52,988 nt of DNA from Romboutsia sp. 13368. Its GTDB lineage: Bacteria > Bacillota > Clostridia > Peptostreptococcales > Peptostreptococcaceae. The stretch spans positions 2,511,392 to 2,564,379 of the forward strand of contig NZ_CP048741.1 of assembly GCF_018336475.1 (NCBI RefSeq), read 5' to 3'. The translations under genes were made by a program, and so were the position numbers. The notes beneath the pieces are model-generated. The model did not search any database and was not told the origin of the DNA. It saw nothing but the letters and a program-made list of their open reading frames with translations. This document shows positions 1-52,988 of the stretch, one piece after another (within the stretch, counting starts at the first letter, position 1; every line of letters starts with the position of its first letter).

Positions 1-89
1 TACTAAATCATCTTCATAGCATTTTTTGCAATGTAAATAGCATTTTTTAACATTTCATACTTATATAGTGCATGCTCTAAAGGTTTATA

Positions 90-122
90 TCGCCAACCAA
101 ATCAAAGATTTCGGTTGCTAAA
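90..122 (-). repeat. Short GC-rich hairpin element, similar at its ends to the proS-gltX REP-like element
   Basis: TCGCCAAC-caaatc-aaa-gattt-cg-GTTGCTAAA. The ends match the reverse complement of 12714-12786 (TCGCCAAC...GTTGCTCAAA). Confidence 0.45.
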
Positions 123-202
123 GATAAATGATGGAATTAAATGATATGCAGTTTTCAGAGTATTAACTTTGAAAAAACTTTATATAAGTTAATCGAAAGA
201 TT

Positions 203-320
203 ATGTGGTTATTATAGCAAAGAGGATACACCTGTTCCCATACCGAACACAGAAGTTAAGCTCTTTAGCGCTAATGGTACTTGGTGGGCGACCGCCTGGG
301 AGAGTAAGACGTAGCCACGT
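203..320 (+). rRNA. rrf: 5S ribosomal RNA
   Basis: 5S motifs ACACCTGTTCCCATACCGAACACAGAAGTTAAGC and GGGAGAGTAAGACG. The ends pair as helix I, extended by a 16-bp precursor stem (196-211 with 312-327, two G-U pairs). Confidence 0.97.
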
Positions 321-344
321 AATCTTTTTTATTATTCAAATATT

Positions 345-373
345 AGCTAAAGGTATTTACCTTTAGCTTTTTT
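345..373 (+). terminator. Intrinsic terminator after 5S rRNA
   Basis: AGCTAAAGGT-attt-ACCTTTAGCT followed by a T run. Confidence 0.85.
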
Positions 374-436
374 ATATAATTAAAAAGTTATTGTATACAA
401 AATTTGATTCACATAATTAGTATAGATTTAATAAAC

Positions 437-466
437 TTTACATATTGTTATAAAAAAGAGTAATAT
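437..466 (+). promoter_or_regulatory. Possible sigma-A promoter of the EF-G paralog
   Basis: TTTACA-N18-TAATAT, in very AT-rich context so weak evidence. Confidence 0.3.
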
Positions 467-571
467 AATTTTAAATAAATATTAATAAAAACACATCATG
501 ATAATAGTAAAAACTGCAAAACAAAAGAGTACTTATATAGATATTTATATTTAAAAGAGGTAGGTGCTTGT

Positions 572-2506
572 ATGAAAGTTTATGATAGTAATATGATAAG
601 AAATATAGCAGTTCTAGGTCATAGTGGATGTGGAAAAACAAATCTAATAGAAGCAATATCTTACACTTCAAATCTTAGAAATAAAATATCAAAACAAAAT
701 GATAAAGTTAATATGACATATACATTAGGATTAGTACCAGTTGAACATAACAATTATAAATTTAACTTATTAGATACACCAGGGTACTTTGATTTTTGTG
801 GTGATGTTATATCATCTTTAACTGCAAGTGATGCAGCAGTAATAGTAATAGATGCTACAACTGATATACAAGTTGGTACAGAAAAATCTCTAGAATTAAC
901 TCAAGATATTCCAAAAATCATGTTTATAAATAAGATAGATAATGAAAAATCAAGATATAAAGATACACTAAGTATGTTAAGAGATCAATATGGAAATAAA
1001 GTAATACCTATGATAATACCTATATATAAGGATAAGCAATTTATGAAGCTACATAATATATTTGAAAATATAGATGAATTAGATGAAGAATTTAAAGAAG
1101 AGGCTATGAGTTTAAAAGAATCATTAATGGAGCTTATAGCAGAAACAGATGATGAAATATTAGATAAGTATTTTAGTGGAGAGGAATTAGATGCACAAGA
1201 TATACAAAAAGGGCTTACTATAGGTATACAAAACGGAGATATTATTCCTGTAATATGTGGTTCCACGATAAACAATATAGGTACAATAGAAATATTAGAT
1301 ACAATAACTAAGTATTTACAACCTAAATACTTAGATGTAGATAATAAATTTAAAGGATTTGTATTTAAAACAGTAGTTGACCCATTTGTAGGAAAAATAT
1401 CATATTTAAAAGTTACACAAGGTGAAATAGAAAAAGATACTGAAATATTTAATATAAATAAAGATAGTAAAGAAAAATTAAGTAATTTATATACTATGAA
1501 GAATAAAGAGTTAGTAGAAATTAATAAAGCTAATTGTGGAGATATAGTTATATTAACTAAGTTTGCTAATTTACAAACTGGGGATACTCTATCAATAAAC
1601 AAGGATGATGAATCTATACTACCTATTAGCTTCCCTAAACCTCAGATATATTTTTCAATTACTCCAAAAAATAAAGGTGATGAAGAAAAAGTAAGTGCTA
1701 CATTAAATAAAATAGTAGAAGAAGACCCAAGTATACAATGGTATAGAAATTCAGAGACGAAACAGGCTCTTATAGGTGGCCAAGGAGAGCTTCATATAAA
1801 TATAGTAAAAGAAAAGATGAAAGAAAAGTTTGGAGTGGATGTTAATTTAGAAGACCTTAAGGTTGCATATAGAGAAACTATAAAAGGTAGCGCCGATGTA
1901 CAAGGTAAACATAAAAAACAATCAGGGGGACATGGTCAATATGGAGATGTAAAAATCAAATTTGAGAGAAGCAAAGAGGATTTTGAATTTAAAGAAGAAA
2001 TTTTTGGAGGATCTGTACCTAAACAATATATACCTGCAGTAGAAAAAGGATTGAAGGATTCTATGCTAAAAGGTGTTCTAGCAGGATTCCCAGTTACTAA
2101 TATAAAAGCTACCCTTTATGATGGTTCATATCATGATGTTGATTCATCTGAAATGGCATTTAAAATGGCAGCTAGTATAGCATTTAAGAAAGGTATGGAA
2201 GAAGCACAACCAGTATTATTAGAACCTATAATGAGCTTAAAAATAACAATTCCTGAAGAGTACATGGGAGATGTTATGGGAGATATAAATAAGAGAAGAG
2301 GTAAAATATTAGGAATAGAACCATTTGAAAATGGAAAACAATTAATTTATGCACAAGCGCCTCAAGCTGAAACATTTAAATATGCTATAGATTTAAGAGC
2401 AATGACACAAGGTAGAGGATATTTTGAAATGGAAGTTGAAAAATATGATGAAGTTCCTAATCAAATAGCTCAAAAGATAATATTAGAAGTAAATAATAAT
2501 AAATAG
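572..2506 (+). CDS. Elongation factor G-like paralog (EF-G2 type), 644 aa
   Basis: P-loop GHSGCGKT, DTPGYFDF, NKID; domain IV motifs HKKQSGGHGQYG and [12 protein letters not shown]; domain V LRAMTQGRGYF; SD GAGGT/AGGTG. Confidence 0.92.
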   Translation: MKVYDSNMIRNIAVLGHSGCGKTNLIEAISYTSNLRNKISKQNDKVNMTYTLGLVPVEHNNYKFNLLDTPGYFDFCGDVISSLTASDAAVIVIDATTDIQVGTEKSLELTQDIPKIMFINKIDNEKSRYKDTLSMLRDQYGNKVIPMIIPIYKDKQFMKLHNIFENIDELDEEFKEEAMSLKESLMELIAETDDEILDKYFSGEELDAQDIQKGLTIGIQNGDIIPVICGSTINNIGTIEILDTITKYLQPKYLDVDNKFKGFVFKTVVDPFVGKISYLKVTQGEIEKDTEIFNINKDSKEKLSNLYTMKNKELVEINKANCGDIVILTKFANLQTGDTLSINKDDESILPISFPKPQIYFSITPKNKGDEEKVSATLNKIVEEDPSIQWYRNSETKQALIGGQGELHINIVKEKMKEKFGVDVNLEDLKVAYRETIKGSADVQGKHKKQSGGHGQYGDVKIKFERSKEDFEFKEEIFGGSVPKQYIPAVEKGLKDSMLKGVLAGFPVTNIKATLYDGSYHDVDSSEMAFKMAASIAFKKGMEEAQPVLLEPIMSLKITIPEEYMGDVMGDINKRRGKILGIEPFENGKQLIYAQAPQAETFKYAIDLRAMTQGRGYFEMEVEKYDEVPNQIAQKIILEVNNNK

Positions 2507-2513
2507 GCCATAT

Positions 2514-2550
2514 AAAAGGGGTATATCTGAAGTAATGATACCCCCTTTTT
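2514..2550 (+). terminator. Intrinsic terminator after the EF-G paralog
   Basis: AAAAGGGGTAT...ATACCCCCTTTTT. Confidence 0.75.
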
Positions 2551-2656
2551 AGATTAAAAGCATAAACTAGATAAAAGTTTAATATTATATTAAGTATAAA
2601 GTATATCACCTATAAATTTAATATTATACATTCTATAAGAAAAAAACATTATAGTG

Positions 2657-2716
2657 TAAACTTTATTAAATAATAACCATATAAATTATATTAATATATA
2701 GTCAAAGGAAGTAAAG
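2657..2716 (+). promoter_or_regulatory. Decayed sigma-A promoter and degenerate CtsR heptad repeat
   Basis: TAAACT-N17-TATAAA (2657-2685), then AGTCAAA-GGA-AGTAAAG (2700-2716) versus the CtsR box RGTCAAA-NAN-RGTCAAA. Confidence 0.4.
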
Positions 2717-2847
2717 TTTATATGATTAAGTTGTAATGTAAATGACATAAATTATTATAAAGGCAATTAATAAAGCCTTTTATATATAAACAATATGAAA
2801 AATGATAAGTTATATAAGTACTAAAAAAGTATAAAGGTATTATAAAA

Positions 2848-2982
2848 AATAAGATATTTACAGAGAAAAGTTAAAATAATATTGTACTAATAGATGATAA
2901 GATATTATATATACCTATTCCTGAACTAAAAGATAAAGTTAGAGCTAATATTCTACAAAATATAGTGATAGGTTTACTTAGT
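2848..2982 (+). pseudogene. ctsR: Remnant of the ctsR C-terminal region
   Basis: Frame reads NKIFTEKS*NNIVLIDDKILYIPIPELKDKVRANILQNIVIGLLS, resembling the clostridial CtsR C-terminal pattern as I recall it (I-T..E..I....DD..L.....K.KVRA.IL..M...L). No start codon; lies directly upstream of clpC where ctsR normally sits. Confidence 0.6.
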
Positions 2983-3048
2983 ATTGATGAAAGTAACAAA
3001 GGTGAGCTGAAGATAAAAATAAGGATATGCTAAAAGGAGGGATAGTAT

Positions 3049-5490
3049 ATGTATTTTAGTAGATTTACACAAAAGTCTAAAAAAGCTATAGAATTAAGTT
3101 TAGAATGTGCTAAAGCATTTGGTGACAATATAGTTGATAGTGAATATTTATTGCTAGGTTTACTAAAAGAAGGGGATGGTATAGCTGCAAGAGTATTAAT
3201 AAAGCTAGGTATAACAGCTAAAGATATAGAAGAGAAAATAATAGAACTAAAAGGTAAAAAATCTACAGAGTTAAATGATGTACAATTAAGTAGTAGAAGT
3301 GAAGAGATATTAGCTATATCTGGTATATTTGCAGATAAATTTAAGTCTGAATATATAGAAACGGAACATATATTATTAGGCATTCTTCAACAAGGAGAAG
3401 GTATAGCTATTGATATATTAAATGAAGCGGATATAGATTATAAATCTATAGTTGAATTAATAATAGACATGGTTGGGTTAGAAAATATGAAGTCAAGCAA
3501 GTCTACACAATCTAATTATCCAGTCAAAACTCAAACATCTTCAAAGCTTTTAGATAAGTATGGAAAAAACTTAACTTTAGTGGCAAGTCAAAATAAAATA
3601 GACCCAGTAATAGGACGTGAAAAAGAAATAGAAAGGGCTATACAGATATTAAGTAGAAGAACGAAGAATAACCCTGTATTTATTGGAGACCCGGGTGTTG
3701 GAAAAACATCTGTTGCTGAAGGATTGGCTGTAAATATTGCGAAGAAAAATGTTCCTGAAAATCTAATCGGAAAAGTTTTATACACTTTAGATATGGGATC
3801 TATGTTAGCTGGTGCTAAATATAGAGGTGAATTTGAAGAAAGAATAAAACAGGTTGTAGATGAAGTTGTTAAAAATGGAAATATAATCTTATTTATAGAT
3901 GAACTTCATACGATAATAGGAGCAGGATCAACAGGTGAAAGTACGATAGATGCATCTAATATATTAAAACCTGTATTATCAAGAGGTGATATACAGATAA
4001 TAGGAGCGACAACAATAGATGAATATAGAAAGCATATTGAAAAAGATTCAGCACTAGAAAGAAGATTCCAACCAATTTTAATAACAGAGCCTACTAAGGA
4101 AGAAACGGTAAAAATATTAGAGGGATTAAGAGAACGATATGAAACTCATCATAATGTAAAAATAACAGATGAGGCAATAAATGCAGCGGTAGATTTATCT
4201 ATTAGATATATAACAGATAGATTCTTACCAGATAAAGCTATAGATTTAATTGATGAATCAGCATCTAGAATTAGACTTAGAGAAATAAACGTACAAAAAA
4301 GTATGTTGAAATCAAATAAAGATATATTAAGTAAAGAAATTAATGATGAATTAAATAAACATAGTAATAAAAATTATGACATAGAAAAATCTGAAACTGT
4401 AAATCAAGAAGTACAAACTATAAAGTCTACTAAAGAAAATAATTATATAGGGGTAGTGGATAAAGAGATAATATCTGAAGTTGTAGAGCTTTGGACAGGA
4501 GTACCTGTAAATAAAATAGTTGAAGAAGAAGCAGAAAGATTATTAAATTTAGAAGAAATCTTACATGATAGAGTTGTAGGTCAAGATCAAGCTGTAATAT
4601 CTATATCTAGAGCTATAAGACGATCTAGAGCAGGACTTAAAGACCCCAAAAGACCTATAGGATCATTTTTATTCTTAGGGCCAACTGGAGTTGGAAAAAC
4701 GGAGCTATGTAAGGCCTTAGCAGAAGTTCAATTTGGTGATGAAAATCAAATAATAAGATTAGATATGTCTGAGTATATGGAAAAACACGCTGTATCTAAA
4801 TTAATAGGTTCACCTCCAGGTTATGTTGGATATAATGAAGGAGGACAGTTAACAGAAAAAGTAAGAAGAAATCCGTACTCTGTAATATTATTTGATGAAA
4901 TAGAAAAAGCACATGATGATGTATTTAATATTTTACTACAAATATTAGATGATGGTAGACTTACAGACTCTAAAGGGCGTATGGTAGATTTTAAAAATAC
5001 TATACTAATAATGACATCTAATGTTGGAGCTACTAAAATTAATAGGGGTAATAAAGTATTAGGATTTGGTGCAAATAAAGATAAAGATGAAGAAATAAAA
5101 AATCAATATGATAAGATGAAAGATAGTATAATGGGAGAGTTGAAGCAGAAATTTAAGCCAGAGTTTTTAAATAGAATAGACGATATAATAGTATTCCATC
5201 CATTAGAGGAATGTCATATATTTGAAATAGTAAAATTAATGACAAGAGACGTTATAGAAAGATTAAAGTCAATGAATATAAACCTAGAGATGAGTGAAGA
5301 GGCAGTAAAACTAATTGCTCAGGAAGGATTAGATTTAGAGTATGGAGCAAGACCTTTAAAAAGAGCAATTCAAAAAGAATTGGAAGATACTTTATCTGAA
5401 GCAATTCTAAAAGGTGTTGTAAAAAAAGGAAGTAACGTTGTTGCTGAAATTGAAGATAATAATATAGTATATAAATGTAAGGTATTATAA
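3049..5490 (+). CDS. clpC: ATP-dependent Clp protease ATP-binding subunit ClpC, 813 aa
   Basis: Two AAA+ modules (GDPGVGKT / FIDE and GPTGVGKT / LFDE), N-terminal Clp repeats, C-terminal GARPLKRAI; SD AGGAGG. Confidence 0.95.
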   Translation: MYFSRFTQKSKKAIELSLECAKAFGDNIVDSEYLLLGLLKEGDGIAARVLIKLGITAKDIEEKIIELKGKKSTELNDVQLSSRSEEILAISGIFADKFKSEYIETEHILLGILQQGEGIAIDILNEADIDYKSIVELIIDMVGLENMKSSKSTQSNYPVKTQTSSKLLDKYGKNLTLVASQNKIDPVIGREKEIERAIQILSRRTKNNPVFIGDPGVGKTSVAEGLAVNIAKKNVPENLIGKVLYTLDMGSMLAGAKYRGEFEERIKQVVDEVVKNGNIILFIDELHTIIGAGSTGESTIDASNILKPVLSRGDIQIIGATTIDEYRKHIEKDSALERRFQPILITEPTKEETVKILEGLRERYETHHNVKITDEAINAAVDLSIRYITDRFLPDKAIDLIDESASRIRLREINVQKSMLKSNKDILSKEINDELNKHSNKNYDIEKSETVNQEVQTIKSTKENNYIGVVDKEIISEVVELWTGVPVNKIVEEEAERLLNLEEILHDRVVGQDQAVISISRAIRRSRAGLKDPKRPIGSFLFLGPTGVGKTELCKALAEVQFGDENQIIRLDMSEYMEKHAVSKLIGSPPGYVGYNEGGQLTEKVRRNPYSVILFDEIEKAHDDVFNILLQILDDGRLTDSKGRMVDFKNTILIMTSNVGATKINRGNKVLGFGANKDKDEEIKNQYDKMKDSIMGELKQKFKPEFLNRIDDIIVFHPLEECHIFEIVKLMTRDVIERLKSMNINLEMSEEAVKLIAQEGLDLEYGARPLKRAIQKELEDTLSEAILKGVVKKGSNVVAEIEDNNIVYKCKVL

Positions 5491-5522
5491 AAAATGAGGA
5501 GGAAACTCCTCATTTTAATTTT
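5491..5522 (+). terminator. Terminator after clpC
   Basis: AAAATGAGGAG-gaaa-CTCCTCATTTT, then AATTTTT. Confidence 0.75.
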
Positions 5523-5595
5523 ATAAAAATTTACATAATATACCACACATATGTTAAAATTATATATACAATAGTAAATTAAGGGTGATTTATAA

Positions 5596-6969
5596 ATGGC
5601 AAAAATAAAAACAAAATATGTATGCCAAGAATGTGGCTATGAAACATCTAAATGGTTAGGTAGATGTCCAGAATGCTCAAAGTGGAATACATTAGAGGAA
5701 GAAGTAGAACAAAAAGGATCTAATAAAGAAGTATTTATTATAGATAAATCTTCTTCAAAACCGTTAAATATAAATTCAATAGAAACAAAAGAAGAAGAAA
5801 GATTTTCAACATGTATAAATGAGTTAGATAGAGTACTTGGAGGAGGAGTAGTAAAAGGATCACTAGTATTAGTTGGTGGAGATCCTGGAATAGGAAAATC
5901 AACACTATTAATTCAAGTATCAAGTAATGTTGCTAATTCAGGAAAAAGAGTATTATATATATCAGGGGAAGAATCAGAATCTCAGATAAAAATGAGAGCT
6001 CAAAGATTAGGAATTAACTCTGATAATTTATATATTTTTGCAGAAAATAATTTAAGCTTAATAGAAGCTCAGCTAGATAATGTAAAGCCTGATCTTATAA
6101 TTCTTGATTCTATTCAAACCGTATATAGTCCAGAAATAACTTCAGCACCAGGAACGGTAAGCCAAATCAAAGAAGGAACTTCTAAATTTATGAAAATATC
6201 TAAAAAAATGGGTATATCAACCTTCATAGTTGGACATGTAACAAAAGAAGGATCTTTAGCTGGACCTAGATTATTAGAACATATGGTAGATACAGTATTA
6301 TACTTCGAAGGTGAAAGATATAATACATATAGATTAGTTAGAGCTGTTAAAAATAGATTTGGTTCAACTAATGAGTTAGGTGTATTTGAAATGAGAGATT
6401 TAGGGCTAGTTGAGCTTGAAAATCCATCAAAAATACTTATATCAGAAAAGCCTAAGGATGTAGCAGGTTCAGTTATAATATCTACAGTAGAAGGAACTAG
6501 GCCAATGTTACTTGAAATGCAGGCTTTGGTATCTCCAACAAGTTATGGTATACCAAAAAGGACAGCAACAGGTGTTGATTTCAATAGAGTAGGTATGCTT
6601 TTGGCTGTCTTAGAAAAAAGAGTAGGACTTCAAATTCAAAATCAAGATGTATACCTTAATATAGTAGGAGGAATAAAAATAAATGAACCTTCAATAGATT
6701 TAGGTATAGTAATAGCTATAGCATCTAGTTTTAGAAATGTTCCTGTTGATGAAACAATAGCAGTAACAGGAGAAGTTGGACTTACAGGAGAAGTAAGGGC
6801 AGTAAGTTTCATAGAAAAAAGAATAGCAGAATGTAAAAAGCTTGGTTTTACTAAAATAGTTATACCTAGAAATAATTATGAAGTAGTAAAAGATACTAAA
6901 GGTATAGAAATTTGGCCTGTAGATAATTTAAGACAAGCAATAAATATAGTATTAGGGGGGAATAGATAA
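5596..6969 (+). CDS. radA: DNA repair protein RadA/Sms
   Basis: N-terminal CxxC...CxxC zinc finger, Walker A GDPGIGKS, KNRFG motif, Lon-like C-terminus. Confidence 0.97.
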   Translation: MAKIKTKYVCQECGYETSKWLGRCPECSKWNTLEEEVEQKGSNKEVFIIDKSSSKPLNINSIETKEEERFSTCINELDRVLGGGVVKGSLVLVGGDPGIGKSTLLIQVSSNVANSGKRVLYISGEESESQIKMRAQRLGINSDNLYIFAENNLSLIEAQLDNVKPDLIILDSIQTVYSPEITSAPGTVSQIKEGTSKFMKISKKMGISTFIVGHVTKEGSLAGPRLLEHMVDTVLYFEGERYNTYRLVRAVKNRFGSTNELGVFEMRDLGLVELENPSKILISEKPKDVAGSVIISTVEGTRPMLLEMQALVSPTSYGIPKRTATGVDFNRVGMLLAVLEKRVGLQIQNQDVYLNIVGGIKINEPSIDLGIVIAIASSFRNVPVDETIAVTGEVGLTGEVRAVSFIEKRIAECKKLGFTKIVIPRNNYEVVKDTKGIEIWPVDNLRQAINIVLGGNR

Positions 6970-6971
6970 TA

Positions 6972-8042
6972 ATGGAGGATTTCCTAAGTAATAAAAATTT
7001 TATACATGCATTAAAAATGATATCTCCAGGAACTCCGTTAAGACAAGGGCTAGATAATATATTAAAAGCTAAAACAGGAGGACTTATAGTACTTGCAGCT
7101 AGTGAAGAAATAATGGAAGTAGTAGATGGAGGGTTTTGTATAAATGCAGACTACTCACCAGCATATATCTATGAGCTAGCTAAAATGGATGGAGCTATAG
7201 TTTTAAGTGGAGACATAAAGAAAATTCTTTTTGCAAATGCTCAACTTATGCCTGATTATTCTATACCAACATCAGAAACTGGGACTAGACATAGAACTGC
7301 AGAAAGAGTAGCAAAGCAAACGGGAGCAATAGTTATAGCTATATCTCAAAGAAGAAATATAATCACAGTATATAGAGGAGATAAAAAATATGCTTTAGAG
7401 GATATATCTAAAATACTTACTAAAGCTAATCAAGCATTACAAACTCTTGAAAAGTATAAGTCTGTACTAGATGAAGCGATAATTAATTTAAATGCATTAG
7501 AATTCAATGATTTAGTGACAATATATGATGTAGCTATAGTTATACAAAAGATAGAAATGGTAATGAGAATAACCAATATAATTGAAAAATATGTAATAGA
7601 GCTTGGTGAAGAAGGTACACTTGTAAAAATGCAGTTGGAAGAGTTAATGGGAACGACAAAAATGGACCAAAAGCTTATATTTAAAGATTATAGCAAAAAG
7701 AATGTAGAAATATCAGACTTTAAGAAAAAGATAAAAAATCTTTCATCAGAAGATTTACTGGATTTAACTAATATGGCTAAATTATTAGGACATAGTGGTT
7801 TTTCAGAAAATATGGATATGACTATAAAATCAAGAGGATATAGAATTCTTAGTAAGATACATAGATTACCATCAGCAATAATAGATAATTTAGTAAATTA
7901 CTTCGACAATTTCCAGGAAATATTAAATGCATCAATAGAGGAATTAGATGATGTTGAAGGAATAGGTGAAATAAGAGCAACATATATTAAAAATGGACTT
8001 ATAAAAATGAAACAATTAGTTTTATTAGATAGGCACATATAG
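6972..8042 (+). CDS. disA: DNA integrity scanning diadenylate cyclase DisA
   Basis: Intact DGA and RHR DAC motifs, C-terminal HhH (VEGIGEIRA), adjacent to radA. Confidence 0.96.
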   Translation: MEDFLSNKNFIHALKMISPGTPLRQGLDNILKAKTGGLIVLAASEEIMEVVDGGFCINADYSPAYIYELAKMDGAIVLSGDIKKILFANAQLMPDYSIPTSETGTRHRTAERVAKQTGAIVIAISQRRNIITVYRGDKKYALEDISKILTKANQALQTLEKYKSVLDEAIINLNALEFNDLVTIYDVAIVIQKIEMVMRITNIIEKYVIELGEEGTLVKMQLEELMGTTKMDQKLIFKDYSKKNVEISDFKKKIKNLSSEDLLDLTNMAKLLGHSGFSENMDMTIKSRGYRILSKIHRLPSAIIDNLVNYFDNFQEILNASIEELDDVEGIGEIRATYIKNGLIKMKQLVLLDRHI

Positions 8043-8063
8043 ATAGTAGTTACTACTTTGTGC

Positions 8064-8093
8064 TTGAATATATTAGGTATTATAGATTATAAT
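8064..8093 (+). promoter_or_regulatory. Possible sigma-A promoter of the PIN/TRAM gene
   Basis: TTGAAT-N18-TATAAT. Confidence 0.5.
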
Positions 8094-8128
8094 AAGTAAA
8101 TATTAATAACGAATCAGGGGGTGAAATT

Positions 8129-9211
8129 TTGATACAAAAAATTATAAGAGGCATGATAGGTATATTTGGATTTGTTTTAGGATTTACCGTATACTCATCA
8201 TTAGCTAATACGTTTCCAGTACTTTTATTTGGAATAAGTAACAATGCAATACTAATATCAATAGTTGTAGGTCTAATTATAGGAGTTATATTCTATATAA
8301 TAGGACCTTGGGTTATAGATAATTTTAAATATATAGCTAAACTTTTAGATAAAGAAATATCAAAATATCCTCAAACCGATATATTATTAGGTTCTATAGG
8401 TCTTATAATTGGTCTTGTTATAGCTTACTTAGTAGGTGGTTTAATAAACTCAATACCTATAGTAGGGGGAATTCTAACTTTTATTACATATGTATTTATG
8501 GGTTATTTAGGTATAAAAATAGCACTTAAAAGTAAGGATGATTTATTTAATATAAGTAAATTATCTAGATTAGCTCCATCAATGAAAGAAAAAAATTCAA
8601 AAAAAGAACAAAAGAGTATTCCACCAAAGGTGTTAGATACTAGTGTTATAATCGATGGTAGAATAGCAGATATATGTAGAACAGGATTTATAGAGGGTAA
8701 ACTTATAATACCTAAATTTGTCCTTGATGAATTACAACATATAGCAGACTCTTCAGATGATTTAAAAAGAGTTAGGGGAAGAAGAGGTCTTGATATATTA
8801 AATATAATTCAAAAAGAAATCGATATAGAAGTTGAAATAAGTGAAGCTAAATTTGATGATATTCCTGAAGTTGACAGTAAATTATTAAAGTTAGCTCAAG
8901 TATTAGGCGGAAAAGTAGTTACAAACGACTACAACTTAAATAAAGTAGCTCAATTCCAAGGTGTAGAAGTATTAAACATAAATGAACTTGCAAATGCTAT
9001 AAAACCAGTTGCAATACCTGGTGAAGAGATGGTTGTTCAAGTTGTTAAAGAAGGAAAAGAGCATAGTCAAGGTATAGCTTACTTAGATGATGGAACTATG
9101 ATAGTTGTAGATGGAGGTAAAAAACATATGGGTGAAACTATAAAAGTATTAGTAACATCTGTACTACAAACTCCAGCAGGAAGAATGATATTTGGAAAAC
9201 CAAAAAACTAA
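8129..9211 (+). CDS. Membrane-anchored PIN/TRAM domain protein (YacL family)
   Basis: N-terminal TM helices, PIN motifs LDTSVIIDGR and VVTNDYNL, C-terminal TRAM domain; TTG start with SD GGGGGTG. Confidence 0.93.
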   Translation: MIQKIIRGMIGIFGFVLGFTVYSSLANTFPVLLFGISNNAILISIVVGLIIGVIFYIIGPWVIDNFKYIAKLLDKEISKYPQTDILLGSIGLIIGLVIAYLVGGLINSIPIVGGILTFITYVFMGYLGIKIALKSKDDLFNISKLSRLAPSMKEKNSKKEQKSIPPKVLDTSVIIDGRIADICRTGFIEGKLIIPKFVLDELQHIADSSDDLKRVRGRRGLDILNIIQKEIDIEVEISEAKFDDIPEVDSKLLKLAQVLGGKVVTNDYNLNKVAQFQGVEVLNINELANAIKPVAIPGEEMVVQVVKEGKEHSQGIAYLDDGTMIVVDGGKKHMGETIKVLVTSVLQTPAGRMIFGKPKN

Positions 9212-9223
9212 TAGATTTTAAAG

Positions 9224-9264
9224 TAAGGTGTCTCATAATATAAATTATTTTGAGACACCTTATT
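9224..9264 (+). terminator. Probable terminator hairpin
   Basis: 12-bp inverted repeat TAAGGTGTCTCA / TGAGACACCTTA; weak T tail. Confidence 0.6.
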
Positions 9265-9308
9265 AAATATAAACAGTTTAGTATTTAATAAAATTAAGAG
9301 GTGTAAGT

Positions 9309-9992
9309 ATGAATGGAGTTGTCATAGTAGCTGCTGGAACAGGCAGTAGAATGAACATGGGAATTAATAAACAGTTCATAAAACTTGAAGGAAAAGAAAT
9401 TATATATTATACAATTGAAAAGTTCTATAAAAATGAAAATATAGATGATATTGTAGTTGTTGTAAAAGAAGATGAAGCTGAATTTTTTAGAAAAGAAATA
9501 TTAGATAAATATAACTTTAAAAACATAAAACTAGCTTATGGTGGAAAAGAGAGACAGGACTCTGTTTATAATGGATTGAAATCATTAGATAAAAATTGTA
9601 ATATTGTATTAATTCATGATGGTGCAAGACCTTTTGTTTCTAATAAAATAATAAATAAATCAATTGAAGAAGCTAAAGAAAATAAAGCTATAGTAGTAGG
9701 TGTACCAGTAAAAGATACTATAAAAGTTATAGATAATGATAAAAATATAGTAGATACTCCAAATAGAAATATATTATGGGCAGTTCAGACACCTCAAACT
9801 TTTGACTATAATCTACTTATAAAATCTTATGAAGATGCATTTAAGGATGGTTTCTATGGAACTGATGATGCTATGTTAGTAGAGAGAATAGGATATAAGG
9901 TAAAGATGGTAGAAGGTTCATACAATAATATAAAAATAACAACACAAGAAGACTTAGGTATAGGAAGTCAAATATTAAAAGTTCAAGAGTAA
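9309..9992 (+). CDS. ispD: 2-C-methyl-D-erythritol 4-phosphate cytidylyltransferase
   Basis: [26 protein letters not shown] and NIKITT motifs. Confidence 0.96.
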
Positions 9993-10005
9993 TAGGAGGA
10001 CAGAT

Positions 10006-10485
10006 ATGAGAGTTGGATTAGGATATGATGTACATAAATTAGTTGAAGGTAGAAAATTAATTATAGGTGGAGTAGATATTCCACATGAAAAAGGGCTATT
10101 AGGTCATTCTGATGCAGATGTATTAGTACATGCAGTAATGGATTCTATAATAGGAGCATTGGCGTTAGGTGATATAGGTAAGCATTTCCCGGATACAGAC
10201 GAAAAATATAAAGGTGCAGATAGCATAAAACTATTAGAATTTGTGCAAAATTTAGTTGATGAAAAAGGTTACGCTATAGGTAATATAGACTGTACTATAA
10301 TAGCCCAAAGTCCTAAGATGGCACCTCATATAGCTAATATGAGAGAAAATATAGCTAGAGCATTAAATACATCTATAGATAATATAAATGTAAAAGCAAC
10401 AACAGAAGAAGGCTTAGGATTTACTGGAGCAAAAGAAGGAATAGCAGCTCAAAGTATTTGTTTATTAGTTAAAGTTGACAAGTAA
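10006..10485 (+). CDS. ispF: MECDP synthase
   Basis: GYDVH, GHSDADV and KATTEE motifs. Confidence 0.97.
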
Positions 10486-10574
10486 TATTAAATAATATAA
10501 TATTAGTAAATATAAGATAACGCAAATATAGTAATAATACAATAGAATGTGTATATACTATGCATAAGATAGAA

Positions 10575-10807
10575 AAGCGATAATTAAGAAATAGTAAAAG
10601 ATGAAATCTTTACAGAGAGGAAACAAGGGTGGAAGTTTCTAAGAGGAAGTCTTTGAACCAATCTTTTAGCTTAAAAACGGTAAAAAGTTTTTACGGGAGG
10701 GACCGTTATATCCCCTTAAAGAGAGCCTTTTTAGGCTAATTAGAGTGGTACCGCGGAAATTCAACCTTTCGTCTCTATACATAAGTATGGAGTCGAAAGG
10801 TTTTTTT
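10575..10807 (+). promoter_or_regulatory. T-box riboswitch (proline specifier) with terminator
   Basis: AGTA motif (10593), AG box ACAGAGAGG, GGTGGAA, specifier GAA-CCA-A (CCA at 10658-10660), T-box AATTAGAGTGGTACCGCGG (10738-10756), terminator AACCTTTCG...CGAAAGGTTTTTTT; upstream of proS. Confidence 0.93.
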
Positions 10808-10859
10808 GTGGAAAGAATTTACTATCTTAAAGATAAATTAATACAGGAGGAAATATAAT

Positions 10860-12575
10860 ATGAAAATGTCAAAAATGTTTATGCCAACATTAAGAGAAGT
10901 TCCAGCTGATGCAGAAATAACAAGTCATCAATTAATGTTAAGAGCTGGTATGATAAGAAAGATGGCATCAGGAGTATATAACCAATTACCTATGGGTATA
11001 AGAGTTTTCAATAAAATCCAAGGAATAATAAGAGAAGAATTAAATAAAAAAGGATGCCAAGAAATACTTTGTTCAGGTCTTATACCAGCAGAACTTTGGA
11101 AAGAGTCTGGTAGATGGGATGTAATGGGAGCTGAAATGATGAGATTAAAGGATAGAAATGATAGAGATTTCTGCCTTGGACCAACTCATGAAGAGGTATT
11201 CACAGATTTAATAAAGCAAGAAATAACTTCTTACAAGCAATTACCATTAAACTTATACCAAATACAAGTAAAATATAGAGATGAAAGAAGACCAAGATTT
11301 GGTGTAATGAGAACTAGAACTTTCACAATGAAAGATGCTTACAGCTTTGATACAGATGAAGCAGGATTAGATAAATCATACCAAGATATGTTTGAAGCAT
11401 ATACAAATATATTTGCAAGATGTGGATTAGATAACAGCCCAGTTCAAGCAGATACAGGAGCTATAGGTGGTTCAGTTTCAGCTGAGTTCATGGTTAAATC
11501 AGAAGTTGGAGAAGATGAAATAGTATTCTGTAGCGGATGTGACTATGCAGCTAATATGGAAAAAGCAGTAGCTGTAGTAGAAGAAGCTTCAACTGAAGAA
11601 ATGAAAGAATTAAAAGAAGTACACACTCCAGGTGTACATACAATAGAAGAATTAGAAAACTTCTTTAAATTATCAGCTGATAAGTTTGCAAAAACTTTAG
11701 TATATGTAGCTGATGGTAAGACAGTTGTTGTAGTAGTAAGAGGAGATAGAGAAGTTAACGAAACTAAAGTAGGAAATGCTATAGGTGGAGTTGTTGAATT
11801 CGAACTTGCTAATGCAGAAGTAGTAAAAGCTGTAACTAATGCAGAAGTAGGATTTGCAGGACCAATAGGAATAAAAGCTGATTACGTACTTATAGACAAT
11901 GAGGTGGCTAATGCTAGAAACTTAGTAGTAGGAGCTAATAAAACTGAGTACCATATAGAAAATGCTAACTACGGAAGAGATTTCGAAGGAACAGTAGGAG
12001 ATTTCAGAAATGTAACTGAGCAAGATAAGTGTACTAAGTGTGGAAGTCATTTTGAAATAGCTAGAGGGGTAGAAGTTGGACATATATTCAAGTTAGGAAC
12101 TAAATACTCTGAAGCTATGGGATGTAACTTCATAGATAAAGATGGTAAGTCTAAGCCAGTAGTAATGGGATGTTATGGAATAGGTGTAGAAAGAACAGCT
12201 GCAGCTATAATAGAACAACACCATGATGAAAATGGTATAACTTGGCCACTAGCAATAGCTCCATACCATGTTGTAGTTGTACCTGTTAATATAAAGAAAG
12301 CTGAGCATATGGAAGCTGCTGAAAAGATATACAACGAGTTACAAGCTATGGGTGTAGAAGTATTATTAGATGATAGAGATGAAAGAGCTGGAGTTAAGTT
12401 CAAGGATAGTGAACTTATAGGTATACCAATGAGAATTACTGTTGGTAAAGATATAGTAGATGGAAAAGTAGAATTCAAACTAAGAAAATCTGAAGATAAA
12501 GAAGTAATAGCATTAGATGAGATAAAATCAAGAGTTGAAGCTGAATTTGTAAAAAATAACGTAAAGTTAGGATAA
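10860..12575 (+). CDS. proS: Proline--tRNA ligase (bacterial type with editing insertion)
   Basis: [18 protein letters not shown] domain, GCYGIGVER; Pro T-box upstream. Confidence 0.97.
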
Positions 12576-12584
12576 TTACAAAAT

Positions 12585-12659
12585 AATTAAATAGTATATA
12601 TAATCCACGGATTTATTAACATTTTAAGTTAAAATGTGGATATATATACTATTTTAATT
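12585..12659. repeat. Long AT-rich imperfect inverted repeat, possible proS terminator
   Basis: AATTAAATAGTATATATAATCCAC (12585-12608) versus GTGGATATATATACTATTTTAATT (12636-12659), two 1-nt indels. Confidence 0.7.
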
Positions 12660-12821
12660 TTCATAAAAAGTGAGTTATCAACAGATTATTTGGATAAAAT
12701 ATAAGTTGTATTTTTGAGCAACGGATGTATCCGTAGCGGAAGCAAGGATGTATCCGTAGCGGAAGCAAGGATATATCGTTGGCGAAATGAGCAAAGCGAA
12801 TTTTTTATATTATTTGGATAA
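12601..12821. promoter_or_regulatory. Cluster of DnaA-box-like 9-mers
   Basis: TAATCCACG (7/9), TGTGGATAT, TTATCAACA and TTTGGATAA twice (each 8/9) versus TTATCCACA/TGTGGATAA. Confidence 0.5.
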
Positions 12822-12825
12822 AATA
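12685..12825. repeat. GC-rich REP/MITE-like element between 17-bp direct repeats, with internal 23-bp tandem duplication
   Basis: ATTATTTGGATAAAATA at 12685-12701 and 12809-12825; GGATGTATCCGTAGCGGAAGCAA at 12723-12745 and 12746-12768. Confidence 0.8.
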
Positions 12826-12889
12826 ACATTACAATAAAGGCTTATTTTGATATTATAGATACATATAGATATTTATAGGAGGTAAAGAC

Positions 12890-14371
12890 ATGAGTGTAAA
12901 AGTAAGATTTGCTCCAAGTCCAACAGGATTTGTACATATAGGTAGTTTAAGAACTGCTTTATACAATTACTTATTCGCAAAGAGAATGGGTGGAGAATAT
13001 TTATTAAGAGTAGAAGATACAGACCAAACAAGATTAGTTGAAGGTGCAATAGAAAACATGCTTCAAGCTATGAACTGGGCTGGTGTTAACCACACTGAAG
13101 GTGTTATGTTAGATGAGAACGGAAATATAGTTCAAAAAGGAGAGAACGGTCCTTACATACAATCTCAAAGATTAGATATATACAAAAAATATATACAAGA
13201 ATTATTAGATAGTGGAAAAGCTTACTACTGCTTCTGTACAAAAGAAAGATTAGATGATGTAAGAGAAAAGCAAAAAGAAGCTGGAGAAACTCCAAGATAC
13301 GATGGTCATTGTAGAGATCTTACTGAAGAAGAAGTACAAGCTAAGATAGCTGCAGGAGAACCATACGTTATAAGATTAAGATTACCAGAAAATCATGTTA
13401 TAAAGTTCAATGACTTAGTTAGAGGGGAAACAGAATTCAATACTAATGACTTAGATGATCAAGTATTAATAAAAACTGATGGATTCCCAACATATCACTT
13501 TGCTGTAGTTGTTGATGACCACTTAATGGAAATAACTCACGTTATAAGAGGAGAAGAATGGCTTTCTTCAACTCCAAAGCATGTTTACTTATATGAAGCA
13601 TTTGGATGGGAGCCAACAACATTTGTACACTTACCAAACATACTTAATAAAGAAAAGAAAAAGTTAAGTAAGAGACATGGTGATGTTGCAGTTGAAGACT
13701 TCAAGAAAAAAGGATACTTACCAGAAGGTTTAGTAAACTATGTTGCATTAGTTGGATGGTCTCCAGAAGATAACCAAGAAATATTCTCTATGGAAGAATT
13801 AGAAAATGCATTCTCTATAGATAGAGTATCTAAGAGTGGTGGAGTATTTGACACAGAAAAATTAAACTGGGTTAACCAACATTATATAAAGGATGCAGAT
13901 GATGCATACTTAACAGATTTAGCTATACCTTTCTTAGTTGAAGCTGGATTAATAAAAGAAGAAGATGCTGAATCTAAATATGAATTCATAAAAGGTATGG
14001 TATCAGTTCTTAAAGAAAAATTACAATATGTAAAAGAAATAACTGAACATGCTAATATATTCTTTGGAGATACTGTTGAATTAGAAACTGAAGAATGTAA
14101 AGAATTCTTAAACTTAGAACATATACCAACTTTAATAGATGCATTAGAAGCTAAAGTAGAAGCTGCAGAAGTAATAGATGAAGCTTTTGTTAAGGCAATG
14201 TTCAAAGAAATACAAAAAGAGCATGGAATAAAGGGTAAAAACTTATTCATGGGATCAAGAATAATATTAACTGGTCAAATGCATGGACCAGACCTTCCAA
14301 AAACTATGGAAGTTTTAGGAAAAGAAACTTGCTTAAATAGAATAAAATATGTAAAAAATAATATTTTATAG
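12890..14371 (+). CDS. gltX: Glutamate--tRNA ligase
   Basis: [17 protein letters not shown] and KLSKR motifs. Confidence 0.97.
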
Positions 14372-14377
14372 TTATGC

Positions 14378-14408
14378 AAAAAGTCCACTTAAATAAGTGG
14401 ACTTTTTT
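14378..14408 (+). terminator. Terminator after gltX
   Basis: AAAAAGTCCACTT-aaat-AAGTGGACTTTTT. Confidence 0.85.
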
Positions 14409-14675
14409 ATATAAGATATAGCTAAATTTTATAAAAATAGTCTATAAAGAAGTAATATCAATATGTTTAGATAGATTCTATATTATAATTATTGTATATT
14501 TAATTATGATAATATTTAGTTAAAATAAATTATTACTAAATTTAATTTATGTAGTTATTTGATGAAAATATTTGGGTATACTTCTAAAGGAGTTTATTCT
14601 AAATAAAAGTAATATATTAAAAGGTGTCGATTGAGTATAATTTTTAAACAATCTAACTGTAGGGAGGATAAACAG

Positions 14676-14822
14676 ATGATGATTGAAGAAATAAAAGAAG
14701 AATTAGAGAAATTATGCACTGATTATTTAGATATATTACAACAATTAAAAAGCCAAGAATTAATAAGTGAAGAAACCTTTAAAACATGCAGTATAAATAA
14801 AAACTCTTTTTTAGAAGATTAA
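14676..14822 (+). CDS. Small hypothetical protein, 48 aa
   Basis: SD AGGGAGG 9 nt before ATG 14676; MMIEEIKEELEKLCTDYLDILQQLKSQELISEETFKTCSINKNSFLED looks helical and amphipathic. The ORF-track TTG at 14631 lacks an SD. Confidence 0.7.
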   Translation: MMIEEIKEELEKLCTDYLDILQQLKSQELISEETFKTCSINKNSFLED

Positions 14823-14956
14823 GTAATAGTATCTAAATAAAGATATTTTTTATACTAAGGATATAATAGTAATACTATTAATTAAATAAGTTTTAAATTA
14901 TAATAGAAGATATAAATATTTATGGCAAGATATAACAATGTAGTGAGGTGATAAGT

Positions 14957-16354
14957 GTGAAATTATATAATACATTAACTAGAACAAAAGAAGAATTTGT
15001 GCCGTTAGAAGAAGGAAAGGTAAAGATGTATGTTTGTGGACCGACAGTATACAATTATATACATATAGGAAATGCTAGACCTTTTATAATGTTTGATACA
15101 TTAAGAAGATATTTACAATACAAAGGATATGATGTAACTTTCGTTCAAAACTTTACAGATGTAGATGATAAAATAATAAAAAGAGGTCATGAAGAAGGAA
15201 TAAGCCCGGAAGAAGTAGCTGATAAGTATATAGATGAGTACTTTGTAGATGCAGATGGTCTTGGAATAAAAAGAGCAGATGTTCATCCAAGAGTTACAGA
15301 TAATATACAACAAATAATAGATTTTGTTAAAGATTTAGAAGACAAAGGATATGCTTATGAAGTAAATGGAGATGTTTATTTTGACACTAAGAAATTTGAA
15401 GGTTATGGAAAACTTTCTAAGCAAAATCAAGATGAACTAGAAGCAGGAGCAAGAATAGAAGTAAATAGCCAAAAGAGACATCCAATGGATTTCGTTTTAT
15501 GGAAGTCTAAAAAAGAAGGTGAACCAGGATGGAACAGCCCTTGGGGAGAAGGTAGACCAGGATGGCATATAGAGTGTTCGGTTATGTCAAGTAGATATCT
15601 AGGTGAAACTATAGATATACATGCTGGAGGTCAAGACTTAGCATTCCCTCACCATGAGAATGAGATAGCACAAAGTGAAGCTAGAAGTGGAAAGACATTC
15701 TCTAATTACTGGGTTCACAATGGATATATAAATATAAATAACGAGAAGATGAGTAAATCAAAAGGAAACTTCTTTACTGTAAGAGATATATCTAAGCAAT
15801 ATGACTTAGAAATAGTAAGATTCTTTATGTTATCAGCTCATTATAGAAATCCTGTTAACTTCAGTGATGAAATGCTTAATCAAGCAAAAGCAGGACTTGA
15901 AAGACTATACAATGCTAAAGAAAAGTTAGAGTTTACTATAAGTAATTTAGCACAGTCTTCTATAAAAGATTCAGAAAAAGAATTAGTAAATGAATTAGAA
16001 TCTTATAAGACTAAATTTATAAATGCTATGGAAGATGATTTAAATACTGCAGATGCAGTAAGTGCTATATTCGAATTATCAAAGTTCATAAATACAAATG
16101 TAAACGAAGAATCGTCTCTAGAATTTGCTGAATTATGCTTAGATAAATTTAATGAGCTTACTGAAGTTTTAAATATAGTAAATAAGAAAAATGATGATAT
16201 ACTAGATAAAGATATAGAAGAGCTAATACAAAAAAGAGCAGATGCTAAGAAAAATAAAGATTTTAAATTAGCAGATGATATAAGACAAGAATTATTAGAT
16301 AAGGGAATAATTTTAGAAGATACTAGACAAGGTACTAAGTGGAAGAGAGCATAG
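14957..16354 (+). CDS. cysS: Cysteine--tRNA ligase
   Basis: CGPTVY, HIGN, PGWHIEC, FPHHENE and KMSKS motifs; GTG 14957 chosen from SD GAGGTG. Confidence 0.97.
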
Positions 16355-16356
16355 AT

Positions 16357-16752
16357 ATGGAAAGAACAGAATTAATAACTATGTCTCCATTAGTATTAGC
16401 TTATTTAGGTGATACAGTTTTTGAATCACATATAAGGGAGTATTTAATAACAAAAAATATAAACAAAAAAGTTAATGATCTTCATAAAACCGCTATAAAA
16501 TATGTGAATGCTAAAGCACAAGCAACTATAATACACAATATAGAAGATGAATTAACAGAAGATGAATTAAGAGTTTATAAAAGGGGAAGAAATCAAAAAT
16601 CTCATACTTCTCCTAAAAATGCAGATATAATAGACTATAAGCATGCAACAGGATTTGAAGCTTTAATTGGATATTTATACTTAGATAAAAATCATGAAAG
16701 ATTAGAGTATATTATATCTAAAGGAATAAAAATTGTTGAAGATAATATGTAA
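16357..16752 (+). CDS. mrnC: Mini-ribonuclease III
   Basis: LAYLGDTVFE, KRGRN, YKHATGFEALIGYL; follows cysS. Confidence 0.93.
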   Translation: MERTELITMSPLVLAYLGDTVFESHIREYLITKNINKKVNDLHKTAIKYVNAKAQATIIHNIEDELTEDELRVYKRGRNQKSHTSPKNADIIDYKHATGFEALIGYLYLDKNHERLEYIISKGIKIVEDNM

Positions 16753-16757
16753 TTAAG

Positions 16758-16789
16758 GAAAAGTATTGCTATTTAAAGCAATACTTTTC
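16758..16789 (+). terminator. Hairpin, probable terminator after mrnC
   Basis: GAAAAGTATTGCT / AGCAATACTTTTC 13-bp stem. Confidence 0.6.
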
Positions 16790-16858
16790 TACATTTTTAC
16801 GCGAATTGAGAGATTTTAATGTATAATATTTATAAATTTAAAAGGGAGGATATTAGGA

Positions 16859-17617
16859 ATGAAGGTAAAAATATTATCTTATACACCAGAGCCAGAGAAA
16901 GTTATATCTATGGCGGCAAAACTATGTTATTCAGCTGTTGGAGTAGATCAAATAGAAGAAAATTTAACTCCAGAGAGTATAGATAAGTTTTTAAACATGT
17001 TAATAAGCATAGGGCATGAATCACCATTAGAGCATGTATCTTTTACATTTGCAGTAGAAGGTATATCTAGAGCATGTTCTCATCAAATTGTTAGACATCG
17101 TATAGCAAGTTACTCTCAACAAAGTCAAAGGTATGTTAAATTAGATCAGTTTGAATATATAATTCCTCACCATATAAATGAAGTAGATGAGGCAAGAGAA
17201 TTATTTATAGAAACAATGAAAAAAGACCAAGAAGCATATGATAAACTAGTAGAAATATTATTAAAAAAACACTATAATAAATTAATACAAAATGGAAAAA
17301 ATGAGAAAGAAGCTAAAAGAAGTGCAGAAAAACAAGCAATAGAAGATGCTAGATATGTATTCCCAAATGCTTGTGAAACAAAAATGGTATTTACTATGAA
17401 TATTAGAAGTTTATATAACTTCTTAAATCACAGATGTTGTGAAAGAGCACAATGGGAAATAAGGGAGTTAGCTATAGAAATGTTAAGACAATTAAAACAA
17501 GTAGCTCCTATACTATTTAAGAATATAGGACCAAATTGTGTACAAGGTCCATGCCCAGAAGGTAATATGACTTGTGGTAAAATAGTTGAAATAAGAGAAA
17601 AATTTAAGAATTTATAG
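16859..17617 (+). CDS. thyX: FAD-dependent thymidylate synthase
   Basis: GHESPLEH, ThyX motif [21 protein letters not shown]. Confidence 0.96.
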
Positions 17618-17629
17618 GCGGTGGAAAAT

Positions 17630-18364
17630 TTGGCAACAATAGAAGGAAGAAATCCTGTAATAGAAGCAATAAAGAATGATAGAGAAATAGATAAAATAAT
17701 GATAGCAAATTCAGCTAAAGAAGGTTCTATCAAAAAAATAATAGGTATGGCTAAAGAAAAAAATATAGTAATACAATATGTGGATAGAAATAAATTAGAT
17801 GAAATAAGTACTAGTCATTCTCATCAAGGTGTAATAGCTCAAGTAAGTGAGTATAAATACTGGGAGTTAGATGAACTAATAGATAGCGTTAAGGAAAAGA
17901 ATGAAGATCCATTTTTCATAATACTAGATGAAATAACAGACCCTCACAACCTAGGTTCGATAATAAGAACAGCTGATGCAGTTGGAGCTCATGGAGTTAT
18001 AATACCAAAGAGAAGATCAGTACATATAACACCAGTAGTAGCTAAGGCATCTGCAGGTGCAGTAGAATATGTTCCTGTTTGTAAGGTTACAAACATAGTA
18101 AACACTATAAAGAAATTAAAAGAAGAAGGTCTATGGATAGCTGCAGCTGATATGGATGGACAAACATTCTATGAGCAAAATCTTACAGGAGCAATAGGTT
18201 TAGTTATAGGAAGTGAAGGTTTTGGTATATCTAGGTTAGTTAAGCAAAATTGTGACTTTACTGTTAAGATGCCGATGATAGGAAATGTTACATCATTAAA
18301 TGCATCAGTAGCAGGTGGAATTCTACTATACGAGATATTTAAACAAAGATCAGGTAATAAGTAA
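17630..18364 (+). CDS. rlmB: 23S rRNA Gm2251 methyltransferase (SpoU family)
   Basis: IEGRNPV, ITDPHNLGSIIR, GSEGFG and SLNASVA motifs; TTG 17630 preferred over GTG 17621 on SD spacing. Confidence 0.93.
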   Translation: MATIEGRNPVIEAIKNDREIDKIMIANSAKEGSIKKIIGMAKEKNIVIQYVDRNKLDEISTSHSHQGVIAQVSEYKYWELDELIDSVKEKNEDPFFIILDEITDPHNLGSIIRTADAVGAHGVIIPKRRSVHITPVVAKASAGAVEYVPVCKVTNIVNTIKKLKEEGLWIAAADMDGQTFYEQNLTGAIGLVIGSEGFGISRLVKQNCDFTVKMPMIGNVTSLNASVAGGILLYEIFKQRSGNK

Positions 18365-18368
18365 GGTT

Positions 18369-18896
18369 ATGAGATTAAATAAAAAAGAATATTTGATAGT
18401 AGATGGTTACAATATTATAAATGCATGGGATGAATTAAAGGAATTATCTAAGACCGATTTAGAACATGCTAGAGAAAAACTAATAGACGCTATAATTGAA
18501 TACGCTGAATATACAGGGAGAAAAGGCATAATAGTTTTTGATGCTTATAATATAAAAAGCTGTAAAGAAAAAATAGAAGAAAGAAAAAATATAACTATCG
18601 TGTATACAAAAGAATATCAAACTGCAGACAGTTATATAGAAAAGTTTATAGGCTCTTTATCGAAATATGATGATGTAAAAGTTGCTACCAATGATTATGC
18701 AGAGCAACAAATTGTATTAGGAAAAGGTGCAAGCCGTATAACTTCAAGAGAATTAAAGTTAGATTTAGAGAATGCAAAGTCTAAAATAAGAGAAAAAAAT
18801 ACTAGCGTGCAGAAAAAAATACAACGAAATTGGTTAGAAGATAGATTAGATAAGGAAACATTGTCGAAACTTGAGAACATTCGTAGAAACCGTTGA
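18369..18896 (+). CDS. NYN-domain ribonuclease (YacP/Rae1 family)
   Basis: LIVDGYNII, VFDAY, TADSYIE and VATND motifs; position between rlmB and sigH. Confidence 0.9.
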   Translation: MRLNKKEYLIVDGYNIINAWDELKELSKTDLEHAREKLIDAIIEYAEYTGRKGIIVFDAYNIKSCKEKIEERKNITIVYTKEYQTADSYIEKFIGSLSKYDDVKVATNDYAEQQIVLGKGASRITSRELKLDLENAKSKIREKNTSVQKKIQRNWLEDRLDKETLSKLENIRRNR

Positions 18897-18922
18897 AAAC
18901 ACTAAATTTTTTAGATTATAAT
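18862..18922 (+). promoter_or_regulatory. sigH sigma-A promoter with upstream Spo0A box
   Basis: TGTCGAA (18862-18868), TTGAAA (18893-18898)-N18-TATAAT (18917-18922). Confidence 0.65.
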
Positions 18923-18956
18923 AAAGCTATGAAACTGTTTTATGGGGGAGAGAAAC

Positions 18957-19604
18957 ATGTTAGTAGCAAATGTTGAATTTTACGAATCAATAGATAACTG
19001 TCAGAAAGATGAGTATGATATAGTATTAAAAGCAAGTAATGGGGATAAAATAGCATTAGAATATATTATAAAAAAATATAAAAACTTTGTAAAAGCTAAA
19101 GCAAAGTCATATTTTTTAATAGGTGCAGATAAAGAGGATATAATTCAAGAGGGAATGATAGGATTATACAAAGCAGTTAGAGACTTTGATGCTACTAAAA
19201 CAAATTCATTTAAAGGATTTGCTGAGATATGTATAACTAGACAGATAATAACAGCAATAAAAACAGCAACACGACAAAAACATATACCTTTGAATTCATA
19301 TATATCTTTAAATAAACCTATATATGATGAGGAATCAGAAAGAACACTTTTGGATATAATTGCAACTAGTATAGTTACAGATCCAGAGGAACTTATAATA
19401 AGTAAGGAAGAGCTAAAGCACATAGAATCAAAGATGAATGAGTTACTAAGTGATTTAGAATTACAAGTAGTAGAGTACTATTTAAACGGTAAGTCATATC
19501 AATACATAGCGGACAAGCTTCAAAGAGATGTAAAATCAATAGATAATGCTCTTCAAAGAGTAAAGAGAAAATTGGAAAAACATCTTGAAAACAGAAATAA
19601 TTAA
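18957..19604 (+). CDS. sigH: RNA polymerase sigma-H factor
   Basis: DIIQEGMIGLYKAVRDF, TATRQKHIPLNSYISL, KSIDNALQRVKRKLE; ATG 18957 follows SD GGGGGAG (ORF track starts 18942). Confidence 0.96.
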   Translation: MLVANVEFYESIDNCQKDEYDIVLKASNGDKIALEYIIKKYKNFVKAKAKSYFLIGADKEDIIQEGMIGLYKAVRDFDATKTNSFKGFAEICITRQIITAIKTATRQKHIPLNSYISLNKPIYDEESERTLLDIIATSIVTDPEELIISKEELKHIESKMNELLSDLELQVVEYYLNGKSYQYIADKLQRDVKSIDNALQRVKRKLEKHLENRNN

Positions 19605-19613
19605 TAGTAAAAT
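19585..19613 (+). promoter_or_regulatory. Sigma-A promoter of tuf copy 1
   Basis: TTGAAA-N17-TAAAAT. Confidence 0.65.
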
Positions 19614-19675
19614 ACTTACCATAAGCTTATTATAAGCGTAATATTAAAAAATATTAATCAAGGAGGTATTTCAAA

Positions 19676-20869
19676 ATGGCTAAAGCTAAATTTGAAAGAA
19701 ATAAGCCGCACGTTAATATAGGAACAATAGGACACGTTGACCACGGTAAAACTACATTAACAGCTGCAATAACAAAAACATTACACGAGAGATATCAATT
19801 AGGAGAAGCTGTAGACTTCGCTAACATAGATAAAGCTCCAGAAGAAAGAGAAAGAGGTATAACAATATCTACTGCTCACGTTGAGTACGAAACTCCAAAC
19901 AGACACTACGCTCACGTTGACTGCCCAGGACATGCTGACTACGTTAAGAACATGATAACAGGTGCTGCTCAAATGGACGGTGCTATATTAGTTTGTTCAG
20001 CAACAGATGGACCAATGCCTCAAACAAGAGAGCATATATTATTATCAAGACAAGTTGGTGTACCATACATAGTAGTATTCTTAAACAAATGTGATATGGT
20101 AGATGACGAAGAATTATTAGAGTTAGTTGAAATGGAAGTAAGAGACTTATTAAATGAGTACGAATTCCCAGGAGATGACACTCCAATAATAAGAGGATCT
20201 GCTTTAATGGCATTAGAAAACCCAGCTTCTGAGTGGGGAGACAAAATAGTTGAATTATTCGAGCAAATAGATGCTTATATACCAGAACCAGAAAGAGATG
20301 TTGATAAGAACTTCTTAATGCCAGTAGAAGACGTATTCTCTATAACAGGTAGAGGAACAGTTGCTACAGGTAGAGTTGAAAGAGGAGTATTAAAGGTTCA
20401 AGACGAAGTTGAAATAGTAGGTTTAGCTGATGAGCCAAGAAAAGTTGTAGTAACAGGAGTAGAAATGTTCAGAAAGTTATTAGACCAAGCACAAGCTGGA
20501 GATAACATAGGAGCATTAATAAGAGGGGTACAAAGAAATGAAATAGAAAGAGGACAAGTTATGGCTAAGCCAGGAACAGTTAAGCCTCACACTAAATTCA
20601 TGGCAGAAGTATACGTTCTTAAAAAAGAAGAAGGTGGAAGACACACTCCATTCTTCGATGGATACAGACCACAATTCTACTTCAGAACAACAGACGTTAC
20701 AGGAGCTTGTAAGTTACCAGAAGGTATAGAAATGGTTATGCCTGGAGATAACGTAACAATGTCAGTTGAGTTAATAAACTCAATAGCAATAGAAGAAGGA
20801 TTAAGATTCGCAATAAGAGAAGGTGGAAGAACAGTAGCATCAGGAGTTGTTGCTTCTATAGTTGAATAA
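19676..20869 (+). CDS. tuf: Elongation factor Tu, copy 1
   Basis: [26 protein letters not shown]. Confidence 0.99.
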
Positions 20870-20896
20870 TCTTCTTTAAAGTGATTAATAATAGAC

Positions 20897-20927
20897 AAAA
20901 AAAGAGGAGTATAACTCCTCTTTTTTT
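20897..20927 (+). terminator. Terminator after tuf copy 1
   Basis: AAAAAAAGAGGAGT-ata-ACTCCTCTTTTTTT. Confidence 0.9.
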
Positions 20928-20948
20928 AAGCTGGAATCTACAAAAACA

Positions 20949-20977
20949 TTGACACGACTATTATTTTATGATAACTT
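20949..20977 (+). promoter_or_regulatory. Sigma-A promoter of rpmG-secE-nusG
   Basis: TTGACA-N17-TAACTT with TGn extension. Confidence 0.7.
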
Positions 20978-21081
20978 ATACAAGGTAATGATTCAGGAAG
21001 GTGATAATACCTCAATAATATAAGTTAAGGTGTTATTTAACTATATATATTATTATATTAATAAAGTTGGAGGTGTAGAAG

Positions 21082-21231
21082 ATGAGAGTTAAAGTAACTT
21101 TAGCATGTACAGAGTGTAAGCAAAGAAACTACAACACTACAAAAAACAAGAAGACTAACCCAGACAGAATAGAATTAAACAAATATTGTAAATTCTGTAA
21201 GAAACATACAGCTCATAAAGAAACAAAATAG
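21082..21231 (+). CDS. rpmG: 50S ribosomal protein L33, Zn-binding form (49 aa, below ORF-track cutoff)
   Basis: [17 protein letters not shown]...[16 protein letters not shown]; SD GGAGGTG. Confidence 0.97.
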
Positions 21232-21256
21232 TTTTATTTAAGGAGTGAGTTTAACA

Positions 21257-21478
21257 GTGGCTGCCCAAGCAAATCAAGGCGCAGAAACTAAAAAAAGATT
21301 CAGTTTATTCACTTATATAAAAGAGACTAAACAAGAATTAAAAAGAGTTTCTTGGCCTACAAAAAAAGAATTACTTAAAAACACAGGCGTGGTTTTAACT
21401 GTAGTTATTTCAGCTACTATATTAGTGTGGGTTTTAGATACTGCATTACAAAGTGCTCTAGGGCTTATACTGAAATAG
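21257..21478 (+). CDS. secE: Preprotein translocase subunit SecE
   Basis: ELKRVSWPTKKEL plus one TM helix; GTG 21257 after SD AGGAGTG. Confidence 0.94.
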   Translation: MAAQANQGAETKKRFSLFTYIKETKQELKRVSWPTKKELLKNTGVVLTVVISATILVWVLDTALQSALGLILK

Positions 21479-21497
21479 ACGAAAAGGAGAAAACAAT

Positions 21498-22040
21498 ATG
21501 TCAGAATTACAAGAAGCAAGATGGTATGTTGTGCATACTTATTCAGGGCATGAAAATAAAGTTAAAGCTACTATAGAAAAAGCTGTAAAAACAAGAGGAA
21601 TGGAAGACTATATAACACAATTAGTTGTTCCTACTGAAGATGTAGTCGAAACTACAAAAACAGGAAAAGAAAAAACTAGACAGCGTAAGGTGTTTCCAAG
21701 TTATGTCTTAGTTAAAATGATAATCACAGATGAATCTTGGTATATCGTAAGAAATACTAAGGGTGTTACTGGATTCGTTGGACCAGGTTCAAAGCCAGTA
21801 CCATTAAGTGATGATGAAGTAAGAGCTATGGGCATAGAAATTGACGTTCCTAAGATAGTTAACCCAGATGTAGACTTAGAAATAGGTGATACAGTTGAGG
21901 TTGCTAAAGGTCCTTTCAGTGGACAAGTAGGTAATGTTGAAGAAATCAACCTGGAAACAAAAGAAGCAAAAGTGTGTATAGATGCATTTGGCAAGAAGAC
22001 TCTATTTGTAATAGAGTTTGAAAATATACAAAAAATATAA
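21498..22040 (+). CDS. nusG: Transcription factor NusG
   Basis: WYVVHTYSGHENKV, FPSYVLV, VTGFVG, KOW domain. Confidence 0.97.
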   Translation: MSELQEARWYVVHTYSGHENKVKATIEKAVKTRGMEDYITQLVVPTEDVVETTKTGKEKTRQRKVFPSYVLVKMIITDESWYIVRNTKGVTGFVGPGSKPVPLSDDEVRAMGIEIDVPKIVNPDVDLEIGDTVEVAKGPFSGQVGNVEEINLETKEAKVCIDAFGKKTLFVIEFENIQKI

Positions 22041-22078
22041 TAAAATTAAGATAGAAAATTTTTGAGGAGGTGCGCTCA

Positions 22079-22504
22079 ATGGCTAAAAAAGTTATAGGTC
22101 AAATAAAATTACAAATACCTGCAGGTAAGGCAACGCCAGCTCCACCAGTTGGGCCAGCGTTAGGACAACACGGTGTTAACATAATGGGATTCACTAAGGA
22201 GTTCAATGCAAAAACTGCAGATCAAGCAGGAATGATAATACCAGTTGTTATAACTGTATACCAAGATAGATCATTCTCATTCATAACAAAAACTCCTCCA
22301 GCTGCAGTATTATTAAAGAAAGCTGCTGGATTAGATACAGCTTCAGGAGAACCTAACAAGAAGAAAGTTGCTACTTTATCTTCTGCTAAGGTAAGAGAAA
22401 TAGCTGAATTAAAAATGCCTGACTTAAATGCTGCATCAGTAGAAGCTGCTATGAGTATGATAGCTGGTACTGCAAGAAGTATGGGTATCGTTGTAGAAGA
22501 CTAA
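22079..22504 (+). CDS. rplK: 50S ribosomal protein L11
   Basis: [18 protein letters not shown]. Confidence 0.98.
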
Positions 22505-22537
22505 TTTTTAAATAAGAATTAGACACTTCGTATAGAA

Positions 22538-22567
22538 GTGGGAGGCTAAAAAGCCGAATATAACCAC
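22538..22567 (+). promoter_or_regulatory. L1-binding leader upstream of rplA
   Basis: GTGGGAGGC-taaaaa-GCCGAATATAACCAC stem with asymmetric purine-rich internal loop, immediately 5' of the rplA SD; this is the position used in Firmicutes. Confidence 0.7.
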
Positions 22568-22582
22568 AAGGAGGAAAATAAA

Positions 22583-23281
22583 ATGGCAAAGAAAAGTAAA
22601 AAATACGCAGAAGCGTTAAACAAAATAGACAGAACTAGATTATATGATGCTACAGAAGCTTTATCTTTAGTTGCAGAAGTTGCTACAGCTAAGTTTGATG
22701 AAACTGTTGAAGCTCATATAAAATTAGGTGTTGACTCAAGACATGCTGATCAACAAGTTAGAGGTGCGGTTGTATTACCACACGGAACTGGTAAAACTAA
22801 GAGAGTTTTAGTTTTCGCTAAAGGAGCTAAAGCTGCTGAAGCTGAAGCTGCTGGAGCTGACTTTGTAGGAGCTGAAGAATTAGTTCAAAAAATACAAGGT
22901 GAAAACTGGTTCGAATTCGATATAGTTGTTGCTACTCCAGACATGATGGGTGTAGTAGGTAGATTAGGTAGAGTATTAGGACCTAAAGGTTTAATGCCAA
23001 ACCCTAAATCAGGAACTGTTACTTTCGATGTAGCTAAAGCTATAGACGAAATAAAAGCAGGTAAAGTAGAATACAGATTAGACAAAACTAACATAATACA
23101 CGTTCCAGTAGGAAAAGTATCATTTGGTGGAGAAAAGTTAGCTGAAAACTTTGCTGCATTAATGGATGCAATAGTTAAGGCTAAGCCAGCAGCTGCTAAA
23201 GGACAATACTTAAGAAGTATAGCAGTAGCTTCTACTATGGGACCTGGTGTTAAAATAAACCCAGCTAAAATAGCAGAATAA
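22583..23281 (+). CDS. rplA: 50S ribosomal protein L1
   Basis: [31 protein letters not shown]. Confidence 0.98.
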
Positions 23282-23289
23282 TAAAATTC

Positions 23290-23318
23290 TTGACAACCAA
23301 ATACAAAAATGTTAATAT
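23290..23318 (+). promoter_or_regulatory. Sigma-A promoter of rplJL
   Basis: TTGACA-N17-TAATAT with TGn extension. Confidence 0.75.
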
Positions 23319-23344
23319 AACAATTGTTGATATAAAAAAGAATA

Positions 23345-23455
23345 GATTTGCCGTAGACAGTAGGTGCTGAAAAGCTTAATTTCCTACCGAGGTTTTAGAT
23401 AAATTGAAATTACTAAAGCTTTTGTTGTCTGTTTTGTCACCAAAAGCTTTTTTAA
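23345..23455 (+). promoter_or_regulatory. L10 leader with attenuator hairpin
   Basis: CCGTAGACAGTAGGTGC...TAATTTCCTACCGAGG core, then AAAGCTTTTG...CAAAAGCTTT-TTT. Confidence 0.85.
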
Positions 23456-23507
23456 ATGAGATTGCGGCGAATACTAAACCTATTAGGTGAAGGAGGTGCA
23501 CATCTAT

Positions 23508-24011
23508 ATGAGAAAAGCTATAGAACTTAAGTCACAAGTTGTTTCTGAAATAGTTGAAAAATTAGAAAAATCATCATCTGCTATAGTTGTTGATTACAAA
23601 GGATTAACAGTTGAAGAGGTAACTGAATTAAGAAAGAAAATGAGAGAAGCTGGTGTTGAATACAAAGTATACAAAAACACTTTAGTTAGAAAAGCTGCTA
23701 AAGAAGTTGGTATAGAACAATTCAACGACGAGTTATTAGTTGGAACTAATGCAATAGCATTCGGATATGAAGATCCAGTTGCTCCAGCTAGAATATTAAA
23801 AGATTTTATGGATGCTCATCCAAAAATGCAATTAAAAATGGGTGTAGTAGAAGGTGAATTCTACAACGAATCTCAAATAGTTGAGTTCGCTAACATACCA
23901 TCAAGAGAAGTTCTTCTTGCTAAGTTACTTGGTAGCTTAAAAGCTCCAATGTCAAACTTCGCATACTTAATAGATGCTTTAATAAAGAAACAAGAAGGAC
24001 AAGAAGCTTAA
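23508..24011 (+). CDS. rplJ: 50S ribosomal protein L10
   Basis: VVDYKGLTV, KVYKNTL, PSREVLLAKLLG; ATG 23508 after SD AGGAGGTG. Confidence 0.97.
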   Translation: MRKAIELKSQVVSEIVEKLEKSSSAIVVDYKGLTVEEVTELRKKMREAGVEYKVYKNTLVRKAAKEVGIEQFNDELLVGTNAIAFGYEDPVAPARILKDFMDAHPKMQLKMGVVEGEFYNESQIVEFANIPSREVLLAKLLGSLKAPMSNFAYLIDALIKKQEGQEA

Positions 24012-24091
24012 TTGTCAATTTAGAAAAGTTAGATATTGTAATATAATAACTTAAAAATAAAATTATTGAAAAAAATTCGGAGGTGCTAAAA

Positions 24092-24454
24092 ATGACAATA
24101 GAACAAATATTAGAAGCTATAGAAAACATGAAAGTTTTAGAATTAAATGAATTAGTTAAAGCTGCTGAAGAAAAATTCGGTGTATCTGCTTCAGCTCCAG
24201 TTATGATGGCTGGTGCAGTTGCTGGTGGAGCTGCTGAAGAAAAAACTGAATTCGACGTAGTATTAGCAAACGCTGGTGCTTCAAAAGTTGGAGTTATAAA
24301 AGCTGTTAGAGAAGTAACAGGATTAGGATTAAAAGAAGCTAAAGAAGTAGTTGATAACGCTCCTAAGACATTAAAAGAAGGTGTTTCTAAAGAAGAAGCT
24401 GACCAAATAAAAGAAAAATTAGAAGCTGCTGGAGCTACAATAGAAGTTAAGTAG
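24092..24454 (+). CDS. rplL: 50S ribosomal protein L7/L12
   Basis: [21 protein letters not shown]. Confidence 0.98.
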
Positions 24455-24463
24455 TTTTCTTTC

Positions 24464-24494
24464 AAAAAGATGTCCTTATGGACATCTTTTTTTA
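24464..24494 (+). terminator. Terminator after rplL
   Basis: AAAAAGATGTCC-ttat-GGACATCTTTTTTT. Confidence 0.9.
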
Positions 24495-24618
24495 TTTTTA
24501 TAAAAGTTTGAATAAAATATGTATAAAAATAGAATTTTAGATTAGAATTTTGTACATAATAAATAATGCATATTTTATGAAAAGCATTATTTATACGAGT
24601 CTATACATAAGTTATATA

Positions 24619-24647
24619 TTGAAAAATGTTATTTGTTATGATAAAAT
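24619..24647 (+). promoter_or_regulatory. Sigma-A promoter of rpoBC
   Basis: TTGAAA-N17-TAAAAT with TGn extension. Confidence 0.75.
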
Positions 24648-24707
24648 TATTAGATGCGTTACAATGAACTATGGTTTTATTTTTAATTATTGAGAGGTGA
24701 ATAGTGA

Positions 24708-27700
24708 ATGCCACATCCTGTCACGATAGGTAAAAGGACTAGAATGAGCTTTTCTAAGATAAAAGAAATAGCTGACGTGCCAAATCTTATAGAACTACAA
24801 GTAGATTCTTATAAGTGGTTTATTGAAGAGGGTCTTAAAGAAGTTTTTGAGGATATTTCTCCAATAGAAGATTACACAGGTAATCTTATATTAGAATTTG
24901 TAGATTACTCTTTAGATGATAAACCTAAATACGATATAGAAGAATGTAAAGATAGAGATGCTACATATTGTGCACCTCTAAAAGTAAAAGTAAGACTTAT
25001 AAACAAGGAAACTGGTGAAATAAAAGAGCAAGAAGTCTTCATGGGCGATTTCCCATTAATGACTGAAAAAGGTACTTTTGTTATCAACGGTGCAGAGAGA
25101 GTTATAGTAAGTCAATTAGTTAGATCTCCAGGAGTATACTATGCTCTAGAAAGAGATAAAACGGGTAAAAAATTAATCTCATCTACAGTTATACCAAACA
25201 GAGGAGCATGGTTAGAGTACGAAACAGATTCAAACGATGTAATATCTGTAAGAGTTGATAGAACTAGAAAACAACCAGTTACAGTTTTATTAAGAGCTTT
25301 AGGTATAGGTACAGATGCTGAGATAATAGAACTATTAGGTGAAGATGAAAGATTAGCTGCAACTTTAGAAAAAGATAACACTAAAACAGTTGAAGAGGGT
25401 CTAATAGAAATATACAAAAAGTTAAGACCGGGTGAACCTCCAACAGTAGAAAGTGCATCTTCTTTATTAAATGCATTATTCTTCGATCCTAAGAGATATG
25501 ATTTAGCAAAAGTAGGTAGATATAAATTCAACAAGAAACTTGCTTTATGCTATAGAATAATGAATAAAATATCAGCTGAAGATATAGTAAATCCTGAAAC
25601 AGGAGAAGTATTCGTTAAAGCTGGCGATAAGATAAGCTATGAAGTTGCTAAGGATATACAAAATTCAGGTATAAATGTAGTTACTTTATTAGCTGAAGAT
25701 GAAAAATCTGTTAAAGTTATAGGAAATAATTTCGTTGATATAAAATCACATGTTGATTTCGATATAGATGAATTAGATATAAAAGAACAAGTTCACTATC
25801 CAACTTTAAAAGAAATTTTAGAAGCTTATAGTGATGAAGAAGAAATAAAAGAAGCTATAAAGTTCAGAATAAAAGAACTTATACCAAAGCATATATTATT
25901 AGATGATATAATAGCTTCTATAAACTATGAATTCAACTTATTCCATGATATTGGAAATATAGATGATATAGATCACTTAGGTAACAGAAGAATAAGATCA
26001 GTTGGTGAGTTATTACAAAACCAAGTTAGAATAGGTCTTTCTAGAATGGAAAGAGTTATAAGAGAAAGAATGACTGTTCAAGATATGGAAGCTATAACGC
26101 CACAAGCGTTAGTTAACATAAGACCAGTTTCTGCTGCGATAAAAGAGTTCTTCGGAAGTTCTCAGTTATCACAGTTCATGGATCAAAATAACCCGTTATC
26201 TGAGTTAACACATAAGAGAAGATTATCTGCATTAGGACCAGGAGGTCTTTCAAGAGAAAGAGCTGGATTCGAAGTGCGTGACGTTCATCATTCTCACTAC
26301 GGAAGAATGTGTCCGATAGAAACTCCAGAAGGACCAAACATCGGTCTTATAAACTCATTATCTACTTATGCTAAGATAAATGAATTTGGATTCATAGAGT
26401 CTCCTTATAGAAAAGTTGACAAAGAATCTGGAAGAGTTACTAATGAGATACATTACTTAACTGCTGATGAAGAAGATTTATTCATAAGAGCCCAAGCAAA
26501 TGAACCATTAGAAGAAGATGGTACTTTTGTAAACAAGAGAGTAGTTTGTAGAACTGTAAATGGTGCAGTTGAACTAGTTCCTGTTAACAGAGTTGACTAC
26601 ATGGATATATCTCCAAAGCAAGTTGTTTCTATAGCGACTGCTATGATACCATTCTTAGAAAATGACGATGCCAACCGTGCGCTAATGGGAGCGAACATGC
26701 AACGTCAAGCAGTGCCTCTAGTTAGAAGAGAAGCACCAGTTATAGGTACAGGAGTTGAATATAGAGCTGCTAAGGACTCAGGTGCAGTTGTTGTTGCTAA
26801 AAACTCTGGTATAGCAGAGAGAGTAACAGCTGATGAAATAATAATAAAAAGAGAAGACGGAGTAAAAGATAGATACAAATTACTTAAGTTTAAACGTTCA
26901 AACGCAGGTACTTGTATAAACCAAACTCCTATAATAAATAAAGGTGACCAAATAGAAAAGGGTGACGTTATAGCAGATGGACCAGCTACTGACCTTGGGG
27001 AAATAGCATTAGGTAGAAATATGTTCGTAGCGTTCATGACTTGGGAAGGTTACAACTATGAGGATGCTATCTTAATAAACGAAAAATTAGTTAAAGAAGA
27101 TAGATTATCTACAATTCATATAGAAGAATATGAATGTGAAGCTAGAGATACAAAACTAGGACCAGAAGAAATAACTAGAGATATACCTAACGTTGGAGAA
27201 AGTGCTATAAAGGACTTAGATGAAAGAGGTATAATAAGAATAGGTGCTGAAGTAGATTCAGGAGATATATTAGTAGGTAAAGTAACTCCTAAAGGAGAAA
27301 CTGAACTTACAGCTGAAGAAAGATTACTTCGTGCAATATTCGGAGAAAAAGCTAGAGAAGTTAGAGATACTTCACTTAAAGTACCACATGGTGAAGGTGG
27401 TATAATAGTAGACGTAAAAGTGTTTACTAGAGAAAATGGAGATGATTTATCTCCAGGAGTTAACGAACTTGTTAGATGTTATATAGCTCAAAAGAGAAAG
27501 ATAAAAGTTGGAGATAAGATGGCCGGACGTCACGGTAACAAAGGGGTTATATCAAGAGTATTACCACAAGAAGACATGCCGTTCACAGAAGACGGAACTC
27601 CACTTGACATAGTTCTTAACCCACAAGGTATACCATCTCGTATGAACATCGGACAGGTTCTAGAAGTTCACTTAGGTCTTGCAGCTAAGGCTTTAGGATG

Positions 27701-28415
27701 GCATGTAGCTACATCAGTATTTGATGGTGCTAAAGAGTCAGATATAAGAAAGGCTTTAGTAGAAGCAGGTTACCCTGAAGATGGTAAATTAACATTATAT
27801 GATGGTAGAACAGGTGAAACATTCGATAACAGAATAACAGTTGGATACATGTACATGTTAAAACTGCATCACCTTGTTGATGACAAGTTACATGCAAGAA
27901 GTACAGGACCATACTCTTTAGTTACTCAACAACCATTAGGTGGTAAAGCACAATTTGGTGGACAGAGATTCGGGGAGATGGAGGTTTGGGCTCTAGAAGC
28001 ATACGGAGCTGCTCACATACTTCAAGAAATATTAACTGTTAAGTCAGATGACGTTGTAGGACGTGTTAGAGCGTACGAAGCAATAGTTAAAGGTGAAAAT
28101 ATACCTGAGCCAGGAATACCAGAATCATTCAAGGTTCTTATAAAAGAACTTCAAAGTTTATGCTTAGATGTAAAAGTATTATCAGAAGAAGATCAAGAAA
28201 TAGAAGTAAGAGAATCTTTAGATATGGATGATACAACTGGTGAGTTCGAATTAGATGTTATAGATAACATGAATGAAGTAGAACAAAATCATATAATAGA
28301 AGAAATAGATGACGAATTCATCGAAAATGATGAAGAAGACATAGATAGTTTAGACTTTGAAGATGAAGAAGACTTCGAATCATTAAACTATGAAGATGAA
28401 GACTTTGATGTATAA
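24708..28415 (+). CDS. rpoB: RNA polymerase beta subunit
   Basis: [55 protein letters not shown]. Confidence 0.99.
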
Positions 28416-28457
28416 ATTTAATTAACCGCAAATATCAAATAGAAGGGAGAGAACTCC

Positions 28458-31400
28458 TTGTTTGAATTAAACAATTTTGAGTCGATAAAAATAGCATTAG
28501 CTTCTCCAGAAAAAATAAGACAATGGTCTAGAGGAGAAGTAAAGAAACCTGAAACAATAAACTACCGTACATTAAAACCAGAAAAAGATGGTCTATTCTG
28601 TGAAAGAATATTCGGACCTCAAAAAGACTGGGAATGTCACTGTGGTAAGTATAGAAGAGTAAGATACAAAGGTGTAGTTTGTGATAGATGTGGAGTAGAA
28701 GTAACAAAGGCTAAAGTAAGAAGAGAAAGAATGGGACATATAGAGCTAGCAGCTCCTATGTCTCATATCTGGTACTTCAAAGGTATACCAAGTAGAATGG
28801 GTCTTTTACTTGATATGTCACCAAGATCTTTAGAAAAAATATTATACTTTGCTTCTTATGTTGTAGTTGATCCAGGTGAAACAGGATTAAATGAAAAACA
28901 ACTATTAACAGAAAAAGAATACAGAGCTGCTGTTGATAAGTATGGATACAATACTTTCACTGTAGGTATGGGTGCTGAAGCTGTTAAGCAATTACTACAA
29001 AACATAGACCTAGAAAAAGAAAGTAAAGAATTAAGAGCTGACTTAAAAGACAGTACAGGTCAAAAAAGAGTTAGAACAATAAGAAGATTAGAAGTGGTAG
29101 AAGCTTTCAGAAAATCTGGAAATAGACCAGAATGGATGATATTAGATGCTATACCTGTAATACCTCCAGATTTAAGACCTATGGTTCAACTTGATGGAGG
29201 AAGATTTGCCACTTCTGACTTAAATGATTTATATAGAAGAGTTATAAACAGAAACAACAGATTAAAGAGATTACTAGAACTTGGAGCTCCTGACATTATC
29301 GTAAGAAATGAAAAGAGAATGCTTCAAGAAGCAGTAGATGCTTTAATAGACAATGGTAGAAGAGGTAGACCTGTAACAGGACCTGGTAATAGACCACTTA
29401 AGTCATTATCAGACATGTTAAAAGGTAAGCAAGGACGTTTCCGTCAAAACTTACTTGGTAAACGTGTTGACTACTCAGGACGTTCAGTTATAGTTGTTGG
29501 ACCAGAACTTAAATTCTATCAATGTGGTCTTCCTAAGAAAATGGCTCTTGAATTATTCAAGCCATTCGTTATGGATAAATTAGTTAAAGAAGGATTTGCA
29601 CACAACATAAAGAGTGCAAAATCTATAGTAGAAAAAGTTAAACCAGAAGTATGGGATGTTTTAGAAGATGTTATAAAGAGTCATCCAGTTCTTCTTAACC
29701 GTGCCCCTACTCTTCATAGATTAGGTATACAAGCATTTGAACCAGTTTTAGTTGAAGGAAAAGCTATAAAGCTACATCCACTTGTATGTACAGCGTACAA
29801 TGCCGACTTCGACGGTGACCAAATGGCGGTACACGTACCTTTATCAGTAGAAGCACAAGCAGAAGCTAGATTCTTAATGTTATCTGTAAATAACATACTA
29901 GCTCCTAAAGATGGTAGCCCAATAACTACTCCTTCTCAGGATATGGTTTTAGGATGTTACTACTTAACAATAGAAGCTCAAGGTGGAGAAAAAGGAACAG
30001 GAACAGTATTCAAAGACTTCAATGAAATGTTACTTGCTTATCAAAACCAAGCTGTTCAATTACACTCTTTAGTAAAAATGAGAGTTGTATTAGAGGATGG
30101 AAGAAGCTCTATAGTTGAAAGTACTGTAGGTAGATTCATATTCAATGAAAATATACCTCAAGACTTAGGATTTGTAGACAGAAGTGTAGATCCATTTGGA
30201 TTAGAAATAGACTTCTTAGTTGACAAAAAAGCTTTAGGAAAGATAATAGATAAGTGTTTCAGAAAGCATGGAAACACAGATACAGCTGTATTACTTGACC
30301 ACATAAAATCTTTAGGGTTCAAATACTCTACTAGAGGTGGTATAACAGTTGCGGTTGCTGATATGAAGATACCAGAAGCTAAGAAAGGTTATATAACAGC
30401 AGCTGAAGAAAAAGTTGATAAATATGAAAAAGCATATAGAAGAGGTCTAATCTCTGACGAAGAAAGATATGAAAGAGTTATAGAAACTTGGACAGAAACA
30501 ACTGAAAAAGTTACAGATGCTCTTATGGAAGGATTAGAAAGACTTAATAATATATATATAATGGCACACTCAGGAGCCAGAGGTTCTAAGAACCAGATAA
30601 GACAGTTAGCTGGTATGCGTGGTCTGATGGCCAATGCATCTGGTAAAACAGTTGAGGTTCCAGTTAAATCTAACTTCCGTGAAGGTTTATCAGTAATGGA
30701 ATACTTCACATCTTCACACGGGGCTAGAAAGGGTCTTGCCGATACAGCACTTCGTACAGCTGACTCAGGATACTTAACAAGAAGACTTGTTGATGTCAGT
30801 CAAGATGTTATAGTAAGAGAGGTTGACTGTGGTACTACAGAAACTACAGAAACATTTGCTATAAAAGATGGAAACGAAGTAATAGAAGTACTATACGACA
30901 GAATAGTTGGTAGATACACTATAGATGCTATAGTAAACCCAACTACTGGAGAAGTTATAGTAGAAGCTGATTCTATGATACAAGAAGATGATGCTGAAAA
31001 GATAATAGCTGCAGGAATAGAAACTGTACAAATAAGAACAGTTCTTAACTGTAAGACAAACCATGGTGTTTGTACTAAGTGTTATGGTAGAAACCTTGCT
31101 ACAGGTAAAGAAGTTAATATAGGAGAAGCTGTTGGTATAATAGCTGCTCAATCAATCGGTGAACCAGGTACTCAGCTTACAATGCGTACATTCCATACAG
31201 GTGGGGTTGCCGGAGGAGATATAACTCAAGGTCTTCCAAGGGTTGAAGAATTATTTGAAGCAAGAAAACCTAAAGGTTTAGCTATCATAACAGAAATAAC
31301 TGGTAGAGTTGAAATAGACGAAACTGGTAAGAGAAAAGAAATAAACATAGTTCCTGAAAATGGAGAAACAGAAGTTTATGCTATACCTTATGGATCAAGA

Positions 31401-31946
31401 ATAAGAGTTAAGCATGGACAAATGGTTGAAGCTGGTGATCCATTAACTCAAGGTTCTATAAACCCACATGACATAGTAAGAGTTAAAGGTATAGGCGGAG
31501 TTCAAGACTATATCGTTAAAGAAGTTCAAAGAGTTTATAGAATGCAAGGGGTTGACGTTAACGATAAGCATATAGAAGTTATAGTAAGACAAATGATTTC
31601 TAAAGTTAAGGTTGAGGATCCAGGAGATACAGAATTAATCCCAGGTGGATATGAAGATGTATTAACATTTGATAAGTGTAATGAAGAAGCTATAGCTCAA
31701 GGATTAAAGCCTGCTGTTGCTAATAGAGTATTACTTGGTATAACTAAGGCATCTCTTGCTACAGATTCATTCTTATCAGCTGCTTCATTCCAAGAAACAA
31801 CAAGAGTATTAACTGAAGCTGCTATAAAAGGAAAAGAAGACCACTTAATAGGTCTTAAAGAAAATGTTATATTAGGTAAGTTAATACCAGCAGGAACAGG
31901 TATGAAGAGATATAAAAACATAGCTGTTGAAAAAATACAAGACTAA
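28458..31946 (+). CDS. rpoC: RNA polymerase beta-prime subunit
   Basis: Zn finger CHCGK...[13 protein letters not shown] active site; TTG start. Confidence 0.99.
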
Positions 31947-31968
31947 GATAATAACAGATAAAGAAACC

Positions 31969-31998
31969 TTGACAGTATCTATGTTAGGGTGATAAAAT
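31969..31998 (+). promoter_or_regulatory. Sigma-A promoter of the str operon
   Basis: TTGACA-N18-TAAAAT with TGn extension. Confidence 0.7.
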
Positions 31999-32004
31999 GT
32001 AAAA

Positions 32005-32225
32005 GTGTGTAATCGAAGATCGCTAAAATTTGAAAAAATATTAGTGATCTTTGATTAGACTTTTTAATAAATGAACTAGCAGCACCAAACTGCAAAAGAG
32101 CTAAAAACCACATATTTATGTGTGTTAATAGACATTTAATTGTACATGTAACTTTTGTTACAAAACATGTCAGTGTTATTTATACTGACGTAGTTGGCGG
32201 TCATTTAAAGATCGAAAATTTTGGA
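32005..32225 (+). promoter_or_regulatory. Structured 5' leader of rpsL (candidate cis-regulatory RNA)
   Basis: 16-17 bp stem (32011-32026 with 32041-32056, two G-U pairs) plus three further hairpins; no ORF. Confidence 0.5.
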
Positions 32226-32236
32226 AGGAGGTGCAG

Positions 32237-32662
32237 ATGATGCCAACAATTAACCAATTAGTTCGTAAAAACAGACAAGCAATAGAAAAGAAATCTACTG
32301 CTCCAGCATTACAAAAGGGATTCAACTCTTTACACAAGAAAGCTACTGATGCTAGTGCTCCACAAAAAAGAGGAGTTTGTACTTCAGTAAAAACAGTTAC
32401 TCCTAAGAAGCCTAACTCAGCTTTAAGAAAAGTTGCCAGAGTTAGATTAACAAACGGAATAGAAGTTTCTGCTTATATACCAGGAGAAGGACACAACTTA
32501 CAAGAGCATAGTGTTGTTCTTATAAGAGGAGGAAGAGTTAAAGACCTTCCAGGGGTTAGATACCACATATTAAGAGGTACTTTAGATACTGCAGGTGTTG
32601 ATAAGAGAATGCAAGCTAGATCTAAGTACGGTGCTAAGAGACCTAAAGCTGCAAAGAAATAA
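32237..32662 (+). CDS. rpsL: 30S ribosomal protein S12
   Basis: [34 protein letters not shown]; start 32237 or 32240. Confidence 0.99.
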
Positions 32663-32761
32663 TAAAAACTAACAATTAATTATATGTGCGGTGCTTTAAA
32701 TATATATGTATTTATGGCATCACGGCGTTATTAATGTCGAGTACCTATGATTTAAGATTAA

Positions 32762-33253
<492 letters not shown>

Positions 33254-33305
33254 TAAAATAGGATATAATTGATACCTTATAAGGGATATCACAAGGAGGA
33301 GAACC

Positions 33306-35375
33306 ATGGCTAGAAAGTTTCCTTTAGAAAGAACTAGAAATATAGGAATCATGGCTCATATAGATGCAGGAAAAACTACTACTACAGAAAGAATCCTTTT
33401 CTATACAGGGCAAACACATAAAATAGGAGAAACTCACGAAGGAGCTTCTCAAATGGACTGGATGGAGCAAGAGAAGGAGAGAGGTATAACAATAACTTCT
33501 GCTGCTACTACTGCTGCATGGAAAGACCATAGAATAAACATAATAGATACACCAGGACACGTCGACTTCACAGTTGAGGTTGAAAGATCTCTAAGAGTTC
33601 TTGACGGTTCAGTTGCTGTATTCTGTGCTAAAGGTGGGGTTGAACCTCAATCTGAGAACGTATGGAGACAAGCAGATAACTACGGTGTACCTAGAATAGC
33701 ATTTGTAAACAAAATGGATATCATGGGTGCAGACTTCTACAATGTTGTACAAATGATGAAAGACAGATTAAGTGCAAATGCAGTACCTGTTCAATTACCA
33801 ATAGGTAAAGAAGACTGGTTAGAAGGTGAAGTTGACTTAGTAGAAATGTGTGCTCACATATACAAAGACGACTTAGGAAAAGTAATAGAAAGAACTGAAA
33901 TACCAGAAGATATGAAAGAATTAGCTCAAGAGTGGAGAGAAAAGCTTATAGAAGCTGTTGCTGAAACTGATGAAGAGTTAATGATGAAATATCTTGAAGG
34001 AGAAGAATTCTCTGTAGAAGAAATAAAAACTGCTATAAGAAAAGCTACTATAGCTTGTGAAATGAACCCAGTATTCTGTGGATCTGCATACAGAAACAAA
34101 GGTGTTCAGTTATTATTAGATGGTGTTGTTGATTACTTACCAGCTCCAACTGATATAGAAGCTATAAAAGGTATATTACCAGATGGTGAAGAAGCAGCTA
34201 GACAATCTTCTGACGAAGAACCATTCTCAGCATTAGCATTCAAAATAATGACTGACCCATTCGTTGGTAAGTTAGCATTCTTCAGAGTTTACTCTGGGGT
34301 AATAACAAGTGGATCTTACGTTCTTAACTCTACTAAAAACAAGAGAGAAAGAATAGGTCGTATACTTCAAATGCATGCTAATACAAGAGAAGAAATATCT
34401 GAAGTATATGCTGGAGATATAGCTGCAGCAGTAGGATTAAAAGATACTACTACTGGAGATACTTTATGTGATCCTGCACATGCTATAATACTTGAATCTA
34501 TGGAATTCCCAGAGCCAGTTATATCTGTTGCTATAGAGCCAAAGTCTAAAGCTGCTCAAGAAAAAATGGGAACTGCTCTTCAAAAGTTAACTGAAGAAGA
34601 TCCAACTTTCACAGTTAAAACTGACGAAGAAACAGGACAAACTATAATATCTGGAATGGGTGAATTACACTTAGAGATAATAGTTGATAGATTATTAAGA
34701 GAATTCAAAGTTGAAGCTAACGTTGGTGCTCCACAAGTTGCTTACAGAGAAACAATAACTCAACCAGTTGATATAGAGTACAAGTACTCTAAGCAATCAG
34801 GTGGTAGAGGACAATACGGTCACGTTAAGATAAGAGTTAACCCTCAAGAACCAGGTGCTGGTTATGTATTCGAAAACAAGACTGTTGGTGGATCTGTACC
34901 AAAAGAATACGTTGGACCAACTGATGCAGGTATACAAGGTGCTATGGCATCTGGTGTAGTTGCTGGATACCCAGTTGTTGACGTTGCTGTTGAATTATAC
35001 GATGGTTCTTACCATGAAGTCGATTCATCAGAAATGGCATTCAAAATGGCTGGTTCAATGGCTATGAAAGAAGCTTTAAGAAAAGGAAATTCTGTATTAT
35101 TAGAGCCATACTTCAAAGTTGAAGTTGTTACTCCTGAAGAATACATGGGAGACGTTATGGGTGGATTAAACTCTAAGAGAGGTTTAATACAAGGTATGGA
35201 AGCTAGATCTGGTGCACAAGTTATAAATGCATTCGTTCCACTTTCAGAAATGTTCGGATACTCTACTGAGTTAAGATCTACTACTCAAGGTCGTGCAACT
35301 TACACTATGATATTTGACCACTACGAGCAAGTTCCAGCTTCAGTTGCTAAGAAAATAGCTGAAGGAAGAAACTAA
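33306..35375 (+). CDS. fusA: Elongation factor G (canonical)
   Basis: [26 protein letters not shown]. Confidence 0.99.
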
Positions 35376-35419
35376 TTAGTTTATTATTTTATTAATAAAA
35401 TTAACATAAATTAAAATGA

Positions 35420-35444
35420 GTAAGACGAGTTTTACTCGTCTTAC
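35420..35444. other. Perfect 11-bp hairpin between fusA and tuf copy 2
   Basis: GTAAGACGAGT-ttt-ACTCGTCTTAC, no downstream U tract. Confidence 0.7.
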
Positions 35445-35473
35445 CTAAAATATATATAGGGAGGTATTTCAAA

Positions 35474-36667
35474 ATGGCTAAAGCTAAATTTGAAAGAAAT
35501 AAACCACACGTTAATATAGGAACAATAGGACACGTTGACCACGGTAAAACTACATTAACAGCTGCTATAACAAAAACTTTACATGAAAGATACCAATTAG
35601 GAGAAGCTGTAGACTTTGCTAACATAGATAAAGCTCCAGAAGAAAGAGAAAGAGGTATCACAATATCAACTGCTCACGTTGAGTACGAAACTCCAAACAG
35701 ACACTACGCTCACGTTGACTGCCCAGGACATGCTGACTACGTTAAGAACATGATAACAGGTGCTGCTCAAATGGACGGTGCTATATTAGTTTGTTCAGCA
35801 ACAGATGGACCAATGCCTCAAACAAGAGAGCATATATTATTATCAAGACAAGTTGGTGTACCATACATAGTAGTATTCTTAAACAAGTGTGACATGGTAG
35901 ACGATGAAGAATTATTAGAGTTAGTTGAAATGGAAATAAGAGACTTATTAAATGAGTACGAATTCCCAGGAGATGACACTCCAATAATAAGAGGATCTGC
36001 TTTAATGGCATTAGAAAACCCAGCTTCTGAGTGGGGAGACAAAATAGTTGAATTATTCGAGCAAATAGATGCTTATATACCAGAACCAGAAAGAGATGTT
36101 GATAAGAACTTCTTAATGCCAGTAGAAGACGTATTCTCTATAACAGGTAGAGGAACAGTTGCTACAGGTAGAGTTGAAAGAGGAGTATTAAAGGTTCAAG
36201 ACGAAGTTGAAATAGTAGGTTTAGCTGATGAGCCAAGAAAAGTTGTAGTAACAGGAGTAGAAATGTTCAGAAAGTTATTAGACCAAGCACAAGCTGGAGA
36301 TAACATAGGAGCATTAATAAGAGGGGTACAAAGAAATGAAATAGAAAGAGGACAAGTTATGGCTAAGCCAGGAACAGTTAAGCCTCATACTAAGTTCATG
36401 GCAGAAGTATACGTTCTTAAAAAAGAAGAAGGTGGAAGACACACTCCATTCTTCGATGGATACAGACCACAATTCTACTTCAGAACAACAGACGTTACAG
36501 GAGCTTGTAAGTTACCAGAAGGTATAGAAATGGTTATGCCTGGAGATAACGTAACAATGTCAGTTGAGTTAATAAACTCAATAGCAATAGAAGAAGGATT
36601 AAGATTCGCAATAAGAGAAGGTGGAAGAACAGTAGCATCAGGAGTTGTTGCTTCTATAGTTGAATAA
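35474..36667 (+). CDS. tuf: Elongation factor Tu, copy 2
   Basis: Identical to copy 1 except one V/I change (MEVRD versus MEIRD). Confidence 0.99.
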
Positions 36668-36695
36668 TCTTCTTTAAAGTGATTAATCAATAGAT

Positions 36696-36723
36696 AAAAA
36701 GAGAGGTATAACCTCTCTTTTTT
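36696..36723 (+). terminator. Terminator after tuf copy 2
   Basis: AAAAAGAGAGGT-ata-ACCTCTCTTTTTT. Confidence 0.9.
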
Positions 36724-36774
36724 ATTTAAAAGAATAAATTTGATAAATAGTAATAATATACTATTTATATTTCA

Positions 36775-36803
36775 TTGACAAAATCTAATAAATTTTATAT
36801 ACT
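36775..36803 (+). promoter_or_regulatory. S10 operon promoter P1
   Basis: TTGACA-N17-TATACT. Confidence 0.8.
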
Positions 36804-36888
36804 AAATGAGTGCTTTGTTAAAGGAAATAAATCAAGTTTCAGTCGAGTTTTACATAAAAAATAAAATTTATGAAAATTTAAAAAAAAC

Positions 36889-36917
36889 TTGAAAAAATAA
36901 AAGAAATAATGTAAAAT
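36889..36917 (+). promoter_or_regulatory. S10 operon promoter P2
   Basis: TTGAAA-N17-TAAAAT. Confidence 0.7.
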
Positions 36918-36924
36918 GTAATAG

Positions 36925-37070
36925 TGTGCTTGAGAGATACGAAAAAATAAACTACATCTTAGTTAGTAGCGACCTATTGTCGATTTAAAAATGCAACACA
37001 CCCGGAGCAGTGTATCGGCATAAGTCGCGCGTAACAATTAAGATTAAACGTGCGATAAAGGAGGGAAATT
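36925..37070 (+). promoter_or_regulatory. S10 (rpsJ) leader RNA
   Basis: GC-rich island with ACACACCCGG (36996-37005), a motif I recall from Firmicute rpsJ leaders, and hairpins GCGAC...GTCG and CGCG...CGTGCG. Confidence 0.6.
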
Positions 37071-37073
37071 AAA

Positions 37074-37385
37074 ATGGCTCAAAATGAAAAAATAAGAATA
37101 AGATTAAAATCATATGATCACAAATTATTAGATTTTTCAGCTTCTAAAATAGTTGAAACTGCTAAGAAGGCTGGATCACAAGTTTCAGGACCTGTGCCAC
37201 TACCAACAGAAAAGCAAATAGTAACTATATTAAGAGCTGTACACAAGTACAAAGACTCTAGAGAGCAATTCGAAATAAGAACTCATAAGAGATTAATCGA
37301 CATAGCTAACCCAACACCTAAGACTGTTGACTCATTAATGAGATTAGACTTACCAGCTGGTGTTGATATAGAAATAAAGTTATAA
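37074..37385 (+). CDS. rpsJ: 30S ribosomal protein S10
   Basis: [28 protein letters not shown]. Confidence 0.99.
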
Positions 37386-37473
37386 TAGCAACCTAAGATA
37401 TTATCCTATAAGGAGATTGTCTTAGTATGATTATAGAATTATAATCCGCTGTAAGATTATAGGAGGTGCTAAT

Positions 37474-38103
37474 ATGAAAGGTATATTAGGAAAAAAACTA
37501 GGTATGACTCAAATATTCACTGAAGAAGGTATAGTAATACCTGTAACAGTTGTTGAGGCAGGACCAAACGTTGTAACTCAAGTTAAAACAGTTGAGAAAG
37601 ACGGATACAATGCAATACAAGTTGGTTTTGAAGATGCTAAAGAAAAATCTTTAAACAAACCACAAAAAGGACATTTAGCTGCTGCTAATGTTTTAAAGAA
37701 ACACTTAAAAGAATTCAGAGTAAACGCTGTAGAAGAATTCACAGTTGGACAAGAAATAAAAGCTGATTTATTCGCTGCAGGAGAAAAAATAGATGTTACT
37801 GGAACAAGTAAAGGTAAAGGATTCCAAGGTCCAATAAAGAGACATGGACAATCTAGAGGTCCTGAATCTCACGGTTCTAGATACCACAGAAGACCAGGTT
37901 CAATGGGAGCATGTTCTTTCCCAGGTAGAGTTTTCAAAAACAAAAAACTAGCAGGACACATGGGTAGCGTTAAAGTTACTGTTCAAAACTTAGAGGTTGT
38001 TAGAGTAGATGCTGATAAGAACCTTATATTAGTTAAAGGTGCTATACCAGGACCTAAAGGTTCAATGGTAACTATAAAGGAAGCTGTTAAGTCTTCTAAA
38101 TAA
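37474..38103 (+). CDS. rplC: 50S ribosomal protein L3
   Basis: [29 protein letters not shown]. Confidence 0.98.
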
Positions 38104-38131
38104 TGACTAACCTAAGAAAGGAGGAAGCACA

Positions 38132-38755
38132 ATGCCAAAATTAAATGTATTAAATATTAATGGACAAAATGTTGGAGAAATAGAATTAGTAGATTCTATA
38201 TTCAACGTAGAAGTTAATGAACATGTTTTATATGAAGTTGTTAAAAATCAATTAGCAAACAAGAGACAAGGTACTCAATCTGCTAAGACTAGAGCAGAAG
38301 TTAGAGGTGGCGGAAGAAAGCCTTGGAAACAAAAAGGAACTGGTAGAGCTAGACAAGGTTCTATAAGAGCAGTACAATGGGTAGGTGGAGGAGTTGCTTT
38401 CGCACCAAAGCCAAGAAGCTACAACTACACATTACCAAAGAAAGTTAGAAGATTAGCTATGAAGAGCGCTTTAACTTCTAAAGTACAAAACGGAGAAATG
38501 ATAGTATTAGATGCTTTAAACATGGAAGCTCCTAAGACTAAAGAATTCGTTCAAATATTAAAGAATGTAAATGCTGCTAAGAAAGCTTTAGTAGTAACAG
38601 CTGAAAATAACGAAAACGTAATAAGATCAGCTAAGAACATAGAAGGTGTTGCAACTGCTACAGTTAACACTATAAATGTTTACGATATATTAAAGTATGA
38701 TTCATTCATAATAACAACAGACGCTGTTAAAAAAGTGGAGGAGGTGTACGCATAA
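38132..38755 (+). CDS. rplD: 50S ribosomal protein L4
   Basis: [30 protein letters not shown]. Confidence 0.98.
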
Positions 38756-39045
38756 TGACTAATCCACATGATATAATAAAAAAGCCAGTTGTAACTGAGC
38801 AAAGTATGATGGAAATGGCTAACAAGAAATATACTTTCGTTGTTGCTAAAGATGCAAACAAGACTGAAATAAAGAAAGCTGTAGAAGCTATATTCGGAGT
38901 AAATGTAGAAAAAGTTAATACATTAAACTACGATGGAAAAGTTAAAAGAATGGGTAGACATGAAGGAAGAACTGCAAGCTTTAAGAAAGCAGTAGTTAAA
39001 TTAACTGCTGATAGCAAAGAAATAGAATTCTTCCAAGGAATGTAA
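38755..39045 (+). CDS. rplW: 50S ribosomal protein L23
   Basis: [26 protein letters not shown]. Confidence 0.97.
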
Positions 39046-39076
39046 TTAACCCTAACTAATGAAGGAGGGAAAACAG

Positions 39077-39907
39077 ATGGCTATAAAAAAGTTTAAACCA
39101 ACTTCTCCTGCCTTAAGACAAATGACAGTTTTAGTTTCTGATGAAATAACTTGTAATCAACCAGAAAAATCTTTATTAGTTTCTTTAAAGAAAAACTCTG
39201 GTAGAAATGCACAAGGTAAAATAACTGTTCGTCACAGAGGTGGAGGAAACAGAAGAAAATACAGAATAATAGATTTCAAGAGAAATAAAGATGGAATACC
39301 TGCAAAGGTTGCAACTATAGAATACGATCCAAACAGAACAGCTAACATAGCTTTATTACACTACGTAGATGGTGAAAAAGCTTATATATTAGCACCAGTT
39401 GGATTAGAAGTTGGAACTACAGTATTATCAGGACCAACAGCTGATATAAAGCCAGGAAATGCTATGGCATTAAAAGATATGCCAGTAGGTACAGTAGTAC
39501 ACAACATAGAATTAAAGCCAGGTAAAGGAGCTCAATTAGTAAGATCTGCTGGAGTTTCTGCTCAATTAATGGCTAAAGAAGGAAAGAAAGCTTTATTAAG
39601 ATTACCATCAGGAGAAATGAGATACGTTTCTATAGACTGTAAAGCTACTATAGGACAAGTTGGTAACATAGAACACGGTAACGTTGTTATAGGTAAAGCT
39701 GGTAGAAAGAGACATATGGGTATAAGACCTACTGTTAGAGGATCTGTAATGAACCCTTGTGACCATCCACACGGTGGTGGGGAAGGTAGAACTTCAATAG
39801 GTAGACCTTCACCAGTTACTCCATGGGGTAAACCAGCTCTTGGATACAAAACTAGAAAGAAAAACAAAGCTTCTGATAAGTTAATAGTATCAAGAAGAAC
39901 TAAGTAA
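39077..39907 (+). CDS. rplB: 50S ribosomal protein L2
   Basis: [28 protein letters not shown]; ATG 39077 after SD. Confidence 0.98.
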
Positions 39908-39942
39908 TAGATTTACTTTTTGCCCGGAAAGGAGGAAATTAA

Positions 39943-40224
39943 ATGTCAAGATCAACTAAAAAAGGACCTTTCGTCCATGCAAGACTTTTAAAGAAAATAG
40001 AAGAAATGAACGCTAACGGAAATAAAGAAGTTATAAAGACTTGGTCAAGATCTTCAACTATATTCCCACAAATGGTAGAACATACTATAGCTGTTCATGA
40101 TGGAAGAAGACATGTTCCTGTATTTATAACAGAAGACATGGTTGGACATAAATTAGGTGAATTCGTTCCTACAAGAACTTTCAAAGGACACAAGGACGAC
40201 GAAAAATCTAATAAGAGAAAATAA
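39943..40224 (+). CDS. rpsS: 30S ribosomal protein S19
   Basis: [26 protein letters not shown]. Confidence 0.98.
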
Positions 40225-40256
40225 TAAATTTCTGACTAAGGAAGGAGGAATAGCAA

Positions 40257-40592
40257 ATGGAAGCAAAAGCTACTGCTAAATATGTACGTGTATCACCAAG
40301 AAAAGCAGGACAAATCTGTGACCTTGTTAGAGGAAAAAATGTTGATGAAGCATTAGCAATATTAAAGTTCACTCCAAGAGGAGCGGCTGAAATAATAGCT
40401 AAGGTTGTAAAGTCTGCTAAAGCAAACGCTGAAAACAATCATGAAATGGATGCTGATAAATTATACGTTGCATCAATAGTTGCAAACCAAGGACCTACAA
40501 TGAAGAGATTCATGCCTAGAGCTATGGGTAGAGCAACAATGATAAGAAAGAGAACTTCTCATATAGAGGTTGTTCTTAAGGAAAGAAAATAA
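40257..40592 (+). CDS. rplV: 50S ribosomal protein L22
   Basis: RVSPRK, PRAMGRA, KRTSHI. Confidence 0.98.
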
Positions 40593-40614
40593 TTAATAGA
40601 TAGGAGGGATAATA

Positions 40615-41430
40615 ATGGGTCAAAAGGTTAATCCACACGGACTAAGAGTCGGTGTTATAAAAGATTGGGACTCAAGATGGTTCACAACTGATAAGAAAGA
40701 ATTCGGAAACTTATTATTAGAAGACCATAATGTACGTAATTTCTTAAAGAAAAGATTATACTCAGCTGGAGTTGCTAAGATAGAAATAGAAAGATCAGCT
40801 AACAAATTAAAATTAGACTTACACGTTGCTAAGCCAGGTGTAGTTATAGGAAAAGCTGGTGCTGGAATAGATGCATTAAAAGCTGAATTAGAAAAAATGA
40901 CTAAGAAGACTGTAATAGTTAACATAGTTGAAGTTAGAAACCCTGATAAGGATGCTCAATTAGTAGCAGAAAACATAGCGTTAGCTATAGAAAGAAGGGT
41001 TGCATTCAGAAGAGCTATGAAGCAAGCTATACAAAGAGCTATGAAGTCAGGAGTTAAAGGTATAAAAGTATCTGCTTCTGGTAGATTAGGTGGAGCTGAA
41101 ATGGCTAGAACTGAAGGATACAGCGAAGGAAATGTTCCTTTACAAACATTAAGAGCTGATATAAACTATGGTTTCGCTGAAGCTAACACTACTTACGGAA
41201 AAACTGGTATAAAAGTTTGGATATGCAACGGAGAAGTTTTACCAACTAGAAACGGTGTAAACCCAAGAGAAGACAGAAGAAACGATAGAAGAGATAGCAA
41301 GAGAAACGATAGAAGAGATAACAGAAGAAACGATAGAAGAGATAACAGAAGAGGAAATGATAATAGAGGAAACAGAGGACAAAGACCTCAAGGATCAAGA
41401 CCTCAAAGAACTGAAAACAAAGGAAACTAA
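40615..41430 (+). CDS. rpsC: 30S ribosomal protein S3 with R/D/N-rich C-terminal extension
   Basis: [31 protein letters not shown]. Confidence 0.98.
41275..41346 (+). repeat. 24-bp tandem repeat (3 copies) in the rpsC 3' end
   Basis: AGAAGAAACGATAGAAGAGATAGC / AAGAGAAACGATAGAAGAGATAAC / AGAAGAAACGATAGAAGAGATAAC. Confidence 0.9.
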
Positions 41431-41463
41431 TATTAATAAGGTTCGAGGAAGGAGGAAATACTC

Positions 41464-41895
41464 ATGTTAATGCCAAAGAGAGTAAAACGTCGTAGAGTTC
41501 ATAGAGGAAGTATGGCTGGGAAGGCTCAAAAAGGTAACACAGTTACTTACGGAGAGTTCGGATTAGTTGCATTAGAAGCTTCTTGGATAACTTCTAACCA
41601 AATAGAAGCTGCCAGAATCGCGATGACTAGATCAATAAAAAGAGGCGGGAAAGTTTGGATAAAAATATTCCCTCATAAGCCTGTAACAAGAAAGCCAGCT
41701 GAAACTCGTATGGGTGCTGGTAAAGGTTCTCCAGAATACTGGGTAGCAGTAGTTAAGCCAGGAAGAGTTATGTTCGAATTAGCAGGTGTTTCTGAAGATA
41801 AAGCTAGAGAAGCTATGAGACTTGCAATGCATAAACTTCCAGTTAAATGTAAGTTTGTAAAAAGAGAAGATTTAGAAGTAAAGGGTGGTGAATAG
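41464..41895 (+). CDS. rplP: 50S ribosomal protein L16
   Basis: [29 protein letters not shown]. Confidence 0.98.
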
Positions 41896-41896
41896 G

Positions 41897-42100
41897 ATGC
41901 AAGCTAAAGAATTAAAAAGTTTAACAAGCGAAGAGCTAATGAATAAGTTAAATGACTTCAAAAGTGAATTATTTAGCTTAAGATTCCAATTAGCTACTGG
42001 TCAATTAGAAAATACAGCTAGAATAAAATTCGTTAAAAAGGATATAGCTAGAGTTAAGACTGTCCTTGCTGAAAGAAGATTAAACGAAACTAGAGCTTAA
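41897..42100 (+). CDS. rpmC: 50S ribosomal protein L29
   Basis: [23 protein letters not shown]. Confidence 0.97.
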
Positions 42101-42122
42101 TTTGGAAAGGAGGCTTTTAAAC

Positions 42123-42377
42123 ATGGAAAGAGGAAGAAGAAAAGTTAGAATAGGCCGTGTTGTAAGTGACAAAATGGATAAAACTATAGTTGTTGCAGTT
42201 GAAGATTTCGTACGTCACCCATTATATAATAAGCCTGTTAAGAGAACTAAGAAGTTCAAAGCTCACGATGAGCAAAATGTATGCAGAATCGGAGACAGAG
42301 TAAAAATAATGGAAACTAGACCTTTATCAAAAGATAAAAGATTCAGATTAGTTGAAGTTGTTGAGAAAGTTAAGTAG
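42123..42377 (+). CDS. rpsQ: 30S ribosomal protein S17
   Basis: [25 protein letters not shown]. Confidence 0.98.
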
Positions 42378-42403
42378 TTTTTTGGAAAAGGAGGGATTAC
42401 GAT

Positions 42404-42772
42404 ATGATACAACAAGAAACACGTCTAAGAGTTGCTGATAACTCTGGTGCAAAAGAAATACTATGTATACGTGTACTAGGCGGAAGTAAAAGAAGATTTG
42501 GTAACATAGGCGACGTAATAGTTGCTACTGTTAAAAGTGCAACACCTGGTGGAGTTGTAAAAAAAGGTAAAGTTGTTAAAGCTGTTATAGTTAGAACAAA
42601 GCAAGGCGTAAGACGTAAAGACGGAAGTTATATATCTTTCGATGAAAACGCAGCTGTTATAATAAAAGACGACAAAACTCCAGTAGGAACTCGTATATTC
42701 GGGCCTGTTGCTAGAGAGTTAAGAGATAATGACTTTATGAAAATAGTTTCTCTTGCTCCAGAAGTACTATAA
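42404..42772 (+). CDS. rplN: 50S ribosomal protein L14
   Basis: [24 protein letters not shown]. Confidence 0.99.
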
Positions 42773-42791
42773 TAAGGAGGTGCAATAGGAC

Positions 42792-43100
42792 ATGATGCGT
42801 GTTAAAAAAGGTGATACTGTTGTAGTTATAGCAGGTAAAGACAAAGGTAAAAAAGGTACAGTTGTTAAAGTAATGCCTAAAGCTAACAGAGTTGTAGTTG
42901 AAGGAGTTAACGTAATAACTAAGCACCAAAAGCCAAACGCTATGAACCCACAAGGTGGAATAGTAAACAAAGAAGCTTCAATACACATATCTAACGTAAT
43001 GCCACTAGATCCTGAAACAGGAAAAGGGACAAGAGTTAGATTTGAAATGAAGGATGGAAAAAAAGTAAGAGTAGCAGTTAAGAGCGGAAAAGAAATATAA
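42792..43100 (+). CDS. rplX: 50S ribosomal protein L24
   Basis: [25 protein letters not shown]. Confidence 0.98.
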
Positions 43101-43125
43101 TATAGCTTGAAAGGAGGGACCTTAA

Positions 43126-43668
43126 ATGGCTTCTAGATTACAAGAAAAATACATGAAAGAAGTTGCTCCTGCTTTAATGGAGAAATTTGGATACAAAAAC
43201 GTTATGGAAATACCTAAGTTAGACAAGATAGTTATAAACATGGGTATAGGCGATGCTAGAGAAAATCCAAAAGGATTAGAAAAAGCTGTAGAAGAAATGG
43301 AAATGATATCTGGTCAAAAGCCAGTTATAACTAGAGCTAGAAAATCAGTTGCTAACTTCAAATTAAGAGAAGGAATGCCAATAGGAGCGAAAGTTACATT
43401 AAGAGCTGACAAAATGTTCTACTTCATGGACAAGTTAGTTTCTGTATCTTTACCAAGAGTTAGAGACTTCAGAGGAGTTAACGCTAACGCATTCGATGGT
43501 AGAGGAAACTACGCTTTAGGTGTTAAAGAGCAATTAATATTCCCTGAAATAGAATACGATAAGGTAGACAAAGTAAGAGGAATGGATATAATATTCGTTA
43601 CGACTGCAAAGACTGACGAAGAAGCACGTGAATTATTAAAATTATTAGGAATGCCGTTTTCTAAGTAA
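43126..43668 (+). CDS. rplE: 50S ribosomal protein L5
   Basis: [22 protein letters not shown]. Confidence 0.98.
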
Positions 43669-43715
43669 GCTTAGAAAAGGACATTTTCTAAGTTAATTAT
43701 GAAGGAGGGATTCCA

Positions 43716-43901
43716 GTGGCAAGAAAAGCGATGGTTGTAAAACAACAAAGAAAGCAAAAGTACGCTACTAGAGAATACACTAGATGTACTATATGTGGTA
43801 GACCACATTCGGTTTTAAGAAAATTCGGTATATGCCGTATATGCTTCAGAGAATTAGCTTATAAAGGTCAAATACCTGGTGTAAGAAAAGCAAGCTGGTA
43901 G
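43716..43901 (+). CDS. rpsN: 30S ribosomal protein S14, type Z (Zn-binding)
   Basis: RCTICGRP...[10 protein letters not shown]; GTG start. Confidence 0.98.
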
Positions 43902-43933
43902 AAGCTTGACCAAAATGGAAGGAGGGTTTCAAT

Positions 43934-44332
43934 ATGACAATGACAGATCCAATAGCGGATATGCTAACTCGTATAAGAAATGCTAACGTTGTTAAGCATG
44001 AAACTGTTGATGTTCCAGCATCTAATATGAAGAAAGAATTATCTAGAATCTTATTAGAAGAAGGTTTCATCAGAGGTTACGATGTTATAGAAGATGGAAA
44101 GCAAGGAATAATAAGAATACAATTAAAGTACGGACAAACTGGCGAAAGAGTTATATCAGGACTTAAGAGAATATCTAAGCCTGGTATGAGAGTTTATGCT
44201 GCTAAGCATGAAGTGCCAAGAGTATTAAACGGATTAGGTATATCAATAATATCTACTTCAAAAGGGATATTAACTGATAAGCAAGCTAGAAAAGAAAATG
44301 TTGGTGGAGAAGTAATCTGCTACGTTTGGTAA
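43934..44332 (+). CDS. rpsH: 30S ribosomal protein S8
   Basis: [29 protein letters not shown]. Confidence 0.99.
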
Positions 44333-44362
44333 TAAAAACGAACAATGTAAGGAGGTGCGACT

Positions 44363-44905
44363 ATGTCAAGAATAGGAGTTAAACCAATAACTGTACCTGC
44401 AGGAGTTGAAGTTACTATAGCTGAAGGAAACTTAGTTACAGTAAAAGGACCAAAAGGTACATTAACTAAGCAATTTGATGCTGCTATGAGCATAAAGCAA
44501 GAAGAAAATACTATAACTGTTGAAAGACCTACAAACAACAAGCAACACAGATCTTTACACGGATTAACTAGAACTTTATTAGATAATATGGTTATAGGTG
44601 TTACTAACGGTTTCGAAAAGAAATTAGAGTTAGTTGGTGTTGGATACAGAGCTCAAAAACAAGGAAAGAAATTAGTTATGAACTTAGGATTCTCTCATCC
44701 AGTAGAAATGGAAGATCCAGAAGGATTAACAGTTGAAGTTCCTAACCAAACTGAGTTAGTAGTAAAAGGTATCGATAAGCAATTAGTAGGAAACTACGCT
44801 GCTAAGATAAGAGACTGGAGAAAGCCAGAGCCATACAAAGGTAAAGGTATAAGATACGCTGGTGAAGTTGTAAGACGTAAAGAAGGTAAAACTGGTAAGA
44901 AATAA
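44363..44905 (+). CDS. rplF: 50S ribosomal protein L6
   Basis: [22 protein letters not shown]. Confidence 0.98.
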
Positions 44906-44939
44906 TACCAAACTTAAACACTAGAAAGGAGTGGGCCTG

Positions 44940-45308
44940 ATGTTAAAGAAAGCTGATAAGAATGCTAACAGACTTCAAAGACACAAAAGAGTTAGAAGAA
45001 AGATAACTGGAACTACTCAAAGACCAAGATTATGTGTATTCAGAAGTTCTAACAATATATACGCTCAAATAATAGATGATGCTAATAGAGTTACTCTTAC
45101 AGCTGCGTCTTCTTTAGATGCAGAAGTAAAAGGAGCTGTTAACCACGGTGGTAACAAAGAAGCAGCTAAAATGGTCGGAGCAATGATCGCTAAGAGAGCT
45201 ATAGAAAAAGGAATCACTGAAGTTGTATTTGACAGAGGTGGATACTTATATCACGGTAGAGTTCAAGTTTTAGCAGAAGCTGCTAGAGAAGCTGGACTTA
45301 AGTTCTAA
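44940..45308 (+). CDS. rplR: 50S ribosomal protein L18
   Basis: [21 protein letters not shown]. Confidence 0.98.
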
Positions 45309-45338
45309 TTATACAAGAAACAAAGGAGGGAAATGCAC

Positions 45339-45848
45339 ATGTTACGTCGTAAGCCGATAGATGCAAGACAACTTGATTTAAAAGAAAAAGTTGTTGAAGT
45401 TAGACGTGTTACTAAAGTTGTAAAAGGTGGTAGAAACTTCAGATTTGCAGCATTAGTAGTAGTTGGAGATGAAAACGGACACGTTGGTGTTGGTACTGGT
45501 AAAGCAATGGAAGTACCAGACGCAATAAAGAAAGCTGTAGAAGATGCTAAGAAGAATCTTATACACGTACCAATGGTTGGTACAACAATACCTCACGAAG
45601 TTAACGGACACTTCGGTGCTGGTAAAATATTAATAATGCCTGCTAAGCAAGGTACAGGGGTTATAGCTGGTGGACCTGCTAGAGCCGTACTTGAGTTAGC
45701 TGGATTAACAGACGTTAGAGCTAAATCTTTAGGATCTAACAACCCAAGAAACATGGTAAATGCTACAATAGAAGGACTTAACTCTCTAAAGACAGTTGAA
45801 GAAATAGCTCAACTTAGAGGAAAAAAAGTTGAAGAACTTCTAGGGTAA
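45339..45848 (+). CDS. rpsE: 30S ribosomal protein S5
   Basis: [22 protein letters not shown]; start 45339 or 45333. Confidence 0.98.
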
Positions 45849-45862
45849 GGAGGTAGTGAAAG

Positions 45863-46048
45863 ATGGCTAAATTACAAATAAAATTAGTTAGAAGTACAAT
45901 AGGAACTACTCCTAACCAAAGAAAGAACGTTGAAGCGTTAGGATTAAGAAAAAGAGAACAAGTAGTTGTTAAAGAAGATAATGCCCAAATAAGAGGTATG
46001 ATAACAAAAGTTAAGCATTTAGTTGAAGTAACTGAAATAGCTGAGTAA
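45863..46048 (+). CDS. rpmD: 50S ribosomal protein L30
   Basis: [27 protein letters not shown]. Confidence 0.97.
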
Positions 46049-46081
46049 TAATAACAGAAGTACGATAAGGAGGTGCAATCC

Positions 46082-46525
46082 ATGAAGTTACATGAGTTAA
46101 AACCTGCTAAAGGTGCAGTAAAAGCTAAGAGAAGATTAGGTAGAGGTACTGCGACTGGACAAGGTAAAACTGCAGGACGTGGACAAAAAGGACAATGGTC
46201 TCGTTCAGGTGGTGGAGTTAGAGTTGGATTCGAAGGTGGTCAGATGCCACTTGCTAGAAGACTTCCTAAGAGAGGTTTCTCTAACCCAAATAAGAAAGTA
46301 TTCACAGAAGTTAATGTTGAATTATTAAACAGATTTGAAAATGGAACTGTAGTAACTGCAGAATTATTAAAATCTACAGGTGCTATAGCTAAAATAGAAA
46401 AAGACGGCGTTAAGATCTTAGGCGAAGGAAACTTAGAAAGAGCTTTAACAGTTCAAGCTGCTAAGTTTACTGCTTCAGCTCAAGAAAAAATAGAAAAAGC
46501 TGGAGGAAAAGCAGAATTAGTTTAA
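46082..46525 (+). CDS. rplO: 50S ribosomal protein L15
   Basis: [17 protein letters not shown]. Confidence 0.98.
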
Positions 46526-46568
46526 TCTAATCTGCTACTCTTAGCCATAACAGGCGGGGTGAGTTAAC

Positions 46569-47837
46569 GTGCTGTCACAATTAAGACAAGCTTGGAAGCT
46601 TAAAGATGTAAGAAGAAAAATATTATATACTTTGATGATGATTATAGTATTTAGGATAGGTGCAGTAATACCTGTTCCTGGAGTAGATACTAGTATTATA
46701 AAGGGAATGGTTGACTCAAATGGTCTTCTTTCCCTATATAATATGTTTACTGGAGGGGCATTTAGTCAATTCACACTATTTGCTTTAGGTATAGGTCCTG
46801 CAATAACAGCATCTATCATAATACAACTTCTAACTATAGGTTTTGAAAGTTTGGAAGAACTTCAAAAGTCTGGTGAAGAAGGTAAGAAAAAGATTAATAA
46901 ATACACAAAATATATAGCACTAGCATTAGCGTTTATACAAGCAACAGCTATTACGCTAGGTATTGTTAAATCAGCGCTAATATCAACAAGTGCATTCTTT
47001 ATAATTACAGTTATATTGACATTAGTATCAGCAAGTATGCTTTTAATGTGGATAGGAGATAAAATTACTGAAAAAGGATTAGGTAATGGAAGCTCGATTA
47101 TAATATTTATAGGTATTGTTTCGGGAATACCAAGAGATATTATATCAACTGTAAATCTAGTACAAGCTGGAGATGTAAAGATATGGGCAGCAGCTCTGTT
47201 AGTAGTAGTAATACTTATAACAATAGCAGCAGTTACATATATACAAGAAGCTACTAGAAAAATACCAGTACAATATGCTAAGAGAGTGGTTGGAAGAAAA
47301 ATGTATGGAGGACAAAGTTCTCATATACCAATGAAAGTTAACCAATCAGGGGTTATTCCGGTAATCTTTGCTAGTTCGCTTTTAGCTTTCCCACAAACTA
47401 TAGCAATGTTCATGGGAGCAGATGCTCAAAACTTTGTTCAAACATATTTAAGCCCAGCACAAGCACCTGGAGTTTGGATATATAGAACACTTGAAATTCT
47501 GTTGATAGTATTCTTCTCTTATTTCTATACTACAGTATCATTTAATACTGAAGATATAGCAAATAACATGAAAAATAATGGTGGATTTATACCAGGTATA
47601 AGACCAGGAAAACCTACTATAGATTATTTAAATAGAATATTATCAAGATTAACTCTAGCTGGAGCTTTATTCTTATCAGTTATAGTTATGATATCAGCGA
47701 TTGTTATGTTCTTCATGAAGATACAAATAACATTAGTTGGTACATCATTACTAATAGTTGTTGGAGTTGCCTTAGAGCTTAAGAGACAGTTAGAATCAAA
47801 TTTAGTTATGAGAACCTACCAAGGATTCTTAAAATAA
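46569..47837 (+). CDS. secY: Preprotein translocase subunit SecY
   Basis: Multiple TM segments, ALGIGP, GLGNGSSIII, IPVIFASS, FIPGIRPG; GTG start. Confidence 0.97.
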   Translation: MLSQLRQAWKLKDVRRKILYTLMMIIVFRIGAVIPVPGVDTSIIKGMVDSNGLLSLYNMFTGGAFSQFTLFALGIGPAITASIIIQLLTIGFESLEELQKSGEEGKKKINKYTKYIALALAFIQATAITLGIVKSALISTSAFFIITVILTLVSASMLLMWIGDKITEKGLGNGSSIIIFIGIVSGIPRDIISTVNLVQAGDVKIWAAALLVVVILITIAAVTYIQEATRKIPVQYAKRVVGRKMYGGQSSHIPMKVNQSGVIPVIFASSLLAFPQTIAMFMGADAQNFVQTYLSPAQAPGVWIYRTLEILLIVFFSYFYTTVSFNTEDIANNMKNNGGFIPGIRPGKPTIDYLNRILSRLTLAGALFLSVIVMISAIVMFFMKIQITLVGTSLLIVVGVALELKRQLESNLVMRTYQGFLK

Positions 47838-47852
47838 ATTGGAGATGATAAT

Positions 47853-48503
47853 ATGAGAATAATATTACTTGGACCTCCTGGTGCCGGTAAAGGTACACAA
47901 GCAGCTGGTATTGTAGACAAATACGAAATACCTCATATATCAACAGGAGATATATTCAGAAAGAATATAAAAGAAGGAACAGATCTTGGTAAGAAAGCTA
48001 AAGAATACATGGATCAAGGATTATTAGTTCCAGATGAGTTAACTGTAGGTTTAGTTACAGACAGAATAACTCAAGATGACTGTAAGAATGGATTTATGTT
48101 AGATGGATTCCCAAGAAATGTATCTCAAGCTCAACATTTAGATGCGTTCTTAAAAGAAGCTAATATAGCTTTAGACAAGGTAGTTAATATCGAAGTTGAT
48201 AAAGCGATATTAGTTGGAAGAGCTGTAGGAAGAAGAATATGTAAATCTTGCGGTGCTACGTATCATGTTGAATTTAATGCTCCTAAAGAAGCTGGTGTAT
48301 GTAATGTATGCCAAGGAGAATTATACCAAAGAGCAGATGATAATGAAGAGACTGTATCAAAAAGAATACAAGTTTACTTAGATGAAACAAAACCATTAGT
48401 AGACTATTATAGTTCTCAAGGTATAATAGCTAACATAAATGGTCAACAATCTATAGAGAAAGTATTTGAGGACATAGTTACTGCTCTAGGAAGTGATAAA
48501 TAA
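47853..48503 (+). CDS. adk: Adenylate kinase
   Basis: [21 protein letters not shown], Zn-type LID (CKSC...CNVC). Confidence 0.98.
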
Positions 48504-48505
48504 TA

Positions 48506-49252
48506 ATGATTATTATAAAATCACAAAAAGAAATTGAAATCATGAGGGAAGCAGGTAAAATAGTTGCTGAAACTCATGAGATATTAAAGTCAGCTATAGT
48601 TCCGGGTATATCTACTTTAGAGTTAGATAAAATAGCTGAAGAGAATATAAGAAAATACAATGCTATACCATCTTTTAAAGGATACGGTGGTTTTCCAGGT
48701 TCTATATGTGCTTCTATAAATGAAGAAGTAGTACATGGGATACCTAGTAAAAAGATTTTAAAAGAGGGTGACATTGTAAGTTTAGATGTAGGAGCCTATT
48801 ATAAAGGATATCATTCAGACTCTGCGAAGACTCACGGAGTAGGTATAATATCTGAAGAAGATAGGAAATTAATAGAAGTAACAAAACAAAGCTTCTATGA
48901 AGGCATAAAATTTGCTAAACTAGGATATAGATTATCTGATATCTCACACGCAATACAAGCACACGTTGAGAAACATGGTTTCTCAGTTGTTAGAGATTTA
49001 GTAGGGCACGGAGTGGGAGTTGATCTTCACGAAGACCCTCAAATACCTAACTATGGCCCAGCTGGAAAAGGACCAAAACTTCAAGAAGGTATGGTTTTAG
49101 CTATAGAACCTATGATAAACGCTGGTCGTTATCACGTTAAAACTTTAGCTGACGGTTGGACTATTGTCACTATAGATGGCAAAAAATCAGCTCATTACGA
49201 GCACACGATAGCAATAACAAAAGATGAACCTATTATATTATCAAGTCTATAG
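48506..49252 (+). CDS. map: Methionine aminopeptidase type I
   Basis: [25 protein letters not shown]. Confidence 0.97.
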
Positions 49253-49272
49253 TGGCTAGGTAAGTAGGAAAT

Positions 49273-49311
49273 ATGCTATCTAAAGTTAAATCAAATGATT
49301 TAGCTTATTGA
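49273..49311 (+). pseudogene. 12-codon stub, possible remnant of a KOW-domain protein gene
   Basis: MLSKVKSNDLAY* after AGTAGG, between map and infA; the assignment rests on recalled synteny only. Confidence 0.3.
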
Positions 49312-49331
49312 AATGGAGGTTTGGTTAGTTA

Positions 49332-49550
49332 ATGGCCAAAAAAGATGTTATAGAATTAGAAGGTACAGTTGTAGAAGCTTTACCTAACGCTATGTTCAAA
49401 GTAAAACTAGAAAATGGACATGAGATATTATGTCACATATCTGGAAAGCTAAGAATGAACTTCATAAGAATCTTGGAAGGCGACAAGGTGAACGTTGAAC
49501 TTTCTCCATATGACCTTACAAGAGGAAGAATCACTTGGCGTAAGAAGTAG
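49332..49550 (+). CDS. infA: Translation initiation factor IF-1
   Basis: [31 protein letters not shown]. Confidence 0.99.
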
Positions 49551-49566
49551 ACTATTTAAATATTAG

Positions 49567-49698
<132 letters not shown>

Positions 49699-49848
49699 GA
49701 AATTATTACTAGTAATTTGTTGGAATTTATAGTATAATTTAATACTGTGATATTAACAAAGGGTAGATTTTAATCATAGATAAATCTGTATTTAGATTGA
49801 TATGATATAAAGATTTTAACACTAAAATTAAGTGTAGGAGGTGCGAAT

Positions 49849-50220
49849 ATGGCAAGAATAGCTGGGGTAGATTTACCTAGAGAAAAAAGAGCGGAAATAG
49901 GCTTAACTTATATATACGGTATAGGGAAAGCAACTGCTAACGAAATATTAGCTAAAGCTGAGATAGATCCTAACGTAAGAATAAAAGACTTATCTGAAGA
50001 ACAAGTTAACGAATTAAGAAGGATAATAGATAATGATTTCTTAGTTGAAGGTGACTTAAGAAGAGAGATAGCTTTAAATATAAAGAGATTAAGAGATATA
50101 AAATGTTACAGAGGTATGAGACATGCTAAAGGTCTTCCACTAAGAGGACAAAGAACTAAGACTAACGCTAGAACTAGAAAAGGTCCTAGAAAAACTGTAT
50201 CTCGTAAGAAGAAGAAATAA
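49849..50220 (+). CDS. rpsM: 30S ribosomal protein S13
   Basis: [27 protein letters not shown]. Confidence 0.99.
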
Positions 50221-50243
50221 TAATTAGATAGGAGGGACTAACA

Positions 50244-50642
50244 ATGGCTAAACCAAAAAAGAAAGTTTCACGTGTAAGAAGAAGAGAACGTAAAAACATA
50301 GAACGTGGTCAAGCTCATATACAATCAACTTTCAACAACACAATAATAACTTTAACTGATGTTCATGGAAATGCTATATCAGCAGCATCTTCAGGACAAT
50401 TAGGATTCAAAGGATCAAGAAAAGCTACTCCATTTGCTTCTCAAATGGCTGCAGAAACTGCTGCTAAAGCTGCAATGGAACACGGCTTAAAAACTGTTGA
50501 AGTATTCGTAAAAGGACCAGGTTCAGGAAGAGAAGCTGCAATAAGAGCTTTACAAGCTACTGGACTAGAAGTAACAATGATAAAAGACGTAACACCAATT
50601 CCTCACAATGGATGTAGACCACCAAAGAGAAGAAGAGTGTAA
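50244..50642 (+). CDS. rpsK: 30S ribosomal protein S11
   Basis: [29 protein letters not shown]. Confidence 0.99.
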
Positions 50643-50675
50643 TTATATAACAAGTAATTTAGGAGGTGTAAAGAC

Positions 50676-51299
50676 ATGGCAAGATACACAGGTGCATCAT
50701 GCAGACAATGCCGTAGAGAAGGAATGAAATTATTCCTTAAAGGTGAAAGATGTTATACTGATAAATGTGCTATAGTAACTAGAAACTATGCTCCAGGACA
50801 ACATGGACAAGGAAGAAAGAAAGTTTCTAACTATGGTTTACAATTAAGAGAAAAGCAAAAAGTTAAGAGAATATACGGAGTTTTAGAAACTCAATTCAGA
50901 AACTTATATGAACGTGCTGAAAAAATGAATGGTATGACAGGGGTTAACTTATTAAGTTTATTAGAAAGAAGATTAGACAATGTAGTTTACAGAATGGGAT
51001 TAGCTTCATCTAGAAAAGAAGCTAGACAATTAGTTGGACACGGTCACTTCTTATTAAATGGACATAAAGCTGATATAGCTTCTATGACAGTTAAACCAGG
51101 TGATGTTATAACAGTTAAAGAAAGATCAAAATCTTCTGCTAAATTCAAAGCTTTAGTAGAAGCTAACACAAAGGTAGCTCCTAAGTGGTTAGAAACTAAC
51201 TTAGAAGAAATGTCTGCTAAAGTTGTTGCTTTACCAGCAAGAGAAGATATAGATCTTGAAATAGCAGAACACTTAATAATAGAGCTTTACTCTAAGTAA
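50676..51299 (+). CDS. rpsD: 30S ribosomal protein S4 (Cys-containing form)
   Basis: [14 protein letters not shown]...[23 protein letters not shown]. Confidence 0.98.
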
Positions 51300-51311
51300 T
51301 AAGCATATTTT

Positions 51312-51336
51312 AAAGATAACTTTTAAAGTTATCTTT
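51312..51336. other. Hairpin between rpsD and rpoA
   Basis: AAAGATAACT-tttaa-AGTTATCTTT, no U tract. Confidence 0.5.
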
Positions 51337-51388
51337 GAAAAATTGTTTACCCTCAGTGGATTAATAAATTTAAGGGAGGGTTTTGTCC

Positions 51389-52336
51389 ATGATAGAAATA
51401 GAAAAACCAAAAGTAGATATAATAGAACTTAGCGAAGACTATAGATATGGAAAGTTTGTCATAGAACCTCTTGAAAGAGGCTATGGAATAACTATAGGGA
51501 ATGCTTTAAGAAGAATATTATTATCATCTTTACCTGGTGTTGCAGTTAATTCTATAAAAATAGATGGAGTTCTTCATGAATTCTCTACTGTACCAGGTGT
51601 TAAAGAAGATGTTACTGAAATTATATTAGCATTAAAAGAACTTTCAGCTACTATAGATGGTGAAGGTAGTAGAACTCTTAAAATAGAGGCTCAAGGACCA
51701 TGCACTATCAAAGGATCAGACATAATATGTCCTCCTGATGTTGAAATATTAAGTAAGGATTTACATATAGCTACGCTAGATGAAAATTCTAAGTTTAATA
51801 TGGAAATACATGTAGACAAAGGTAGAGGTTACGTTTCTGCTGAAGAAAATAAGACAGAGCATATGCCTATAGGTGTTTTACCTGTAGATTCAATATATAC
51901 TCCTGTTGAAAAAGTAAGCTACCATGTTGAAAATACTAGAGTAGGTCAAAAGTCAGATTATGATAAATTAATACTAGAAGTTTGGACTAATGGAAGTATA
52001 AATCCTCAAGAAGGAATATCTCTAGCAGCTAAAGTACTAGTTGAACACTTAAATCTATTCATAGACTTAACAGAGCATGTAAGCAATGTTGAGATAATGG
52101 TAGAAAAAGAAGAAGACCAAAAAGAAAAAGTTCTAGAAATGACAATAGAAGAATTAGATTTATCTGTTAGATCTTACAACTGTTTAAAGAGAGCGGGAAT
52201 AAACACAGTTGAAGAATTAGCTAATAAATCTGAGGACGATATGATGAAGGTTAGAAATCTAGGGAAGAAATCTCTAGAGGAAGTAATCCAAAAGTTAGAA
52301 GAACTTGGACTAGGTCTTAAACCAAGCGAAGAATAG
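51389..52336 (+). CDS. rpoA: RNA polymerase alpha subunit
   Basis: [19 protein letters not shown], alpha[25 protein letters not shown]. Confidence 0.99.
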
Positions 52337-52354
52337 GCAAGAAGGAGGGATAGT

Positions 52355-52696
52355 ATGGCTACTTACCGTAAATTAGGACGTGAGACAGCTCACAGAAACC
52401 TTATGTTAAGAAACTTAGTAACTGATTTACTAAGAAACGGAAGAATAGAAACAACTGTAACTAGAGCAAAAGAAACTCGTAGAATGGCAGAAAAGATGAT
52501 AACTCTTGCTAAAAGAGGAGATCTTCACGCTAGAAGACAAGTTTTAGCTTACGTTATGGATGAGACTGTAGTAAACAACTTATTCACTGATATAGCTCCA
52601 AAATATGCAGAGAGAAACGGTGGATACACTAGAATAATCAAAAAAGGACCAAGAAGAGGCGACGCTGCTGAAATGGCTTTCATAGAATTAGTATAG
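52355..52696 (+). CDS. rplQ: 50S ribosomal protein L17
   Basis: [25 protein letters not shown]. Confidence 0.99.
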
Positions 52697-52700
52697 TGTG

Positions 52701-52736
52701 AAAAAGGATTAAGTTATATAACTTAATCCTTTTTTT
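52701..52736 (+). terminator. Terminator after rplQ
   Basis: AAAAAGGATTAAGTT-atat-AACTTAATCCTTTTTTT. Confidence 0.92.
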
Positions 52737-52988
52737 ATTATATTCATTTATTACTATTGAATATGGCATATAATAAGTAAAGTATAAAATCTCTATTACA
52801 GATATTTTTTAATAATTATTAAAAAAATATAAATTTGTATTTTTATGGTAAAATATAAACTATTTTATATTTTAAAATCTAATTCTCAAAATCAAAAAAT
52901 ATATTAAATTATGGTATAATATTAACCAAACTATTTTTTATATTAAATAATATAGAGATATACTACTTATGAGAATAGCGTTAGATCG

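Follow-up and report, generated by a model that had tools for sequence, protein, structure and literature searches.

In Bacillota, the Clp genes of protein quality control are under a master repressor, CtsR. In streptococci and lactococci its gene is found with clpC alone, without mcsA and mcsB, and natural loss-of-function alleles of ctsR are known in other Bacillota. Pressure-tolerant strains of Listeria monocytogenes include spontaneous ctsR mutants in which codons of the glycine loop have been deleted. In Bacillus subtilis and Clostridioides difficile the arrangement is the four-gene operon ctsR-mcsA-mcsB-clpC, and the relatives of the organism described here share with it the genes, the synteny and the operator of tandem heptads. 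McsB and ClpC of C. difficile are encoded in one operon with CtsR (PMC6387971). The second described system that bears on this locus is that of McsB and the phospho-arginine degron (Fuhrmann 2009 and Trentini 2016, as cited in PMC12583610).

The DNA analysed here, referred to as the window, is a 52,988-nt AT-rich segment of the chromosome of Romboutsia sp. 13368 and covers 53 kb of a genome of ~2.58 Mb. The Romboutsia-type clade has the two-gene arrangement ctsR-clpC, as streptococci and lactococci do, and this mcsAB-less arrangement arose independently in Peptostreptococcaceae, in which the remaining members have the full set of four. The window differs from the Bacillota operon in that its ctsR is dead and its operator decayed. 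It resembles the Listeria mutants in that loss of the repressor is viable and derepression of clp genes is expected; the Listeria lesions, however, are small, in-frame and found in selected isolates, whereas the pseudogene of the window contains dozens of changes and occurs in wild gut and soil populations. With respect to the phospho-arginine system, T7, E32 and E106, which belong to the two phospho-arginine pockets, are retained in ClpC of the Romboutsia-type clade, but the locus lacks mcsA and mcsB clade-wide. No literature linking Romboutsia to CtsR or McsB was found. We read positions 2507-3048 as a ctsR pseudogene and not as an ordinary intergenic spacer, left by a lineage-specific death of ctsR that followed an older loss of mcsA-mcsB, and we put the probability of this reading at about 0.88.

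The remains of ctsR upstream of clpC

The locus begins with a 5S rRNA gene (204-320; an ordinary Rfam match) directly upstream of the gene for a 644-aa EF-G paralog (572-2506, + strand), which is identified by Pfam and NCBIfam EF-G hits. The place of this gene ahead of the ctsR operon is conserved across Peptostreptococcaceae, and the gene also adjoins the locus in the relatives' sequences L086, L089, L090, L092 and L098. An intact clpC for a protein of 813 aa follows (3049-5490, + strand; Pfam Clp_N, AAA, AAA_lid_9, AAA_2 and ClpB_D2-small). Beyond clpC the gene order is radA, disA, a PIN/TRAM gene, ispD, ispF and a T-box-controlled proS, and then rpoBC and the ribosomal-protein clusters. The T-box leader (10571-10779), upstream of a 571-aa prolyl-tRNA synthetase-like gene, and the L10 leader upstream of rplJ (23333-23462) are likewise ordinary Rfam matches. 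The window also contains two copies of tuf, encoding EF-Tu, at 19676-20869 and 35474-36667, one ahead of the secE-nusG-rplK cluster and the other behind fusA; each has 397 codons, and the two are 98.6% identical in DNA (17 differences).

Between the EF-G paralog, which ends at 2506, and clpC, which starts at 3049, lie 542 bp, and the program-made list of open reading frames has none on the + strand in this gap. An earlier note on this DNA had put the gap at about 540 bp and had seen in it the residue of a lost ctsR. Alignments to sister Romboutsia (L090, L091 and L086) show that 2507-3048 is collinear over its whole length with their EF-G paralog/ctsR/clpC region. The remains thus occupy the position of ctsR, directly upstream of clpC and downstream of the gene's own operator, in collinearity with the intact loci of eight relatives. 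All features of the gap described below lie on the + strand.

The damage starts ahead of the reading frame. The Shine-Dalgarno sequence of ctsR, GTGGTGA in relatives, is weakened to GTTGTAA (2730-2736) according to the alignment and the comparison of upstream regions. The first three codons, ATG GCA TCA in relatives, align with ATG ACA TAA (2742-2750), so the start is kept, codon 2 is altered and codon 3 is a stop. This stop overlaps a deletion junction with a 7-nt microhomology, ATAAATT (2747-2753), which was recognised by alignment to the ctsR of L090 and from near-identical metagenome contigs. Relative to L090, about 200 bp are missing at the junction, corresponding to ctsR nt ~12-205 and to residues ~5-69. 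The deletion covers the entire winged-helix DNA-binding domain, the Pfam HTH region of which spans residues 3-71 in the sister protein, as well as the GGGGY loop. A weak hairpin, AAAGGC...GCCTTT, can be read from the sequence at the junction (2760-2781).

Downstream of the junction, two segments of very different quality follow. The first (2754-2889) corresponds to gene nt ~211-360, the first half of the dimerisation domain, and is heavily decayed: local alignment to L090 ctsR gives ~70% identity and reveals several small indels as well as a TAA in frame at 2872-2874, yet the two sequences are collinear with a z of 10 against shuffles. The second (2890-2997) holds the last 35-36 codons of ctsR, IDDKILYIPIPELKDKVRANILQNIVIGLLSIDES, and is well preserved, being 93% identical in nucleotides to the nearest relative and free of indels; it was delimited by tblastn, by positions 45-71 of Pfam CtsR_C and by segment statistics. 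The ctsR stop is mutated as well (ACT TAA to AAC AAA), so that the frame stays open until it meets TAA at 3031-3033, and the ribosome-binding site of clpC, AAGGAGGGA (3034-3042), follows at once. In L090 and L091, the counterpart to which this last stretch (2998-3048) aligns is the spacer between ctsR and clpC.

The start-less frame with a single internal stop (TAA, 2872-2874) to which the earlier note had drawn attention is present, as is its encoded peptide, IDDKILYIPIPELKDKVRANILQNIVIGLL, and its suggested likeness to the CtsR C-terminus is well founded. In a tblastn search of the whole window, R. timonensis CtsR matches 2833-2994 with 36 of 56 identities (E=1e-14), and the homology of the fragment to CtsR is certain because of this match to a sister protein. 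The similarity search could have come back empty, which would have spoken against a fossil, but it returned this significant match. More distant CtsR queries, from L094 and L092, still match 2881-2991 at E=1e-6 and 2e-4, respectively. When the peptide is searched alone, its only family hit is to Pfam CtsR_C, over positions 45-71 of 72, and this lies below threshold (E=8e-4; 20 bits against a cut-off of 23.8). CtsR residues 1-70, the PF05848 domain, show no similarity anywhere in the window by Pfam or tblastn.

The reading frame is not intact: codon 3 and the in-frame triplet at 2872-2874 are stops, indels shift the frame, and the Shine-Dalgarno sequence has been weakened. A small protein translated from the preserved 3' block was considered and rejected, as the sequence behind the stop at 2872-2874 offers no start codon (ATG, GTG or TTG) that is in frame and preceded by a ribosome-binding site. 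We class the locus as a dead gene of the CtsR family (PF05848 and PF17727).

Transcription signals and uneven decay

Immediately behind the EF-G paralog, an intrinsic terminator with the stem GGGGTAT...ATACCCC followed by a T-run (2514-2550) can be read from the sequence and is conserved in sister loci; the terminator scan passed it over because of its loop of more than 8 nt. The candidate for the former promoter of the ctsR operon, TAAACT-N17-TATAAA, lies at 2657-2685 (TAAACT 2657-2662, TATAAA 2680-2685), where the earlier note had described it, and was placed by alignments and upstream comparison. It had been called a fossil. That description does not hold, since both hexamers are unchanged relative to L090 and L091, the nearest ctsR-intact relatives. 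This identity suggests a working promoter: the element is probably the native ctsR promoter, still functional and now feeding clpC. The scan of this AT-rich DNA found promoter-like sites at chance level (seven against 7.1 expected).

The CtsR operator has fared differently. The heptad pair AGTCAAA-GGA-AGTAAAG, also reported previously, is found at 2700-2716, and alignment places it at the orthologous position of the sisters' perfect operator, AGTCAAA-GTA-AGTCAAA. Taken by itself, the pair is a 3-mismatch match of a kind that occurs at chance frequency (15 in the window against 12.6 expected). The upstream comparison is more informative: both heptads are perfect in 8/8 relatives with intact ctsR and are mutated only in the window, where three changes are derived, namely T to G in the spacer and C to A and A to G in the second heptad. 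Other Romboutsia-type metagenome populations have C at 2713 and A at 2716. The consensus RGTCAAA-NAN-RGTCAAA does not match the window's site; every relative has a perfect site at the orthologous position. Since the three substitutions fall at positions that are invariant in the relatives, they provide independent evidence that nothing binds the operator now; the operator would no longer be bound, as is expected once there is no repressor to bind it. The earlier proposal of a ctsR fossil with a decayed operator is thus borne out by both the collinearity with intact ctsR loci and the perfect operator of eight relatives. In L096 (1-140), the region upstream of ctsR differs: a promoter of consensus sequence, TTGACA-N17-TATAAT, precedes three GTCAAA heptads in tandem; the layout of promoter and operator therefore varies within the Romboutsia-type clade.

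Under the preferred reading, clpC would be transcribed without CtsR repression and would be constitutive instead of heat-induced. Transcripts would begin at the former ctsR promoter, which is unchanged, and run across ~350 nt of the wreck, and the junction hairpin at 2760-2781 would be the only obstacle to read-through that is visible in the sequence. Metatranscriptomes of related species yielded no sequence that matched the window at 96% identity. An extra start for clpC may be provided by a promoter-like element inside the wreck, TTTACA-N17-TATTGT (2857-2885).

This element adjoins the boundary between the two segments of the pseudogene, which have decayed very unevenly. Lineage-specific changes, counted at sites where L090 and L091 agree, amount to 31/129 (24%) in 2762-2890 versus 4/107 (3.7%) in 2891-2997, and the pairwise mismatch to L090 is 30/101 in the middle versus 8/107 in the 3' block (Fisher p=5e-5). 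A simple neutral-decay model does not predict such unevenness. It may reflect either a burst of change associated with indels in the middle or a constraint that now acts on the 3' block. The idea that recombination has recently brought in the 3' block is not supported, as the block's identity to L090 (93%) equals and does not exceed that of the flanking clpC (94%).

The most durable alternative takes up the second possibility and proposes that the preserved ~107 nt at the ctsR 3' end (2890-2997) are kept for the expression of clpC, with TTTACA-N17-TATTGT as promoter and the block as clpC 5' leader. The contrast between 3.7% and 24% lineage-specific change in adjoining sequence, with its Fisher p of 5e-5, argues for this, as does the position of the element, which ends right at the boundary between the middle and the 3' block. 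The nearest relative, L090, has ATCACA-N19-TATTAT at this place, so that the window's -35 hexamer is nearer to consensus and its spacer measures 17 nt. Promoter-like sites are, however, found here at chance frequency, and RNA folding of the putative leader gave no significant structure (z=-1.3, with +0.3 for a second fold). In addition, the divergence of the 3' block (8/107) does not differ from that of third codon positions in the flanking genes (p=0.23), so that the block need not be constrained, while the middle is far more diverged than those positions (p<1e-6). The anomaly may sit in the middle, where the mismatches could be inflated by decay rich in indels. On balance, retention of the 3' block for clpC expression is unlikely.

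Order of losses and ClpC in the Romboutsia-type clade

In R. timonensis (L086-L089), the locus consists of the EF-G paralog, ctsR (156-158 aa; Pfam CtsR and CtsR_C), clpC (813 aa), radA and disA, with nothing between ctsR and clpC. The nearest relatives L090 and L091, the ctsR of which is intact, 156 aa long and matched by Pfam CtsR and CtsR_C, and the further lineage L096, also with intact ctsR, have the same order. The CtsR of one of the two nearest relatives falls into a 90% cluster together with a protein labelled Romboutsia sp., which marks the organism as a Romboutsia-type member of the Peptostreptococcaceae. A synteny comparison across sister genomes thus places an intact ctsR directly before clpC in L086-L091 and L096. 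Complete sets of ctsR, mcsA (with a UVR motif), mcsB (ATP-guanido phosphotransferase and McsB_C) and clpC (816-825 aa) are found in the Terrisporobacter-like L092/L093, in L098/L099 and in L094/L095 (strain AGR-M142), and in L092 and L098 the four genes fill the same slot from the EF-G paralog to radA. The pair mcsA-mcsB is accordingly present in L092, L093, L094, L095, L098 and L099 and absent from L086-L091 and L096.

Retention of the operon in distant Peptostreptococcaceae and in C. difficile points to the four-gene operon as ancestral for the family, and the family-level ancestor would have carried the EF-G paralog, ctsR, mcsA, mcsB, clpC, radA and disA. Judged by the distribution of genes among these loci, mcsA-mcsB were lost at the base of the Romboutsia-type clade and ctsR only in the lineage of the window. 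The absence of mcsA-mcsB from all Romboutsia-type loci with intact ctsR marks that loss as an older and separate event. The earlier note had proposed that ctsR, mcsA and mcsB were lost from this locus. All three are indeed missing when the window is compared with the family ancestor; what has to be amended is that two separate losses are involved, mcsA-mcsB being already absent in L086-L091 and L096. Its suggestion that the last 60 nt before clpC could be the tail of mcsB has to be given up, because they align to the ctsR-clpC spacer of L090 and L091 and an McsB query gave no match there. By tblastn with queries from two family members, no similarity to McsA or McsB was found anywhere in the 53-kb window.

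The history that we propose for the locus has three steps. A Romboutsia-type ancestor would first have lost mcsA-mcsB, which placed ctsR directly before clpC. In the lineage of the window, ctsR would then have been inactivated, with codon 3 turned into a stop, the Shine-Dalgarno sequence weakened, indels and substitutions introduced into the middle and the gene's own stop codon changed. The whole DNA-binding domain would finally have been removed, in this strain, by another deletion of ~191-200 bp between 7-nt repeats.

The ClpC protein of the window has two Clp_N repeats, two AAA+ modules, a short M-domain that is atypical, a D2-small domain and radA/disA synteny, and its N-domain matches ClpC N-domains in the PDB. 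It is 86% identical to that of R. timonensis and 96% and 94% identical to those of the two nearest ctsR-intact relatives; in comparison with L090, amino-acid identity is 95.8% and third-position identity 87.7%. Several features are shared across the mcsAB-less clade. Beside the two phospho-arginine pockets, just before the S/T-E-H motifs, G30 is replaced by D and G104 by E (about window 3136-3138 and 3358-3360), and only in the window is H33 replaced by Y. The tip of the M-domain (window 4366-4395, ClpC residues ~440-449) is remodelled: in place of the canonical Q-D-F-E-K-A-A, the window has Y-D-I-E-K-S-E and R. timonensis N-L-D-L-D-I-S. Throughout the mcsAB-less clade the equivalent of F436 is I or L and the second M-domain helix is 9 residues shorter; a Pfam UVR hit, seen in ClpC of mcsAB-bearing relatives, is absent from ClpC of this clade. 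In S. aureus ClpC, F436 at the M-domain tip is needed for the repressed resting state. The phospho-arginine pockets also stabilise or take part in the resting state of ClpC (PMC12583610). These substitutions would fit an older change in the control of ClpC across the mcsAB-less clade.

A second alternative accepts that the copy of ctsR at this locus is dead and supposes that a functional ctsR, possibly with mcsB, persists elsewhere, so that regulation is unchanged. The window is only part of the chromosome, and ClpC still has its phospho-arginine pocket residues T7, E32 and E106, the retention of which could instead be due to the role of the pockets in the resting state (PMC12583610). In a collection of 5.8 billion proteins, in which the genes of the near-identical assemblies CP048740.1 and CP048742.1 are indexed, no CtsR homologue on a ~2.58-Mb contig such as that of this genome was found among the best 120 matches, which extend down to 48% identity. 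A search down to 34% identity returned no McsB with the name Romboutsia or on such a contig, although the sensitivity of this search was not complete, as C. difficile McsB could not be recognised among the listed hits. Apart from the syntenic ctsR of relatives, then, neither a CtsR homologue of at least 48% identity among the best 120 matches nor an McsB match carried the name Romboutsia or lay on a ~2.58-Mb contig. The three derived changes in the operator upstream of clpC, at sites invariant in eight relatives, also indicate relaxed constraint. A second functional ctsR is therefore improbable. It is likely that CtsR has been lost from the whole genome, and probable, with somewhat less assurance, that McsB has been lost in the Romboutsia-type clade.

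Wild populations and significance of the loss

The pseudogene was also found in Logan contigs of four metagenome runs (X1-X4) of one study. These contain a population of low depth (3-8x) that matches the window at ~99% identity in two pieces, 2509-2753 and 2747-3058, and given this identity over both pieces, the contigs share the operator changes, the stop at codon 3 and the scrambled middle. Between the two pieces, which overlap by the 7 nt ATAAATT, the wild contigs have 191 extra letters. The last 30 of these are a decayed version of the glycine-loop region of ctsR, and it is only through this 30-nt loose end that the extra bases of the longer allele are known. Since the wild contigs share the damage and yet keep ~191 more bases, the pseudogene is older than the ~191-bp deletion, which looks like slippage between the 7-nt repeats. 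In the dominant populations of the same samples (depth 20-57), the corresponding segment has 348 letters, which is the length of an intact ctsR, versus 136 in the window. Relatives with intact ctsR thus co-occur with the pseudogene population at roughly 10-fold higher depth.

These contigs also bear on the weakest alternative, that the wreck is an artefact of assembly or a laboratory mutation of one isolate: clpC and rpoC are split in CP048740.1 and CP048742.1, which suggests indel errors, and the ~191-bp deletion itself is seen only in isolate-type sequence, but this reading is highly improbable, given that short-read contigs of four runs, ~99% identical to the window, have the same stop, operator changes and scrambled middle, that the unmasked parts of CP048742.1 (N-masked over window 2607-2890) are identical to the window, and that the damage consists of dozens of substitutions and not of homopolymer indels. 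Because 99%-identical metagenome contigs carry the dead gene, the pseudogene is real in wild populations and is no assembly error. In CP048742.1 (L085 7468-9895) and CP048740.1 (L083 5674-9162), clpC is represented by pieces of 456 and 344 aa and rpoC by pieces of 806 and 323 aa, both genes being intact in the window; the splits are probably indel errors of those assemblies. The window's EF-Tu, S7 and RadA are identical to proteins of these two chromosomes, and a search for an exact copy of its ClpC gave no match.

A broader scenario can be sketched from these comparisons, according to which the Romboutsia-type clade dismantled the CtsR/McsAB control of ClpC in stages. Loss of McsAB would have been accompanied by remodelling of the M-domain tip and by G30D and G104E, and loss of CtsR in this species would have followed, leaving a ClpC-ClpP system with neither the phospho-arginine degron nor a heat-sensing repressor, while the preserved ctsR 3' end would have been co-opted as clpC promoter or leader. 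As a whole, this scenario is possible and no more than tentative.

The event itself is an ordinary and recent loss of a regulator, a case of routine gene decay that is of modest significance and involves no new mechanism. For annotation, 2507-3048 should be labelled as a ctsR pseudogene instead of being left as an empty spacer. For the biology of the group, a natural lineage without CtsR, inside a clade that is already without McsB, offers a comparison that bears on how much regulation a gut commensal needs, and the ctsR-intact sisters, which are 94-96% identical in ClpC and are found in the same samples, can thus serve as natural controls.
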